Assembly (NCBI RefSeq): GCF_011045215.1
Contig: NZ_CP049201.1
DNA: 64,000 nucleotides
Direction: 5' to 3' (one strand)
Source of the DNA: Escherichia coli
GTDB lineage: Bacteria > Pseudomonadota > Gammaproteobacteria > Enterobacterales > Enterobacteriaceae
A model generated the notes under the pieces. The model made no database searches. It was not told where the DNA came from and worked only from the letters and a program-made list of their open reading frames with translations. Made by a program: the position numbers and the translations under genes. Of the stretch, positions 1-64,000 are shown piece after piece (position 1 is the stretch's first letter; each line of letters opens with the position of its first letter).

Positions 1-2410
1 TGCGCATTTTCATCTCCGCCCAGAGGCGATTCTGTCACCTCTTCCTGCGCCAGTTGCACTTCAATTAATTGTAAGACCGCTTCCTGCATAGCGTTGCTCA
101 TATTGAAGTTGACGCACAATTGACCAGGCCCAATTTCCCGTACGCCAGACTCATCATCGCTTAAAAGCAAGCCAGAGGCAGTAAGATTAGACGGATTATC
201 CGTTAAAAAGATATCATAATCTTGACTAATTAATCTTTCATCGGGTGTGATACAGGTTGCACCCCAATTTTCTAACTGGCGAGTGACAATATTCCGAATT
301 TCTGCCGAAGTAACATCCACCATTACGCAGACATCATCCAGTAAACGCTCTTCTTCCTCTTCAACTTCCGGGTCAGCTGCGAGCATTTTGATATGCACAG
401 AGTAGCGTGTACCAAGCCCATCCCGCGTTTTGATGTTTAAATGACCGCCCAGTTTACGTGCCAGTTGATCGCTCAGCCAGAATGCCAGCGGGTCCGCCTT
501 GCCATAGCGATCGTTTTGGGTCTGGTTGATAAACGGGAAGTGCAAATTATCCATTTCATGAATGCTTACGCCTTCTCCGGTGTCCAGAATGCGGAACGTC
601 AGGCGGTCTTCGGAGGACTCATCCTGATCAACCTCAAGGGTGATTTTTCCCAATTGCGTTGAGGTCACGGCATATTGCATCAGTAGCAGCAAAATACGTC
701 GTAAGGCATCGCGATCGCCGCGGCGCATATCGTGTGCTTTCAGATGATTGTTAATCAGCAGTTGCAGACCTTTACGCTTGATGGCAGGCAACACTGAAGG
801 CACAACTTCATCAATTAAATCCTGCACGGAGAACAGCACCGTCTCACTTTTCCAGCTATCGTCCGCAAGCATGTTCGCTAACTGTATTTCATCGACCAGC
901 CGCACCAGCACATCTGCCTGATTCGCCAGTTGTTTGCTTTCCGGGGCATTGAGTTTAGCCGCGCTCTCCGCCAGGGACTGTGCGGGTTCTTTCAGCGCAT
1001 CGCCAATGTTTTTCATAAAGGTCATCCGCCCCTGCTGGTTTTTCTCATACAGACGCTGCGCCTGCTTGAGTTTCTTGTTTACCAGCACTTCGCGATCCTG
1101 ATCGCGAATAATGAAAATTTGTGTGCGCGGCGCGACCTGGCTGCGGAACATGCGGATCTCATACAGCTCGTTATTGATCGTCGCCTGAATAATCCCCTGA
1201 TGCTGTTCCGCCATGGTGGTGATGTTTTGCAGATTCAAATGCGGCAGCAAATGATCGGCAATTTTGTTACTTATGACAGTGCGGTTCGATTCCTGATCGT
1301 GAACCAGCAGGCCGAGCGGCAGCAGTGAGACTATCTCTTCATTGATTGCCCGTAAAATGCGCAATTCGTTATTGACCGCCGTGTTGGGTAGACTTTCTGT
1401 ACTGCGACTGGAGAAATGGCGGAATGTGGTATAGCCAAATAACGCCAGCGCCAGCAAACCGATGTTCAGCAGCAGTGGCAGCAGAATGTTTTGCAACGTA
1501 TCCAGCAATAAGGTGCCATAAGGAACCTGCCAGACCAGGCGCATATCGGTAGAGTTGAGTGCCGAGGAGATTTCAATCTTCGTACTGTTAAAGTGGATAC
1601 TGACGCTATCCGTTCCTTCTTTCTCATTATCATTGTTTCCCGTTGCCGTCGCGTCTGGCTCAAGGCGGAAACTGTCCAGCGGCATACCCGGTGGGATCAA
1701 ATCATTAATCGGCAGATCAAAAGCCACGACCGTTGCCAGATGTCCCGGCTGGTTGAACGTGGTACGCAAGGTAAAGTAATGACCGTTCTGCCAGGCCAGG
1801 CGGCGCATGTTAGAAAAGCTTTCGCGTTCATCGAGGGCGTTGGCCTGTTGCAACATCTCTGCACGACGTGAATCAACAATGTCACTGACGGTCGATTCTT
1901 TAAATCCGGAGGTGAGATCTTTGAGGGGCAGGGTTGAGATCAGCACCAGACTGTTATCCTGACCATTCAGGTAATACATTGACCACGGTACATTTTCTGC
2001 GCCCCACAATGTGTCCAGATAGGTGGACATCCGTTGAGTCATCTCAAGCGTTGAGTTGTCGTGAGAGCCAAAGATTAACGCTTCCGTTTTGCGGCGCGGT
2101 TTTTCCAGATAGTAGACATCCTGTTTCAGGCGCGTCTCTTGTAAACCTTCGCCGGAGGAGGGGGAGGTCGTCGCGGCAATGTTGTCGTAGATCTGCCAGG
2201 TCACGTAACGCCAGGTATCGACGCGCTTTTGGATAGCGTGGGTAATGTCGACAATCTGGTAACTTTTATCTTTCAACCAGGCGTTAACGGCGCTTTGTAC
2301 CATTACACCCATCGTCACCAGTAACACAATGATCAACAGTAAAAAGAAGCGGGTAATGCTCCCCGGTAGGAGTGAAAAGCGGGTCGTGGCCGTTGTCTCT
2401 TTCTGACGCA
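1..2410 (-). CDS. rcsD: Rcs phosphorelay phosphotransfer protein RcsD, N-terminal ~803 codons; 3' end runs off the window start
   Basis: Minus-strand translation from the ATG at 2408-2410 begins MRQKETTATTRFSLLPGSI..., matching RcsD; divergent from ompC with micF between them, as in E. coli. Confidence 0.85.
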
Positions 2411-2722
2411 TTTGTGTTTATGACCTGTTAAAACTTCGCGAAGTGATAGGGCAGTATAAAGGGTACAGTGTGAAATTCCAGACTCTTACCTGATTGATGA
2501 TTCTCTATTCTCCTGTGATATTTATCATCCTGTATGGGGGGAAATAGATGTACAAGCGCCATTTTGCTGTACAAATAACCTACGAAAAGCCCAACGAAAT
2601 TAATTGCAAATAAACGAAAATTGCTGGAAATTATGCTGATGTTAATTATTTGTGAAATAGTTAACAAGCGTTATAGTTTTTCTCTGGTAGCACAGAATAA
2701 TGAAAAGTGTGTAAAGAAGGGT

Positions 2723-2815
2723 AAAAAAAACCGGATGCGAGGCATCCGGTTGAAATAGGGGTAAACAGACATTCAGAAATGAATGACGGTAATAAATAAA
2801 GTTAATGATGATAGC
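2723..2815 (-). ncRNA. micF: MicF antisense sRNA (represses ompF mRNA)
   Basis: Minus strand reads GCTATCATCATTAACTTTATTTATTACCGTCATTCATTTCTGAATGTCTGTTTACCCCTATTTCAACCGGATGCCTCGCATCCGGTTTTTTTT, the MicF sequence with its intrinsic terminator; divergent from ompC. Confidence 0.9.
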
Positions 2816-2960
2816 GGGAGTTATTCTAGTTGCGAGTGAAGGTTTTGTTTTGACATTCAGTGCTGTCAAATACTTAAGAATAAGTTATTGATTTTAACCT
2901 TGAATTATTATTGCTTGATGTTAGGTGCTTATTTCGCCATTCCGCAATAATCTTAAAAAG

Positions 2961-3030
2961 TTCCCTTGAATTTACATTTTGAAACATCTATAGCGATAAA
3001 TGAAACATCTTAAAAGTTTTAGTATCATAT
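2961..3030 (+). promoter_or_regulatory. ompC promoter, OmpR-P binding region (C1-C3 boxes)
   Basis: TTTACATTTTGAAACATCTA at 2971-2990 followed by further GAAACATCT-like repeats, 120-180 bp upstream of ompC. Confidence 0.75.
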
Positions 3031-3134
3031 TCGTGTTGGATTATTCTGCATTTTTGGGGAGAATGGACTTGCCGACTGATTAATGAGGGTTAATCAGTAT
3101 GCAGTGGCATAAAAAAGCAAATAAAGGCATATAA

Positions 3135-4277
<1,143 letters not shown>

Positions 4278-4295
4278 TCTCGATTGATATCGAAC

Positions 4296-4319
4296 AAAGG
4301 GCCTGCGGGCCCTTTTTTC
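4296..4319 (+). terminator. intrinsic terminator downstream of ompC
   Basis: GC hairpin GGGCCTGCGGGCCC followed by TTTTTT. Confidence 0.8.
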
Positions 4320-4388
4320 ATTGTTTTCAGCGTACAAACACAGTTTTTTGGTGTACTCTTGCGACCGTTCGCATGAGGATAATCACGT

Positions 4389-5444
4389 ATGGAAATAAGC
4401 TTTACCCGCGTGGCACTGCTGGCTGCCGCGCTCTTCTTTGTTGGTTGCGATCAAAAACCACAACCCGCCAAAACCCACGCTACTGAAGTTACCGTTCTTG
4501 AAGGCAAAACCATGGGTACCTTCTGGCGTGCCAGCATCCCGGGCATTGATGCCAAACGCAGTGCCGAACTTAAAGAAAAGATTCAGACCCAGCTGGACGC
4601 CGACGATCAGCTGCTTTCGACCTATAAAAAAGATTCCGCGCTGATGCGCTTTAACGACTCGCAAAGTTTGTCGCCGTGGCCGGTAAGTGAAGCGATGGCC
4701 GATATCGTCACCACCTCGCTGCGCATTGGCGCGAAGACCGATGGCGCGATGGATATAACCGTCGGGCCGCTGGTGAATCTGTGGGGCTTTGGCCCGGAAC
4801 AACAGCCGGTTCAAATTCCGAGCCAGGAACAGATCGATGCGATGAAAGCCAAAACCGGCTTACAGCACCTGACGGTCATTAATCAGTCGCATCAGCAATA
4901 TCTGCAAAAAGACCTGCCGGATTTATATGTCGATCTCTCTACCGTCGGCGAAGGTTATGCGGCGGATCACCTGGCACGCTTGATGGAGCAGGAAGGGATT
5001 TCCCGCTATCTGGTGTCGGTGGGCGGCGCGCTGAACAGCCGTGGTATGAACGGTGAAGGCCTGCCGTGGCGGGTAGCGATTCAAAAACCAACCGATAAAG
5101 AAAACGCGGTTCAGGCTGTGGTGGATATCAACGGTCATGGGATTAGCACCTCTGGCAGCTACCGTAACTATTACGAACTGGACGGCAAACGTCTTTCCCA
5201 TGTTATCGATCCGCAAACCGGGCGTCCCATCGAACACAATCTGGTATCCGTGACGGTGATTGCTCCGACGGCGCTGGAAGCCGATGCCTGGGATACTGGC
5301 TTGATGGTACTCGGGCCGGAGAAAGCCAAAGAGGTTGTTCGCCGGGAAGGGCTGGCGGTTTATATGATCACCAAAGAAGGCGATAGCTTTAAAACCTGGA
5401 TGTCACCACAGTTTAAAAGCTTCCTTGTCAGCGAAAAAAATTAA
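4389..5444 (+). CDS. apbE: FAD:protein FMN transferase lipoprotein ApbE
   Basis: 351-aa ORF with lipoprotein signal (…LFFVGC) and ApbE-like sequence. Confidence 0.9.
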   Translation: MEISFTRVALLAAALFFVGCDQKPQPAKTHATEVTVLEGKTMGTFWRASIPGIDAKRSAELKEKIQTQLDADDQLLSTYKKDSALMRFNDSQSLSPWPVSEAMADIVTTSLRIGAKTDGAMDITVGPLVNLWGFGPEQQPVQIPSQEQIDAMKAKTGLQHLTVINQSHQQYLQKDLPDLYVDLSTVGEGYAADHLARLMEQEGISRYLVSVGGALNSRGMNGEGLPWRVAIQKPTDKENAVQAVVDINGHGISTSGSYRNYYELDGKRLSHVIDPQTGRPIEHNLVSVTVIAPTALEADAWDTGLMVLGPEKAKEVVRREGLAVYMITKEGDSFKTWMSPQFKSFLVSEKN

Positions 5445-5450
5445 AGCGCA
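5434..5450 (+). promoter_or_regulatory. Ada box of the ada-alkB promoter
   Basis: AAAAATTAAAGCGCA matches the Ada regulon box AAANNAAAGCGCA, ~70 bp upstream of the ada ATG. Confidence 0.7.
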
Positions 5451-5517
5451 AGATTGTTGGTTTTTGCGTGATGGTGACCGGGCAGACTAAAGGCTATCCT
5501 TAACCAGGGAGCTGATT

Positions 5518-6582
5518 ATGAAAAACGCCACATGCTTAACTGACGATCAACGCTGGCAATCTGTCTTAGCCCGCGACCCGAATGCCGACGGCGAATTCGT
5601 TTTCGCCGTGCGCACCACGGGTATCTTTTGCCGTCCGTCTTGCCGCGCCAGACATGCTTTGCGGGAAAACGTCTCCTTCTACGCAAATGCCAGCGAGGCA
5701 CTCGCCGCCGGATTTCGCCCCTGCAAACGTTGTCAGTCAGACAAAGCCAATCCCCGGCAACATCGGTTGGATAAAATCACCCACGCGTGTCGACTGCTGG
5801 AACAGGAAACGCCTGTAACGCTGGAAGTCTTAGCCGACCAGGTGGCGATGAGTCCGTTCCATCTGCATCGGTTGTTTAAAGCGACTACCGGAATGACGCC
5901 TAAAGCCTGGCAACAGGCCTGGCGCGCTCGCCGTTTGCGCGAATCGCTGGCGAAAGGGGAGAGCGTGACGACGTCTATTCTTAACGCCGGATTCCCCGAC
6001 AGCAGCAGTTACTACCGCAAAGCTGACGAAACGCTGGGCATGACGGCTAAACAATTCCGTCACGGTGGCGAAAATCTGGCGGTGCGTTACGCGCTGGCTG
6101 ATTGTGCGCTGGGTCGTTGCCTGGTGGCAGAAAGCGAGCGGGGGATTTGCGCGATATTGCTGGGCGATGATGACGCGACATTAATCAGCGAGTTGCAGCA
6201 GATGTTTCCCGCTGCCGACAACGCGCCTGCCGATCTGACGTTTCAGCAACATGTGCGTGAAGTGATCGCCAGCCTCAATCAACGCGATACGCCGCTGACG
6301 TTACCGCTGGATATTCGCGGCACTGCTTTTCAGCAACAAGTCTGGCAGGCACTGCGCACGATACCTTGCGGTGAAACCGTCAGTTATCAGCAACTGGCTA
6401 ACGCCATCGGCAAACCGAAAGCGGTACGGGCCGTTGCCAGCGCCTGTGCCGCCAACAAGCTGGCTATCGTAATACCCTGTCATCGAGTGGTCCGTGGTGA
6501 TGGCACACTTTCCGGTTACCGCTGGGGCGTGTCGCGTAAAGCGCAACTGCTGCGCCGCGAAGCTGAAAATGAGGAGAGGTAA
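5518..6582 (+). CDS. ada: methylated-DNA-protein-cysteine methyltransferase / transcriptional activator Ada
   Basis: 354-aa ORF; N-terminal Cys cluster (FCRPSCRARH…CKRC), AraC-type HTH, C-terminal PCHRV active site. Confidence 0.95.
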   Translation: MKNATCLTDDQRWQSVLARDPNADGEFVFAVRTTGIFCRPSCRARHALRENVSFYANASEALAAGFRPCKRCQSDKANPRQHRLDKITHACRLLEQETPVTLEVLADQVAMSPFHLHRLFKATTGMTPKAWQQAWRARRLRESLAKGESVTTSILNAGFPDSSSYYRKADETLGMTAKQFRHGGENLAVRYALADCALGRCLVAESERGICAILLGDDDATLISELQQMFPAADNAPADLTFQQHVREVIASLNQRDTPLTLPLDIRGTAFQQQVWQALRTIPCGETVSYQQLANAIGKPKAVRAVASACAANKLAIVIPCHRVVRGDGTLSGYRWGVSRKAQLLRREAENEER

Positions 6583-7232
6583 TGTTGGATCTGTTTGCCG
6601 ATGCTGAACCGTGGCAAGAGCCACTGGCGGCTGGTGCGGTAATTTTACGGCGTTTTGCTTTTAATGCTGCGGAGCAACTAATCCGCGATATTAATGACGT
6701 TGCCAGCCAGTCGCCGTTTCGCCAGATGGTCACCCCCGGGGGATATACCATGTCGGTGGCGATGACCAACTGTGGGCATCTGGGCTGGACGACCCATCGG
6801 CAAGGTTATCTCTATTCGCCCATTGATCTGCAAACAAATAAACCGTGGCCCGCCATGCCGCAGAGTTTTCATAATTTATGTCAACGTGCGGCTACGGCGG
6901 CGGGCTATCCAGATTTCCAGCCAGATGCTTGTCTTATCAACCGCTACGCTCCTGGCGCGAAACTGTCGCTGCATCAGGATAAAGACGAACCGGATCTGCG
7001 CGCGCCAATTGTTTCTGTTTCTCTGGGCTTACCCGCGATTTTTCAATTTGGTGGCCTGAAACGTAATGATCCGCTCAAACGTTTGTTGTTGGAACATGGC
7101 GATGTGGTGGTATGGGGCGGTGAATCGCGGCTGTTTTATCACGGTATTCAACCGTTGAAAGCGGGGTTTCATCCACTCACCACCGACTGCCGCTACAACC
7201 TGACATTCCGTCAGGCAGGTAAAAAAGAATAA
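6582..7232 (+). CDS. alkB: alpha-ketoglutarate/Fe(II)-dependent DNA dioxygenase AlkB
   Basis: 216-aa ORF overlapping the ada stop by 1 nt (TAATG); sequence MLDLFADAEPWQEPLAAGAVILRRFA…. Confidence 0.95.
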   Translation: MLDLFADAEPWQEPLAAGAVILRRFAFNAAEQLIRDINDVASQSPFRQMVTPGGYTMSVAMTNCGHLGWTTHRQGYLYSPIDLQTNKPWPAMPQSFHNLCQRAATAAGYPDFQPDACLINRYAPGAKLSLHQDKDEPDLRAPIVSVSLGLPAIFQFGGLKRNDPLKRLLLEHGDVVVWGGESRLFYHGIQPLKAGFHPLTTDCRYNLTFRQAGKKE

Positions 7233-7307
7233 AAATAAGAATTATTATTGCTGTGCGCGCGAAGATGTTTAAACTGCGGGCTGTAATTCATTGTCCGGGT
7301 TTTCTGC

Positions 7308-8951
7308 ATGGAACTTCTTGTACTTGTCTGGCGGCAGTATCGCTGGCCATTTATCAGTGTGATGGCGCTAAGCCTCGCCAGTGCGGCTTTAGGCATTGGC
7401 TTAATTGCTTTTATCAATCAGCGCCTTATCGAAACGGCGGATACCAGTCTGCTGGTGTTGCCGGAGTTTCTGGGATTATTGCTGCTGTTGATGGCAGTCA
7501 CTCTCGGATCGCAACTGGCGCTCACCACTTTGGGGCATCACTTCGTTTACCGACTGCGTAGTGAATTTATCAAGCGGATTCTGGATACCCACGTCGAGCG
7601 CATTGAACAACTCGGTAGCGCCTCGTTGCTGGCGGGATTAACCAGCGATGTGCGCAATATCACCATTGCTTTTGTGCGTCTGCCGGAACTGGTGCAGGGG
7701 ATCATTCTCACTATCGGTTCAGCGGCGTATCTGTGGATGCTGTCGGGCAAAATGTTGCTGGTAACGGCTATCTGGATGGCGATCACCATCTGGGGCGGTT
7801 TTGTGCTGGTGGCGCGGGTGTACAAACATATGGCGACCCTGCGTGAAACCGAAGACAAGCTGTACACGGATTTTCAAACTGTACTTGAAGGGCGCAAAGA
7901 GCTGACTCTGAACCGGGAACGCGCCGAGTATGTGTTTAACAACCTCTACATTCCTGATGCGCAAGAGTATCGCCATCATATTATCCGCGCAGACACCTTC
8001 CATCTTAGTGCCGTGAACTGGTCAAACATCATGATGCTGGGCGCTATCGGCCTGGTGTTCTGGATGGCGAACAGTCTCGGTTGGGCTGATACCAACGTTG
8101 CCGCGACCTATTCGTTGACGCTTTTATTCCTGCGTACGCCGCTGCTTTCGGCGGTTGGCGCATTGCCGACGCTGCTGACGGCGCAGGTGGCGTTTAACAA
8201 GCTGAACAAATTCGCGCTCGCGCCTTTCAAAGCAGAGTTTCCGCGCCCGCAGGCGTTTCCCAACTGGCAAACGCTGGAGCTGCGTAACGTGACGTTTGCT
8301 TATCAGGATAACGCGTTTTCCGTTGGTCCGATTAATCTCACCATCAAACGTGGCGAGCTGCTGTTTCTGATTGGCGGCAACGGTAGCGGAAAATCGACGC
8401 TGGCGATGTTGTTGACGGGCTTGTATCAGCCACAAAGCGGCGAAATCTTGCTGGATGGCAAACCTGTCAGCGGCGAACAACCGGAAGATTATCGCAAACT
8501 GTTTTCGGCAGTGTTTACCGATGTCTGGCTGTTTGATCAACTGCTGGGGCCGGAGGGTAAACCCGCTAACCCGCAACTGGTTGAGAAGTGGCTGGCGCAG
8601 CTGAAAATGGCTCATAAGCTTGAGTTAAGCAACGGGCGTATTGTTAACCTGAAGTTATCAAAAGGGCAGAAAAAACGCGTGGCGCTGTTGCTGGCGCTGG
8701 CAGAAGAACGCGATATTATCCTGCTGGATGAATGGGCGGCGGATCAGGATCCACACTTCCGTCGTGAGTTTTATCAGGTGTTGCTGCCGCTGATGCAGGA
8801 GATGGGTAAAACTATTTTCGCCATCAGTCATGATGATCATTACTTTATCCACGCCGACCGCCTGCTGGAAATGCGCAACGGGCAACTTAGCGAGCTGACG
8901 GGCGAAGAGCGCGATGCTGCTTCGCGTGATGCCGTTGCCCGGACGGCATAA
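7308..8951 (+). CDS. yojI: ABC transporter ATP-binding/permease protein YojI (microcin J25 efflux)
   Basis: 547-aa ORF with N-terminal TM domain and C-terminal ABC ATPase (Walker [10 protein letters not shown], signature LSKGQKKR). Confidence 0.9.
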
Positions 8952-8963
8952 TATTACGACGCT

Positions 8964-8990
8964 GACCTGGCGGACTGCTGCCGCCAGGTC
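8964..8990 (+). terminator. hairpin downstream of yojI (putative terminator)
   Basis: Perfect inverted repeat GACCTGGCGG…CCGCCAGGTC; weak U-tract. Confidence 0.4.
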
Positions 8991-9156
8991 AATATGCTAA
9001 AAATCCCTTCATTTCTAATAACCCTATAATTAATCAACGAAATTATAATGTTTCTAAAATTAGAATATAATTTATAAACATTATTTAAATGTTGTTACTT
9101 AAGTGTTACCGTTGATGCCGCGCAAATCTCACCTGCAATAAAGCGACTAAAAGTAA

Positions 9157-10815
<1,659 letters not shown>

Positions 10816-11195
10816 TGATGTGCCACATCCGGCATGGTATGCCGGATGTGGCGTATGCTGATAAGACGCGCCAGCGTCGCATCAGGCAACCGGCTTGGGT
10901 GTTAGATGTCGGATGCGGCATAACCGACTTATTCGACCTACGGGGTGGAGCACTTCACAGCGGTGTAGGCCTGATAAGACGCGTCAGCGTCGCATCAGGC
11001 AACCGGCTCGGACGTTGGATGTCGGATGCGGCGTAACCGCCTTATCCGACCTACGGGGTGGAGCACTTCACAGCGGTGTAGGCCTGATAACACGCGTCAG
11101 CGTCGCATCAGGCAACCGGCTCGGGCGTTAGATGTCGGATGCGGCGTGACCGCTTTATCCAACCTACGGGGTGCCGCACTTCACGGCAGTTTAGC
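10816..11195. repeat. REP/BIME cluster, about three tandem ~116-bp units
   Basis: Repeated GCCGGATGCGGCG…CTTATCCGACCTACGGGG…CTGATAAGACGCG…CATCAGGCA palindromic units; the overlapping small ORFs in the track are repeat artefacts. Confidence 0.9.
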
Positions 11196-11679
11196 GAACT
11201 ACCGCGTTGTCAATTTTCTCTTCCGCCTTCCAGACGCGGTACTTCACATCTACATTGTCTGGCGTATACACCACGATCGGCAGCTTGCTGTTGTAACGCA
11301 GCATTCCAGTATCGCCCAGATACGCGGTGACAAATTTCTTCTCTTTCTTGCCATCCGGGCAGGCCATCATCGTGGAAACCGGCGAGCTAACTTTATCAAA
11401 GACATAATAATCATAGCCCCAGCCTTCCAGCGTTTTGCTTTCCAGCTTCCCGCCGAGACGATGCAAATTGCAATCGCCTTCCAGCGTCTGACCGATTAAC
11501 AGTTCTACTTTCAGGGTAGATTCATCTTCTTGCGGGGTTAACTGAATCACCTGACGCTTCATGCCTTTTTCAGCTTGTGGATAAGGCGCGATTTTTTCCA
11601 GTGGCTGGACGCTCTCTGCCGCCCAGGCGGAAGTGGTGGCGAAAGCGGCAAACAATACTGCAGGTAGAATGGTCTTCAT
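11191..11679 (-). CDS. eco: ecotin (periplasmic serine protease inhibitor)
   Basis: 162-aa [46 protein letters not shown]… matches ecotin. Confidence 0.95.
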
Positions 11680-11863
11680 TTTTTGCTTTCCTTCTTCATT
11701 TATAGGTTTGCACCGATGATGTCGCTGAAGGTTAACATATTCATCAGATTTATTAATTTGCTTTATGAATAACTTAAAGAATATTCAGACAATTTTACCT
11801 GCTCTTTTAGTGTTAAATTCTGATGAGAGAGCAAACCAGCAGAAATATCTCTGGTGAATTAAT

Positions 11864-11887
11864 CGCTATATAAATATATTTATAACC
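11864..11887 (+). promoter_or_regulatory. putative ModE operator in the napF control region
   Basis: CGCTATATAaatatatTTATAACC resembles the ModE inverted-repeat operator. Confidence 0.45.
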
Positions 11888-11937
11888 ATTTGAAATGTGA
11901 GCAAAAGCCCGTTTTTGCCACGCTTCCCGCCACTCTT

Positions 11938-11972
11938 TTGATCCTGCTACAGGTTTTACCTCGATCGGGGTA
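11938..11972 (+). promoter_or_regulatory. napF promoter: putative Fnr half-site region and NarP/NarL 7-2-7 site
   Basis: TACCTCG-AT-CGGGGTA palindromic heptamer pair at 11957-11972; TTGAT-containing Fnr-like site centred about 20 bp upstream. Confidence 0.5.
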
Positions 11973-12085
11973 TGCATCTTTGACACATCCTTTAATATCT
12001 TAGCGGCTATAAAAATGGCTTATTAATTATGCGGTTTATTTGGTCGCTCTCAATTTTCAGAGCGCGTTAATGATGGAAGGTCAAT

Positions 12086-12580
12086 GTGAAGATTGATGCA
12101 TCCCGTCGGGGCATACTCACTGGTCGCTGGCGCAAAGCCAGTAACGGTATCCGTCCGCCCTGGTCCGGTGATGAATCTCATTTTCTGACCCATTGCACCC
12201 GCTGCGACGCCTGTATTAATGCTTGTGAAAACAACATTCTGCAACGCGGCGCGGGCGGCTATCCGAGCGTTAATTTCAAAAATAACGAGTGCAGCTTCTG
12301 TTACGCCTGCGCGCAGGCTTGCCCCGAATCGCTATTTTCTCCGCGCCACACCAGGGCCTGGGATTTGCAGTTCACCATTGGGGACGCGTGCCTGGCGTAT
12401 CAGTCAGTTGAATGCCGCCGCTGTCAGGATAGCTGTGAGCCAATGGCAATTATCTTTCGCCCGACGCTCTCCGGGATCTACCAGCCGCAACTTAATAGCC
12501 AACTTTGCAACGGATGTGGAGCATGTGCAGCCAGCTGTCCGGTATCAGCCATAACTGCGGAGTATCTCCATGCACACTAA
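12086..12580 (+). CDS. napF: ferredoxin-type protein NapF
   Basis: 164-aa ORF (GTG start) with multiple CxxCxxCxxxCP iron-sulfur motifs; first gene of the nap operon. Confidence 0.9.
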   Translation: MKIDASRRGILTGRWRKASNGIRPPWSGDESHFLTHCTRCDACINACENNILQRGAGGYPSVNFKNNECSFCYACAQACPESLFSPRHTRAWDLQFTIGDACLAYQSVECRRCQDSCEPMAIIFRPTLSGIYQPQLNSQLCNGCGACAASCPVSAITAEYLHAH

Positions 12581-12833
12581 CTGGCAAGTTTGCAGCCTGG
12601 TCGTGCAGGCCAAAAGCGAACGAATTTCAGACATCAGCACCCAACTGAACGCCTTTCCCGGCTGTGAAGTTGCTGTCAGCGACGCGCCGAGCGGTCAGTT
12701 GATTGTGGTGGTGGAAGCAGAAGACAGCGAAACGCTGATCCAAACCATTGAGTCAGTACGCAACGTAGAGGGCGTGCTGGCGGTGTCGCTGGTTTATCAC
12801 CAGCAGGAAGAGCAAGGTGAGGAAACACCATGA
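12570..12833 (+). CDS. napD: NapA chaperone NapD
   Basis: 87-aa ORF overlapping napF and napA; conserved operon position. Confidence 0.9.
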
Positions 12834-15316
12834 AACTCAGTCGTCGTAGCTTTATGAAAGCTAACGCCGTTGCGGCCGCTGCGGCGGCTGCCGGTCTCAG
12901 CGTGCCGGGCGTTGCCCGCGCCGTTGTTGGTCAGCAGGAAGCCATTAAATGGGATAAAGCGCCGTGCCGTTTCTGCGGTACTGGTTGCGGCGTTCTGGTC
13001 GGAACGCAGCAGGGGCGTGTGGTGGCCTGTCAGGGCGACCCGGACGCACCGGTTAACCGTGGCCTGAACTGCATTAAGGGCTATTTCCTGCCCAAGATCA
13101 TGTACGGTAAAGACCGTTTGACGCAGCCGCTGCTGCGTATGAAAAACGGTAAATATGACAAAGAAGGCGAATTTACCCCAATCACCTGGGATCAAGCCTT
13201 TGATGTGATGGAAGAGAAATTCAAAACCGCCCTGAAAGAAAAAGGGCCGGAATCGATCGGTATGTTCGGTTCTGGTCAGTGGACTATCTGGGAAGGTTAT
13301 GCCGCGTCCAAGCTGTTTAAAGCGGGCTTCCGTTCGAACAACATCGACCCGAACGCGCGTCACTGTATGGCGTCGGCAGTAGTTGGCTTTATGCGTACCT
13401 TTGGTATGGATGAGCCGATGGGCTGCTATGACGACATCGAGCAGGCTGACGCGTTTGTGCTGTGGGGCGCAAACATGGCGGAGATGCACCCGATCCTCTG
13501 GTCACGCATCACTAACCGTCGTCTCTCTAACCAGGACGTCACCGTGGCGGTGCTTTCAACCTACCAGCATCGTAGCTTCGAGCTGGCGGATAACGGCATC
13601 ATCTTTACGCCGCAATCTGACCTGGTGATCCTGAACTACATCGCCAACTATATCATTCAAAACAATGCGATAAATCAGGACTTCTTTAGCAAACACGTTA
13701 ACCTGCGCAAAGGGGCGACGGACATCGGCTACGGTTTACGTCCGACCCATCCGCTGGAAAAAGCAGCGAAGAATCCGGGTTCTGACGCCTCCGAACCGAT
13801 GAGCTTTGAAGATTACAAAGCCTTCGTTGCCGAGTATACGCTGGAAAAAACCGCCGAAATGACTGGCGTACCAAAAGATCAGCTGGAACAACTGGCGCAG
13901 CTGTATGCCGATCCGAACAAGAAAGTCATCTCCTACTGGACGATGGGCTTCAACCAGCATACTCGTGGCGTGTGGGCCAACAACCTGGTCTACAACCTGC
14001 ACCTGCTGACCGGCAAAATTTCCCAGCCGGGTTGCGGTCCGTTCTCCCTGACCGGGCAGCCTTCCGCGTGTGGTACTGCGCGTGAAGTGGGCACCTTTGC
14101 TCACCGTCTGCCTGCGGACATGGTGGTGACTAACGAGAAACATCGTGATATCTGCGAGAAGAAGTGGAATATCCCGAGCGGCACCATTCCGGCGAAAATC
14201 GGTCTGCATGCGGTAGCACAAGACCGTGCGCTGAAAGACGGCAAGCTGAATGTTTACTGGACCATGTGTACCAACAACATGCAGGCCGGGCCGAACATTA
14301 ATGAAGAGCGTATGCCGGGCTGGCGCGATCCGCGCAACTTCATCATCGTCTCCGATCCGTATCCGACAGTCAGTGCGCTGGCCGCCGACTTGATCCTGCC
14401 GACCGCAATGTGGGTAGAAAAAGAGGGCGCTTACGGTAACGCCGAACGCCGTACTCAGTTCTGGCGTCAGCAGGTACAGGCACCGGGCGAAGCGAAATCG
14501 GATCTCTGGCAGTTAGTCCAGTTCTCCCGCCGCTTCAAAACTGAAGAAGTATGGCCGGAAGAGCTGCTGGCGAAGAAACCGGAACTGCGTGGCAAAACGC
14601 TGTACGAAGTTCTGTATGCCACCCCCGAAGTGAGCAAATTCCCGGTATCCGAACTGGCGGAAGATCAGCTGAACGATGAATCCCGCGAGCTGGGCTTCTA
14701 TCTGCAAAAAGGGCTGTTCGAAGAGTACGCATGGTTTGGTCGCGGTCACGGTCACGATCTGGCACCGTTCGATGACTACCACAAAGCGCGCGGTCTGCGC
14801 TGGCCGGTGGTGAACGGTAAAGAAACGCAGTGGCGTTACAGCGAAGGTAACGACCCGTACGTGAAAGCGGGCGAAGGCTATAAGTTCTACGGTAAACCGG
14901 ATGGTAAAGCGGTGATCTTCGCGCTGCCGTTCGAACCGGCGGCGGAAGCACCGGATGAAGAGTACGACCTGTGGCTCTCTACCGGACGCGTCCTGGAGCA
15001 CTGGCACACCGGCAGTATGACTCGCCGTGTGCCGGAACTGCACCGCGCCTTCCCGGAAGCGGTCTTGTTTATTCACCCGCTGGATGCGAAAGCGCGCGAT
15101 CTGCGCCGTGGCGACAAAGTGAAAGTGGTTTCTCGCCGTGGCGAAGTGATCTCGATTGTTGAAACGCGCGGTCGTAACCGTCCGCCACAGGGCCTGGTGT
15201 ACATGCCGTTCTTCGACGCCGCACAGCTGGTTAACAAACTGACGCTGGACGCGACCGATCCGCTCTCGAAAGAGACGGACTTCAAGAAGTGCGCGGTCAA
15301 ACTGGAGAAGGTGTAA
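12830..15316 (+). CDS. napA: periplasmic nitrate reductase catalytic subunit NapA
   Basis: 828-aa ORF with Tat signal (SRRSFMK), N-terminal Cys cluster (CRFCGTGCG) and molybdopterin oxidoreductase sequence. Confidence 0.97.
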
Positions 15317-15322
15317 GCCATT

Positions 15323-16018
15323 ATGTCCCGGTCAGCGAAACCTCAAAATGGTCGCCGCCGCTTTCTGCGCGATGTCGTTCGCACAGCAGGCGGGCTGGCT
15401 GCCGTGGGTGTGGCGCTGGGGTTACAACAGCAAACCGCACGCGCATCTGGCGTGCGGTTGCGCCCGCCCGGAGCCATAAACGAGAACGCCTTTGCCAGTG
15501 CCTGTGTGCGTTGCGGTCAGTGTGTTCAGGCTTGCCCTTACGACACCTTAAAACTGGCGACGCTGGCCTCTGGTCTGTCGGCAGGCACGCCATATTTTGT
15601 CGCACGGGATATTCCTTGCGAAATGTGTGAGGACATTCCGTGCGCCAAAGTGTGCCCGAGCGGTGCGCTGGATCGTGAGATCGAATCGATCGACGACGCG
15701 CGGATGGGGCTGGCGGTGCTGGTGGACCAGGAAAACTGTCTCAACTTTCAGGGGCTGCGCTGCGATGTTTGTTATCGCGAATGCCCGAAAATTGATGAGG
15801 CCATCACCCTGGAGCTGGAGCGCAACACGCGTACCGGTAAGCACGCCCGCTTTCTGCCGACGGTTCACAGCGACGCCTGTACCGGTTGCGGTAAGTGCGA
15901 AAAAGTATGCGTGCTGGAACAACCGGCAATCAAGGTGTTACCGCTGTCACTGGCGAAAGGGGAGTTAGGTCACCATTACCGCTTCGGCTGGCTGGAGGGG
16001 AACAATGGCAAATCGTAA
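15323..16018 (+). CDS. napG: ferredoxin-type protein NapG
   Basis: 231-aa ORF with Tat-like signal and 4Fe-4S Cys clusters. Confidence 0.93.
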
Positions 16019-16868
16019 ACGTGACGCCGGGCGCGAGGCGCTGGAGAAAAAAGGCTGGTGGCGCAGTCACCGTTGGCTGGTGTTACGTCGCCTTTGTCAG
16101 TTCTTCGTGCTGGGGATGTTTTTGAGCGGTCCGTGGTTTGGTGTGTGGATCTTGCACGGCAACTACAGCAGTAGCCTGTTATTCGACACCGTTCCGCTGA
16201 CCGATCCGCTGATGACGCTGCAAAGTCTTGCCAGTGGTCATCTGCCTGCCACGGTGGCGTTGACCGGTGCGGTGATTATCACCGTGCTCTACGCCCTGGC
16301 AGGAAAGCGATTATTTTGCAGCTGGGTCTGCCCGCTGAACCCGATTACCGACTTAGCGAACTGGTTACGCAGGCGCTTTGACCTCAATCAGTCTGCGACG
16401 ATCCCTCGCCACATTCGCTACGTGCTGTTGGTGGTCATTCTGGTGGGATCAGCCTTAACTGGCACGCTCATCTGGGAATGGATCAACCCCGTTTCCCTGA
16501 TGGGGCGTAGCCTGGTAATGGGCTTCGGCAGCGGCGCGCTGCTTATTCTCGCGCTGTTTTTATTTGATCTACTGGTCGTTGAACACGGCTGGTGCGGGCA
16601 CATTTGTCCGGTTGGCGCGCTGTATGGCGTGCTGGGTAGCAAAGGTGTGATTACCGTTGCGGCCAGCGATCGGCAGAAATGTAACCGCTGTATGGATTGT
16701 TTTCATGTTTGCCCGGAACCGCATGTGCTACGTGCCCCGGTGCTGGATGAACAAAGCCCGGTGCAGGTCACCAGCCGCGATTGCATGACGTGCGGTCGCT
16801 GCGTGGATGTCTGTTCTGAGGATGTATTTACAATAACTACACGATGGAGTTCGGGAGCGAAATCATGA
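16005..16868 (+). CDS. napH: membrane ferredoxin-type protein NapH
   Basis: 287-aa ORF with TM segments and C-terminal Cys clusters. Confidence 0.93.
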
Positions 16869-17314
16869 AAAGCCATGACCTGAAGAAAGCGCTGTGTCAA
16901 TGGACGGCGATGCTGGCCCTGGTGGTAAGCGGCGCGGTTTGGGCGGCTAATGGCGTCGATTTTAGCCAGTCGCCGGAAGTATCCGGGACGCAGGAAGGGG
17001 CCATTCGGATGCCAAAAGAGCAGGATCGGATGCCGCTGAACTATGTGAATCAGCCGCCAATGATCCCGCATAGCGTTGAAGGTTATCAGGTAACGACCAA
17101 TACCAACCGCTGCTTGCAGTGCCACGGTGTCGAAAGCTATCGCACCACTGGCGCGCCGCGTATCAGTCCTACTCACTTTATGGACAGCGACGGCAAAGTG
17201 GGCGCGGAAGTGGCTCCGCGTCGTTATTTCTGTCTGCAATGTCACGTACCGCAGGCCGATACCGCGCCAATCGTGGGGAATACCTTTACCCCATCAAAAG
17301 GTTACGGGAAATAA
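16865..17314 (+). CDS. napB: periplasmic nitrate reductase dihaem cytochrome c subunit NapB
   Basis: 149-aa ORF from the ATG at 16865 (ATGA overlap with napH); two CxxCH haem motifs (CLQCH). Confidence 0.93.
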   Translation: MKSHDLKKALCQWTAMLALVVSGAVWAANGVDFSQSPEVSGTQEGAIRMPKEQDRMPLNYVNQPPMIPHSVEGYQVTTNTNRCLQCHGVESYRTTGAPRISPTHFMDSDGKVGAEVAPRRYFCLQCHVPQADTAPIVGNTFTPSKGYGK

Positions 17315-17323
17315 GAGGTTATT

Positions 17324-17926
17324 ATGGGAAATTCTGACCGTAAGCCTGGTCTGATTAAGCGCCTGTGGAAATGGTGGCGTACCCCCAGCCGTCTGGCGCT
17401 GGGGACGCTGCTGTTGATCGGTTTTGTCGGCGGCATCGTCTTCTGGGGCGGCTTTAACACTGGGATGGAAAAAGCCAATACCGAAGAGTTCTGCATTAGC
17501 TGCCACGAAATGCGTAACACGGTGTATCAGGAATACATGGATTCCGTGCACTACAACAACCGTAGCGGCGTCCGTGCGACCTGTCCGGATTGTCACGTTC
17601 CGCACGAGTTTGTGCCGAAGATGATACGCAAGCTCAAAGCAAGTAAAGAGCTGTATGGTAAAATTTTTGGCGTTATTGACACGCCGCAGAAATTTGAAGC
17701 TCATCGTCTGACGATGGCACAGAATGAGTGGCGGCGCATGAAGGACAATAACTCGCAGGAGTGCCGTAACTGTCACAACTTCGAGTATATGGATACAACC
17801 GCCCAGAAATCGGTTGCCGCGAAGATGCATGACCAGGCGGTGAAAGATGGGCAAACCTGTATTGATTGCCATAAAGGGATAGCGCACAAGCTGCCCGATA
17901 TGCGTGAAGTCGAGCCAGGTTTTTAA
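17324..17926 (+). CDS. napC: membrane tetrahaem cytochrome c NapC
   Basis: 200-aa ORF with four CxxCH motifs, NapC/NirT family. Confidence 0.95.
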   Translation: MGNSDRKPGLIKRLWKWWRTPSRLALGTLLLIGFVGGIVFWGGFNTGMEKANTEEFCISCHEMRNTVYQEYMDSVHYNNRSGVRATCPDCHVPHEFVPKMIRKLKASKELYGKIFGVIDTPQKFEAHRLTMAQNEWRRMKDNNSQECRNCHNFEYMDTTAQKSVAAKMHDQAVKDGQTCIDCHKGIAHKLPDMREVEPGF

Positions 17927-17938
17927 CAGGGTTATTGC

Positions 17939-18562
17939 GTGGGTATGCTTGAAGCCAGAGAGTTACTTTGTGAGCGGGATGAACGAACCTTATTTAGTGG
18001 CTTGTCATTTACGCTGAACGCAGGAGAGTGGGTACAAATCACCGGTAGCAACGGCGCGGGGAAGACAACGCTTCTCCGTTTGCTGACGGGGTTGTCTCGC
18101 CCTGACGCAGGCGAGGTTCTCTGGCAAGGGCAGCCCTTGCATCAGGTACGCGACAGCTACCATCAAAACCTGTTATGGATAGGCCATCAGCCGGGGATCA
18201 AAACCCGGCTGACGGCGTTAGAAAATCTGCACTTTTATCATCGCGATGGCGATACCGCACAATGTCTGGAAGCCCTGGCGCAGGCCGGGCTTGCCGGATT
18301 CGAAGATATTCCGGTAAATCAACTTTCTGCCGGGCAACAACGCCGCGTCGCTTTAGCGCGTCTGTGGCTGACCCGTGCCACGTTATGGATCCTCGACGAG
18401 CCTTTTACCGCGATTGACGTCAACGGCGTCGATCGTCTGACCCAGCGTATGGCGCAGCATACGGAGCAGGGGGGGATTGTGATTCTGACTACCCACCAGC
18501 CGCTCAACGTTGCTGAAAGTAAAATTCGCCGCATTTCACTGACGCAAACGAGGGCCGCATGA
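17939..18562 (+). CDS. ccmA: haem exporter ATP-binding protein CcmA
   Basis: 207-aa ORF (GTG start), Walker [13 protein letters not shown] signature LSAGQQRR. Confidence 0.93.
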
Positions 18563-19221
18563 TGTTCTGGCGCATTTTCCGTCTTGAGCTGCGCGTAGCG
18601 TTTCGCCATAGCGCCGAAATCGCCAACCCGCTGTGGTTCTTCCTGATTGTAATTACCCTTTTTCCGCTCAGTATCGGTCCGGAGCCGCAACTGCTGGCGC
18701 GTATTGCACCGGGCATTATCTGGGTTGCTGCGCTGCTTTCATCCTTGCTGGCGCTGGAACGACTGTTCCGTGACGATTTGCAGGACGGCAGTCTTGAACA
18801 ATTGATGTTGTTGCCGTTACCCTTGCCCGCCGTTGTGCTGGCGAAGGTGATGGCGCACTGGATGGTAACCGGTCTGCCGTTACTCATCCTTTCGCCCCTG
18901 GTAGCAATGCTACTGGGAATGGATGTTTATGGCTGGCAAGTGATGGCGTTAACGCTACTGCTGGGAACCCCTACGCTTGGCTTTCTTGGTGCGCCGGGCG
19001 TGGCGCTGACAGTGGGACTTAAGCGCGGTGGTGTGCTGCTCAGCATACTGGTGTTACCGCTGACTATCCCATTACTCATCTTTGCCACCGCCGCGATGGA
19101 CGCGGCTTCTATGCATTTGCCCGTTGACGGGTATCTGGCAATTTTAGGCGCGTTGCTGGCAGGCACCGCGACATTAAGTCCTTTTGCGACGGCGGCAGCG
19201 TTACGAATCAGCATTCAATAA
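18559..19221 (+). CDS. ccmB: haem exporter membrane protein CcmB
   Basis: 220-aa hydrophobic ORF, translationally coupled to ccmA. Confidence 0.93.
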
Positions 19222-19262
19222 CGCTGGATTACTGATTTTTGTTCGAGTCTGGTATCGAAACT

Positions 19263-20000
19263 ATGTGGAAAACACTGCATCAACTGGCGATCCCACCACG
19301 GCTGTATCAAATCTGTGGCTGGTTTATACCGTGGCTGGCAATTGCCAGTGTGGTCGTGCTTACCGTCGGCTGGATCTGGGGATTCGGCTTTGCTCCGGCT
19401 GATTATCAGCAGGGAAATAGCTACCGCATTATCTACCTGCATGTGCCTGCGGCGATCTGGTCGATGGGCATTTATGCATCAATGGCAGTGGCAGCGTTTA
19501 TTGGCCTTGTCTGGCAGATGAAAATGGCCAACCTGGCGGTGGCGGCGATGGCCCCCATTGGTGCCGTGTTTACCTTTATTGCCCTGGTTACCGGCTCTGC
19601 ATGGGGAAAACCGATGTGGGGCACCTGGTGGGTATGGGATGCACGTCTGACTTCTGAACTGGTGCTGCTGTTTTTGTATGTGGGTGTGATTGCCCTGTGG
19701 CACGCCTTCGATGACCGCCGTCTGGCGGGCCGTGCGGCAGGTATCCTGGTGCTGATTGGCGTGGTGAATCTGCCGATTATTCATTACTCCGTGGAGTGGT
19801 GGAACACCCTGCATCAGGGATCAACGCGGATGCAGCAAAGTATCGATCCAGCGATGCGTTCGCCGCTGCGCTGGTCGATTTTTGGCTTCCTGCTCCTGTC
19901 TGCCACGCTGACGCTGATGCGGATGCGTAATTTGATTTTGCTGATGGAAAAACGCCGTCCGTGGGTGAGTGAACTGATACTGAAAAGAGGCCGTAAATGA
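19263..20000 (+). CDS. ccmC: haem exporter/haem lyase component CcmC
   Basis: Begins MWKTLHQLAIPPRLYQ… at the ATG at 19263 (track ORF starts 8 codons upstream); WGxxWxWD tryptophan-rich motif. Confidence 0.93.
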   Translation: MWKTLHQLAIPPRLYQICGWFIPWLAIASVVVLTVGWIWGFGFAPADYQQGNSYRIIYLHVPAAIWSMGIYASMAVAAFIGLVWQMKMANLAVAAMAPIGAVFTFIALVTGSAWGKPMWGTWWVWDARLTSELVLLFLYVGVIALWHAFDDRRLAGRAAGILVLIGVVNLPIIHYSVEWWNTLHQGSTRMQQSIDPAMRSPLRWSIFGFLLLSATLTLMRMRNLILLMEKRRPWVSELILKRGRK

Positions 20001-20206
20001 CCCCTGCATTTGCTTCCTGGAATGAATTTTTCGCAATGGGCGGTTACGCCTTTTTTGTCTGGCTGGCGGTGGTGATGACCGTTATTCCGCTGGTGGTTTT
20101 GGTCGTGCACTCGGTGATGCAACATCGCGCAATTCTGCGTGGCGTGGCGCAACAGCGGGCGCGTGAGGCGCGTTTACGTGCTGCGCAACAGCAGGAGGCT
20201 GCATGA
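19997..20206 (+). CDS. ccmD: CcmD
   Basis: 69-aa single-TM ORF overlapping ccmC and ccmE. Confidence 0.9.
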
Positions 20207-20682
20207 ATATTCGCCGTAAAAACCGCTTGTGGATTGCCTGTGCCGTGTTGGCAGGGCTGGCGCTGACTATCGGTCTGGTGCTATATGCGCTGCGCTCGAA
20301 TATCGATCTCTTTTATACGCCGGGGGAAATTCTCTACGGCAAGCGTGAAACTCAGCAAATGCCGGAAGTCGGTCAGCGTCTGCGCGTTGGCGGGATGGTG
20401 ATGCCGGGTAGTGTGCAGCGCGATCCCAATTCGCTGAAAGTGACCTTCACCATTTACGACGCTGAAGGCTCAGTGGATGTCTCTTACGAAGGCATTTTGC
20501 CGGATCTGTTCCGTGAAGGGCAGGGCGTTGTGGTGCAGGGCGAGCTGGAAAAAGGCAATCATATCCTCGCGAAAGAAGTGCTGGCGAAACACGACGAAAA
20601 CTACACGCCGCCAGAAGTTGAGAAAGCGATGGAAGCTAACCACCGTCGCCCGGCGAGTGTTTATAAGGACCCAGCATCATGA
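20203..20682 (+). CDS. ccmE: haem chaperone CcmE
   Basis: 159-aa ORF with membrane anchor and conserved haem-binding region. Confidence 0.93.
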
Positions 20683-22622
20683 TGCCGGAAATTGGAAACG
20701 GGCTGCTGTGCCTGGCGTTAGGGATTGCGCTGCTGCTGTCCGTGTATCCGCTATGGGGCGTGGCGCGCGGAGATGCGCGCATGATGGCGTCTTCCCGCTT
20801 GTTTGCCTGGCTGCTGTTTATGTCTGTGGCTGGCGCATTTCTGGTGCTGGTCAATGCTTTCGTGGTCAACGACTTTACCGTCACCTATGTTGCCAGCAAC
20901 TCCAATACCCAGCTTCCGGTGTGGTATCGCGTGGCGGCTACCTGGGGCGCACATGAAGGCTCACTGCTGCTGTGGGTGCTGCTGATGAGCGGCTGGACCT
21001 TTGCGGTGGCGATTTTTAGTCAGCGTATTCCGCTGGATATTGTGGCCCGCGTACTGGCGATAATGGGGATGGTCAGCGTCGGCTTTTTGCTGTTCATTCT
21101 CTTTACCTCTAACCCATTCTCACGCACGCTGCCGAACTTCCCGATTGAAGGGCGCGATCTTAACCCGCTGTTACAGGATCCGGGGCTGATCTTCCATCCG
21201 CCTCTGCTCTATATGGGGTACGTGGGTTTCTCGGTGGCGTTTGCTTTTGCCATTGCTTCTTTGCTGAGCGGGCGTCTGGACAGCACTTATGCGCGTTTTA
21301 CTCGTCCGTGGACACTGGCAGCGTGGATCTTCCTGACGCTCGGCATCGTGCTCGGTTCCGCATGGGCCTATTACGAACTCGGCTGGGGTGGCTGGTGGTT
21401 CTGGGATCCGGTAGAAAACGCCTCGTTTATGCCGTGGCTGGTGGGGACTGCGCTGATGCACTCACTGGCGGTCACTGAACAACGCGCCAGCTTCAAAGCG
21501 TGGACATTACTGCTGGCAATCAGTGCCTTCTCGTTGTGTCTGTTGGGGACTTTCCTCGTGCGTTCCGGCGTGCTGGTATCGGTACACGCGTTTGCGTCTG
21601 ATCCGGCGCGCGGTATGTTTATCCTCGCCTTTATGGTGCTGGTGATTGGCGGTTCGCTGCTGCTGTTTGCCGCGCGTGGACACAAAGTTCGCTCACGCGT
21701 AAACAATGCGCTGTGGTCGCGGGAATCTTTGCTGTTAGCGAACAACGTTTTGCTGGTCGCCGCGATGCTGGTGGTGTTGCTGGGGACGCTGCTGCCGCTG
21801 GTGCACAAGCAACTGGGACTGGGCAGTATTTCGATTGGCGAACCGTTCTTCAACACCATGTTTACGTGGCTGATGGTGCCGTTTGCGCTACTGCTTGGTG
21901 TCGGTCCTCTGGTGCGCTGGGGGCGCGATCGCCCACGTAAGATCCGCAATTTATTGATTTTCGCCTTTATCTCTACGCTGGTGCTGTCTCTGCTGTTGCC
22001 GTGGCTGTTCGAAAGCAAAGTGGTGGCGATGACGGTGCTCGGCCTGGCAATGGCCTGCTGGATTGCGGTGCTGGCAATTGCGGAAGCTGCGCTACGTATT
22101 TCACGCGGCACGAAAACCACCTTCAGTTATTGGGGGATGGTGGCGGCTCACCTGGGGCTGGCAGTGACAATTGTTGGCATTGCCTTTAGCCAGAATTATA
22201 GCGTTGAGCGTGATGTGCGCATGAAGTCCGGCGATAGCGTCGATATTCATGAATATCGCTTCACCTTCCGTGACGTCAAAGAGGTGACTGGCCCGAACTG
22301 GCGCGGCGGTGTGGCGACTATCGGCGTAACGCGAGAGGGTAAACCGGAAACGGTGCTGTATGCGGAAAAACGTTATTACAACACTGCCGGGTCGATGATG
22401 ACCGAAGCGGCAATTGACGGCGGCATCACGCGTGACCTGTACGCCGCGCTCGGTGAAGAGCTGGAAAACGGCGCGTGGGCTGTGCGTCTTTACTACAAAC
22501 CATTTGTTCGCTGGATTTGGGCGGGCGGGCTGATGATGGCGTTGGGCGGACTGCTGTGTCTGTTTGATCCTCGCTATCGTAAGCGCGTGAGCCCGCAAAA
22601 AACTGCGCCGGAGGCTGTATGA
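20679..22622 (+). CDS. ccmF: cytochrome c haem lyase subunit CcmF
   Basis: 647-aa polytopic membrane ORF with WGGWWFWD motif. Confidence 0.95.
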
Positions 22623-23176
22623 AGCGCAAAGTATTGTTAATTCCGTTGATTATCTTCCTGGCGATTGCCGCGGCGCTGCTGTGGCAGCTGGCGCGTAATG
22701 CCGAAGGGGATGATCCGACCAATCTGGAATCGGCGCTCATTGGCAAGCCGGTGCCGAAGTTTCGCCTCGAATCACTGGACAATCCGGGGCAGTTTTATCA
22801 GGCGGATGTGCTGACTCAGGGCAAACCGGTGCTGCTTAACGTCTGGGCGACCTGGTGTCCGACCTGCCGTGCGGAACATCAATATCTGAATCAGCTTTCT
22901 GCGCAGGGTATCCGCGTGGTTGGCATGAACTATAAAGACGATCGCCAGAAGGCAATCAGCTGGCTGAAAGAGCTGGGCAATCCTTACGCGCTAAGCCTGT
23001 TTGATGGCGACGGCATGTTAGGGCTGGATCTCGGTGTCTATGGCGCGCCGGAAACGTTCCTTATTGACGGCAACGGCATCATTCGCTATCGCCATGCGGG
23101 CGATCTGAATCCTCGCGTCTGGGAAGAAGAGATCAAGCCGCTGTGGGAGAAATACAGTAAGGAGGCCGCGCAATGA
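22619..23176 (+). CDS. ccmG: thiol:disulfide interchange protein CcmG/DsbE
   Basis: 185-aa ORF with thioredoxin motif WCPTC. Confidence 0.95.
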   Translation: MKRKVLLIPLIIFLAIAAALLWQLARNAEGDDPTNLESALIGKPVPKFRLESLDNPGQFYQADVLTQGKPVLLNVWATWCPTCRAEHQYLNQLSAQGIRVVGMNYKDDRQKAISWLKELGNPYALSLFDGDGMLGLDLGVYGAPETFLIDGNGIIRYRHAGDLNPRVWEEEIKPLWEKYSKEAAQ

Positions 23177-24225
23177 GGTTTTTATTGGGCGTGCTGATGC
23201 TGATGATCTCCGGCTCAGCGCTGGCGACCATCGATGTGTTGCAGTTTAAAGATGAAGCACAGGAACAACAGTTCCGTCAGCTCACTGAAGAACTGCGTTG
23301 CCCGAAATGCCAGAACAACAGCATTGCCGATTCCAACTCGATGATTGCCACCGACCTGCGCCAGAAAGTGTATGAACTGATGCAGGAAGGTAAAAGTAAA
23401 AAAGAGATTGTCGATTATATGGTGGCGCGTTACGGCAACTTCGTCACTTACGATCCGCCGTTAACGCCGCTGACCGTGCTGCTGTGGGTGCTTCCGGTAG
23501 TGGCTATTGGCATTGGCGGTTGGGTCATATACGCCCGCTCGCGGCGTCGGGTACGCGTGGTACCGGAAGCGTTTCCTGAACAAAGCGTGCCGGAAGGTAA
23601 GCGTGCCGGATATGTTGTTTATCTGCCGGGTATTTTGGTGGCGTTAATTGTAGCTGGCGTCAGCTACTACCAGACTGGCAATTATCAGCAGGTGAAAATC
23701 TGGCAGCAGGCCACGGCACAGGCTCCGGTGTTACTGGACAGGGCGCTGGATCCGAAAGCCGATCCGCTCAACGAAGAAGAGATGTCGCGCCTTGCGCTGG
23801 GGATGCGTACTCAACTGCAAAAAAATCCGGGAGATATAGAAGGTTGGATTATGTTGGGCCGCGTTGGCATGGCGCTGGGTAACGCCAGTATCGCCACCGA
23901 TGCATACGCTACTGCGTATCGCCTCGATCCGAAAAACAGCGATGCCGCACTGGGTTATGCTGAAGCGTTGACACGTTCATCTGATCCCAACGACAACCGC
24001 CTCGGCGGCGAACTGCTGCGCCAGTTGGTGAGAACGGACCATAGCAATATTCGTGTGTTAAGCATGTATGCGTTTAATGCCTTTGAGCAGCAGCGATTTG
24101 GCGAAGCCGTTGCCGCGTGGGAGATGATGTTGAAACTCTTACCTGCCAACGATACTCGCCGTGCGGTGATTGAACGTAGTATCGCGCAGGCGATGCAACA
24201 TTTGTCGCCGCAGGAGAGTAAATAA
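23173..24225 (+). CDS. ccmH: cytochrome c maturation protein CcmH (fused CcmH/CcmI type)
   Basis: 350-aa ORF with LRCPKC motif and C-terminal TPR-like region. Confidence 0.93.
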   Translation: MRFLLGVLMLMISGSALATIDVLQFKDEAQEQQFRQLTEELRCPKCQNNSIADSNSMIATDLRQKVYELMQEGKSKKEIVDYMVARYGNFVTYDPPLTPLTVLLWVLPVVAIGIGGWVIYARSRRRVRVVPEAFPEQSVPEGKRAGYVVYLPGILVALIVAGVSYYQTGNYQQVKIWQQATAQAPVLLDRALDPKADPLNEEEMSRLALGMRTQLQKNPGDIEGWIMLGRVGMALGNASIATDAYATAYRLDPKNSDAALGYAEALTRSSDPNDNRLGGELLRQLVRTDHSNIRVLSMYAFNAFEQQRFGEAVAAWEMMLKLLPANDTRRAVIERSIAQAMQHLSPQESK

Positions 24226-24262
24226 AAAGAGGCCCGATGGTGATGCCATCGGGCTATTTTTA
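24226..24262. terminator. bidirectional intrinsic terminator between ccmH and narP
   Basis: AAAAAGA-GGCCCGATGG-tgatg-CCATCGGGC-TATTTTTATT. Confidence 0.8.
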
Positions 24263-24907
24263 TTGTGCCCCGCGTTGTTGCAGGAACAGAATGGTGGCTG
24301 CCACGCGTGAGCGGACATTGAGTTTGCGCAGCAGATTGCGAATATGTACTTTTACTGTCTGCTCGGAAATATTCAACACCGAGGCAATCTGTTTATTTGA
24401 CAGCCCCTGTGCCAGCTCGTGCAGAACATCCAGCTCGCGCTCCGTCAGCACGCTGAAGGGATCTTCTTCCGCGCCAAACATTTCACGTTCATGTAAGTAC
24501 TGATTGACGCGTTCGCTAAAGACTTTGCTGCCTTTCGCTCCGGCACGAATCGCTTCCAGCAACACTTCCGGGTCGCTGTCTTTCAACAGATAACCGTCTG
24601 CGCCTGCGTCTATCAGCGCAAAGACATCGCTGGAGGCATCTGATACGGTCAGGATAATAATTTGCGCGGTAACGCCATCCCTGCGCAAGGCATTGAGGGT
24701 ATCCAGGCCACTCATACCTTTCATATTGAGATCCAGCAAGATCACGTCGATATCCAGTCTATTAGCCAGATCGATAGCACTCGCGCCGTCGCCTGCTTCG
24801 GCGACCACTTCAAAGCCAGGATCAAGCTCCAGTAACTGACGAACACCGCGTCGCATAAGTGGATGATCATCCACAATCATCACCTGAAAAGGCGTTGCTT
24901 CAGGCAT
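24260..24907 (-). CDS. narP: nitrate/nitrite response regulator NarP
   Basis: Begins MPEATPFQVMIVDDHPLMRRG… at the ATG at 24905-24907; receiver domain plus LuxR-type HTH. Confidence 0.95.
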   Translation of the reverse strand: MPEATPFQVMIVDDHPLMRRGVRQLLELDPGFEVVAEAGDGASAIDLANRLDIDVILLDLNMKGMSGLDTLNALRRDGVTAQIIILTVSDASSDVFALIDAGADGYLLKDSDPEVLLEAIRAGAKGSKVFSERVNQYLHEREMFGAEEDPFSVLTERELDVLHELAQGLSNKQIASVLNISEQTVKVHIRNLLRKLNVRSRVAATILFLQQRGAQ

Positions 24908-25226
24908 AGTAGTCTCCTGAGGTTTTATTAGAATCATTATGTTTGAGCGTAGCGTTGGTATCGCTACCAGGCGCGTGAATGTTACCCCATTTTATGTATG
25001 GACATGTAGTGAAAACTACAACCTTGTCGTTCGCTTTGGCATCATTTTCATTATAAAGACGGAATTTTGCATCAGCTTCTCATCAAGAAAAACAACTAAA
25101 AAATCAATCACAATACTTGTGCATTTCTTTAAACAGTTTTTAAAAACTGACTCCGGGTATGGAGCTATGGGTATTTTCTGTACCCAATGCTTTTAACTGC
25201 AATTAATTTCATAGGATGAAAGCTCA

Positions 25227-27818
25227 ATGCATCAATCTGGTTCTGTTTCTCTTTGTCGTTCCGCAATATCTGTTCTGGTAGCTACAGCGTTATATTCACC
25301 CATAGCATTGGCATCAACAGTTGAGTATGGTGAGACAGTTGATGGTGTTGTCCTGGAAAAAGATATCCAGCTGGTTTATGGGACCGCCAATAATACGAAA
25401 ATCAATCCTGGCGGAGAACAGCATATTAAAGAATTTGGTATAAGTAGTAATACTGAAATTAACGGCGGGTATCAGTACATTGAAATGAATGGCACCGCAG
25501 AATACTCCGTATTAAATGATGGTTATCAAATTGTTCAAATGGGTGGCGCGGCAAACCAGACTACCCTCAATAATGGTGTGCTACAGGTTTATGGCGCAGC
25601 GAATGATCCCACGATTAAAGGCGGGCGCTTAATCGTTGAAAAAGATGGGATTACCGTCCTTGCCGCTATCGAAAAGGGAGGATTACTGGAGGTTAAAGAG
25701 GGGGGATTAGCGATTGCGGTAGATCAGAAAGCAGGCGGTGCTATTAAAGCAACCACGCGGGTCATGGAGGTATTCGGAACAAACCGTCTCGGTCAGTTCG
25801 AAATCAAGAATGGTATTGCTAACAATATGCTGTTGGAAAACGGCGGAAGTTTGCGAGTTGAAGAAAATGACTTCGCTTATAATACTACTGTAGATAGTGG
25901 CGGCTTACTGGAGGTTATGGATGGCGGGACTGCAACTGGCGTTGATAAAAAAGCAGGCGGAAAATTAATTGTCTCAACGAATGCGCTGGAAGTGAGTGGT
26001 ACAAACAGTAAAGGCCAATTTAGTATAAAAGATGGTGTGTCAAAAAATTATGAACTGGATGATGGTTCCGGGCTTATTGTTATGGAGGACACGCAGGCCA
26101 TTGACACTATCCTCGATGAGCATGCCACTATGCAATCGCTGGGAAAGGATACTGGTACGAGAGTGCAGGCAAATGCGGTATATGATCTCGGTCGATCAGA
26201 TCAGAATGGAAGTATAACGTATTCCTCTAAAGCCATCTCTGAAAATATGGTTATCAACAATGGCCGCGCTAACGTCTGGGCTGGCACAATGGTTAACGTG
26301 TCAGTCAGAGGAAATGATGGCATTCTTGAGGTTATGAAGCCGCAAATAAATTATGCACCCGCAATGTTGGTGGGTAAGGTAGTGGTTTCTGAGGGCGCTT
26401 CTTTAAGAACGCATGGTGCCGTGGATACCAGCAAAGCGGATGTTTCGCTCGAAAATAGCGCATGGACCATCATTGCCGATATCACTACGGCGAACCAAAA
26501 CACCCGCCTTAACTTAGCCAACCTTGCGATGTCTGGCGCAAATGTGATTATGATGGATGAGCCAGTGACTCGTTCATCTGTGACGGCAAGTGCGGAAAAT
26601 TTCACTACGTTGACCACCAATACCCTGTCGGGAAACGGCAATTTTTATATGCGTACCGATATGGCGAATCATCAGAGCGATCAGCTCAACGTCACCGGAC
26701 AGGCAACAGGTGATTTCAAAATATTCGTTACGGACACCGGTGCCAGCCCGGCAGCAGGAGATAGCCTTACACTGGTAACGACGGGCGGCGGTGATGCTGC
26801 ATTTACGTTGGGCAATGCCGGAGGCGTTGTTGATATCGGTACGTATGAATATACCTTGCTGGATAATGGCAACCATAGCTGGAGTCTGGCAGAGAATCGC
26901 GCGCAAATTACCCCTTCAACCACTGATGTGCTGAATATGGCGGCAGCACAACCGCTGGTATTTGATGCAGAGCTGGACACCGTGCGTGAGCGTCTTGGTA
27001 GCGTAAAAGGCGTTAGTTACGATACGGCGATGTGGAGTTCGGCAATTAACACCCGCAACAACGTGACCACTGATGCGGGAGCTGGTTTTGAGCAAACATT
27101 GACGGGCCTGACGCTCGGTATCGATAGCCGTTTCTCCCGTGAAGAAAGCAGTACAATTCGCGGCTTGTTCTTTGGTTACTCTCATTCTGATATTGGTTTT
27201 GATCGCGGCGGCAAAGGCAATGTCGATAGCTACACCCTGGGGGCTTATGCCGGTTGGGAGCATCAGAACGGTGCCTATGTTGATGGAGTGGTGAAAGTTG
27301 ACCGTTTTGCCAACACCATCCATGGCAAGATGAGTAATGGGGCAACAGCGTTTGGCGATTACAATAGTAACGGCGCGGGTGCTCATGTTGAGAGCGGGTT
27401 CCGTTGGGTTGACGGATTGTGGAGTGTTAGACCCTATCTCGCCTTTACCGGCTTTACCACAGATGGTCAGGACTACACGTTATCAAACGGCATGCGCGCT
27501 GATGTGGGAAATACCCGGATATTACGCGCTGAAGCGGGAACGGCGGTAAGCTATCACATGGACCTGCAAAACGGTACGACGCTGGAACCCTGGCTGAAAG
27601 CCGCCGTGCGTCAGGAATACGCCGATTCTAACCAGGTGAAAGTTAATGACGATGGCAAATTTAATAATGATGTGGCTGGAACCCGTGGCGTTTATCTGGC
27701 TGGGATAAGGTCATCGTTTACCCCGACGTTAAGCGGTCATTTGTCAGTCAGCTATGGCAATGGCGCAGGGGTAGAATCGCCGTGGAATACCCAGGCTGGT
27801 GTGGTCTGGACGTTCTGA
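25227..27818 (+). CDS. yejO: autotransporter outer membrane protein YejO, apparently intact (863 aa)
   Basis: Signal peptide, passenger domain with internal ~55-aa repeats (GGLLEV..GG.A..VD.KAGG…), C-terminal beta-barrel ending …AGVVWTF. Confidence 0.85.
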   Translation: MHQSGSVSLCRSAISVLVATALYSPIALASTVEYGETVDGVVLEKDIQLVYGTANNTKINPGGEQHIKEFGISSNTEINGGYQYIEMNGTAEYSVLNDGYQIVQMGGAANQTTLNNGVLQVYGAANDPTIKGGRLIVEKDGITVLAAIEKGGLLEVKEGGLAIAVDQKAGGAIKATTRVMEVFGTNRLGQFEIKNGIANNMLLENGGSLRVEENDFAYNTTVDSGGLLEVMDGGTATGVDKKAGGKLIVSTNALEVSGTNSKGQFSIKDGVSKNYELDDGSGLIVMEDTQAIDTILDEHATMQSLGKDTGTRVQANAVYDLGRSDQNGSITYSSKAISENMVINNGRANVWAGTMVNVSVRGNDGILEVMKPQINYAPAMLVGKVVVSEGASLRTHGAVDTSKADVSLENSAWTIIADITTANQNTRLNLANLAMSGANVIMMDEPVTRSSVTASAENFTTLTTNTLSGNGNFYMRTDMANHQSDQLNVTGQATGDFKIFVTDTGASPAAGDSLTLVTTGGGDAAFTLGNAGGVVDIGTYEYTLLDNGNHSWSLAENRAQITPSTTDVLNMAAAQPLVFDAELDTVRERLGSVKGVSYDTAMWSSAINTRNNVTTDAGAGFEQTLTGLTLGIDSRFSREESSTIRGLFFGYSHSDIGFDRGGKGNVDSYTLGAYAGWEHQNGAYVDGVVKVDRFANTIHGKMSNGATAFGDYNSNGAGAHVESGFRWVDGLWSVRPYLAFTGFTTDGQDYTLSNGMRADVGNTRILRAEAGTAVSYHMDLQNGTTLEPWLKAAVRQEYADSNQVKVNDDGKFNNDVAGTRGVYLAGIRSSFTPTLSGHLSVSYGNGAGVESPWNTQAGVVWTF

Positions 27819-27880
27819 TAACAGACAATAAACAGGCCATGATGTGTCACGGTCTGTTTATCGAATTAAATGCAGATATA

Positions 27881-27913
27881 AAAAAACCAACCTTTACGGT
27901 TGGTTTTTTTTTG
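27881..27913 (+). terminator. intrinsic terminator downstream of yejO
   Basis: AAAAAACCAACC-ttta-CGGTTGGTT-TTTTTTTT. Confidence 0.8.
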
Positions 27914-27920
27914 GGATTTT

Positions 27921-27997
27921 TGGTCGGCACGAGAGGATTTGAACCTCCGACCCCCGACACCCCATGACGGTGCGCTACCAGGCTGCGCTACGTGCCG
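27921..27997 (-). tRNA. proL: tRNA-Pro (anticodon GGG)
   Basis: Minus strand reads CGGCACGTAGCGCAGCCTGGTAGCGCACCGTCATGGGGTGTCGGGGGTCGGAGGTTCAAATCCTCTCGTGCCGACCA, a cloverleaf with encoded CCA. Confidence 0.93.
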
Positions 27998-28071
27998 ACT
28001 CGTGGCTGTTAATACTACCGTTTTCCACACCGATTGCAAGTAAGATATTTCGCTAACTGATTTATAATTAA

Positions 28072-29832
28072 TCAGTTAGCGATAAAACGCTTCTCGTCTG
28101 TCAGCACTTGCAATAACAAACTTAACTGTGGTTTTTCATCTTTCACTCTTTCACCACGTAAGTTGTAAGTGCGGTATTTACCGTTATTGTTCAGCACCAG
28201 CGTCTTTTTCGGGGTGGTAATTGCCAGCGTATCGTTATCCGCTGCGGTAACCCAGTAATGACGGCGTTGAGGGTTGAACAAATCCTGACCTTGCGAATAT
28301 TCGCTGGCAGGTGTGCTGACATGTAGCAGGCGTTGCATCAGCGTCGTCATCAGATCGGTATGATCAGTCAGCGCATTAATACGCTGCGCCGGCGTGCCTG
28401 GCCAGTGAATCACTAATGGCACCTGTAGATGACCGTGGGACCAGTCAAAGGTTTCTTCCTCTTCGCTCAGCGGAATACCCCGACCGGCAGTGATAATCAC
28501 TACCGTATTGTCCAGTTTGCCAGAATCGCGTAGTGCATTGAGCACGCGGGTGATCTGGTCATCGACATTGCCTGCCGCCCGGCTATATTTCCGTGCAAAT
28601 GCCTGCTGATTGCTGTCGTCAATGTTAGTGCCATTGAAAGAGACCCACGAGAACCAGCGGTTATCTTCTTGTGCGTAGCGGCCCAGCCAGTTGATCCACT
28701 GCGTGGCGGTCTGCTCGTCGGATTGGGTGCGTACGCTCGGCATCGAGAAATCTGACAACAATGCCTGGCGATACAGCGGGCTGGTAAAGCCATCTGATGA
28801 GAATAACCCCAGCTGATAGCCTTGCTGATTAAGCGCAGTAATTAATGCCGCAGGCGTACGGGTCGACAGAATGCCGTCCATATAGCTCGGCGAGATGCCA
28901 TAGAACAGGCCAAAGATACCGTTGTCTGTAGTGTTGCCGGAGCTCATATGGCGCGTGAACGAAATATTTTGCTCAGCAAAACCTGCCAGCGCAGGCATCT
29001 GCTTCTCGAAGCGTGAGTAGTTCAGGCCATCGACAGTAATCAACAGCACATTCTGCCCGGTGCCCATATCGCGATAGCGCAGTTCGCTTAACGGATACTG
29101 AACGGAAACGGCGTCTGGATTACCTTGCTCAATAAGACGGCGTTGATACTCCTGCGCATCAAGCAGGCCATGCTTCTCAAGAAAACGTCGCGCCGTCATC
29201 GGGTACGAAAGCGGCAGGTTAGCGCGCTGCATGGTGATCGGGCGATAGAAGTTGGCATCGGCCCAGATATACACCACATGCGAGGCGATAAAGGCGATAA
29301 ATAAGAATGCGGCCAGCGGGCGCGCGAAGCGTCGACGACGCGTCAGGCTGCGCAGCTTTTGCCAGCTCCACGTCGCAAACACCAGTTCAAGCAATAAAAT
29401 AACCGGCACGCTGATGAACATCAGCTGCCAGTCGCGCGCCATCTCATTTTCGTCTGGGTTGATAACCAGTTGCCAGACGATGGGATTAAGATGGAGATGG
29501 AAACGAGTAAAGACTTCGCTATCGATCAGTAATAGCGTCATTCCCGCCGTTGCCAGAATGACGGACAAAAACCTCATCAGCCTCTGGGAGCCGACGATAA
29601 AGGTCAGCGGGAAGAGGATCAGCAAGTAGGTGGCGAACACCAGGAAGCTGAAATGGCCGATAATGCTTACGTAGGAATAAATGCGACCAGCAAGCGTGGT
29701 CGGCCAGTCGGCGATAAACAGGTAACGGCTGCCAATGACGAGCGAAAGCAGAATATTGAACAGTGCAAACCAGTGCCCCCAACTGACCATCTGGGAGACT
29801 TTTTCACGGTAGCGCTGACGATGAGTTACCAT
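28072..29832 (-). CDS. yejM: inner membrane protein YejM/PbgA (LPS/cardiolipin homeostasis)
   Basis: 586-aa ORF with N-terminal TM domain and periplasmic sulfatase-like domain. Confidence 0.95.
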   Translation of the reverse strand: MVTHRQRYREKVSQMVSWGHWFALFNILLSLVIGSRYLFIADWPTTLAGRIYSYVSIIGHFSFLVFATYLLILFPLTFIVGSQRLMRFLSVILATAGMTLLLIDSEVFTRFHLHLNPIVWQLVINPDENEMARDWQLMFISVPVILLLELVFATWSWQKLRSLTRRRRFARPLAAFLFIAFIASHVVYIWADANFYRPITMQRANLPLSYPMTARRFLEKHGLLDAQEYQRRLIEQGNPDAVSVQYPLSELRYRDMGTGQNVLLITVDGLNYSRFEKQMPALAGFAEQNISFTRHMSSGNTTDNGIFGLFYGISPSYMDGILSTRTPAALITALNQQGYQLGLFSSDGFTSPLYRQALLSDFSMPSVRTQSDEQTATQWINWLGRYAQEDNRWFSWVSFNGTNIDDSNQQAFARKYSRAAGNVDDQITRVLNALRDSGKLDNTVVIITAGRGIPLSEEEETFDWSHGHLQVPLVIHWPGTPAQRINALTDHTDLMTTLMQRLLHVSTPASEYSQGQDLFNPQRRHYWVTAADNDTLAITTPKKTLVLNNNGKYRTYNLRGERVKDEKPQLSLLLQVLTDEKRFIAN

Positions 29833-29851
29833 AACCTGTTATCTGTTTCCC

Positions 29852-30079
29852 TTAGTGCGCTTTGTCTTCGTTGATAGAGGACTGTAAGGCGCGGGCAAAA
29901 GAGTTGGCAATTGCCTGGCGTTGGGCCGGGGCAATGCTGGTGTTGATAAGGTTAGTGACCATGTTGCCTAACACCATCAGGGAAAGGTCGGTCGGAGCCT
30001 TATGTTTTTCCAGTACGTTGAGCAGCTCTGCGAGCAATTGTTCAACCTGTTCATCACTGTAGCGGGAAATTTGTGGCAT
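29852..30079 (-). CDS. yejL: UPF0352 protein YejL
   Basis: 75-aa [30 protein letters not shown]…. Confidence 0.9.
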
Positions 30080-30260
30080 AAATCGAAATCAGTTAGTTGA
30101 TGAAAGGGCAACATATTACCGTAGCAACGGTTTTTTTTCTGCTTTTTTATGCGTTAAATCATTCTCGTTACGCTGCCTTCTGTAAAATGACCGCCATCTT
30201 TTATTGCGTCGCTTAACCGGCGGTGGTTGAATACCGCCCGGTCTTAAAGGAGAGTTTATC

Positions 30261-31268
30261 ATGAGTCTGGATATCAACCAGATTGCTCTGCACCAGCTTA
30301 TCAAGCGTGATGAGCAGAACCTTGAGCTGGTGTTGCGCGATTCATTGCTGGAACCGACAGAAACCGTCGTTGAGATGGTGGCAGAACTGCATCGGGTCTA
30401 TAGCGCCAAAAATAAAGCTTACGGCTTGTTTAGCGAAGAGAGTGAACTGGCGCAGACGCTGCGCTTACAGCGTCAGGGCGAAGAGGACTTTCTGGCATTT
30501 AGCCGCGCGGCAACCGGTCGCCTGCGTGACGAATTAGCGAAATATCCTTTTGCTGACGGTGGATTCGTGCTGTTTTGCCACTACCGTTATCTGGCGGTGG
30601 AGTATCTGCTGGTGGCAGTCCTGAGCAACCTGAGCAGTATGCGCGTTAACGAAAATCTCGACATCAACCCAACCCATTATCTTGATATCAATCATGCGGA
30701 TATTGTTGCGCGTATCGATTTAACCGAATGGGAAACCAATCCAGAGTCGACCCGCTATCTCACTTTCCTGAAAGGGAGAGTAGGGCGCAAAGTGGCGGAT
30801 TTCTTTATGGATTTCCTCGGGGCCAGCGAAGGGTTAAACGCGAAAGCGCAAAACCGTGGGCTGTTGCAAGCGGTTGATGATTTCACTGCCGAAGCACAAC
30901 TGGATAAAGCAGAGCGACAGAACGTGCGCCAGCAGGTTTATAGCTACTGTAATGAGCAGCTGCAGGCAGGCGAAGAGATCGAACTGGAATCGCTGTCGAA
31001 AGAGCTGGCAGGCGTAAGCGAAGTGAGCTTCACGGAGTTTGCGGCTGAAAAAGGCTACGAACTGGAAGAGAGCTTCCCGGCAGACCGTAGCACACTGCGT
31101 CAGTTGACGAAGTTTGCCGGTAGCGGCGGTGGCTTGACTATTAACTTTGATGCGATGCTGTTAGGTGAACGCATCTTCTGGGATCCAGCAACCGATACCT
31201 TGACCATTAAAGGCACGCCGCCGAATTTGCGCGACCAATTGCAGCGCCGGACGTCTGGCGGCAATTAA
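30261..31268 (+). CDS. yejK: nucleoid-associated protein YejK/NdpA
   Basis: 335-aa [30 protein letters not shown]…. Confidence 0.93.
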
Positions 31269-31361
31269 TCGGTTTTGTGTTCTGAATGCCAGATGCGGCG
31301 TGAACGCCTTATCTGGCCTGCAAAAAATAGCAATACCGTAATCAGGCATAATCTGCAGATA

Positions 31362-31391
31362 CAAAAAACCCCGCCGGAGCGGGGTTTTTTA
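31362..31391. terminator. bidirectional intrinsic terminator between yejK and rplY
   Basis: AAAAAACCCCGCCGGAGCGGGGTTTTTT. Confidence 0.85.
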
Positions 31392-31406
31392 CAACTTATT
31401 CAGCAA

Positions 31407-31799
<393 letters not shown>

Positions 31800-31815
31800 T
31801 CAATCAAAACTACCA

Positions 31816-33576
31816 TTAACCGCGTAATTCGTGCGCCCGACGAAAACGACCTTCGTAATCGAACACTTTTTCACGCACTTGCCAGTACTGACCTTTCATG
31901 CGGGCGACGACAAAATCCGGATGTCGCAGTAAGGCTTGCTGGGCGAGGATATCGGCGGCGGTGATCCAGCGCAGAGGGATGCCCGGTGTGCGCGTATGCG
32001 GGCGGATAAAAAGCTGCTCGAAAGCAGTTCGCTGGGCGGGCGTTTGCAGACGGAAACGCTCACTCACATCCGCGCCGTCTTCATCGTAATAGGTGATTTT
32101 CAACCATTCGCCTTTCTCGTCGTGCCCATGCTGCAAAGACATGCCGCTACAGCGTAATACCAGCGCATCTTTCAGTCGTAGCGCCGCTTTTAACATATCA
32201 TCCGGATCAACCAGTACCGTGTCACATTCGCGGCAGCGGCGAGCGGCAATATCATTTTCCGCGTTACATTGCGGGCAATTTTTAAAACGGAAACGGAAGT
32301 CACACTGTTCGCGATGACCGTCGTCATCTTCAAACCATCCCTGACAGCGGCGACCAAAGTGTTCAATCAATGTCCCGTCGGCGGTCGTTTTCCCCCAAAA
32401 GGTGTTGGCAAAACCGCAGGCAGGGCAGAAAACCTGTACCGGAACGTTGTCACTTTTGCCTTTCGGTGTACCAACTTCCGGCGCGTAGAGATCGTGAGGA
32501 TTACCCGCATAATCAAGGATTAAACAATCAGTCTTGCCCGGAGCGAGACGCAGACCGCGCCCGACAATCTGTTGGTAAAGACTCACTGATTCGGTAGGGC
32601 GCAGAATGGCGATAAGATCGACGTGCGGGGCGTCAAATCCGGTGGTCAGTACTGCGACGTTGACCAGATAGCGAAAACGCTGGGCTTTAAAATCTTCAAT
32701 TAACACATCGCGCTCAGCGCCGGGGGTGTCGCCAGTAATCAGTGCAGCATCTTCGGCGGGTAGTAATCCCACAATCTCTTTTGCGTGTTCAACGGTGGCG
32801 GCGAAAATCATCACCCCTTTGCGCGTTGCAGCAAACTCCATAATCTGGCTGATGATGTGCGGGGTAATACGTTGTTGTTTTTTTAGCTCGCGGTTGAGAT
32901 CGGCTTCGCTGAACAGCCCATTACTCTGTGCCTGCAAGCGGCTGAAATCGTATTGCACTACTGGCATATCCAGTCGTTCTGGCGGCGTCAGATAGCCGTG
33001 TTTAATCATATAACGCAGCGGCAGCTCATAAATGCAGTCACGGAAAAGGGCTTTCTCATCGCCGCGTACCATGCCGTGATAATGGAACTGGTAGATCCAG
33101 CCTTTGCCCAATCGAAAAGGCGTGGCAGTCAGCCCCAGCAGGCGTAAGTGGGGATTCACTTTTGTCAGGTGAGTGAGGATTTGCTGATACTGGCTCTCTT
33201 CATCGTCACCAATACGGTGACATTCATCGACAATCAACAGCGAAAATTCACCCTGAAAGGCATCAAGATTACGGGCGACCGACTGCACGCTGCCAAATAC
33301 CACTTTACCGTGGCTCTCTTTGCGCTTTAGCCCGGCGGCAAAAATATCGGCTTCCAGCCCCAGCGCCTGATACTTTGCATGGTTTTGCGCCACCAGTTCT
33401 TTAACGTGTGCCAGCACCAGTACGCGACCACGAGCCAGCCGTGCCAGTTCCGCTATCACCAGGCTTTTACCTGCGCCGGTGGGCAGCACGATAACGGCAG
33501 GGGTTTTATGACGACGAAAATGGTTGAGCGTGGCATCCACGGCTTCTTGCTGATATGGGCGAAGTGTAAAAATCAT
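31816..33576 (-). CDS. radD: ATP-dependent DNA helicase-like repair protein RadD (YejH)
   Basis: 586-aa ORF with superfamily-2 helicase motifs (Walker A PTGAGKS, DECH box) and C-terminal zinc-finger cysteines. Confidence 0.93.
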
Positions 33577-33725
33577 GGTCTCGCGTAGGTAGATTATTCT
33601 GCTAATAGTATGCCACGGATCTTTTTCCCTTGAGGGATGTTATTAGACCGCTATACTGGGCAGACAACAGTTCAGATTTTCGGGTCATTACCCGACCTCC
33701 GTTTTTTACAGGCAAAATCACACAC

Positions 33726-34421
33726 ATGCGACTTGATAAATTTATCGCACAGCAACTCGGCGTTAGCCGTGCTATTGCCGGGCGTGAAATCCGCGGCAAT
33801 CGTGTCACCGTCGATGGCGAAATCGTCCGTAATGCAGCGTTCAAACTGCTTCCTGAACATGATGTCGCTTACGATGGCAACCCGCTGGCGCAGCAACACG
33901 GTCCACGTTACTTCATGCTCAATAAGCCTCAGGGCTATGTTTGCTCCACGGACGACCCTGATCACCCAACGGTGCTCTATTTTCTTGATGAACCAGTGGC
34001 GTGGAAACTGCACGCCGCAGGGCGGCTGGATATCGATACCACCGGTCTGGTGCTGATGACTGATGATGGTCAGTGGTCGCACCGCATTACTTCTCCGCGC
34101 CATCATTGCGAGAAGACCTATCTGGTGACGCTGGAATCACCCGTAGCTGACGATACGGCAGAGCAATTTGCTAAAGGCGTGCAGCTGCATAACGAAAAAG
34201 ATCTCACTAAGCCGGCGGTGCTGGAAGTGATTACCCCAACGCAGGTTCGTCTGACCATCAGCGAAGGGCGTTATCATCAGGTGAAACGCATGTTCGCCGC
34301 TGTGGGTAACCATGTGGTTGAGCTGCATCGTGAACGTATTGGCGGCATTACGCTGGATGCTGATTTAGCCCCCGGTGAATATCGTCCGTTAACTGAAGAA
34401 GAAATTGCCAGCGTCGCCTAA
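33726..34421 (+). CDS. rsuA: 16S rRNA pseudouridine516 synthase RsuA
   Basis: 231 aa from the ATG at 33726 ([19 protein letters not shown]…); S4 domain plus pseudouridine synthase core. Confidence 0.93.
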
Positions 34422-34448
34422 CTTTTCAATGACTTTCAGGAGCCCGTT

Positions 34449-35639
34449 GTGACCACCCGACAGCATTCGTCGTTTGCTATTGTTTTTATCCTTGGCCTGC
34501 TGGCCATGTTGATGCCGCTGTCGATTGATATGTATCTGCCCGCGCTACCGGTAATTTCAGCGCAGTTTGGCGTACCGGCGGGCAGTACGCAGATGACCCT
34601 CAGTACTTATATTCTGGGCTTTGCGTTGGGGCAGTTAATCTACGGGCCGATGGCAGACAGCTTCGGGCGTAAGCCGGTGGTTCTTGGCGGTACGCTGGTG
34701 TTTGCCGCCGCCGCGGTGGCGTGTGCGTTGGCACAAACCATCGATCAGCTGATTGTGATGCGTTTCTTCCACGGGCTGGCTGCGGCTGCGGCCAGCGTGG
34801 TTATCAACGCTTTGATGCGTGATATCTACCCGAAAGAAGAGTTCTCGCGGATGATGTCGTTTGTCATGCTGGTGACGACCATTGCACCGCTGATGGCACC
34901 GATAGTTGGCGGCTGGGTGCTGGTGTGGCTGAGCTGGCATTACATCTTCTGGATCCTCGCCGTGGCGGCGATTCTGGCTTCGGCAATGATCTTCTTTCTG
35001 ATCAAAGAAACCTTACCACCGGAGCGTCGCCAGCCTTTTCACATTCGTACCACTATTGGTAACTTTGCGGCGCTGTTCCGTCATAAGCGTGTCCTGAGTT
35101 ATATGCTGGCCAGCGGTTTCAGCTTTGCCGGGATGTTCTCGTTCTTAAGCGCCGGACCGTTTGTCTACATTGAAATTAACCACGTCGCGCCGGAAAACTT
35201 TGGTTATTACTTTGCACTAAACATTGTTTTCCTGTTCGTGATGACCATCTTTAATAGCCGCTTCGTCCGCCGTATTGGCGCGTTAAATATGTTCCGCTCG
35301 GGGTTGTGGATACAATTTATTATGGCAGCATGGATGGTCATCAGTGCGCTGCTGGGGCTGGGATTTTGGTCGCTGGTGGTTGGCGTTGCGGCGTTTGTGG
35401 GCTGCGTGTCGATGGTGTCATCCAATGCGATGGCGGTCATTCTTGATGAGTTTCCCCATATGGCGGGAACGGCATCTTCGCTGGCAGGAACCTTCCGTTT
35501 TGGCATAGGGGCAATTGTTGGCGCATTGCTTTCTCTTGCGACCTTTAACTCTGCATGGCCGATGATTTGGTCAATTGCATTCTGCGCAACCAGCTCCATT
35601 CTCTTCTGTCTGTACGCCAGTCGGCCGAAAAAACGGTGA
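34449..35639 (+). CDS. bcr: MFS efflux transporter Bcr (bicyclomycin/sulfonamide resistance)
   Basis: 396-aa 12-[39 protein letters not shown]…. Confidence 0.93.
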
Positions 35640-35650
35640 TCTATTGCACA

Positions 35651-35682
35651 ACGAGGAAGCTAAAAGGCTTCCTTTGTTGATG
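35651..35682 (+). terminator. putative intrinsic terminator downstream of bcr
   Basis: GAGGAAGC-taaaa-GGCTTCCT followed by TTGTTG. Confidence 0.55.
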
Positions 35683-35971
35683 CATGTCAACCACAAATCT
35701 ATCATTCCCCCGATATATGTTTATTTTATGTAAAATCAATTTATGTAAAAAGTCACATCATTGTAGTTAAAAAGGTTGAGTTAGATCGCAGAAACGGGTA
35801 CATATAGCCCCGCAAACGTGACCACGCCCGCAGATATTACTTAAATCAGAGCCATAGAGGCCACGCAGGCGAGGCATCAATCTTTACGATCTGTATAAAG
35901 ACGGATTGTTGATGATGTGTTAAAATTGATGTAAACAAATTGTGAAGTAAATGTGCTTCCGGGGAAAATAA

Positions 35972-36316
35972 GTGACTTCATTACAACTCTCAATCGTCCA
36001 TCGACTGCCGCAGAACTATCGCTGGTCTGCTGGTTTCGCAGGTTCGAAGGTTGAACCGATTCCGCAAAATGGACCGTGCGGTGACAACAGCCTGGTGGCG
36101 CTTAAATTGCTTAGCCCGGATGGTGATAATGCATGGTCGGTGATGTACAAACTAAGCCAGGCGTTAAGCGACATCGAAGTTCCATGTTCGGTGCTGGAGT
36201 GTGAAGGTGAGCCGTGCCTGTTTGTAAATCGCCAGGACGAGTTTGCTGCAACATGCCGATTGAAAAATTTTGGTGTGGCAATTGCCGAACCCTTTTCAAA
36301 CTACAATCCTTTTTAA
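35972..36316 (+). CDS. yejG: uncharacterised protein YejG
   Basis: 114-aa [29 protein letters not shown]…. Confidence 0.85.
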
Positions 36317-36319
36317 GCG

Positions 36320-37909
36320 TCAGCTCAACGCCAGTAGCTGACGCGTATACTCCTGCTGCGGTGTGGCAAACACGCGCGCGCACGGTCCTTGTTCCACTAC
36401 TTCCCCTTGTCGCAGTACGATAACCTGATGACATAACGCGCGGACAACGTGCAAATCGTGGCTGATAAACAAATAGGCCAGTTGATGCTTTTGTTGCAAT
36501 GATTTCAATAGCGTCAATATTTGCGCCTGTACCGTTTTGTCGAGTGATGATGTCGGTTCATCAAGTATGATCAGCGAGGGCTTAAGAATTAATGCCCTGG
36601 CAATCGCAATACGTTGTCGCTGACCACCAGAGAACTCCGCCGGATAACGGTGGCGTGTTTCAGGATCTAATCCCACTTCATGCATCACGGCTATCACTTG
36701 TTGTTCGCGTTGTGCGGCAGAAAGCGTCGGCTGGTGAACCCGTAAGCCTTCCTCAATAATCTGCAAAACGTTGAGTCGTGGGTTGAGCGAGGAGTTTGGA
36801 TCCTGAAATACCACCTGAATGCGATGACGAATAGGTAACAGCTGGCGGCGATTTAAATTTTGCAGTGGCTGACCGTCAAAGATGATGCTGCCCTGAGAAT
36901 TAATCAGTCGCAGCAGCGCCAGTCCCGTCGTGCTTTTCCCGGAACCGGACTCGCCCACTAAACCCAGTGTTTCACCCGCTCGTAGCGTAAAACTGATGTT
37001 TTTCACCACCACATTATGATCCACAATGCGTTTCAAAATCCCTTTGCGAATGGGGAAGGCAACCTGAAGCTGTTCAACATCCAGCAACGTTGAGGCAGGT
37101 TCTGGCAACGGCACTGGATCGCCTGACGGTTCACTGTTGAGTAGCTTTTGTGTGTAAGGATGAGTGGGTGAGGCAAATAGCGTAGCGGCGTAATTTTGCT
37201 CGACACAGCGACCGTTTTGCATTACCGCCACGCGGTGGGCCAGTTTTCTGACAATGCTGAGGTTATGAGTAATAAACAGCATGCCCATATTCAACTCGCC
37301 TTGCAGTTCGCGCAACAGCTGTAAAATCTGCGCCTGGACAGAGACGTCCAGTGCGGTGGTCGGTTCATCGGCAATTAATAATTCCGGTCGCGTTAACAGC
37401 GCCATCGCAATCATCACCCGCTGGCGTTCGCCGCCGGAGAGCTGATGCGGATAATCTGTCAGCCGTTTTGCCGCCTGGCGGATACCAACGCGATCAAGGC
37501 AGTTAAGAATTTCGCCACGAGCCGCTTCCCGACGCATCCCGCGGTGGAGTGAAAGCACTTCATAAAGCTGTTTTTCCAGGGTATGCAATGGATTTAACGA
37601 CACCATCGGCTCTTGAAAAATCATGGCGATCTTATTACCGCGTACACCGCGCAACGTTTGGTCGCTGGCATGAAGCAGCGATTCGCCATGAAAACGAATA
37701 TCGCCGGAGAGATATTCAACCGGCGGGGAAGGGAGCAGGCGTAAAATTGACAGCGCGGTAACGCTTTTGCCTGAACCTGACTCACCCACCAGCGCCAGCG
37801 TTTCGCCAGCCTCAATCTGTAGTGAAACATCATTGACTACTGTACGTACGGTTTGCTGATGGCGAAAACCCACCGACAAATCTTCAATCGCTAACAGAGT
37901 TTGCGTCAT
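36320..37909 (-). CDS. yejF: ABC transporter ATP-binding protein YejF (duplicated ATPase domains)
   Basis: 529 aa from MTQTLLAIEDLSVGF…; two Walker A motifs (GESGSGKS) and two LSGG signatures. Confidence 0.93.
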   Translation of the reverse strand: MTQTLLAIEDLSVGFRHQQTVRTVVNDVSLQIEAGETLALVGESGSGKSVTALSILRLLPSPPVEYLSGDIRFHGESLLHASDQTLRGVRGNKIAMIFQEPMVSLNPLHTLEKQLYEVLSLHRGMRREAARGEILNCLDRVGIRQAAKRLTDYPHQLSGGERQRVMIAMALLTRPELLIADEPTTALDVSVQAQILQLLRELQGELNMGMLFITHNLSIVRKLAHRVAVMQNGRCVEQNYAATLFASPTHPYTQKLLNSEPSGDPVPLPEPASTLLDVEQLQVAFPIRKGILKRIVDHNVVVKNISFTLRAGETLGLVGESGSGKSTTGLALLRLINSQGSIIFDGQPLQNLNRRQLLPIRHRIQVVFQDPNSSLNPRLNVLQIIEEGLRVHQPTLSAAQREQQVIAVMHEVGLDPETRHRYPAEFSGGQRQRIAIARALILKPSLIILDEPTSSLDKTVQAQILTLLKSLQQKHQLAYLFISHDLHVVRALCHQVIVLRQGEVVEQGPCARVFATPQQEYTRQLLALS

Positions 37910-37910
37910 G

Positions 37911-38411
37911 CTACACCGCCTTATTAGGATCAAATGCGTCGCGGACGGCTTCACCAATAAAGATCAGCAAAGACAATAATATCGCCACCGACAAGAAGGC
38001 GGTGATCCCAAGCCACGGAGCCTGAAGGTTATTTTTCCCTTGTAACAGCAGTTCACCGAGTGACGGTGAACCGAGCGGCAGACCGAAGCCGAGGAAATCG
38101 AGTGAGGTCAGGGTGGTGATCGAACTACATAAAATAAACGGTAAAAAAGTGAGGGTAGCGACCATGGCATTTGGCAACATATGACGCAGGATGATACTGC
38201 GATCGCTGACGCCAAGCGCCTGCGCCGCACGAATGTAGTCGAAATTACGGGTACGTAAAAACTCCGCCCGCACCACGCCGACCAGACTCATCCAGCCAAA
38301 CAAGACAGTAATTGCCAGCAGCCACCAGAAGTTAGGCTGTACGACGCTGGAAAGTAAAATAATCAAAAACAGCGTCGGCATCCCCGACCATACTTCAATA
38401 AAGCGTTGCCC
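37911..38411 (-). pseudogene. yejE: yejE remnant: C-terminal ~166 codons of the OppC-like permease YejE; N-terminal ~175 codons absent
   Basis: Minus-strand frame reads …[22 protein letters not shown]…AAQALGVSDRSIILRHMLPNAM…DAFDPNKAV, ending 1 nt before the yejF start; a full OppC-type permease is ~340 aa. Confidence 0.8.
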
Positions 38412-39031
38412 AGGCCGCGTAGAGGGAACAGGTCGAAATAGCTGCCGCCCGCGAAGAAGACAATCAGCAGGATGGCAAACAAAAAGGCCGGAATGGCGTA
38501 GCCGATGATGATAAATGCGCTACTCCAGACGTCAAAGCGGCTCCCATTATAAACAGCTTTGCGAATGCCTAACGGAATCGACACCAGATAGATAATCAGC
38601 GTGCTCCACAATCCGAGGGTGATGGAAACCGGCAGGCTGTCTTTAATCAGCGTCAGCACCGAGGCGCTGCGAAACAGGCTGTCACCAAAATCAAAGCGAA
38701 TGTAGTCCCAAAGCATTTTGAAGTAACGTTCGTGGATCGGCTTATCGAAACCGTAGCGATGGGTGATCTCAGCGATCACTTCTGGATCTAACCCGCGTCC
38801 GCCACGGTAATTACTGTCGCTGATATTGCCGACGCCTGTTTGCGCATGGCTGGCACGAACGCCTTCACCGCCTGCGCCGGGTAATACTCCGGCATTACCA
38901 AACTCAATGGCGGCGATGGCCTGGTCGACCGGACCGCCAGGCGCAATTTGCACGATGAAAAAGTTGATAGTGATAATCGCCCATAACGTTGGGATCACCA
39001 GCAACAGACGGCGAATCAGATAAGCGCCCAT
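38363..39031 (-). pseudogene. yejB: yejB remnant: N-terminal ~207 codons of the OppB-like permease YejB, then a 15-codon out-of-frame tail (…[15 protein letters not shown])
   Basis: ORF starts immediately after the yejA stop ([34 protein letters not shown]…) but stops after 222 codons; a full YejB is ~364 aa. Confidence 0.8.
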
Positions 39032-40852
39032 CTACTCTCCCTGTTGTCTGGCTGACGGCAGTTTGGCCGCTTTATTAACATCATACCACCAGGTATCGAT
39101 ACCCAGACTGTAAACAGGGCGCACAGCGGGTTGGGAGAATTTATCCCACCAGGCGAGACGGTCTTCCGCCATGTACCACATTGGCAGCATGTAATAATTC
39201 CACGTTAATACGCGATCCAGTGCTCGCCCTAACGGCAGTAATTTTTCTTTATTTCCCTGCGCGGCAATAATTTGGTTGATCAGCGAGTCGATAACCGGGC
39301 TTTGCACGCCGGGGGCATTATAAGTGGAATTGATATATTCCGATGACCAGGAAATCTGTAAATCGGAACTGGGCCACGGCATCGCCCGCCATACGCGCGG
39401 CATCATATCATAGTCGCGACTGCGCATGCGGTTGGTGATTTGCGAGTTATCCACCTTGCGAATGTCCATGTTGATACCCAGCCGTTGCAGGCTGTGCTGG
39501 AACGGCAATACCCACTGACTATTGCTGCTTGCAGGAAGCAATAATTCAAAGCTGAGCGGCTGACCCGTAGTGGCATTAACGCGTTGCTGACCTTTCAGCA
39601 CCCAGCCCGCTTCGTTGAGAAGTTTGTCGGCTTTTAACAGGTTGTCACGATCGTAGCCATCGCCTTTCGATACCGGCGGCTGGTAGATTTGTGTGAAGAC
39701 TTCTGACGGTAGATCTTTTTTCATTGGTGCCAGAAGCACCAGCTCCGCGGCGTCAGGGTAATTTCTGGCCGCGTATTCGGTATTCTGAAAATAACTGTTC
39801 GTGCGACTCCAGGCATTGTAAAACAACGCCTTGTTCATCCATTCAAAGTCAAAGGCGAGGGTGATTGCTTCCCGGACCCGGCGATCGCTGAATACCGGAC
39901 GTTGGATATTAAACGCCAGCCAGCGCGTATCCTGGGCTGATTCGTTCTTTTGCTCATCTTTGATGATGTATCTTTTATCGAAATTTTTACCGGTATAACG
40001 CGTGGCCCAGTTTTTAGCGTCGTTTTCCATACGCAAATCAAAGGCACCTGCTTTAAACGCTTCAAAGGCGACATTATCATCGAGGTAATAATCGTAGCGA
40101 ATGGTGTCGAAATTCCAGCGTCCACGGTTTACCGGTAAGTTTGCTGCCCAGTAATCTTTCACGCGGGAATAGACAATATTTTGCCCCATTTTCCAGGACG
40201 TAATGCGGTACGGACCACTGGCAAGCGGAGGCGTGGCGAGCGGATCGCTAAGTTTCTGATCCTTCCAGTACTTTTCTGGAAATACCGGCAGCGAAAACAG
40301 ACTCAACATATCTTCTTTGCCGGGTTTAGCTAACTCAATGCGCACGGTTAACGGCGCAATGGCTTTGACGGTGGTGCCTTTGTAGACCAGACGAAATTGC
40401 GGCACGCCTTCGGTCATAAATTTTTGAAAAGTAAACTCTACATCGCGGGCAGTAATGGGCGAACCATCATGAAAACGGGCGCGCGGATTAATAGCGACCT
40501 CCACCCAGGAATAATCGTCAGCATAGCGTGCACTTTCAGCAATCAGCGGGTAATAACTGCCTGGTTCGTCATCGGAAGTCGTAAATAGCGTGTCGTACAG
40601 CTGCTCGGTGCGTGCGCCCGGGTTGCCGCGCAGTGCATAGCGGTTGAAATTATCGAAGGTACCGAGGGCTGACAACGTTATCTGCCCACCTTTTGGCGCG
40701 GCGGGGTTCACATAATCAAAATGGTTGAAATTAAACGCGTACCGGGGTTCGCCCAGCACGGCAAAGGCATAGCTTTCCTTGATAGCCTGCGCCTGCGCAC
40801 CAAAGGTGAACAGAGCGATAAACAGCAGCAGTATGCGCACAATCATCTGCAA
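39032..40852 (-). CDS. yejA: periplasmic oligopeptide/microcin C-binding protein YejA
   Basis: ~604-606-aa ORF with signal peptide and family-5 solute-binding protein sequence; start may be the ATG two codons downstream (MIVRILLLF…). Confidence 0.93.
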   Translation of the reverse strand: MQMIVRILLLFIALFTFGAQAQAIKESYAFAVLGEPRYAFNFNHFDYVNPAAPKGGQITLSALGTFDNFNRYALRGNPGARTEQLYDTLFTTSDDEPGSYYPLIAESARYADDYSWVEVAINPRARFHDGSPITARDVEFTFQKFMTEGVPQFRLVYKGTTVKAIAPLTVRIELAKPGKEDMLSLFSLPVFPEKYWKDQKLSDPLATPPLASGPYRITSWKMGQNIVYSRVKDYWAANLPVNRGRWNFDTIRYDYYLDDNVAFEAFKAGAFDLRMENDAKNWATRYTGKNFDKRYIIKDEQKNESAQDTRWLAFNIQRPVFSDRRVREAITLAFDFEWMNKALFYNAWSRTNSYFQNTEYAARNYPDAAELVLLAPMKKDLPSEVFTQIYQPPVSKGDGYDRDNLLKADKLLNEAGWVLKGQQRVNATTGQPLSFELLLPASSNSQWVLPFQHSLQRLGINMDIRKVDNSQITNRMRSRDYDMMPRVWRAMPWPSSDLQISWSSEYINSTYNAPGVQSPVIDSLINQIIAAQGNKEKLLPLGRALDRVLTWNYYMLPMWYMAEDRLAWWDKFSQPAVRPVYSLGIDTWWYDVNKAAKLPSARQQGE

Positions 40853-40927
40853 CGGATTTCCTTTTACTCATCATTAGCCGCAATCCGGCATGCTTTCACT
40901 ATGAATAATAAGGGACGTAAGCACACC

Positions 40928-42484
40928 TTACCACTGCGGCGTATACGGTTTCTTCAGCCAGCGGACAAAATCGTCCAGCGGTAACGGGCGACTAATCCAG
41001 TAGCCTTGCATGAAATTAACGCCGCGTTCGCTTAGCCATCGCGCCTGTTCCGGCGTTTCGACCCCTTCAGCAACCGTCAGCATATTGAGGCGTTTCGCCA
41101 GCGTCAGCACCGCGTCAAGTACGGGTGAAGTGATCGTTTCCGTACCGATGGCGTTGATAAATCCACGGTCAATTTTCAGATAATCGAGCGTAAAACGCTC
41201 AAGATAGATAAGCGCGCTGTGCCCGGTGCCGAAGTCATCAATAGCAATTTCTACGCCGACCGAGTGCAGCCAGGCGAAGAGTTGTGTGGCTTCTTGCTCT
41301 TTCAGCATATCGCGCTCGGTAATTTCCAGCACAATCTGGAAATGGTGTGCGGGTAGGGAAGTGAGCAGTTTCTGGATATCTGCTTTAAAGCTTTCGCTGT
41401 GCAGATGGTCCGGCGCAATGTTAATACCAAATTTGACGCCTACCGGCAGCACTTTTTCTAATTCTGCGGCATCGCGGGCAATTAACTCAAACAGGTGCTG
41501 AGTCAGCGGCACAATCATCTTTTGCGATTCGGCAAAGTTAATGAAGGCATCCGGGGGAATTTCTCCCGCGACAGGATGCCGCCAGCGTAGCAGTACTTCC
41601 AGGCCCGTTACTCGCAAAGCTTGTGTATCCACCACCGGTTGATACGCCACGTAAAATTGTTCGCGCTTGATGGCGGTCATAATTTCTCTGCCGGGGCGCA
41701 TACGTACGCTCATCAGGTAATAGCAGAGCAGGCCAACGACAGTTCCACTCATGCCGCCCAGTAAAAATGCGTACCACACATCGTTCCATGTCCAGTCATC
41801 TGCATAAAGCCGAACGGTCAGAGGAATGCCCGCAATTTTAGTTTCACGGACTGGCATGTCGGTTAATTCATTAACGTTCATCAAACGTGAAGAAAAGGTA
41901 GATAGCGCAGTATTGCCAATAATGAGGGCGACGCCATCGTAATCTTCCTGCCGTGAACTATAAAAGAGTGAAGGCGTCAGGTTGAGATTCAGAGCGGCAA
42001 AGACGCCGCTATTTTTCAGCAAAGGGTTGCGATACCAGATGACGATTGCGGGTTTGTTCGGCACCATCGGCGTGCCGGGTAAGATCGCCATATCGACATT
42101 TTTATTAATGTCGAGCGCAGGAATCAATTCATTGAGTGGAATGTCCATCTCACCGGTCGCAGATGAACAGAATGTTTTTTTATCTTTCACCAGCACAAAC
42201 GTACGGACATTCATGCTAAACGCCGCGCGGGCGGTCAGTTCGGGGTTAGCCTGCTGGCAGGTATCTAAGGTCAGCGGCTGAAGCCGGTCAGTAGTGGATT
42301 TCAGGTCGGCAAAATAGGTATCGAGATACTTTTGTACGTCGGTAATCAGTGTGTCGTATTTGACTTCGTGCTTATGCCAGGCCACCAAAAACTGAAGGCA
42401 GCTCACCAGTATCGCAATCATTACGCCTGCAACAATGCAGGTAAGCAGGAGCTTACGTCCAGAATTGGGAGCGCGTATGAACAT
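40928..42484 (-). CDS. pdeN: c-di-GMP phosphodiesterase PdeN (Rtn)
   Basis: 518-aa ORF with N-terminal TM/periplasmic region and C-terminal EAL domain (…EVLLRWRHP…DDFGTGHS…). Confidence 0.93.
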   Translation of the reverse strand: MFIRAPNSGRKLLLTCIVAGVMIAILVSCLQFLVAWHKHEVKYDTLITDVQKYLDTYFADLKSTTDRLQPLTLDTCQQANPELTARAAFSMNVRTFVLVKDKKTFCSSATGEMDIPLNELIPALDINKNVDMAILPGTPMVPNKPAIVIWYRNPLLKNSGVFAALNLNLTPSLFYSSRQEDYDGVALIIGNTALSTFSSRLMNVNELTDMPVRETKIAGIPLTVRLYADDWTWNDVWYAFLLGGMSGTVVGLLCYYLMSVRMRPGREIMTAIKREQFYVAYQPVVDTQALRVTGLEVLLRWRHPVAGEIPPDAFINFAESQKMIVPLTQHLFELIARDAAELEKVLPVGVKFGINIAPDHLHSESFKADIQKLLTSLPAHHFQIVLEITERDMLKEQEATQLFAWLHSVGVEIAIDDFGTGHSALIYLERFTLDYLKIDRGFINAIGTETITSPVLDAVLTLAKRLNMLTVAEGVETPEQARWLSERGVNFMQGYWISRPLPLDDFVRWLKKPYTPQW

Positions 42485-42589
42485 GATTCCGTTAATTTCC
42501 TGAAATTACGACAACATTTAAAAGATAACAATGACCGGACTATAGCCTGGATCAAGACGCGGAAACATCATTTTCTCTGATGAATGAAA

Positions 42590-42622
42590 ACAAAAAAGCA
42601 CTGCCTAAGCAGTGCTTTCAGT
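42590..42622 (-). terminator. intrinsic terminator downstream of mepS
   Basis: Minus strand: GAAAGCACTGCTTAGGCAGTGCTTTTTTG. Confidence 0.8.
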
Positions 42623-42664
42623 TAACTCGTCAGGATAGCCAAGGGATTGCATCCAAACGGTTTA

Positions 42665-43231
42665 TTAGCTGCGGCTGAGAACCCGGCGTGCTTCGTTGTA
42701 ACGCTTCTTCCAGTACGGTTCATTCATGCTGGAAATAATAACACCACTGCTGGTGGAAGCATGGACAAACTGATTGTTGCCGATATAAATACCGACATGG
42801 CGTCCCGTTGAACCGGCACGGAACAGAACTAAATCACCCGTACGCAAATTACTGCGAGAAACAGATTTACCCATTTCCTGCTGTTCGTAAGTCGAACGCG
42901 GAAGTTCTAAGCCAAATTGCTCACGGAATGTACGTTGTACAAAACCAGAACAATCGATACCTTTTTTAGTGCTACCGCCCAGACGATAACGTACGCCTTT
43001 CCAGTCAGCATACTGATCCATAATTCGCGATTTTACGTCGACATTACGAACCAGGTTTTCAAATTCATCCTGAGAAGCTTGCAGTGATGATGTTTCACTA
43101 CCCACTGCACGTGTCTCAGGATGCATATTCTTTGCGGTGTTATTTGCACTACATGCAGAAAGCAGAACCGCTACTGCAATCGCGGGGATCCCGCGCAAGA
43201 TATATCTCAAAATCGGTTGAGATTTGACCAT
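42665..43231 (-). CDS. mepS: peptidoglycan DD-endopeptidase/LD-carboxypeptidase MepS (Spr), NlpC/P60 lipoprotein
   Basis: 188-aa ORF with lipobox (LLSAC) and NlpC/P60 catalytic Cys (…[10 protein letters not shown]…). Confidence 0.95.
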
Positions 43232-43642
43232 GTTGTTTGTTTTCCCTTGAAGTCCTTAACGACAAATATCGTTATAAAAAAATGCCAAGCGACACGAGAC
43301 TAATTACCTGGGCATGTTGAAACAATTCCTTAAGGCCAAATCTGTGGACTAACGCACAAAATTATATGCTGTGAGGATAATCTACCGCCGAGGCAAAACG
43401 AGTTCGAGATTACCCGATTGGTGCGGTCTTGGCGAGCGGTTTTACATGATTTTTTATAAGAAAAAGTGATACAGAAAGTTAATAAGCGGGATTGGTCAAT
43501 TAAAGTACGATTGAGTGAAATGCATGCAATCCATTCATTTACTTAGAGAATGATTTTTGCGTTCGATGGATGAAAGCACGGTGCGCATCATCAGGATTAT
43601 CCTCACTATAAAAATAAACCTGATGATGTTAATTACTGTGAG

Positions 43643-44356
43643 TTATTTGTTTTGGAAATGTTTGTTTTTTCCCGGTAGTGATTTGTCAAAAAAGGTGATT
43701 AATCGATCACTTAATGGCGTCAGCAACACCCAGGGCAAACCGATCAATATCACGGTCATCGAACCGACAATGATGTCAGTAAACCAGTGTGCGCCAATCA
43801 TTACTCTGGGAAACGCAAAAACCACAAAAATAATAAGGGCGATAAGACCTGCAACTTTGCCGAAATAACGCCACATGAATGCCGAAAAAATAAGCAGCAT
43901 CATGCCGTGATCGCCGGGAAAGCTATCTCGTGAGGCATCTTTCGTGGGGACAGAGAGCAGTTCGCTGACGCGGTTAATATCGGCAAAAGTCAATGTTGGG
44001 CTGGCCCGTTTTACAGGAATTAATGCCTGACCCAGCTGGTTTAATACCACTGCAGTTAATAGCATGACCAGACCAATAATCACGATACGTCGTCTGCCTG
44101 GGGCGTTTTCTTTCAGCCAGAAACTCAGCATCAACATACCCATCGCCAGCAGTGAACAACCGTCGAAGGCGCGATTGTTGGTCAATGCAACCAGCCACAA
44201 AAAGGCCTTACTTTCGACCAGTTTCTGATTAAAGAAATAAAAAATATCCGCATCAATCGGCAACCAGAATCCATGATTAACGGGAATATACCAGGAAAGA
44301 AACAGCGCGAGGCCGACAATATTCAACAACACTATTTGCGGCAAATTTTTAATCAT
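43643..44356 (-). CDS. lpxT: lipid A 1-diphosphate synthase LpxT (YeiU)
   Basis: 237 aa from the ATG at 44354-44356 (MIKNLPQIVLLNIVGLALF…); PAP2 membrane phosphatase family. Confidence 0.9.
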   Translation of the reverse strand: MIKNLPQIVLLNIVGLALFLSWYIPVNHGFWLPIDADIFYFFNQKLVESKAFLWLVALTNNRAFDGCSLLAMGMLMLSFWLKENAPGRRRIVIIGLVMLLTAVVLNQLGQALIPVKRASPTLTFADINRVSELLSVPTKDASRDSFPGDHGMMLLIFSAFMWRYFGKVAGLIALIIFVVFAFPRVMIGAHWFTDIIVGSMTVILIGLPWVLLTPLSDRLITFFDKSLPGKNKHFQNK

Positions 44357-44394
44357 ATTTTCTCTAATTATCTTACTGAAAAACGCAGGCAACC

Positions 44395-45381
44395 TTACGC
44401 GGTAGTCGCTAAACGAAGCTTCAACAGCGCGCTCTGCAAAGCATTCCAGTCAGCTTCGCTGCTGGAAATCAGCTCAATACGACTGTCCGGTGGCGCAACG
44501 TTTTGCGTTTCAATGTGCAGGTCATCGCCCTGACGGTTGATTCGCACCAGCCCTTCGGGAATACGCAGCACGCCTTTGACGCGCTCCACCGGTGCAAGTC
44601 GCGCCCATTCCAGAATGCCAATGGTGTCGAATACCGTATCAGCGTCGAATATCCAGCCGCAGGCCTGATGTCCTTGTCCACTGTTCAGACTGCGACGCCA
44701 GCGTTGATGCTCTGGCAGGCTTAACGCTGCTAACCCTTTTTTCACGACATGCTGATGAGAATGCGCGGCGCTGGCGGGCAACTCGGCTAAATTGCGACGC
44801 GGCAAATCCAGAAGATGACCGTCAACTTTCCCATGCTCACTGTGAATTAATTGCCGATCGCCACCATTTTGCTGCCACCAGCGCTGTAGCGCTTGCTCGC
44901 TTTCAGGTGTCGCACGGTCGGATTTATTGGCGACAATGATGTCTGCGGCAGCCAGCTGGTCACGGAAGTTTTCATTGCTGGCGCTTTTTTCGTCCAGCAG
45001 CAGGCGTGGATCGAGAATGCACAACGTGGCGCGTAGATCTATCCACGGTTCATAGACTGGTGCGGTTAAGAGATCGAGGATCTGTTTCGGATGGCCCAGC
45101 CCGGTCGGCTCTATCAACAAGCGGTCTGGTTTTCCCTGACGCAGTAAGGTATTCAACCCTACCTGCATGGGTAAACCATTAACGCAGCACATGCAGCCGC
45201 CGGGGATCTCTTTCAGCAGTGCGCCGCTATCGGCGAGCAAAGCACCATCAATTCCGACTTCCCCAAATTCATTAACCAGTACCGCCCATTTTTCGTTGGG
45301 ATCTTTATGGGCTAACAGATGAAGAATCGACGTGGTTTTCCCGCTGCCGAGAAAACCGGTGATGAGGTTGGTCCTGGTCAC
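44395..45381 (-). CDS. yeiR: zinc-binding GTPase YeiR (CobW/COG0523 family)
   Basis: 328-aa ORF with P-loop GFLGSGKTT and CxCC motif (GGCMCCV). Confidence 0.9.
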   Translation of the reverse strand: MTRTNLITGFLGSGKTTSILHLLAHKDPNEKWAVLVNEFGEVGIDGALLADSGALLKEIPGGCMCCVNGLPMQVGLNTLLRQGKPDRLLIEPTGLGHPKQILDLLTAPVYEPWIDLRATLCILDPRLLLDEKSASNENFRDQLAAADIIVANKSDRATPESEQALQRWWQQNGGDRQLIHSEHGKVDGHLLDLPRRNLAELPASAAHSHQHVVKKGLAALSLPEHQRWRRSLNSGQGHQACGWIFDADTVFDTIGILEWARLAPVERVKGVLRIPEGLVRINRQGDDLHIETQNVAPPDSRIELISSSEADWNALQSALLKLRLATTA

Positions 45382-45498
45382 AACGGCTCCGCAATACTCT
45401 GGTAAGTTAACTGAGCGTTAATCCTGGCTAAAAACGGCAGAAAAGAGAAGAGGAGAGCGGACGAAGGCGAGCTTCATCCGCTTTAACCGCAGAAATCG

Positions 45499-46974
45499 TT
45501 AAATTTTGAGGGTATTTAATAGCGCCTGATGCGCGCCGAATTGTGCGATTTGTTGCCAGGCTTGTTCGATGGCCTGCACAAAATGCGGGTTATCTGGCAG
45601 ATCATCACCGAAAACTTCACGCAGGGAAAGCAGGGCGGTGACGCGTTGCTCACTGCTGCTGCCCGCAACAAGATCGCGAATTTTATCGCTAAGCGGATCG
45701 CGAACATCAATGGCATTTCCGGCATCATCAACGCCGCTGACGTAACGCATCCAGCCTGCAACGCCTAATGCCAGCAACGACCAGTCCGTTTCGCGCCCCA
45801 GATGTATGCGAATACCTGCCAGCATGCGTTGCGGTAATTTCTGGCTGCCATCCATCGCGATTTGCCAGGTCTTATGTTTCAGCGCCGGATTAGCAAAACG
45901 TGCAATTAACTTATCCGCATATTGTGTTAAATCGACATCTTTAATCCGCAGTGTCGGCGCTTGCTCATCCAGCATTAATGTTCTGGCGGCATGGCGAAAT
46001 GCGCGATCCTGCATGCAATCACTGATATGGGCGAATCCTGAGAGGTAACCCAGATAAGCGAGAAAAGAGTGGCTGCCATTAAGCATCCGCAGTTTCATCT
46101 CTTCCCATGGCAGGACATCATTCACCATTTGTACACCTGCGACTTCCCAGGCAGGACGCCCAGCGACGAAGTTATCTTCCACCACCCACTGGATAAACGG
46201 TTCGCAGCTAATCGCGCAGGGATCATTCACCCCCAGATGCTGGCTGATTTCCGCCAGTGATTCGTTGGTTGCTGCCGGAACAATGCGGTCGACCATAGTT
46301 CCCGGAAAACTGACGTGCTCTTTTATCCACCCGGCGAGTTCTGGCGAACGTTTTTCTGCCATTCCCAGCACCGCGTTTTTCACCACATGGCCATTGTCGG
46401 GAATATTGTCACAGGAGAGCACGGTAAACGGTGTAAGGCCGCGCTCACGGCGGCGTTTCAGTGCTTCGACGAGAATACCCGGTGCGGAGTGAGGTTCTTC
46501 AGGGGTTTGTAGATCGTGAATAATCCGCGGATTGCTGGTGTCGAGTGCACCGGTGGCCGGGTCAATACAATAGCCTTTTTCGGTAATCGTCAGGGAAACA
46601 ATTGCCACCTGTGGCTCGCAAAATTTCTCAATAATTGCCGCTAAGGAATCCAGTTTTGCATTCAGGCATTCGTGAACGGCACCGACAATTATCGCCTGAT
46701 TGCCGTCCGCCCCTTTCTCCAGCACGGTGTATAAATGGTTCTGTGCGCGGAGCTGGCTCATCAGTTGATCACCGCTGAACAAGCTGATTTCACAGATCCC
46801 CCAGTCGCCGCCCTGGGCATTCAGCACACGATCGGTCAGTAACGCCTGATGAGCGCGGTGAAAGGCTCCAAAGCCAAAATGAACGATACGTGATTGCAAC
46901 TGCTGGCGATCGTAGCGTGGAGCGTGTACATGATGCGGGAGCGTAACGGAGGCGATTGTATTCATAGGAGTCAC
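45499..46974 (-). CDS. yeiQ: mannitol dehydrogenase-family oxidoreductase YeiQ
   Basis: ~488-491-aa ORF of the long-chain mannitol/fructuronate dehydrogenase family; start may be the ATG at 46965. Confidence 0.88.
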   Translation of the reverse strand: MTPMNTIASVTLPHHVHAPRYDRQQLQSRIVHFGFGAFHRAHQALLTDRVLNAQGGDWGICEISLFSGDQLMSQLRAQNHLYTVLEKGADGNQAIIVGAVHECLNAKLDSLAAIIEKFCEPQVAIVSLTITEKGYCIDPATGALDTSNPRIIHDLQTPEEPHSAPGILVEALKRRRERGLTPFTVLSCDNIPDNGHVVKNAVLGMAEKRSPELAGWIKEHVSFPGTMVDRIVPAATNESLAEISQHLGVNDPCAISCEPFIQWVVEDNFVAGRPAWEVAGVQMVNDVLPWEEMKLRMLNGSHSFLAYLGYLSGFAHISDCMQDRAFRHAARTLMLDEQAPTLRIKDVDLTQYADKLIARFANPALKHKTWQIAMDGSQKLPQRMLAGIRIHLGRETDWSLLALGVAGWMRYVSGVDDAGNAIDVRDPLSDKIRDLVAGSSSEQRVTALLSLREVFGDDLPDNPHFVQAIEQAWQQIAQFGAHQALLNTLKI

Positions 46975-47141
46975 GTCTTAGTAACGATTAATTAACAACG
47001 ACAGTGTAAAGTTATATGACAGCAATTGAAATTGGTCTGGATTGTTAATGCGATGAAGTGTGAGGACGATCAATCAACGAGTGAATATTGCGGGCGTAAG
47101 GTGTTCAGGAAGCGCAAAATAGAAGATTGGTATAATAAATC

Positions 47142-47172
47142 AAAAAAGGGACAGCCTGAGCTATCCCTTTTC
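47142..47172 (-). terminator. intrinsic terminator downstream of yeiP
   Basis: Minus strand: GGCAGAAAAGGGATAGCTCAGGCTGTCCCTTTTTTG. Confidence 0.7.
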
Positions 47173-47187
47173 TGCCTGCGGCTGAAG

Positions 47188-47760
47188 TTAGTCAGCACGC
47201 CCCATATAACGGCGTTCTTCGATATGGATACGAATTTTTTCGCCCGGGCTTAAGTATTCTGGTACCTGAATCACCAGACCAGTGCTCAATGTCGCCGGTT
47301 TGTTACGGGCGCTGGCAGATGCCCCTTTGATGCCTGGTGCGGTTTCAACGATTTCCAGATCAACGGTCTGCGGCAGCTCAAGCGCCAGCAGTTGACCGTC
47401 CCAGGTCAGCACCTGCATGTCCGGCATGCCGCCTTCTGGCATAAACAGCAACTCTTCTTCAATCTGATCTTTGGTGAAGGTATACGGGGTATAGTCTTCT
47501 TTATCCATAAAGACATATTCGTTACCATCGACATAGGAGAAGTCAACGTAACGGCGGGTCAGCGTCACGGTGTCAACGATATCATCACCTTTGAAACGCT
47601 CTTCTACTTTCAGCCCGGTACGGACATCAGAAAAACGCATTTTGTACAGCGTAGCGGCACCGCGGGCAGTGGGCGACTGAATATCAATGTCCTTAACCAG
47701 TAGCAGTTTGCCGTTGTAATTCAGTACCATACCTTTTTTAATTTCGTTCGCTCTTGGCAT
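47188..47760 (-). CDS. yeiP: elongation factor P-like protein YeiP
   Basis: 190 aa from the ATG at 47758-47760 ([22 protein letters not shown]…); the track ORF extends upstream in frame. Confidence 0.92.
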
Positions 47761-47914
47761 CGAAAAATTCCTGTAGTCGAAAATGTCAAAAATATCGCGA
47801 CAAAGTACTCGCGACGGGCCTTTCGGGCAAGTGGTATTCGCACTTTTGCTGGTGCAAAAAAGGTGGTACTGTGCGCGCACATCAATCCGGTGGTTAACCT
47901 TAAGAGAATAACGT

Positions 47915-48169
47915 ATGGAATGCCGTCCGGGTTGCGGGGCGTGTTGCACTGCCCCTTCAATTTCCAGCCCTATTCCCGGTATGCCAGATGGCAAGCCCGC
48001 CAATACGCCCTGCATTCAGCTTGATGAACAGCAACGCTGTAAAATTTTCACCTCGCCACTGCGGCCGAAAGTCTGTGCAGGCTTACAAGCCAGCGCTGAA
48101 ATGTGCGGTAACTCGCGTCAGCAGGCAATGACCTGGCTTATCGATCTGGAAATGCTGACCGCGCCTTAA
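47915..48169 (+). CDS. yeiW: UPF0153 cysteine-cluster protein YeiW
   Basis: 84-aa Cys-rich [48 protein letters not shown]…. Confidence 0.8.
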
Positions 48170-49347
48170 ACATCTTTAATCCGCAGTAAGCAAAACAGAG
48201 TGGCGATAATCATCACCATCGCAAACCAGAACACAGCGTGATAATTCCAGATCTCGGCGACGATGCCCGCCACTGATCCTGCGATGATCCAGCCCACGCG
48301 CGACGTGTTGGTATAGAGCGTGGTGGCTGAACCTGCCTGACCGGGCATCAAATCCTGAAAATAGAGCATCCCGATGCCGCCCAGAATGCCAATAAAAATA
48401 GCATTTAGCAGCTGCAAGCCCAACAGAATGGCAGGTGAATGCGCCATCAGCATTCCTGCGTAAAAACAGACGCCACCCACGGCGGCAACGCGCATTAAGA
48501 AGCGCTTACCCAGACGTTTGGCAAAATATCCGGCAATCAACATGGTCGGGATTTCCAGCCCGGCGGCGGTCCCCATCATCACACCGGCCAGTTTCTCGGG
48601 AAGATGCAGTTCGTTGATAATAAATAGCGGCATGTTGATGATGTACAGGCTGTTCGAGCCCCACATCAATGTACAAATGACAAACAGCAGCAGCGTATCG
48701 CGACGGTTACGGCGCGGCGCTTCAACCGTGCCGGTCGCCAGCGGAAGCTCTTTTTGCATCGACGGTAAAAACAGCCACACCATCACGCCGCAAACAATAA
48801 ATGCTACCGCTGCGCTCAGATACATTACCGTAAAGCTGAAACCCATCGCTAAGGCATAAGCCAGCGGTGGGCCAATGACCCATGCCAGTGAAACCTGAGC
48901 GCGTAAAAAAGAGCTGAACATCACCGCCTCACGTCCGGTTTTGTCGGCATGTTCACGGGCAAGGGCAAACATTTGCGGGTTAGCGGTCGAGCCAAAGCTG
49001 CTAAGAAAGACGCCAACGAATAGCAAAACAAAGTAGTTGCGATTCCAGGCAAAAAGGGTGCAGGCCAGCACGCTTAACAGGCAGCAAAAGACAATCAGCG
49101 ATTTGCGATCGCCGCGCTTATCAGAGCGCCCGGCGAGAAACTGACTCACCAGAATCCCAATGACAGCGCTGCCGGTAAAGAAGAATCCCACCATCGCCGG
49201 ACGGGCATGTACTTCATCGGTAAGAAAAATACTGAGTGTCGGGGTTTGCAGAGCGCCCGCAATACCGGTGAGAAAGGCAACGATTAAAAACGCCGTCGAG
49301 GTCAGGTCAAACGATTTCGCGCTGGAGACTGCGGGGGAGTTATGCAT
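48166..49347 (-). CDS. setB: sugar efflux MFS transporter SetB
   Basis: 393-aa 12-[33 protein letters not shown]…. Confidence 0.92.
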
Positions 49348-49612
49348 GCTGGTCGATCACTGGAAGAGGAAGACGCGGAGTTTACGCTGCTTGTCAGAAA
49401 ATAAACAGACAGCGAAATCAAAAGCGCCACGAATAATCAAAATGCCATTTCACTGTTGCTGATTGGCTGCTGACGCTGCTGAAATGAAATTGCTGATAAC
49501 GGATTTTCCCATCAGCAATTCGGAAAAATGACAAAAAATTGTGCAGCACATCAAACTTTTGCTCATAACTTTACGGCTTTCCTTGCGTGCTGAAACAGAA
49601 GTATTATGCTTT

Positions 49613-49629
49613 CTTGAAACGTTTCAGCG
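49613..49629 (+). promoter_or_regulatory. Cra (FruR) operator, distal, fruBKA promoter
   Basis: CTTGAAACGTTTCAGCG, palindromic TGAAAC-GTTTCA. Confidence 0.75.
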
Positions 49630-49679
49630 CGATCTTGTCTTTAACCCTAAGCCAGGTTGGCGCTTTTTTTCTCATAGAA

Positions 49680-49699
49680 GCTGAATCGTTTCAATTCAG
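49680..49699 (+). promoter_or_regulatory. Cra (FruR) operator, proximal, fruBKA promoter
   Basis: GCTGAATCGTTTCAATTCAG, ~20 bp upstream of the fruB ATG. Confidence 0.75.
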
Positions 49700-49714
49700 C
49701 AAGAGAGGAGAACT

Positions 49715-50845
49715 ATGTTCCAGTTATCCGTACAGGACATCCATCCGGGCGAAAAGGCCGGAGACAAAGAAGAGGCGATTCGCCAGGTCGCTGCGGCGCT
49801 GGTGCAGGCCGGTAATGTAGCAGAAGGCTACGTCAATGGCATGCTGGCGCGCGAACAGCAAACCTCAACGTTCCTCGGCAATGGTATTGCTATTCCACAC
49901 GGCACTACCGACACCCGCGATCAGGTGCTGAAAACCGGCGTTCAGGTATTTCAGTTCCCGGAAGGCGTCACTTGGGGTGACGGTCAGGTAGCGTACGTAG
50001 CGATCGGTATTGCTGCCAGCTCGGATGAGCATCTGGGCCTGCTACGCCAGCTGACCCACGTACTGAGCGATGATTCCGTTGCTGAACAACTGAAGTCAGC
50101 AACAACAGCAGAAGAACTTCGCGCATTGCTGATGGGCGAAAAGCAGAGTGAGCAGCTGAAGCTCGACAACGAAATGCTGACGCTGGATATCGTCGCCAGC
50201 GATCTGCTGACTCTTCAGGCGCTGAACGCTGCGCGTCTGAAAGAAGCGGGGGCAGTTGACGCCACTTTCGTCACCAAAGCCATCAATGAACAACCGCTGA
50301 ACCTCGGACAGGGCATCTGGCTGAGCGATAGCGCCGAAGGCAATTTGCGTAGCGCGATTGCTGTAAGCCGTGCGGCAAATGCTTTTGATGTGGACGGCGA
50401 AACGGCAGCCATGCTGGTGAGTGTGGCGATGAATGACGATCAGCCCATTGCGGTTCTTAAGCGTCTCGCTGATTTGCTGCTCGACAATAAAGCTGACCGC
50501 TTGCTGAAAGCGGATGCGGCAACGTTGTTGGCGCTGCTGACCAGCGATGATGCGCCGACCGACGACGTGTTAAGCGCGGAGTTTGTGGTGCGCAATGAAC
50601 ACGGCCTGCATGCTCGTCCAGGTACCATGCTGGTCAACACCATTAAACAATTTAACAGTGATATTACCGTGACAAACCTTGATGGCACCGGCAAACCGGC
50701 AAACGGACGTAGTCTGATGAAAGTTGTGGCACTTGGCGTTAAGAAAGGTCATCGCCTACGCTTTACCGCCCAGGGTGCAGATGCTGAACAGGCGCTGAAA
50801 GCAATCGGCGACGCTATCGCTGCTGGTCTTGGGGAGGGCGCATAA
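49715..50845 (+). CDS. fruB: fructose PTS multiphosphoryl transfer protein FruB (EIIA-M-HPr-like FPr)
   Basis: 376-aa [27 protein letters not shown]… with C-terminal HPr-like domain (…[11 protein letters not shown]…). Confidence 0.95.
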
Positions 50846-51783
50846 TGAGCAGACGTGTTGCTACTATCACCCTTAATCCGGCTTATGACCTTGTTGGTTT
50901 CTGCCCGGAAATTGAACGCGGCGAAGTGAACCTGGTGAAAACCACCGGTCTGCATGCGGCGGGTAAAGGCATCAACGTGGCCAAAGTATTAAAAGACCTG
51001 GGAATTGATGTCACCGTTGGCGGCTTCCTCGGTAAAGACAATCAGGATGGTTTTCAGCAACTGTTCAGCGAGCTGGGCATTGCCAACCGTTTCCAGGTTG
51101 TACAGGGGCGCACCCGAATTAACGTTAAGCTGACGGAAAAAGACGGCGAAGTGACCGACTTCAACTTCTCGGGTTTTGAAGTCACTCCCGCCGACTGGGA
51201 ACGCTTTGTGACTGATTCTCTGAGCTGGCTCGGTCAGTTCGATATGGTCTGTGTCAGCGGAAGCTTACCGTCAGGCGTCAGCCCGGAAGCGTTCACCGAC
51301 TGGATGACTCGCCTGCGTAGTCAGTGCCCTTGCATTATCTTTGATAGTAGCCGTGAAGCGTTAGTAGCAGGTTTGAAAGCGGCACCGTGGCTGGTGAAAC
51401 CTAACCGCCGCGAGCTGGAAATCTGGGCAGGCCGTAAACTGCCTGAAATGAAAGATGTGATTGAAGCTGCGCATGCGCTGCGTGAACAAGGTATTGCGCA
51501 TGTCGTTATTTCACTGGGTGCCGAAGGCGCGCTTTGGGTTAATGCCTCCGGCGAATGGATCGCCAAACCACCGTCAGTCGATGTCGTAAGCACCGTTGGC
51601 GCAGGGGATTCTATGGTTGGTGGCCTGATTTATGGCTTGCTAATGCGTGAATCCAGTGAACACACACTGCGTCTGGCGACTGCTGTTGCAGCCCTGGCGG
51701 TAAGTCAAAGCAATGTGGGTATTACCGATCGTCCGCAGTTGGCCGCAATGATGGCGCGCGTCGACTTACAACCTTTTAACTGA
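50845..51783 (+). CDS. fruK: 1-phosphofructokinase
   Basis: 312-aa PfkB-family ORF with GAGDS motif; start overlaps the fruB stop. Confidence 0.95.
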   Translation: MSRRVATITLNPAYDLVGFCPEIERGEVNLVKTTGLHAAGKGINVAKVLKDLGIDVTVGGFLGKDNQDGFQQLFSELGIANRFQVVQGRTRINVKLTEKDGEVTDFNFSGFEVTPADWERFVTDSLSWLGQFDMVCVSGSLPSGVSPEAFTDWMTRLRSQCPCIIFDSSREALVAGLKAAPWLVKPNRRELEIWAGRKLPEMKDVIEAAHALREQGIAHVVISLGAEGALWVNASGEWIAKPPSVDVVSTVGAGDSMVGGLIYGLLMRESSEHTLRLATAVAALAVSQSNVGITDRPQLAAMMARVDLQPFN

Positions 51784-51799
51784 CAGCAGGAGAGGCATA

Positions 51800-53491
51800 A
51801 TGAAAACGCTGCTGATTATTGACGCTAATCTCGGTCAGGCACGCGCCTATATGGCGAAGACCCTGCTGGGCGCGGCGGCGCGAAAAGCAAAACTGGAAAT
51901 CATCGACAATCCGAATGACGCAGAAATGGCGATTGTTCTCGGTGATTCCATCCCGAATGACCGCGCGCTGAACGGTAAAAATGTCTGGCTGGGCGATATT
52001 TCCCGGGCAGTTGCGCACCCTGAGCTGTTCCTGAGTGAAGCCAAAGGCCATGCGAAACCTTACACTGCGCCGGTCGCTGCGACAGCACCGGTTGCCGCCA
52101 GCGGTCCGAAACGCGTAGTTGCGGTGACTGCTTGCCCGACTGGCGTAGCACACACCTTTATGGCGGCTGAAGCCATTGAAACCGAAGCGAAAAAACGTGG
52201 CTGGTGGGTGAAAGTTGAAACCCGTGGTTCTGTTGGTGCGGGTAATGCAATCACTCCCGAAGAAGTAGCCGCAGCGGATCTGGTGATTGTGGCGGCAGAT
52301 ATCGAAGTGGATCTGGCGAAATTTGCTGGTAAACCGATGTATCGTACCTCTACCGGTCTGGCGCTGAAGAAAACCGCGCAGGAACTGGATAAAGCGGTTG
52401 CTGAAGCAACGCCGTATGAACCGGCGGGCAAAGCTCAAACGGCGACCTCTGAAGGTAAGAAAGAGAGTGCAGGCGCATACCGTCACTTGCTGACGGGCGT
52501 CTCTTACATGCTGCCGATGGTCGTTGCAGGTGGTCTGTGTATCGCGCTTTCTTTTGCTTTTGGTATCGAAGCGTTTAAAGAGCCGGGTACGTTGGCAGCG
52601 GCGCTGATGCAGATTGGTGGTGGTTCAGCCTTTGCGCTGATGGTGCCGGTACTGGCAGGTTACATTGCCTTCTCCATTGCCGATCGTCCGGGTCTCACGC
52701 CGGGTCTGATTGGCGGTATGCTGGCGGTCAGCACCGGTTCTGGCTTCATTGGTGGTATTATTGCGGGCTTCCTGGCTGGTTACATTGCGAAGTTAATCAG
52801 TACGCAACTGAAACTGCCACAGAGTATGGAGGCGCTGAAACCGATCCTGATCATTCCGCTAATTTCCAGTCTGGTGGTCGGTCTGGCGATGATCTACCTG
52901 ATCGGTAAACCGGTTGCTGGCATTCTCGAAGGGTTGACTCACTGGCTGCAGACCATGGGGACTGCGAATGCGGTTCTGCTGGGGGCGATCCTCGGTGGCA
53001 TGATGTGTACTGACATGGGCGGTCCGGTAAATAAAGCAGCGTACGCATTCGGTGTGGGTCTGCTGAGTACTCAAACCTATGGCCCGATGGCGGCGATTAT
53101 GGCGGCAGGTATGGTGCCACCGCTGGCAATGGGTCTGGCAACAATGGTGGCGCGTCGCAAATTTGACAAAGCGCAGCAGGAAGGTGGCAAAGCCGCTCTG
53201 GTTCTTGGTCTGTGCTTTATTTCGGAAGGTGCAATTCCGTTTGCTGCTCGTGATCCGATGCGTGTGCTGCCGTGCTGTATCGTGGGTGGGGCGCTGACTG
53301 GCGCAATCTCAATGGCGATTGGTGCGAAACTGATGGCACCGCACGGTGGTCTGTTTGTTCTGCTGATCCCTGGCGCTATTACGCCGGTACTGGGTTACCT
53401 GGTAGCAATTATTGCCGGTACGCTGGTGGCGGGTTTGGCCTATGCCTTCCTGAAACGTCCGGAAGTGGACGCAGTAGCGAAAGCCGCGTAA
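51800..53491 (+). CDS. fruA: fructose PTS EIIB'BC component FruA
   Basis: 563-aa ORF with duplicated IIB domains (…VTACPTGVAHTFMAAE…) and IIC membrane domain. Confidence 0.95.
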   Translation: MKTLLIIDANLGQARAYMAKTLLGAAARKAKLEIIDNPNDAEMAIVLGDSIPNDRALNGKNVWLGDISRAVAHPELFLSEAKGHAKPYTAPVAATAPVAASGPKRVVAVTACPTGVAHTFMAAEAIETEAKKRGWWVKVETRGSVGAGNAITPEEVAAADLVIVAADIEVDLAKFAGKPMYRTSTGLALKKTAQELDKAVAEATPYEPAGKAQTATSEGKKESAGAYRHLLTGVSYMLPMVVAGGLCIALSFAFGIEAFKEPGTLAAALMQIGGGSAFALMVPVLAGYIAFSIADRPGLTPGLIGGMLAVSTGSGFIGGIIAGFLAGYIAKLISTQLKLPQSMEALKPILIIPLISSLVVGLAMIYLIGKPVAGILEGLTHWLQTMGTANAVLLGAILGGMMCTDMGGPVNKAAYAFGVGLLSTQTYGPMAAIMAAGMVPPLAMGLATMVARRKFDKAQQEGGKAALVLGLCFISEGAIPFAARDPMRVLPCCIVGGALTGAISMAIGAKLMAPHGGLFVLLIPGAITPVLGYLVAIIAGTLVAGLAYAFLKRPEVDAVAKAA

Positions 53492-53504
53492 TAAAAGGTG
53501 TGTT

Positions 53505-53529
53505 ACAGGGCAGAAATTTACTGCCCTGT
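53505..53529 (+). terminator. hairpin immediately downstream of fruA (weak terminator)
   Basis: ACAGGGCAG-aaattta-CTGCCCTGT; poor U-tract. Confidence 0.45.
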
Positions 53530-53647
53530 ATCATTGGATGAGCGCAAAGAGAATGACCGGTTTGTGAATGTAATTTTATGAATTTAAATGGTTTTATCTT
53601 TCAGTAGAAACCTGAAACGTTCATCAAACACTAAGGTTATTTCCTCA

Positions 53648-53674
53648 AGGGCAGATTCTTTTCTGCCCTTTTTT
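53648..53674 (+). terminator. intrinsic terminator downstream of fruA
   Basis: AGGGCAGA-ttctttt-CTGCCCT-TTTTT. Confidence 0.75.
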
Positions 53675-53914
53675 AGTGTTCATGTTCTGTGCATCCCGTC
53701 ACAAATTCCTCGCTTTTGTAATTCAGGCATTTAATCGCATTTTGTGAGCCTGCTCAAATCTGCCCGCTTTGCCTCTCTGGCGGCAATTTACTTTACGTAA
53801 AACATGCATACTATGAGCACATGTTTAAATATGAACACATGTTTAAACCGTCTTTGCAGTATCTATATCCTTGTGGATTGACAGGGTTGGTAATTTTTTA
53901 CCAGAGGACGTGCT

Positions 53915-54856
53915 ATGCGCGAAAAGGATTATGTCGTAATTATAGGTTCGGCGAATATTGATGTCGCCGGATATTCACATGAATCATTAAATTATGCGGA
54001 TTCAAATCCAGGTAAAATAAAATTTACGCCTGGTGGAGTAGGGCGAAATATTGCACAAAATCTGGCGTTGCTGGGTAACAAAGCCTGGCTACTGAGCGCA
54101 GTAGGCAGTGATTTTTATGGCCAATCGCTGCTAACGCAAACCAATCAATCTGGCGTTTATGTCGATAAATGCCTGATTATGCCGGGAGAAAATACGTCGA
54201 GCTATTTATCATTACTCGATAATACCGGTGAAATGCTGGTTGCTATAAATGACATGAATATTAGCAACGCTATTACAGCTGAATATCTCGCACAGCACCG
54301 TGAATTTATTCAGAGGGCAAAGGTCATTGTCGCGGACTGTAATATCAGTGAAGAGGCACTGGCATGGATTCTGGATAATGCCGCCAACGTACCCGTATTT
54401 GTCGATCCGGTTTCAGCGTGGAAATGTGTCAAAGTGCGCGACCGTCTAAATCAGATCCACACTCTGAAGCCAAACCGCCTTGAAGCGGAAACCCTGAGTG
54501 GGATAGCGCTGTCAGGGCGTGAAGATGTGGCAAAGGTTGCCGCCTGGTTCCATCAACATGGCCTGAACCGACTGGTATTGAGCATGGGCGGCGACGGCGT
54601 TTATTACAGTGATATCAGCGGTGAAAGTGGTTGGTCTGCGCCGATCAAAACCAATGTTATTAATGTTACCGGAGCGGGCGATGCCATGATGGCGGGACTT
54701 GCTTCGTGTTGGGTAGACGGAATGCCGTTTGCCGAATCTGTTCGTTTCGCACAGGGATGTTCGTCAATGGCGCTCTCCTGTGAATACACCAATAACCCCG
54801 ATTTATCGATTGCCAACGTTATATCGTTAGTGGAGAACGCAGAATGTCTGAATTAA
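53915..54856 (+). CDS. psuK: pseudouridine kinase PsuK (YeiC)
   Basis: 313-aa PfkB-family ORF (…TPGGVGRNIAQNLALLG…GAGDAMMAG…). Confidence 0.9.
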   Translation: MREKDYVVIIGSANIDVAGYSHESLNYADSNPGKIKFTPGGVGRNIAQNLALLGNKAWLLSAVGSDFYGQSLLTQTNQSGVYVDKCLIMPGENTSSYLSLLDNTGEMLVAINDMNISNAITAEYLAQHREFIQRAKVIVADCNISEEALAWILDNAANVPVFVDPVSAWKCVKVRDRLNQIHTLKPNRLEAETLSGIALSGREDVAKVAAWFHQHGLNRLVLSMGGDGVYYSDISGESGWSAPIKTNVINVTGAGDAMMAGLASCWVDGMPFAESVRFAQGCSSMALSCEYTNNPDLSIANVISLVENAECLN

Positions 54857-55782
54857 AAATTTCCCCTGAATTATTACAAATTTCCCCGGAAGTGCAGGAC
54901 GCTTTAAAAAACAAAAAACCGGTTGTGGCGCTGGAATCGACCATTATTTCTCACGGGATGCCGTTCCCACAAAATGCCCAGACCGCAATTGAAGTTGAAG
55001 AAACTATTCGTAAACAGGGCGCTGTACCTGCCACTATCGCCATTATTGGCGGCGTGATGAAAGTTGGTTTAAGCAAAGAAGAAATTGAATTACTGGGTCG
55101 TGAAGGGCATAACGTGACCAAAGTTAGTCGTCGCGATTTACCTTTTGTTGTTGCCGCCGGAAAAAATGGCGCAACCACTGTGGCTTCAACGATGATTATT
55201 GCGGCGCTTGCCGGAATTAAAGTATTTGCCACCGGGGGAATTGGTGGTGTGCATCGCGGGGCGGAACATACCTTCGATATTTCTGCCGATTTGCAAGAAC
55301 TGGCAAATACTAATGTCACCGTTGTTTGTGCCGGGGCGAAATCTATTCTCGATTTAGGATTAACCACTGAGTATTTAGAAACCTTCGGTGTGCCGTTAAT
55401 TGGCTATCAGACTAAAGCGCTGCCTGCGTTTTTCTGCCGTACCAGCCCGTTTGACGTCAGCATTCGTCTCGACAGCGCCAGTGAAATTGCCCGTGCAATG
55501 GCGGTGAAATGGCAAAGCGGGCTGAACGGTGGCCTCGTGGTAGCGAACCCGATCCCGGAACAGTTTGCGATGCCAGAACACACTATCAATGCGGCGATCG
55601 ATCAGGCGGTAGCTGAAGCTGAAGCGCAGGGTGTTATTGGTAAAGAAAGTACGCCATTCCTGCTGGCGCGCGTTGCTGAACTGACCGGCGGTGACAGCCT
55701 GAAATCCAACATTCAACTGGTGTTCAACAACGCCATTCTGGCGAGTGAAATTGCCAAAGAATACCAGCGTCTCGCGGGTTAA
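54844..55782 (+). CDS. psuG: pseudouridine-5'-phosphate glycosidase PsuG (YeiN)
   Basis: 312-aa ORF overlapping the psuK 3' end; indigoidine-synthase-A-like family. Confidence 0.9.
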   Translation: MSELKISPELLQISPEVQDALKNKKPVVALESTIISHGMPFPQNAQTAIEVEETIRKQGAVPATIAIIGGVMKVGLSKEEIELLGREGHNVTKVSRRDLPFVVAAGKNGATTVASTMIIAALAGIKVFATGGIGGVHRGAEHTFDISADLQELANTNVTVVCAGAKSILDLGLTTEYLETFGVPLIGYQTKALPAFFCRTSPFDVSIRLDSASEIARAMAVKWQSGLNGGLVVANPIPEQFAMPEHTINAAIDQAVAEAEAQGVIGKESTPFLLARVAELTGGDSLKSNIQLVFNNAILASEIAKEYQRLAG

Positions 55783-55875
55783 TTTCTGACGGGCAGAAAG
55801 CCGTCGCCCGTACTCATCAAACATACCAAAACCTGGCGCTGACGCCGGGTTTACTGGCATGAAGGGAAAATCATT

Positions 55876-57126
55876 ATGGACATAATGAGAAGTGTTGTGG
55901 GGATGGTGGTGTTACTGGCAATAGCATTTCTGTTGTCGGTAAATAAAAAGAGCATCAGTTTGCGCACGGTTGGAGCCGCACTGCTGCTGCAAATCGCTAT
56001 TGGTGGCATCATGCTCTATTTTCCGCCGGGAAAATGGGCTGTAGAACAGGCGGCATTAGGCGTTCATAAAGTGATGTCTTACAGTGATGCCGGTAGCGCC
56101 TTCATTTTTGGTTCGCTGGTCGGGCCGAAAATGGATGTCCTCTTTGACGGTGCGGGTTTTATCTTCGCCTTTCGCGTACTCCCGGCGATTATCTTCGCCA
56201 CTGCGCTCATTAGTCTGCTGTACTACATTGGCGTGATGGGGCTGCTGATTCGCATCCTTGGCAGCATTTTCCAGAAAGCCCTCAACATCAGCAAAATCGA
56301 ATCTTTTGTTGCGGTTACCACTATTTTCCTCGGGCAAAATGAGATCCCGGCGATCGTTAAACCGTTTATCGATCGCATGAATCGCAACGAGTTGTTTACC
56401 GCAATTTGTAGCGGGATGGCGTCCATTGCGGGTTCGATGATGATTGGTTATGCCGGAATGGGCGTACCAATTGACTACCTGTTGGCGGCATCGCTGATGG
56501 CGATCCCCGGCGGTATTTTGTTTGCACGTATTCTTAGTCCGGCAACCGAGCCTTCGCAGGTCACATTTGAAAATCTGTCGTTCAGTGAAACGCCGCCAAA
56601 AAGCTTTATCGAAGCGGCGGCGAGCGGTGCGATGACCGGGTTGAAAATCGCCGCCGGTGTGGCGACGGTGGTAATGGCGTTTGTCGCAATTATTGCGCTG
56701 ATTAATGGCATTATCGGCGGAATTGGCGGCTGGTTTGGTTTTACCAATGCTTCTCTGGAAAGTATTTTTGGCTATGTGCTGGCACCGCTGGCGTGGATCA
56801 TGGGTGTGGACTGGAGTGATGCCAACCTTGCGGGTAGCCTGATTGGGCAGAAACTGGCGATTAACGAATTCGTCGCTTACCTGAGTTTCTCCCCATACCT
56901 GCAAACGGGCGGTACGCTGGAAGTGAAAACCATTGCGATTATCTCCTTTGCGCTTTGTGGTTTTGCTAACTTTGGTTCTATCGGTGTTGTCGTTGGGGCA
57001 TTTTCGGCTATTTCGCCAAAACGTGCACCGGAAATCGCTCAGCTTGGTTTACGGGCGCTGGCAGCAGCAACGCTTTCCAACCTGATGAGCGCGACCATTG
57101 CCGGGTTCTTTATTGGTTTAGCTTGA
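55876..57126 (+). CDS. psuT: NupC-family nucleoside transporter PsuT (YeiM)
   Basis: 416-aa polytopic ORF; paralogue of nupX at 59063. Confidence 0.9.
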   Translation: MDIMRSVVGMVVLLAIAFLLSVNKKSISLRTVGAALLLQIAIGGIMLYFPPGKWAVEQAALGVHKVMSYSDAGSAFIFGSLVGPKMDVLFDGAGFIFAFRVLPAIIFATALISLLYYIGVMGLLIRILGSIFQKALNISKIESFVAVTTIFLGQNEIPAIVKPFIDRMNRNELFTAICSGMASIAGSMMIGYAGMGVPIDYLLAASLMAIPGGILFARILSPATEPSQVTFENLSFSETPPKSFIEAAASGAMTGLKIAAGVATVVMAFVAIIALINGIIGGIGGWFGFTNASLESIFGYVLAPLAWIMGVDWSDANLAGSLIGQKLAINEFVAYLSFSPYLQTGGTLEVKTIAIISFALCGFANFGSIGVVVGAFSAISPKRAPEIAQLGLRALAAATLSNLMSATIAGFFIGLA

Positions 57127-57193
57127 GTTTCATTGCCGGATGTACTCGCTTATTAAGCGTTGCATCCGGCAATCGCGCTATTGCAAATAATTT

Positions 57194-57853
57194 TTACTGC
57201 ATCATCCCGGAGAATTTATTCTCCGGGTCCATCTCCAGCGCCAGCCCTGACAACTGCTTTCTGTTTTTAATTAGATATCCTTTCTTGCTTTTAATTAATA
57301 AACCGTCGTGAATGAATTGCGCAAGAACATATAAAAGATGTCGATAAGAAACGCCTAAATACTCTGCCGCTTGCGTATGCTTTTCGTGATAAAGATCACC
57401 TTCTTGTGAGAGTAATATAAATGCTGCCAGGCGATTCACTAACGGAAATGATTGATTCTGAGTTAAAGAAACAATATTACGATAATTTTTATGACTTAAG
57501 GTGACGCAAAGTTTTCGTAAAAATAGGGTATCGTTTAATAACAGCGGACGGTAATGTTTCATAGGGAGCGCAAGGCACCAACACTCTTCAATCGCCTGTA
57601 CTGCACGTGGTTCATGGTCTTTATCGATTAACTCAATCTCGCCAATAAAACAGGGGGCGGCAAAGAAATCGATCAGCGACACGCGACCATTAGCTAGCGT
57701 GGCGTAAAGCCTGGCGCGGCCTCGCGTCAGGTAAAACAGCCAGGACGGCTGTTGCCCTTCCTGCACAATGTAGTCACGCGCTAAAAAATGAAACAGCCGC
57801 GTATCGGCTGAAACATCCGTTAAAAAGCAATCCTTAAACGCGGATTCACTCAT
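57194..57853 (-). CDS. yeiL: CRP/FNR-family transcriptional regulator YeiL
   Basis: 219 aa from the ATG at 57851-57853 ([24 protein letters not shown]…); cNMP-binding-like domain and C-terminal HTH. Confidence 0.88.
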
Positions 57854-58021
57854 CAATTGCAGCTTAAGATCATTATTGTGGATTTCTTTCACGATGTTTA
57901 TCCGCTATGAGATTTCTCATATTTAGCATACGTACGCTGTTGTTAAGATTCAATCATCGGCCCGGTCGAATTTTCTTTGCTGTAGAAAAAATAACGCAAC
58001 TGGAAACAGAGGAAATAAACA

Positions 58022-58963
58022 ATGGAAAAGAGAAAAATTATTCTGGATTGTGATCCGGGTCATGATGATGCTATTGCAATGATGATGGCAGCGAAACATC
58101 CGGCAATAGATTTATTAGGCATCACTATTGTAGCGGGTAATCAGACGCTTGATAAAACATTAATTAATGGCCTGAATGTTTGCCAGAAACTGGAGATTAA
58201 TGTTCCGGTTTATGCGGGGATGCCGCAGCCCATTATGCGTCAACAAATCGTTGCCGATAATATTCACGGTGAAACCGGACTGGATGGCCCGGTATTCGAG
58301 CCGCTGACCCGCCAGGCAGAAAGCACTCATGCGGTGAAATACATCATTGATACCCTGATGGCAAGCGATGGCGATATCACTCTGGTGCCGGTTGGTCCGC
58401 TTTCAAATATCGCGGTGGCAATGCGTATGCAACCCGCGATCCTGCCCAAAATCCGTGAAATTGTGCTAATGGGCGGCGCTTACGGTACAGGCAACTTCAC
58501 GCCATCTGCCGAGTTCAACATCTTTGCTGACCCGGAAGCCGCACGCGTGGTGTTCACCTCTGGCGTTCCATTAGTGATGATGGGCCTCGATCTTACCAAC
58601 CAGACCGTTTGCACCCCGGACGTAATTGCTCGGATGGAAAGGGCAGGCGGCCCTGCCGGAGAGCTGTTCAGCGACATCATGAACTTCACTCTCAAAACGC
58701 AGTTCGAAAACTACGGCCTGGCTGGCGGCCCGGTGCACGACGCCACCTGCATCGGTTATCTGATTAACCCTGATGGCATTAAAACCCAGGAGATGTACGT
58801 CGAAGTGGACGTCAACAGTGGCCCTTGTTATGGGCGTACCGTCTGCGACGAGCTGGGCGTTCTTGGCAAGCCCGCTAATACCAAAGTCGGCATCACTATT
58901 GATACCGACTGGTTCTGGGGCTTAGTCGAAGAGTGCGTGCGCGGCTACATCAAAACCCATTAA
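58022..58963 (+). CDS. rihB: pyrimidine-specific ribonucleoside hydrolase RihB (YeiK)
   Basis: 313-aa ORF with nucleoside hydrolase N-terminal DCDPGHDD motif. Confidence 0.93.
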
Positions 58964-59062
58964 GTGTTGATAACAAGCCGGGCCGGTATCGCAAGATGCA
59001 GGCCTGGCTATTTCTGATGGGCAGAAAGCCGTCGCCCAATATGACATGAAGAGATAATCACT

Positions 59063-60313
59063 ATGGATGTCATGAGAAGTGTTCTGGGAATGGTGGTATT
59101 GCTGACGATTGCGTTTTTACTGTCAGTAAACAAGAAGAAGATCAGCCTGCGTACCGTTGGCGCGGCGTTAGTGTTACAGGTCGTGATTGGCGGCATTATG
59201 CTTTGGTTACCGCCAGGGCGTTGGGTCGCTGAAAAAGTCGCTTTTGGCGTGCATAAAGTGATGGCGTACAGCGACGCGGGTAGCGCATTTATCTTCGGTT
59301 CTCTGGTCGGACCGAAAATGGACACCTTATTTGATGGCGCAGGATTTATCTTTGGTTTCAGAGTATTACCGGCAATTATCTTCGTCACCGCGCTGGTGAG
59401 TATTCTCTATTACATCGGTGTGATGGGGATCTTAATTCGCATTCTCGGCGGTATCTTCCAGAAAGCATTAAATATCAGCAAGATCGAGTCATTCGTCGCG
59501 GTCACTACCATTTTCCTCGGGCAAAACGAAATTCCGGCAATCGTCAAACCCTTTATCGATCGGCTGAATCGCAATGAATTATTTACAGCGATTTGTAGTG
59601 GCATGGCCTCAATTGCCGGTTCGACAATGATTGGTTACGCCGCACTGGGCGTACCTGTGGAATATTTGCTGGCGGCATCGTTAATGGCGATCCCAGGCGG
59701 GATCTTGTTTGCCCGCCTGTTAAGCCCGGCTACGGAATCTTCGCAGGTTTCTTTTAATAACCTCTCTTTCACCGAAACACCGCCAAAAAGCATTATTGAA
59801 GCCGCCGCGACAGGGGCAATGACCGGGCTGAAAATCGCTGCGGGTGTGGCAACAGTGGTGATGGCATTTGTTGCCATCATTGCGTTAATTAACGGTATTA
59901 TCGGCGGCGTTGGCGGCTGGTTTGGTTTTGAACATGCCTCGCTGGAGTCCATTTTAGGTTATCTGCTGGCCCCACTGGCGTGGGTAATGGGTGTTGACTG
60001 GACTGATGCGAATCTTGCCGGGAGTTTGATTGGACAGAAACTGGCAATAAATGAATTTGTCGCTTATCTCAATTTCTCACCCTATCTGCAAACGGCTGGC
60101 ACTCTGGATGCTAAAACCGTGGCGATTATTTCCTTCGCGTTGTGCGGTTTCGCTAACTTTGGTTCTATCGGGGTGGTGGTGGGGGCGTTTTCTGCGGTTG
60201 CGCCACACCGTGCGCCGGAAATCGCCCAGCTTGGTTTACGCGCGCTGGCGGCGGCGACACTTTCTAACCTGATGAGTGCCACCATTGCCGGGTTCTTTAT
60301 TGGTTTAGCGTAG
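59063..60313 (+). CDS. nupX: NupC-family nucleoside transporter NupX (YeiJ)
   Basis: 416-aa ORF, highly similar along its length to psuT. Confidence 0.9.
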   Translation: MDVMRSVLGMVVLLTIAFLLSVNKKKISLRTVGAALVLQVVIGGIMLWLPPGRWVAEKVAFGVHKVMAYSDAGSAFIFGSLVGPKMDTLFDGAGFIFGFRVLPAIIFVTALVSILYYIGVMGILIRILGGIFQKALNISKIESFVAVTTIFLGQNEIPAIVKPFIDRLNRNELFTAICSGMASIAGSTMIGYAALGVPVEYLLAASLMAIPGGILFARLLSPATESSQVSFNNLSFTETPPKSIIEAAATGAMTGLKIAAGVATVVMAFVAIIALINGIIGGVGGWFGFEHASLESILGYLLAPLAWVMGVDWTDANLAGSLIGQKLAINEFVAYLNFSPYLQTAGTLDAKTVAIISFALCGFANFGSIGVVVGAFSAVAPHRAPEIAQLGLRALAAATLSNLMSATIAGFFIGLA

Positions 60314-60368
60314 TGTGCGATTTATGAGCCGGATAAGATGCGGTCAAGCGTCGAATCCGGCAACATTG

Positions 60369-61457
60369 TTACACCATTGGCACTAATGAAAGCGCGTTAT
60401 CGGCAGACAGGGTAGGGTTGTTTAAGCTGCCGCTGGCGCGTGAAATTGCCGCGCAGGCCATCGCAAAACGGGCGCTGTCACGGAAATTGTTTCCTTCCAG
60501 AAAGCTATATACCAGGCCCGCCATAAAACCATCGTCAGCACCAAAACTGTCTACTGTCGTATGCGCTGGTGCGGTCAGCAAAAATTGTTCTCCATCCTTT
60601 TCGCTGCAATAAACTGACTCATCGGGCAAATAAACAAACAGTTGCTGAACACCTTGCTGATGCAACGCATTCACTGCAGCATTACGGTCAGCATCGCTGG
60701 TGATCGCCTGTCCCCATAAAATTTCCAGCTCCGGTAAAGTGGGTTTCAGGGTGTGAATATGCGCCAGCCAGTGTTTGATTTTGCCCGCTTTGAATTCTGA
60801 AACGGTATCGACAAACACCGGGATCTCACCAGCGAGGGTAAAGACCCATTCCAGCGCCTCGGCTGTCAGGTTGCAATCAGCCAGTACCACGCCCGCATGA
60901 CGAAGTAAATCGCGCGACCCGTTCAATAATTGCGGCGATAACTGTTCCAGCAGATGGGTATCGTTAATCGCCAACACGGTTTCATCGTCTCGATTGGCAA
61001 TTGCCAGATACGTCGATGTGCTTTGGCCATGTAAACGAACGCAGCCGGAGACATTCACGCCGGCGCGGCGCGTTTCTTCCAGGAGCATTTCGCCATAAAA
61101 GTCATCGCCAATCACTGAAAGCAAATGGACGTCACGGCCTAACAGCGCCAGATTGTGGGCGATGTTGCGTCCCACGCCGCCCGCTGAGCAATGAATTGTA
61201 CCGGGATGAGAAGCCGATTGCGGGTAACGGATATCCGCCATCCCGCGAATATCCATATTGATTGTCCCCACCACTACGCAGTATTCCTGCTCGGTGAGAA
61301 TGTAACCTTTGCCTTTAATCCGGCCTTTGCGCATTAAATCCATAATATGCGCCGCAACGCGCGAACGGCTGATTTGCAGCATGTCCGCAATTTCGTTCTG
61401 CTGAATCAGCGGGTTACGCCGTAAAATTGCAAGGATCTCCTTTTCCCGGTTATTCAT
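60369..61457 (-). CDS. yeiI: HTH-fused PfkB-family sugar/nucleoside kinase YeiI
   Basis: 362-aa ORF: N-terminal winged-HTH-like region (MNNREKEILAILRRNPLIQQNEIADMLQISRSRVAAHI…) fused to a ribokinase-like domain (…GGVGRNIAHNLALLG…). Confidence 0.88.
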   Translation of the reverse strand: MNNREKEILAILRRNPLIQQNEIADMLQISRSRVAAHIMDLMRKGRIKGKGYILTEQEYCVVVGTINMDIRGMADIRYPQSASHPGTIHCSAGGVGRNIAHNLALLGRDVHLLSVIGDDFYGEMLLEETRRAGVNVSGCVRLHGQSTSTYLAIANRDDETVLAINDTHLLEQLSPQLLNGSRDLLRHAGVVLADCNLTAEALEWVFTLAGEIPVFVDTVSEFKAGKIKHWLAHIHTLKPTLPELEILWGQAITSDADRNAAVNALHQQGVQQLFVYLPDESVYCSEKDGEQFLLTAPAHTTVDSFGADDGFMAGLVYSFLEGNNFRDSARFAMACAAISRASGSLNNPTLSADNALSLVPMV

Positions 61458-61459
61458 CT

Positions 61460-62317
61460 TCAGGCTACCGCTTTTTCAGTTTGTTGCGCTTTCAGCCAGG
61501 CGATCTCTTCTGCCCAGATATCCGGGTTGATGGTTTCGAGGATCAGCGGAATGCCGTCGAAACGGTCGTCCTGCATGATCCAGCGGAACGCATCATGACC
61601 GATATTGCCTTCACCGAGGCTATGATGGCGGTCAACGCGGCTGCCAAAGGTGCTTTTCGCATCGTTAAGGTGCATCCCGCGCAGATACTTAAAGCCGACA
61701 GTACGGGCAAAATCCGCGAATGTTTTCTCGCATTCGGCTGGAGTACGCAAATCATACCCGGCAGCGAAAGCATGGCAGGTATCAATGCAGACGCCGACGC
61801 GGGATTTATCTTCCACGCCGTCGATAATCGCCGCGAGATGTTCGAATTTAAACCCTAAGTTACTGCCCTGACCGGCGGTGTTTTCTATCACCGCTGTCAC
61901 ACCTTGAGTTTTATCCAGCGCAATGTTGATGGATTCGGCAATACGCGCAAGGCAATCCTCTTCTGAAATCTGCATCAGATGGCTGCCAGGGTGGAAGTTG
62001 AGCAAAGAAAGCCCCAGCTGTTCGCAACGCTGCATTTCATCTATAAAGGCATCGCGCGATTTTTCCAGAGCTTCAGTGACCGGATGTCCGAGGTTAATCA
62101 GATAACTGTCGTGGGGAAGAATTTGCGCCGATGTGTAGTGATATTTTTCACAGGCGGCTTTGAATTCATCGATGGTTTGCGTCGTGAGCGGTGCGGCACG
62201 CCACTGACGTTGGTTTTTGGTGAACAAGGCAAACGCGGTTGCGTCGATTTCGGCGGCGCGAATTGCGGCATTTGCCAGACCGCCAGCAGCACTAACGTGC
62301 GCTCCAATGTATTTCAT
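61460..62317 (-). CDS. nfo: endonuclease IV (AP endonuclease)
   Basis: 285-aa [42 protein letters not shown]…. Confidence 0.95.
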
Positions 62318-62390
62318 GCGAGGACTCCTGTTAAACCCGCTGGAGGAAAACGGTAATGATAGCGGGTTAACAGGAGCAAGATGTAGTGGT

Positions 62391-63440
62391 TTATGCGATG
62401 ACGCTTTGAATCACATAGTTAATCGCACCACCACCAACAATCAGCCAGGCAAACAGTACCAGTGCCATCAGCAGAGGTTTCGCCCCAGCTTTTTTCAGCG
62501 CGCTGACGTGAGTGGTCAGACCCAGCGCCGCCATCGCCATTGCCAGCAGGAAGGTATCCAGCGTTACCAGCATGTTCACCACGCTCTGCGGTAACAGGTG
62601 GAACGAGTTAAAGATGGCAACTACGATGAACAAGATGGCAAACCACGGAATAGTGATTTTGCTTTTCTCGCCGCTGTTCGCCCCAGACAGCTGTTTAACA
62701 CGCGCCGCCTGCAGGATGAGGAACGGAGCCAGCATCATCACGCGCAGCATTTTGGAAATAACTGCTGCGTTTTCCGCATCCGGGCTGATGGCATGACCTG
62801 CCGCCACCACCTGCGCCACTTCGTGCACAGTAGAACCAATGTAGATACCGAAAGTTTCCGGACTAAACCATTGAGACATCAGCGGATATATCGCCGGGTA
62901 GAGGAAAATCGCGACGGTCCCGAAGATAACAACGGTTGCAACAGCCACGGTTACTTTACTGGCTTCCGCTTTCACTACCGGCTCAGTCGCCAGTACCGCG
63001 GCAGCACCACAGATACTGCTACCGGCACCGATCAACCAGCTGGTGTGCTTATCCAGACCAAACACTTTCTGCCCCAGGAAGCAAGCCAGCAGGAAGGTAC
63101 TGGACAGCGTCAGCACGTCAATGATGATCCCACTGATACCGACATCGGCAATTTGCGAGAACGTCAGACGGAAGCCATAAAGAATGATACCCAGACGTAA
63201 TAAATATTGCTTGGCAAACAGCACACCACCGTCACAGCTTTTCCAGATGTGCGGATAGATGGTGTTGCCTAAAACCATCCCCAACAAGATTGCGAGGGTG
63301 AGGGCACTAAACCCGGCACCCGCAACCGCGGGAATGGAACCACCCCACAGGGCGACCCCGGTGATAACTGCACTCAGGGCTAACCCCGGAATAAAATGCC
63401 ACAGTGTACGATGTTGTTTCTGTAAGGTGATATTCGTCAT
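62391..63440 (-). CDS. yeiH: UPF0324 inner membrane protein YeiH
   Basis: 349-aa polytopic membrane ORF; divergent from the LysR-type gene yeiE. Confidence 0.88.
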
Positions 63441-63538
63441 AACCCTCTCCTTTAACCGGGCATAAGGTTACGACTAACTGGTTTAAAAATAAAATTGATT
63501 ATATATTTATAATTAATCTTTATAAGTGGTAAGCGACT

Positions 63539-64000
63539 ATGCACATCACCCTCCGGCAGTTGGAAGTTTTTGCAGAAGTATTGAAAAGTGGATCAACCAC
63601 CCAGGCGTCGGTGATGCTGGCGTTGTCGCAATCAGCAGTGAGCGCAGCCTTGACCGACCTGGAAGGGCAGCTTGGCGTGCAACTGTTTGATCGCGTGGGG
63701 AAAAGACTGGTTGTTAATGAACACGGGCGGCTGCTCTATCCGCGTGCGTTGGCATTGCTTGAACAGGCGGTTGAAATCGAACAACTGTTTCGCGAAGACA
63801 ACGGCGCGATTCGTATCTATGCTAGTAGTACCATCGGTAACTACATTCTGCCTGCAGTTATCGCCCGTTATCGCCATGATTATCCGCAGTTGCCGATTGA
63901 ACTTAGCGTTGGGAATAGCCAGGACGTGATGCAAGCGGTGCTGGATTTCCGCGTTGATATTGGCTTTATTGAAGGACCGTGCCACAGCACTGAAATCATT
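63539..64000 (+). CDS. yeiE: LysR-family transcriptional regulator YeiE, N-terminal part; runs off the window end
   Basis: ATG at 63539; [52 protein letters not shown]… LysR-type HTH. Confidence 0.85.

Follow-up and report, generated by a model that had tools for sequence, protein, structure and literature searches.

YeiI, a kinase-like protein with a winged helix-turn-helix domain, as a candidate regulator of the pseudouridine operon psuK-psuG-psuT in Escherichia coli

Gene content of the locus

We analyzed a window of E. coli DNA (the whole stretch of 64,000 nucleotides) in which a preliminary description had recognized psuK-psuG-psuT, a divergent yeiL, rihB-nupX and a convergent yeiI. That layout was confirmed: all seven open reading frames were found at the same coordinates, the RefSeq annotation gives them identical names, and every gene assignment was backed by Pfam and NCBIfam profile searches (Table 1). 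The region belongs to the E. coli core: of 5426 complete genomes, 5368 contain at least 80% of it. The psuK and psuG reading frames overlap by 13 bp, and psuT follows psuG both in genomes with a YeiI-type gene and in those with an HTH-psuK gene (see below). NupX had been called a paralogous transporter, which its identity to PsuT bears out. The earlier view that its substrates are not fully defined is out of date, as transport measurements in 2024 showed that NupX carries uridine and cytidine and that PsuT carries neither (PMC11241209). The start of yeiI lies only 2 bp past the stop codon of nfo, a spacing that makes co-transcription of the two genes probable.

Table 1. Genes, domains and promoter features of the psu-yeiI region, in window coordinates.
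Feature	Coordinates	Strand	Evidence or remarks
psuK -35 hexamer, TTTACT	53787..53792	+	(c)TTTACT shared by the psuK and HTH-psuK promoters of both genome classes
Possible third, inverted half-site, AAAACATG, between -35 and -10	53799..53806	-	Found by eye; partly conserved as AAA-ACAnGC; weak
psuK -10 hexamer, TACTAT, 16-bp spacer	53809..53814	+	Aligns with TATAAA / TAcTAT of other promoters
Predicted YeiI operator site 1, ATGAGCACATGTTTAA, overlapping -10/+1	53813..53828	+	16.4 bits, second-best single-site match in the 64-kb window
Predicted YeiI operator site 2, ATGAACACATGTTTAA, 18 bp downstream of site 1	53831..53846	+	18.7 bits, top single-site match in the 64-kb window
Small conserved hairpin in the psuK leader, ending at the Shine-Dalgarno sequence	53887..53904	+	
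psuK, pseudouridine kinase without HTH	53915..54856	+	NF007355, 714 bits (cutoff 540); canonical KPNRLE, GGDG and GAGD motifs
psuG, pseudouridine-5'-phosphate glycosidase	54844..55782	+	PF04227, E=2.7e-132
psuT, CNT-family transporter of the psu operon	55876..57126	+	TIGR00804, 516 bits
yeiL, CRP/FNR-type regulator, in accessory insert	57194..57892	-	NF007707, 416 bits
rihB, pyrimidine ribonucleoside hydrolase, in accessory insert	58022..58963	+	NF007417, 728 bits
nupX, young psuT paralogue, in accessory insert	59063..60313	+	88% amino acid and 78% nucleotide identity to psuT
yeiI, whole gene	60369..61457	-	HTH_24 (residues 1-48) and PfkB (58-348)
yeiI PfkB (kinase-like) domain, residues 56-362, with degenerate catalytic motifs; predicted to sense pseudouridine	60369..61292	-	
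yeiI winged helix-turn-helix domain, residues 1-55	61293..61457	-	PF13412, 41 bits
nfo, endonuclease IV, immediately upstream of yeiI	61460..62317	-	2-bp gap to yeiI

Conservation of gene order

Of the 36 evaluable YeiI-type loci of Enterobacteriaceae, 35 show direct convergence of yeiI and psuK-psuG-psuT. Affinibrenneria has this arrangement too, as do one unassigned contig from a metagenome and a cassette in Salmonella that has other flanks and no nfo. Adjacency of nfo and yeiI is kept in the Enterobacteriaceae loci and is absent from Affinibrenneria, Salmonella and locus L087. In C. koseri, yeiI, psuK, psuG and psuT are all four decaying together.

The preliminary description had placed yeiI together with rihB-nupX in a second salvage module and had proposed co-occurrence across genomes as a check. 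In the genomes compared, the pairing did not hold. The yeiL-rihB-nupX segment is a patchy, variable insert between psuKGT and yeiI; it is missing in most yeiI-bearing genomes of Enterobacteriaceae, where yeiI abuts psuT, and yeiL was present only where rihB was too in the synteny loci compared, and likewise in locus L094. In a divergent E. coli haplotype (one annotated genome), nupX is reduced to a 66-bp remnant and yeiI is kept. Thus yeiI belongs with psuKGT and not with rihB-nupX. These observations weigh against a role for YeiI as a kinase-regulator that senses or phosphorylates a substrate of RihB and NupX and controls rihB-nupX and also yeiL, despite the adjacency of yeiI and nupX in E. 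coli and the fact that uridine and cytidine are both carried by NupX and hydrolyzed by RihB. We consider this the least probable of the readings that we weighed.

Outside Enterobacteriaceae, a single HTH-psuK gene lies directly before psuG in all 42 evaluable loci, and no separate yeiI was found within the examined stretch of those 42 loci.

Ancestry of the HTH-kinase fusion

Single genes of this kind, encoding an HTH-PsuK protein with intact catalytic motifs and heading a psuG operon, occur in Yersinia, Serratia, Morganella, Pasteurellaceae and Chromobacteriaceae. Their products retain KPNRLE and GAGD, are 53-60% identical to E. coli PsuK, and share with YeiI a nearly invariant recognition helix, SRSxVAxHIMxL. 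The YeiI HTH forms three helices and a wing in the AlphaFold2 (AF2) model and is the most constrained part of yeiI, with a dN/dS of about 0.03. The description of YeiI as a PsuK-like PfkB protein with an N-terminal HTH was therefore correct in its architecture (HTH_24 plus PfkB, with a winged HTH), but not in treating the HTH as an extra, since the fusion is the widespread and apparently ancestral form and PsuK the copy that lost its HTH.

In the kinase-domain tree, PsuK and the gammaproteobacterial HTH-PsuK proteins grouped without YeiI with 65% bootstrap support, and all three grouped together with 45-57%. Because the tree leaves the branching point of YeiI unsettled, a gene duplication at the base of Enterobacteriaceae is plausible but not proven. 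The YeiI stem branch is accelerated, while diversity inside the YeiI clade is normal.

Degenerate catalytic motifs and a retained pseudouridine pocket

The kinase-like domain of YeiI is 39% identical to PsuK and scores 259 bits against the PsuK equivalog profile, whose cutoff is 540. Three motifs of phosphoryl transfer and ATP binding are altered: NxxE has become TxxE, with T240 in place of Asn; GxxG is replaced by P278-D-E-S281; and GAGD has become GADD (G306-A-D308-D309). All three changes are fixed clade-wide, YeiI-type proteins having KPTxxE, GADD and neither Gly of GxxG. They are accompanied by further fixed differences, 15 clade-specific changes in all, several of them in the Mg2+, ATP-loop, anion-hole and K+ regions as defined in published work (PMC9247573, PMC9061257). 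In one YeiI-type protein, P0104, Lys185 and the catalytic Asp are gone as well, with the gene arrangement unchanged.

The pseudouridine pocket was retained. Twelve of 13 contacts are kept, the identical PsuK residues being N14, D16, S30, G41, N45, Y97, N112, N143, V166, S167, K170 and D256; the exception is M114, which is Thr in YeiI. This change and D29A, in or beside the pocket, could shift ligand preference. The retained residues are the pseudouridine-specific ones, including the Ser that contacts N1, which is a further argument against a sensor of RihB or NupX substrates. The AF2 model of YeiI superimposes on PsuK (7VTD) with a TM score of 0.95 and an rmsd of 1.8 A, and dN/dS is 0.06-0.10 for the whole of yeiI and 0.07-0.12 for the kinase-like domain.

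YeiI might still combine two functions, controlling psuKGT as a regulator while phosphorylating pseudouridine or a closely similar compound, though with changed kinetics or a different use of cofactors. E. coli YeiI keeps Lys238, the GG motif and Asp309 of the catalytic site, so it may have retained some kinase activity or have a modified one; the complete ribose and base pocket (apart from M114), the intact fold and the purifying selection on the kinase-like domain would all suit an enzyme. However, such selection is equally expected of a domain used for ligand binding and dimerization, the clade-wide motif changes and the state of P0104 argue against catalysis, and a psuK mutant was reported to be unable to use pseudouridine (PMC12506659), so PsuK is not replaced by YeiI. 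We regard bifunctionality as unlikely. From these sequence comparisons YeiI is most likely a catalytically crippled copy of a pseudouridine kinase and not a second nucleoside kinase; the earlier idea of a working kinase is disfavored, while that of a regulator whose kinase-like domain detects a nucleoside is favored by the evidence.

A predicted tandem operator at the psuK promoter

HTH-psuK promoters carry a tandem operator, CAAAC-N4-GTTTG, with an 18-bp period at the -10/+1 region. Matrices were derived only from these non-Enterobacteriaceae (class-B) promoters. In the 64-kb window the top match of the tandem matrix was the psuK promoter (53810-53844, 19.4 bits); the next locus scored 5.6, and none of 150 random windows reached 19.4 bits. 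In 35 of 35 other loci the best match lay 60-207 bp upstream of psuK. The two-site layout is present in 41 class-B and 29 class-A promoters, and in every lineage the two sites together overlap the -10/+1 region and run downstream of it. The matrix scan of the window found no operator-like site near yeiL, rihB, nupX or nfo, again contrary to a second module under YeiI control.

The predicted operator could be bound by another E. coli protein. The tandem motif might serve another factor or be a promoter or leader element, with YeiI having unrelated targets or being a relic expressed only through nfo; cognate binding is deduced from co-occurrence, and yeiI appears to be transcribed together with nfo. 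This account is very unlikely in our judgment, since the motif follows the HTH family in gamma- and betaproteobacteria, where it marks the promoter of the HTH gene or of its operon, the yeiI-psuKGT unit survives without nfo, and the HTH is under the strongest constraint in yeiI.

All 21 Enterobacteriaceae leaders compared can form the psuK leader hairpin, with differing stems (such as GGUAA/UUACC, GGCAA/UUGCC, GGUAU/AUACC and CAGCA/UGCUG).

Repression or activation

The psuK promoter is weak (TTTACT-16-TACTAT, 8/12 to consensus) and was missed by a simple promoter scan. A recurrent adaptive SNP from evolution experiments, 2257444 A>C (PMC7518454, PMC7858067), corresponds to window position 53789 and turns the -35 hexamer into TTGACT. 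In mouse-gut and long-term stationary-phase evolution this single -35 up-mutation was the sole recurrent psu mutation, and no yeiI loss-of-function alleles were reported in those studies, in which the repressors srlR and frlR were repeatedly hit (PMC7518454, PMC7858067). The missing yeiI-loss alleles fit a repressor already induced under those conditions, or a weak promoter, but run counter to the simple expectation that the repressor would be knocked out. Both the weak promoter and the choice of an up-mutation over yeiI loss are as expected if expression needs YeiI, that is, if YeiI were a pseudouridine-dependent activator at the psuK operator. We think this quite unlikely, because sites over -10/+1 and further downstream are in the classical position of a repressor and poorly placed for a class I or II activator. 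PsuG was among the five most induced proteins of uropathogenic E. coli (UPEC) in pseudouridine-rich urine (PMC9149909).

Discussion

With moderate confidence, and on computational grounds, we propose that YeiI is a transcriptional regulator, most likely a repressor, of the convergent psuK-psuG-psuT operon and that it responds to pseudouridine. Gene order, motif states, operator conservation, selective constraint and fold were observed in the analysis; that YeiI binds DNA, represses and does not activate, has pseudouridine as its ligand and has lost kinase activity is inferred. Its closest characterized relatives are PsuK/PUKI (E. coli YeiC, PDB 7VTD and 7VKP; Arabidopsis PUKI, 7C1X), which have the PfkB fold in common with it and whose three pseudouridine hallmarks (S30, N143, K170) and beta-thumb dimer elements are also found in YeiI. 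YeiI differs from them in its N-terminal winged HTH and in having TxxE, PDES and GADD for NxxE, GxxG and GAGD. No match to the HTH-PfkB architecture was found among solved structures. The HTH-PsuK proteins of Yersinia, Serratia, Hafnia, Morganella, Photorhabdus, Pasteurellaceae and Chromobacteriaceae have the domain order, operator and promoter layout of YeiI. These fusions are uncharacterized and annotated as "PfkB family carbohydrate kinase" or "pseudouridine kinase"; unlike YeiI, they have canonical catalytic motifs, a gene at the head of the psuG operon and a kinase domain closer to PsuK than to YeiI. Presumably they are enzyme and autoregulator in one.

A similar logic is known from the ROK repressors NagC, Mlc and B. 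subtilis XylR, in which an N-terminal winged HTH is joined to a non-catalytic sugar-kinase-fold domain that binds a sugar as inducer, with HTH-less enzyme paralogues in the same genomes. The ROK fold, however, is ASKHA and not PfkB/ribokinase, the sequences are unrelated, and YeiI is not a member. In BirA, NadR, B. subtilis PurR (PRT fold) and NrtR (Nudix), the fold of a metabolic enzyme likewise senses the ligand for a DNA-binding regulator of the cognate pathway; BirA and NadR represent the still-catalytic state, like HTH-PsuK, and PurR and NrtR the non-catalytic state, like the proposed YeiI, although all four differ from YeiI in fold and pathway. We know of no enzyme-derived regulator with a PfkB fold and of no pseudouridine-responsive regulator, and neither was found in the literature searched.

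We infer the following scenario. The ancestor would have been one bifunctional protein, a winged HTH with a pseudouridine kinase, whose gene stood first in the psu operon and which bound a tandem operator across its own -10/+1 region. The gene would have been duplicated on the branch that gave rise to Enterobacteriaceae and to at least one genus of Pectobacteriaceae. The operon copy, PsuK, would then have lost the HTH and kept the enzymatic role, and YeiI would have kept the HTH and the pseudouridine pocket but not the ATP, Mg2+ and anion-hole features that phosphoryl transfer requires. Dimers of YeiI on the two operator sites (window 53813-53846) would block RNA polymerase. Pseudouridine would enter the cleft of the kinase-like domain, and its N1 would be contacted by Ser83 from the other subunit, in the manner of Ser30 in PsuK; ligand binding would close the beta-thumb dimer, and closure would shift the tightly tethered N-terminal HTH domains so that the DNA is let go. 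If this is true, the psuK-psuG-psuT breakdown operon would be switched on by YeiI when pseudouridine is present.

YeiI is a PsuK-like protein with altered catalytic motifs

YeiI had been described as a PsuK-like PfkB protein with an N-terminal HTH, and this was borne out: an HTH_24 winged helix (residues 1-48) precedes a PfkB domain (residues 58-348) that is 39% identical to PsuK. Against PF00294 (PfkB/ribokinase carbohydrate-kinase; gathering score 25.8) YeiI scored 231 bits and PsuK 235 bits, and the wHTH model PF13412 matched YeiI with 41.2 bits versus 21.9. With the pseudouridine kinase equivalog NF007355 (EC 2.7.1.83; cutoff 540), PsuK reached 714 bits and YeiI only 258.9; the YeiI-family equivalog NF007416/PRK09954, named "sugar kinase", matched YeiI over its full length (1-362) with 809.7 bits versus 561. 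The idea that YeiI is a ROK (ASKHA-fold) repressor was rejected, since Pfam returned only PfkB, HTH_24 and HTH_11 and the structural neighbors all belonged to the ribokinase family.

Throughout the PfkB family the NxxE motif serves the Mg2+/phosphate site, and changes in NxxE or in the anion hole strongly lower phosphoryl transfer. In PsuK the motif comprises Asn187 and Glu190 (its role is described in PMC9247573); in YeiI it is altered to T240-L-P-E243, with Thr replacing Asn in 12 of 13 YeiI sequences at species level; all PsuK and HTH-PsuK sequences keep Asn. The anion hole, G-A/C-G-D, retains its catalytic Asp309 in YeiI, and 13 of 13 YeiI sequences have Asp in place of the second Gly (GADD). 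The GxxG small ATP-binding loop, as defined in PMC9247573, is gone, P278-D-E-S281 standing against G225-G-D-G228 of PsuK, and the G228 position is Ser, Thr or Ala across every YeiI-type sequence. The N-terminal GG dipeptide of the substrate lid (G93-G94) was invariant in 95 of 95 homologues.

A column-by-column comparison identified 15 alignment positions with at least 93% invariance across PsuK and the HTH-PsuK proteins (class B below) and a different, fixed residue in YeiI. They include N187T, the NxxE Asn, beside which density was assigned to Mg2+ in the PsuK structure paper (PMC9247573); G228S, which together with G225P removes both GxxG glycines; T252F and G255D, in the region of the GAGD anion hole; and L287R and T292I, both within the segment holding the monovalent cation. 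P0104, the YeiI-type protein of a metagenome contig, is more degenerate, having neither Lys185 nor the catalytic Asp. By membership, then, YeiI belongs to the PsuK lineage of PfkB-fold proteins, but it scores below the PsuK equivalog cutoff and deviates in two or three catalytic motifs.

The base-recognition hallmark for pseudouridine, Ser/Thr30', Asn143 and Lys170 (PMC9061257), is present in YeiI as S83, N196 and K223 and is conserved in 94-95 of 95 homologues. In two sets of PsuK crystal structures (PMC9061257, PMC9247573), pseudouridine contacts N14, D16, S30', G41, N45, Y97, N112, M114, N143, V166, S167, K170 and D256. At these contacts YeiI is identical to PsuK except for M114T, a position at which Arabidopsis PUKI has Val.

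HTH-PfkB proteins fall into two classes

A database search with YeiI as query returned hundreds of full-length HTH-PfkB proteins. When aligned to PsuK they split sharply into YeiI proper (class A) and HTH-PsuK proteins, in which the HTH and intact kinase motifs occur in one gene (class B). The HTH recognition helix is near-identical between the classes (SRSRVAAHIMDL versus SRSGVAGHIMNL).

Properties of the two classes of HTH-PfkB protein.
Property	Class A	Class B
Taxa	Enterobacteriaceae, at least 65% identical to YeiI; a more distant Affinibrenneria protein and P0104 group with them	Yersinia, Serratia, Hafnia, Morganella, Photorhabdus, Xenorhabdus, Gilliamella, Pasteurellaceae, Shewanella, Aliivibrio, Chromobacteriaceae
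NxxE motif	KPTxxE	KPNRLE
Anion hole	FGADD	TGAGD
Closest E. coli relative	YeiI	PsuK (53-60% identity); YeiI about 50%

yeiI belongs with the psu operon

All seven open reading frames (psuK, psuG, psuT, yeiL, rihB, nupX and yeiI) were found where the preliminary description had placed them; the names are those of the RefSeq annotation of the same E. coli stretch, and each assignment was backed by Pfam and NCBIfam. At least 80% of the region was present in 5368 of 5426 complete E. coli genomes. We compared neighborhoods at 80 loci from a scan of species-representative genomes, annotated by tblastn with the window proteins. The surveyed genomes had a single HTH-psuK gene or else a psuK without HTH together with yeiI.

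At class-B loci (42/42 evaluable) the HTH-kinase gene comes first, psuG follows directly and a CNT transporter usually comes after, which is the psuK-psuG-psuT order of E. coli; called genes confirm it in Yersinia and Serratia. A very distant HTH-PfkB member, about 30% identical, also lies 5' of psuG. In class A, yeiH-nfo-yeiI is followed by psuT-psuG-psuK in reverse orientation and next by fruA, so that yeiI converges directly on the psu operon. This convergence was seen in 35 of 36 evaluable loci, among them Citrobacter, Enterobacter, the Klebsiella oxytoca group, Kluyvera, Buttiauxella, Leclercia, Kosakonia, Pseudocitrobacter and E. albertii. Only in E. coli and close clades, one Citrobacter amalonaticus, Phytobacter diazotrophicus, Entomohabitans and one further lineage does yeiL-rihB-nupX lie between psuT and yeiI. 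The yeiI/psuT-psuG-psuK unit occurs without nfo in Affinibrenneria, on the P0104 contig and in a Salmonella cassette, and in Citrobacter koseri yeiI, psuK, psuG and the transporter gene have all decayed together, leaving fragments. Because of the class-A synteny, the unit without nfo and the joint decay in C. koseri, we group yeiI with psuKGT and not with rihB-nupX; the earlier assignment of yeiI as a partner of the rihB-nupX module was not upheld, as most genomes with yeiI lack yeiL-rihB-nupX and have yeiI next to psuT.

The Salmonella enterica unit, present in some Salmonella, lies in another neighborhood, where its neighbors are a RelB/ParE toxin-antitoxin pair, a transposase fragment and a thymidine-phosphorylase-like gene; it resembles a cassette gained by horizontal transfer. 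Everything between psuK and a truncated yeiI is deleted in E. coli CUPS04, and psuK and psuT are missing from Escherichia sp. MOD1-EC7003.

Only 2 bp separate the nfo stop codon from the yeiI start, and no Shine-Dalgarno sequence is obvious there. A published expression cluster groups nfo and yeiI with the SoxS-regulon genes zwf, fumC, sodA and fldB, and a genomic-SELEX listing has an RNA polymerase peak between nfo and yeiI. Given these data and the position of yeiI close behind nfo, oxidative stress may raise the level of YeiI.

Features located in the window and at other surveyed loci.
Feature	Sequence	Coordinates	Strand
Terminator-like hairpin 5' of the psuK promoter	window	53647-53670	+
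psuK -35	window	53787-53792	
Evolved A>C substitution	window	53789	
psuK -10	window	53809-53814	
Top class-B matrix match	window	53810-53844	
Predicted operator site 1	window	53813-53828	
Predicted operator site 2	window	53831-53846	
psuK-leader hairpin	window	53887-53904	
yeiL-rihB intergenic inverted repeat	window	57907-57920	
Gap between nfo stop and yeiI start	window	61457-61460	
Second operator-like tandem site	L087 (metagenome contig encoding P0104)	913-947	
nupX remnant	L091 (E. coli GN03449)	6780-6845	
yeiI/psuT-psuG-psuK unit	L093 (Salmonella enterica)	7001-11315	

A predicted operator is common to both classes

Alignment of 41 distinct class-B promoters revealed a -35 (cTTTACT), a -10 (TATAAA) and a tandem element, AAACAAAC-GCAT-GTTTA then AAACAAAC-AAGT-GTCC, with an 18-bp period, a core palindrome CAAAC-N4-GTTTG and its end at the start codon. 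The class-A layout 5' of the HTH-less psuK matches it: TTTACTTT, TAcTAT and GAAC-ACAT-GTTTGAtAgTGAAC-ATGT-GCTC. We scanned both strands of the whole window with a 35-column matrix built from class-B sequences only; the test is not circular because Enterobacteriaceae were left out of the matrix. The top match scored 19.4 bits, compared with 5.6 bits at the next unrelated locus, and 0 of 150 random 64-kb windows (first-order Markov) reached that score. With a single-site matrix, the two best matches in the window were the two psuK operator sites (18.7 and 16.4 bits). At 35 of 35 other class-A loci, of about 17 kb each and scanned on both strands, the top match lay 60-207 bp 5' of psuK, and the operator was also found at the Affinibrenneria and P0104 loci. 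Matrix scans of the window revealed no operator-like site in the yeiL-rihB, rihB-nupX, nfo-yeiI or yeiH-nfo regions, the next-best matches lying inside coding sequence.

As the operator and the recognition helix are common to both classes, the operator appears to have persisted after PsuK lost its HTH, and YeiI, the linked protein with a matching domain, would be its partner. A tblastn search for a relic of HTH coding sequence 5' of psuK gave only noise. The placement of the predicted sites over -10/+1 and just downstream argues for repression.

On the P0104 contig a LysR-type regulator gene and a 112-residue ORF flank a second operator-like tandem site, which scored 12.9 bits, lies about 7.5 kb away from the psuK operator and may be an additional target. 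A leader hairpin of 5-7 bp ends at the psuK Shine-Dalgarno sequence and folds in 21 of 21 Enterobacteriaceae leaders, although its stems differ (GGUAA/UUACC, GGCAA/UUGCC, GGUAU/AUACC, CAGCA/UGCUG and GGAC/GUCC). Its energy is -5 to -9 kcal/mol versus about -3.5 for shuffles, none was found in class-B leaders, and it could act on translation or mRNA stability. Well 5' of the psuK promoter there is a strong terminator-like hairpin, AAGGGCAGA...TCTGCCCTT plus a T-run, about 120 bp past a first hairpin located just after the fruA stop codon, with a stretch of about 110 nt between the two. The hairpin region had no Rfam match, and no known RNA family scored above threshold in the region.

A recurrent substitution maps to the psuK -35

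In mouse-gut experiments from the Gordo laboratory the SNP "psuK/fruA intergenic 2257444 A>C" arose repeatedly, and a psuK-promoter A>C was also recorded in long-term stationary-phase cultures; as far as the available text of these reports goes, no mechanism was offered (PMC7518454, PMC7858067). Position 2257444 (NC_000913.2) converts to 2259422 (NC_000913.3) with an offset of 1978, the sole value that fits four srlR mutations from the same tables. This places the substitution 126 bp before the psuK ATG, at the third base of the -35, where it changes TTTACT to TTGACT. The change makes it a promoter-up mutation, which validates the psuK promoter and shows psuKGT expression to be limiting in the mouse gut and in long-term stationary phase.

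The SNP bears on the promoter and not directly on YeiI. No yeiI knock-outs were reported from these experiments, which weighs mildly against a simple repressor model unless the repressor was already induced under those conditions. Human urine is rich in pseudouridine, and PsuG ranked in the top five of the UPEC proteins induced in it (PMC9149909); the psu operon is therefore inducible.

Evolution and structure of YeiI

A neighbor-joining tree of the kinase domain (310 columns, 300 bootstraps) recovered the YeiI clade and Enterobacteriaceae PsuK as monophyletic groups with 98% and 100% support, respectively. Support was 65% for PsuK plus gamma class B with YeiI outside and 45-57% for all three together, values too low to fix the exact branch point of YeiI. 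The distance to gamma class B was 0.90 for YeiI, on a long stem, versus 0.63 for PsuK, and within-clade diversity was ordinary (0.32 versus 0.26). The dN/dS of yeiI was 0.06-0.10, equal to that of psuK, with about 0.03 in the HTH and 0.07-0.12 in the kinase-like domain. The pattern is one of a burst of change followed by constraint.

An AlphaFold2 model of YeiI from a 106-sequence alignment was confident (pLDDT 93, pTM 0.87), with three helices and a beta wing at residues 3-53 (pLDDT 83-95), a short linker and a PfkB fold. The best Foldseek matches in the PDB were E. coli PsuK structures (7VTD, TM 0.95, rmsd 1.8 A); the structure search found no deposited HTH-PfkB structure, and the isolated HTH gave only marginal GerE and Lrp-type matches. 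In PsuK, pseudouridine closes the beta-thumb dimer, with a marker distance going from about 66 to 51 A and Ser30' on N1 as the trigger (PMC9061257). In YeiI the same closure would shift the tethered HTH domains and so release the DNA.

yeiL-rihB-nupX is an accessory module

The yeiL-rihB-nupX insert is a genuine pyrimidine-nucleoside module, in which a CRP/FNR-type regulator is divergent from a hydrolase and a transporter, and it is accessory. YeiL matched NF007707 (CRP/FNR family, YeiL subfamily) with 416.5 bits versus 180, together with PF00027 (cNMP-binding) and PF13545 (HTH_Crp_2). PsuT and NupX, which are 88% identical, scored 515.8 and 498.9 bits versus 442 for TIGR00804 (CNT/NupC nucleoside transporters). 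The substrates of NupX had been called undefined, a statement now out of date: in 2024 NupX was measured to carry uridine and cytidine at low efficiency, and PsuT to carry neither (PMC11241209). We found no regulatory link between the module and YeiI in this analysis. A perfect inverted repeat, ATGAGA-TT-TCTCAT, lies just 5' of the yeiL start and is a candidate binding site for a regulator, which may be YeiL.

In the window nupX (59063-60313) is a young copy of psuT (55876-57126). Within one genome psuT and nupX were 94% (Citrobacter) and 92% (Phytobacter) identical at the amino acid level, versus 86-90% to E. coli NupX, which indicates that the transporter gene underwent conversion or was duplicated repeatedly. 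The view of NupX as one stable group of orthologues was rejected, same-genome pairs being more alike than positional orthologues, and for the same reason we do not claim a conserved NupX specificity. Deletion through psuT/nupX recombination (leaving a psuT-5'/nupX-3' chimera) as the origin of single-transporter genomes was not supported, as diagnostic-site counts along the gene gave no clear switch.

E. coli carries two deeply diverged haplotypes of psuK, psuG and psuT (window 53915-57126) and of yeiI (window 60369-61457). In strain GN03449 psuK was 81% and psuG/psuT 89% identical at the nucleotide level and yeiI 85% at the amino acid level, whereas yeiL-rihB (96%) and flanking nfo (98%) were ordinary, so that psuK and yeiI vary together on either side of a conserved insert. 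About 1000 of 5426 E. coli genomes fell in the 80-90% identity band, and the divergent haplotype resembles E. albertii. In its one annotated genome nupX is cut to a 66-bp remnant, with rihB and yeiL intact; for the other sampled genomes in the band only one transporter was listed.

Discussion

In the literature, searched without curated regulon databases, YeiI was described only as uncharacterized, and neither a pseudouridine-responsive regulator nor a PfkB-fold transcription factor was found. The gene (b2160 in E. coli K-12) was called function-unknown in papers of 2022 and 2025 (PMC9061257, PMC12506659), and "YeiI" in a LeuO paper is a slip for YeiE. Functionally, though in no other sense, YeiI would work like the ROK repressors NagC and Mlc, which pair with ROK kinases, and like the enzyme-derived regulators NrtR and B. 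subtilis PurR; the class-B HTH-PsuK proteins resemble bifunctional BirA and NadR.

We tentatively suggest, as a reading with nearly as much for it as against, that the HTH-PsuK/YeiI family is the first case of a one-component transcription factor with a PfkB fold, as well as of a sensor dedicated to pseudouridine, and that an enzyme-repressor split into a pure enzyme, PsuK, and a pseudokinase repressor, YeiI, with promoter and operator unmoved. A psuK mutant does not use pseudouridine, according to the passage of PMC12506659 that cites Preumont 2008. The proposal that YeiI is a pseudouridine-responsive repressor explains the conflict between this phenotype and the sequence-based and machine-learning tools that call YeiI a pseudouridine kinase.

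If true, the repressor/operator pair would be a ready biosensor for strains that produce pseudouridine for mRNA manufacture, in which deletion or retuning of YeiI may also matter. Uropathogens grown in urine induce the psu operon strongly, and adaptation in the mouse gut has targeted it repeatedly. With YeiI, an E. coli K-12 y-gene gains a proposed role, for which a target operon, an operator of 34 bp and a ligand are all put forward, and the family would illustrate cleanly, in nature, how a bifunctional enzyme-regulator can divide into an enzyme gene and a regulator gene.

Follow-up and report, generated by a model that had tools for sequence, protein, structure and literature searches.

Hairpins that govern mRNA stability are well known from enterobacterial operons, among them the 5′ stem-loop of ompA and the intercistronic hairpins of malE-malF and pap. 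The 23-nt stem-loop described here (HP1), which precedes the paralogous CNT nucleoside-transporter genes psuT and nupX of Escherichia coli, resembles them as a GC-rich stem-loop between cistrons that need different expression, beside an A/U-rich single strand; it would also share their action in cis on RNA, and in both cases related lineages can have unrelated hairpins at that site. The stability hairpins have no conserved loop, however, whereas six bases of the HP1 loop and an unvarying inner stem are kept from genus to genus, and processing at the HP1 site is putative.

Other described systems are less similar. The rph-pyrE and pyrBI attenuators share with the psuT copy of HP1 a hairpin 6–10 nt past the upstream stop, a pyrimidine-related gene, and a hairpin with a U run nearby, but the hairpin beside the psuG stop has no U run, the terminator-like hairpin (HP2) lies ~50 nt from that stop, and the U-rich pause tract is absent. 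We rejected a translation-coupled attenuator of the pyr type: the 6–10 nt stop spacing is found in psuT-type leaders only, HP1 is not a terminator, and the nupX copy lies at least 47 nt from the rihB stop. RAT sites (BglG/LicT), ANTAR two-hairpin sites and lambda boxB likewise combine a small conserved-loop hairpin with a terminator-like hairpin in the same leader; here there is no terminator overlap, the terminator-like hairpin can be upstream, the loop falls outside their consensus, and no PRD/ANTAR regulator is encoded nearby. The 3′ half of HP1 (GCnGTnGC) keeps the equivalents of C3, G5, T6 and G8 of the RfaH ops element (GGCGGTAGCGTG; PMC5995543). RfaH requires G4, G5, T6, A7 and G8 together with the T11-G12 pause, recruitment is abolished by G4C and A7T, and T11 is common to all validated targets (PMC5995543). 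The E. coli sequence is aGCCGTCGCCCG, with C at ops positions 4, 7 and 11, and ops is further disfavored because a transcription bubble could not give rise to covariation with a 5′ arm 15–20 nt away. One metagenomic HP1 variant, GCGGTAGC, resembles ops. A search of Rfam 15 up to E = 10 returned nothing at HP1 except a weak full-length match to isrJ (RF01393) at 55779–55853, running from HP1 through HP2, which scores 20.1 bits where the gathering score is 37 (E = 3.9, 8 kb search) and which we take as a chance hairpin-linker-terminator likeness. We found no Rfam family, K-12 annotation or paper describing HP1.

The window analyzed (the whole 64-kb stretch of E. coli DNA) carries fruA-psuK-psuG-psuT-yeiL-rihB-nupX, all on the + strand except yeiL (Table 1). 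A first-pass annotation had pointed to a 27-mer, differing at one base, ahead of both transporter genes. Both copies are where it placed them and chance occurrence is not expected: no further match with three or fewer mismatches occurs in the window, 100 shuffles gave 0 matches, and psuT and nupX are only 46% identical at fourfold-degenerate sites, from which the probability of 26/27 identity in neutral DNA is, arithmetically, ~1e-8. The psuT copy begins immediately 3′ of the psuG stop (TAA, 55780–82), with the psuT ATG (55876) 67 nt downstream; the nupX copy begins 47 nt past the rihB stop (58961–63) and ends 25 nt ahead of the nupX ATG (59063). K-12 MG1655 has both 27-mers on its − strand (2257402–2257428 and 2254171–2254197), neither of them annotated. 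Since a 37-nt query matched 5424/5426 complete E. coli genomes, at a median of 2 places in each, a dispersed repeat (REP, BIME, ERIC or MITE) is ruled out; the window likewise holds 2 covariance-model matches, and no K-12 repeat is annotated there. Nor is the element, which is non-coding as proposed, the tail of a duplicated upstream gene, because psuG and rihB are unrelated and homology between the paralogues begins at the element. The statement that the rest of the two spacers has diverged holds in the main, with the exceptions of a ribosome-binding block common to both (ATGAAGgGAaAATCAtTATGGA) and, in another E. coli strain, 19 extra nt of the nupX leader that match the psuT linker.

Table 1 Features of the psuT and nupX leaders (positions in the window).
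Feature	Position	Strand	Description
27-mer, psuT copy	55783–55809	+	TTTCTGACGGGCAGAAAGCCGTCGCCC; 5′ flank TTTCTG (6 nt) plus HP1 nt 1–21
HP1, psuT leader	55789–55811	+	Basis: covariation counts, RNAalifold consensus, covariance model, fold energy
HP1 parts, psuT leader	55789–94; 55795–805; 55806–11	+	5′ arm ACGGGC; loop AGAAAGCCGTC; 3′ arm GCCCGT
Linker, psuT leader	55812–55828	+	Single-stranded, G-poor; conserved motif ATCAnnnATACC at 55816–27
HP2, psuT leader	55829–55852	+	AAACCTGGCG-CTGA-CGCCGGGTTT; terminator-like hairpin
HP2 core stem	55832–38/55843–49	+	A tract pairs with 3-U run 55850–52
Shine-Dalgarno, psuT	55863–67	+	AAGGG; conserved spacer AAAATCATT; start codon 55876–78
HP0, nupX leader	58976–59009	+	34-nt hairpin AGCCGGGCC-N16-GGCCTGGCT; MFE fold
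27-mer, nupX copy	59011–59037	+	TTTCTGATGGGCAGAAAGCCGTCGCCC
HP1, nupX leader	59017–59039	+	TGGGC (59018–22) pairs with GCCCA (59034–38); loop 59023–33
Shine-Dalgarno, nupX	59049–54	+	AAGAGA; spacer TAATCACT; start codon 59063–65

Our analysis indicates that the functional unit is HP1, most of which the 27-mer supplies. Its stem of 5–6 bp (NNNGGC/GCCNNN) closes an 11-nt loop with the consensus AGnnnGCnGUC, and its pattern of change points to an RNA structure in the leader. Across 45 distinct hairpins, the three inner pairs are paired in 98–100%, pair 10–30 is CG33/UA6/UG3, pair 11–29 is GC40/AU4/GU1, and pair 9–31 is AU15/GC13/GU4. These compensatory changes (C-G/U-A, G-C/A-U and A-U/G-C, with G·U intermediates) represent perhaps 3–5 independent events, since the sequences are related; 0/500 shuffles matched their covariation score and double changes, and all slid controls fell below them. 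The RNAalifold consensus helix is exactly that of HP1, which is the top local fold by stability in 45/45 sequences (mean −9.0 kcal/mol), and the psuT copy folds at −10.1 kcal/mol with a pairing probability of 0.98. A covariance model scored the psuT and nupX copies at 38.5 and 34.3 bits on the + strand against 10.1 bits on the − strand; the next best match in the window reached 10.3 bits, and neither the window nor the flanks of the fetched loci held a further copy. HP1 thus shows covarying and wobble pairs on the strand matching the gene, as a structured cis-acting mRNA element should. The loop is also constrained, with six positions (including G16, G20, C21, G23 and T24) at least 90% conserved, compared to 49% identity at fourfold sites of the transporter genes.

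This structure is not the one originally suggested. The proposed stem GACGGGC-AGAAA-GCCGTC, at −7.2 kcal/mol, is a possible structure, but it is not the fold that is conserved, nor the most stable one: HP1 is the more stable of the two in 45/45 sequences (mean −9.0 versus −0.24 kcal/mol), 389/500 shuffles equal the proposed stem, its pair 11–22 is unpaired in 31/45 sequences, and it is broken in most genera. The substitution said to weaken the nupX stem does not do so, because the C→T at 59018 is compensated by a G→A at 59038, one base outside the 27-mer. The outer A/A of the nupX copy (59017/59039) is unpaired in the source strain and is A-U in strain SCPM-O-B-8794. A TTTCTG/CAGAAA hairpin was rejected (52.6% paired, with slid controls alike, and stable in Escherichia only). 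The loop extensions 15–25, 16–24 and 17–23 lack covariation (G16·U24 in 43/45, U/C17-G23 in 30/45) and are candidate registers only.

A longer conserved leader begins with HP1, which is followed by a linker, the terminator-like HP2 and the ribosome-binding site. Most psuT-type leaders and some of the nupX type conserve the linker, which is shortened or absent elsewhere (e.g., loci L116, L142 and L196). HP2 (−13 to −21 kcal/mol over 34 unique leader regions) shows little covariation, and its 3′ arm and TTT form the most invariant part of the spacer; it was not called by a terminator scan because it has only 3–4 U, and it is lost from most nupX leaders. In E. coli nupX, the unrelated HP0 lies 3′ of rihB and directly 5′ of the 27-mer, has no homologue in the psuT spacer, and is replaced in other nupX leaders by unrelated hairpins. 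Each leader has one terminator-like hairpin, either 5′ or 3′ of HP1. HP1 itself is followed by GUACUCAUC or AAUAUGAC, with no U tract directly 3′, and was rejected as an intrinsic terminator. Inspection also led us to reject a small ORF or leader peptide spanning HP1 (no reading frame is conserved), a SECIS or read-through stimulator after psuG (E. coli psuG ends in UAA, spacer lengths do not keep to multiples of three, and no stop lies close to the nupX copy), and trp-like 2:3 pairing or a pseudoknot of the HP1 3′ arm or loop with HP2, the linker or the ribosome-binding site, the short complementarities being species-specific or invariant. ARAGORN found 0 tRNA or tmRNA genes at 53000–61000, promoter scans found no sigma-70-like promoter upstream of HP1, and no promoter or terminator consensus was found around HP1 in E. 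coli, Hafnia or K. spallanzanii.

Conservation extends far outside the source strain. In orthologue sets collected by protein or start-codon pattern, without reference to HP1, the hairpin is carried by 67/68 unique leaders and stands ahead of psuT- and nupX-type genes in at least nine enterobacterial genera, always where homology between the paralogues begins on the 5′ side, irrespective of the upstream gene and of the distance to the ATG (23–66 nt). An unrelated long hairpin stands where HP1 would be expected ahead of Entomohabitans psuT, and a different hairpin again is found in the Serratia/Hafnia sister clade; these replacements fit a generic structural role, though such a role leaves the conserved HP1 loop unexplained. 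HP1 is absent from more distant NupC-family loci (L007–L081). These data show that both paralogues inherited HP1 with the rest of the leader and that purifying selection has kept it across Enterobacteriaceae. Of the earlier view that a 27-mer was retained since an ancient duplication, what stands is a hairpin of 23 nt, ~12 of whose bases are constrained; identity as high as 26/27, which extends to the TTTCTGA flank and the loop variant given in Table 1, is peculiar to Escherichia. Paralogue copies differ at 10/27 positions in Kluyvera and at 12/27 in Enterobacter hormaechei, even though the coding sequences of these pairs have diverged less at their starts than those of E. coli. As this case illustrates, near-identical paralogous non-coding DNA in one species can overstate long-term retention. 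Synteny and leader features are the main guide to the age of the duplication, since a neighbor-joining tree of the transporters groups the nupX sequences with a low bootstrap of 11.5%.

We conclude that HP1 very probably acts on the psuT and nupX messages at the RNA level and is most likely a cis-acting post-transcriptional element, by a mechanism that we infer as follows. In the reading we favor, to which we give a little less than an even chance, HP1 is a module that bounds the transporter cistron and sets its stability or translatability. It would mark the 5′ boundary of that cistron within psuKG-psuT and rihB-nupX transcripts; the A/U-rich single strand immediately 5′ could be an entry or cleavage site, and HP1, with its sequence-constrained loop, could be a recognized, protective structure that sets the transporter segment apart from the enzyme genes upstream. 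Transporter transcription may be lowered further by a leaky terminator-like hairpin, which is HP2 (3′ of HP1) in psuT and HP0 (5′ of HP1) in nupX. In psuT-type operons, the psuG stop lies 6–10 nt ahead of HP1, so a ribosome terminating there must melt the 5′ arm and be released before the hairpin can form. Transcription through HP1, its processing or recognition, and its effect on expression are the parts of this model that we infer. Expression of psuG and psuT is reported to change in step (PMC12803456), and the presence of both mRNAs in vivo is evident from Hfq-CLASH chimeras, of which those with CpxQ and CyaR map within coding regions rather than at the element (PMC7213987). Term-seq tables list no RNA end in either spacer, possibly owing to low expression, and no RNA end or interaction at the element appears in Term-seq, Hfq-CLASH, a ProQ study or an attenuator catalogue. 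A sigma-S holoenzyme SELEX peak lies inside psuG, upstream of psuT (PMC5493296); if it marks a separate psuT promoter, HP1 would be a 5′-UTR element rather than an intercistronic one.

The conserved loop could instead mean that HP1 serves as operator for a dedicated regulator (a protein or small RNA) that acts in trans by binding RNA, recognizes the loop and inner stem, and switches transporter translation or read-through with nucleoside or pseudouridine supply. We regard this as possible but somewhat unlikely. Conservation of the loop positions and inner GGC/GCC (at least 90%) across genera and in both paralogues, far above the neutral sites, is consistent with it, as are the identical loop and flank of the E. 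coli copies, which one common partner would be expected to produce. Against it, we found no candidate factor and no regulator gene common to all loci (the K. michiganensis and Leclercia loci lack yeiL, and those of Buttiauxella and K. spallanzanii lack yeiI), no extra HP1 in the window or flanks, and a distance from HP1 to the ribosome-binding site that ranges from ~10 to ~50 nt. Antitermination is disfavored because the terminator-like hairpin occurs on either side of HP1.

It is improbable that HP1, linker and HP2 together sense a ligand, such as pseudouridine or one of the pyrimidine nucleosides, as a riboswitch or attenuator whose terminator expression platform is HP2. The psuG-psuT spacer is constrained throughout (mean identity 0.65 versus 0.49 at fourfold sites) with conserved unpaired bases, its hairpin and U run lie just ahead of the ribosome-binding site, and the fold z-scores are −3.3 and −4.0. 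Yet HP1 persists where the linker is shortened or missing (in several psuT-type leaders) or HP2 is missing (in most nupX leaders), making HP1 the sole universal part; at 23 nt it is below the size of known aptamers, no multi-helix aptamer or conserved alternative pairing between HP1 and HP2 was found, there is no Rfam match, and the U run of HP2 is short.

Action as double-stranded DNA, whether as the operator once suggested or as part of an internal promoter of the transporter gene, is very improbable. GGGC-N11-GCCC is an inverted repeat, the sigma-S peak lies upstream, and a ATAAAAAC motif precedes HP1 in several leaders. A DNA operator is nonetheless unlikely given the covariation, the G·U pairs and the strand asymmetry: the arms covary without the fixed half-sites of a palindromic operator, G16·U24 and the outer U·G/G·U pairs would be C·A mismatches on the other strand, and the model strongly prefers the + strand. 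Upstream promoter scans are empty, and the sequence 5′ of HP1 is unrelated between the paralogues.

Least probable of all is that the element has no function of its own and its identity is merely a recent short gene-conversion tract, which the E. coli copies would suggest (1–2/27 differences versus 38–41 in the first 150 coding nt, against 10–12/27 in other genera) and which may account for the Escherichia-specific loop and flank identity, but which is contradicted as a full explanation by conservation and covariation of HP1 over at least nine genera (including one-paralogue genomes), by survival of the U-A pair of the nupX lineage within the supposed tract, and by alleles of the two copies that do not co-vary among E. 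coli strains.

A more tentative proposal, which we consider possible but less likely than not, is that HP1 and its leader form an undescribed enterobacterial cis-regulatory RNA for the control of pseudouridine and pyrimidine nucleoside uptake. HP1 would then be a hairpin recognized by an RNA-binding regulator, or else a module for nuclease entry, and the Escherichia copies would be kept identical to fit the same partner.

The psuKGT and rihB-nupX genes are poorly understood salvage and catabolic modules whose regulation is essentially undescribed, and the substrate of PsuT has had no demonstration to date (PMC11241209). A conserved, covarying leader hairpin offers a concrete, easily mutated handle on transporter level relative to the upstream enzymes. 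If its loop proves to be a binding site, HP1 would bring to light a new regulator that controls nucleoside uptake post-transcriptionally, which, if true, would bear on how gut bacteria handle pseudouridine and nucleoside drugs and on strains engineered for pseudouridine production.

The two near-identical 27-nt elements that the first-pass annotation described before psuT and nupX lie exactly where it placed them and differ at one base (C55790 in the psuT copy, T59018 in the nupX copy). No third match at ≤3 mismatches occurs in the 64 kb, and shuffled sequences yield none. The two genes encode paralogous NupC/CNT transporters that share 88% of protein, 78% of DNA and only 46% of fourfold-degenerate positions; by our own arithmetic, 26/27 identity in non-coding DNA set against 46% at neutral sites has a probability of ~1e-8, far beyond chance. 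Since the element occupies two places per genome in 5424/5426 complete E. coli genomes, it is not a REP-like repeat; nor is it the tail of a duplicated upstream gene, psuG and rihB being unrelated and spacer homology starting at the element. In K-12 MG1655 both copies are present (2257402-28 and 2254171-97, - strand), and the annotation records no feature in either spacer.

The window matches E. coli chromosomes, best PapM-32-1 (99.7% over 3.4 kb), and its ORFs are consistent with the RefSeq gene order there: fruA, psuK, psuG, psuT, yeiL (opposite strand), rihB, nupX, yeiI. Within-E. coli diversity at 55700-59100 is unusually high, with 2100/5430 records at 90-95% identity over 3.4 kb and 15 below 90%. 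A strong terminator-like hairpin 3' of fruA (AAGGGCAGA...TCTGCCCTT, 53647-53670, then a T run) coincides with a 3' end at ~2259533 in the supplement of Adams et al. 2021.

Features of the psuT and nupX leaders and neighbouring genes in the window
Feature	Position	Strand	Description
psuG	54844-55782	+	ORF
27-mer, psuT copy	55783-55809	+	repeated element
HP1, psuT leader	55789-55811	+	23-nt stem-loop holding most of the 27-mer
HP2	55829-55852	+	terminator-like hairpin, AAACCUGGCG-loop-CGCCGGGUUU
psuT	55876-57126	+	ORF
rihB	58022-58963	+	ORF
HP0	58976-59009	+	34-nt hairpin AGCCGGGCC-N16-GGCCTGGCT, directly 3' of rihB, just 5' of the nupX 27-mer
27-mer, nupX copy	59011-59037	+	repeated element
HP1, nupX leader	59017-59039	+	23-nt stem-loop holding most of the 27-mer
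nupX	59063-60313	+	ORF

Relatives were retrieved independently of the element, by a protein-based scan of species genomes, from contigs encoding close homologues and by screening metagenomes for a conserved block at the start codon, ATCAYTATGGAYRTMATGAGAAG. Conservation extends well outside this strain: a 23-nt unit, NNNGGC-[11 nt]-GCCNNN (HP1), stands 5' of the transporter gene in 67/68 unique leaders, 23-66 nt from the ATG. Named records come from Escherichia, Citrobacter, Klebsiella, Kluyvera, Enterobacter, Leclercia, Buttiauxella, Superficieibacter and Entomohabitans, whose genomes carry psuKGT alone, yeiL-rihB-nupX alone, or both in either order. HP1 is absent from the more distant NupC-family loci fetched, its range being the psuT/nupX clade of Enterobacteriaceae. 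Synteny, leader features and a weakly supported tree indicate that the duplication is older than the split of these genera.

The two modules have been shuffled between genera (L082-L089, L003): rihB-nupX precedes psuKGT in E. hormaechei, K. michiganensis, Leclercia and E. albertii have psuKGT only, and Buttiauxella and K. spallanzanii yeiL-rihB-nupX only. The yeiI gene (HTH domain plus PfkB kinase) is usually convergent to the last transporter gene. The psuG-psuT spacers of Serratia, Hafnia and 'Klebsiella sp. BIGb0407' (L007 3370-3430; L008 3410-3470; L009 and L010 upstream of 3501) lack HP1 and hold a different conserved long hairpin, CCTGAAAGGTGG...CCTTTCAGG, preceded by TAAATAAAAAC; an ATAAAAAC motif also occurs 5' of HP1 in several psuT- and nupX-type leaders (L086, L087, L142, L175, L203). 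An unrelated ~15-bp hairpin, CAGGCGCTGTTCCCGG...CCGGGAAACAGCGCTG, replaces HP1 in the Entomohabitans psuT leader (L087 597-708), where no U run follows the HP2 equivalent; the nupX copy in that genome keeps HP1.

For the structural analysis, 45 distinct hairpins were aligned without gaps. HP1, with a mean of -9.0 kcal/mol, exceeds every other local fold in stability in 45/45 sequences, and RNAalifold on 24 long leaders predicted its helix alone. Its outer pairs vary with retention of pairing: columns 9-31 are AU in 15, GC in 13, GU in 4 and unpaired in 13; columns 10-30 CG in 33, UA in 6 and UG in 3; columns 11-29 GC in 40, AU in 4 and GU in 1. The three inner pairs are essentially invariant. 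The covariation score and double changes were reached in 0/500 shuffles and exceed every slid control, though we estimate only ~3-5 independent compensatory events because the sequences are related. The fold originally proposed, GACGGGC-AGAAA-GCCGTC, fared badly (mean -0.24 kcal/mol, pair 11-22 unpaired in 31/45, no better than shuffles), and an alternative TTTCTG/CAGAAA hairpin is of importance in Escherichia only. Nor does the single substitution weaken the nupX stem, as had been supposed: C55790/T59018 is matched by G55810/A59038, one base past the 27-mer, a compensatory change from C-G to U-A. U.G and G.U intermediates occur in E. albertii and in the commonest E. coli allele in metagenomes. 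A covariance model scores the two + strand sites at 38.5 and 34.3 bits, the reverse strand at 10.1 and the next best window match at 10.3. Both the wobble pairs and the asymmetry between strands point to an RNA in the sense orientation of the genes rather than to an operator in duplex DNA.

A longer leader begins with HP1 and continues with a G-poor linker with ATCAnnnATACC, HP2 (-13 to -21 kcal/mol), and a ribosome-binding site with the spacer ATCATT. Conservation is at least 90% at loop positions G16, G20, C21, G23 and T24 and in the inner GGC/GCC pairs; among five psuT orthologues, fourfold sites are 49% and the whole spacer 65% identical. No stretch is more invariant than the HP2 3' arm with its UUU, yet HP2 shows almost no covariation and, with only 3-4 U, was not called by a terminator scan. 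HP1 is the only universal module, since most nupX leaders lack HP2 and much of the linker (K. spallanzanii retains HP2) and instead carry an unrelated hairpin 5' of HP1, in the window HP0. Unrelated hairpins take the HP0 position in the nupX leaders of Buttiauxella and Kluyvera and in several from metagenomes; in the HP0 stem, E. coli strains have either G.U or G-C. A possible local hairpin (UCAUUAU-GGAC-AUAAUGA, 55871-55892) contains the psuT start codon; a different helix (AUGACAU...AUGUCAU) is predicted around the nupX ribosome-binding site and start codon.

That the remaining spacers have diverged held only in part. A block around the ribosome-binding site is common to both, and E. coli SCPM-O-B-8794 has 19 more nt 3' of the nupX hairpin (TAACGGGATCAGACCTGAC, L002 6665-6683) that align with the psuT linker; the window strain, without these ~19 nt (59038-59048), therefore has a deletion in its nupX leader. 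The loss puts HP1 ~10 nt from the nupX Shine-Dalgarno.

The likeness of the E. coli copies exceeds that of other paralogue pairs: 1-2 differences per 27-mer against 38-41 in the first 150 coding nt, compared with 10/27 and 24/150 in Kluyvera and 12/27 and 34/150 in E. hormaechei. Polarised against Citrobacter psuT and Buttiauxella and Kluyvera nupX, both copies have in common the derived states C at loop position 22 and, in nupX, A at position 17, together with a TTTCTGA flank. On these comparisons the near-identity is an Escherichia-specific homogenisation, produced either by parallel selection or by a very short tract of conversion. Within the tract the U-A pair of nupX type persists, the two copies show no allelic co-variation from strain to strain, and E. 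albertii lacks nupX.

We found no RNA-end or reporter data for either spacer in the literature, and promoter scans detected no sigma-70-like promoter upstream of HP1. Expression of psuG and psuT is reported to change together (PMC12803456), and SELEX with the sigma-S holoenzyme gave a peak within psuG (PMC5493296). Hfq-CLASH captured both transporter mRNAs, with sRNA contacts within coding regions (PMC7213987): CpxQ with the first psuT codons (55885-55935), and CpxQ and CyaR with an internal nupX stretch, GGTGGTGGTGGGGG (PMC7213987 supplements). This suggests sRNA control inside the psuT and nupX coding regions, distinct from HP1.

We tentatively favour HP1 as a cis-acting post-transcriptional boundary element for processing or stability. 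A single-stranded A/U-rich stretch and, after it, a hairpin that is both recognised and protective would fix the fate of the transporter segment separately from the upstream enzyme genes, with a leaky terminator-like hairpin acting alongside. Where the operon is of psuT type, 6-10 nt separate the psuG stop from HP1 downstream, so that a ribosome terminating there has to open the hairpin. The unrelated hairpins holding the HP1 position in Entomohabitans psuT and the Serratia/Hafnia clade support a structural role, while the conserved loop supports a specific partner; an operator bound by a dedicated factor is accordingly a rather unlikely second reading. Well below both we place a riboswitch, the duplex-DNA operator and conversion as the whole explanation of 27-mer identity. 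Against an antiterminator or a riboswitch built from HP1 and HP2 stand the variable distance to the ATG and a terminator-like hairpin that may lie on either side of HP1.

No Rfam family matched (the sole hit, isrJ, at 20.1 bits, fell short of the threshold of 37). In its 3' half (GCnGTnGC) the HP1 consensus resembles the RfaH ops core, but E. coli HP1 carries C at ops positions 4, 7 and 11 and is thus rejected as an ops element; G4C and A7T abolish RfaH recruitment, and T11 is universal in validated targets (PMC5995543). HP1 has a layout like that of stability hairpins, whether intercistronic or 5'-proximal, and of protein-binding leader hairpins. It has the defining features of no named family; within the broad class of structured mRNA leader elements, to which it belongs, it is apparently undescribed. 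The proposal that the 27-mer is functional is supported and the observation sound; the fold proposed for it is wrong. Should its loop turn out to bind a new regulator of nucleoside uptake, the interest of HP1 would rise.
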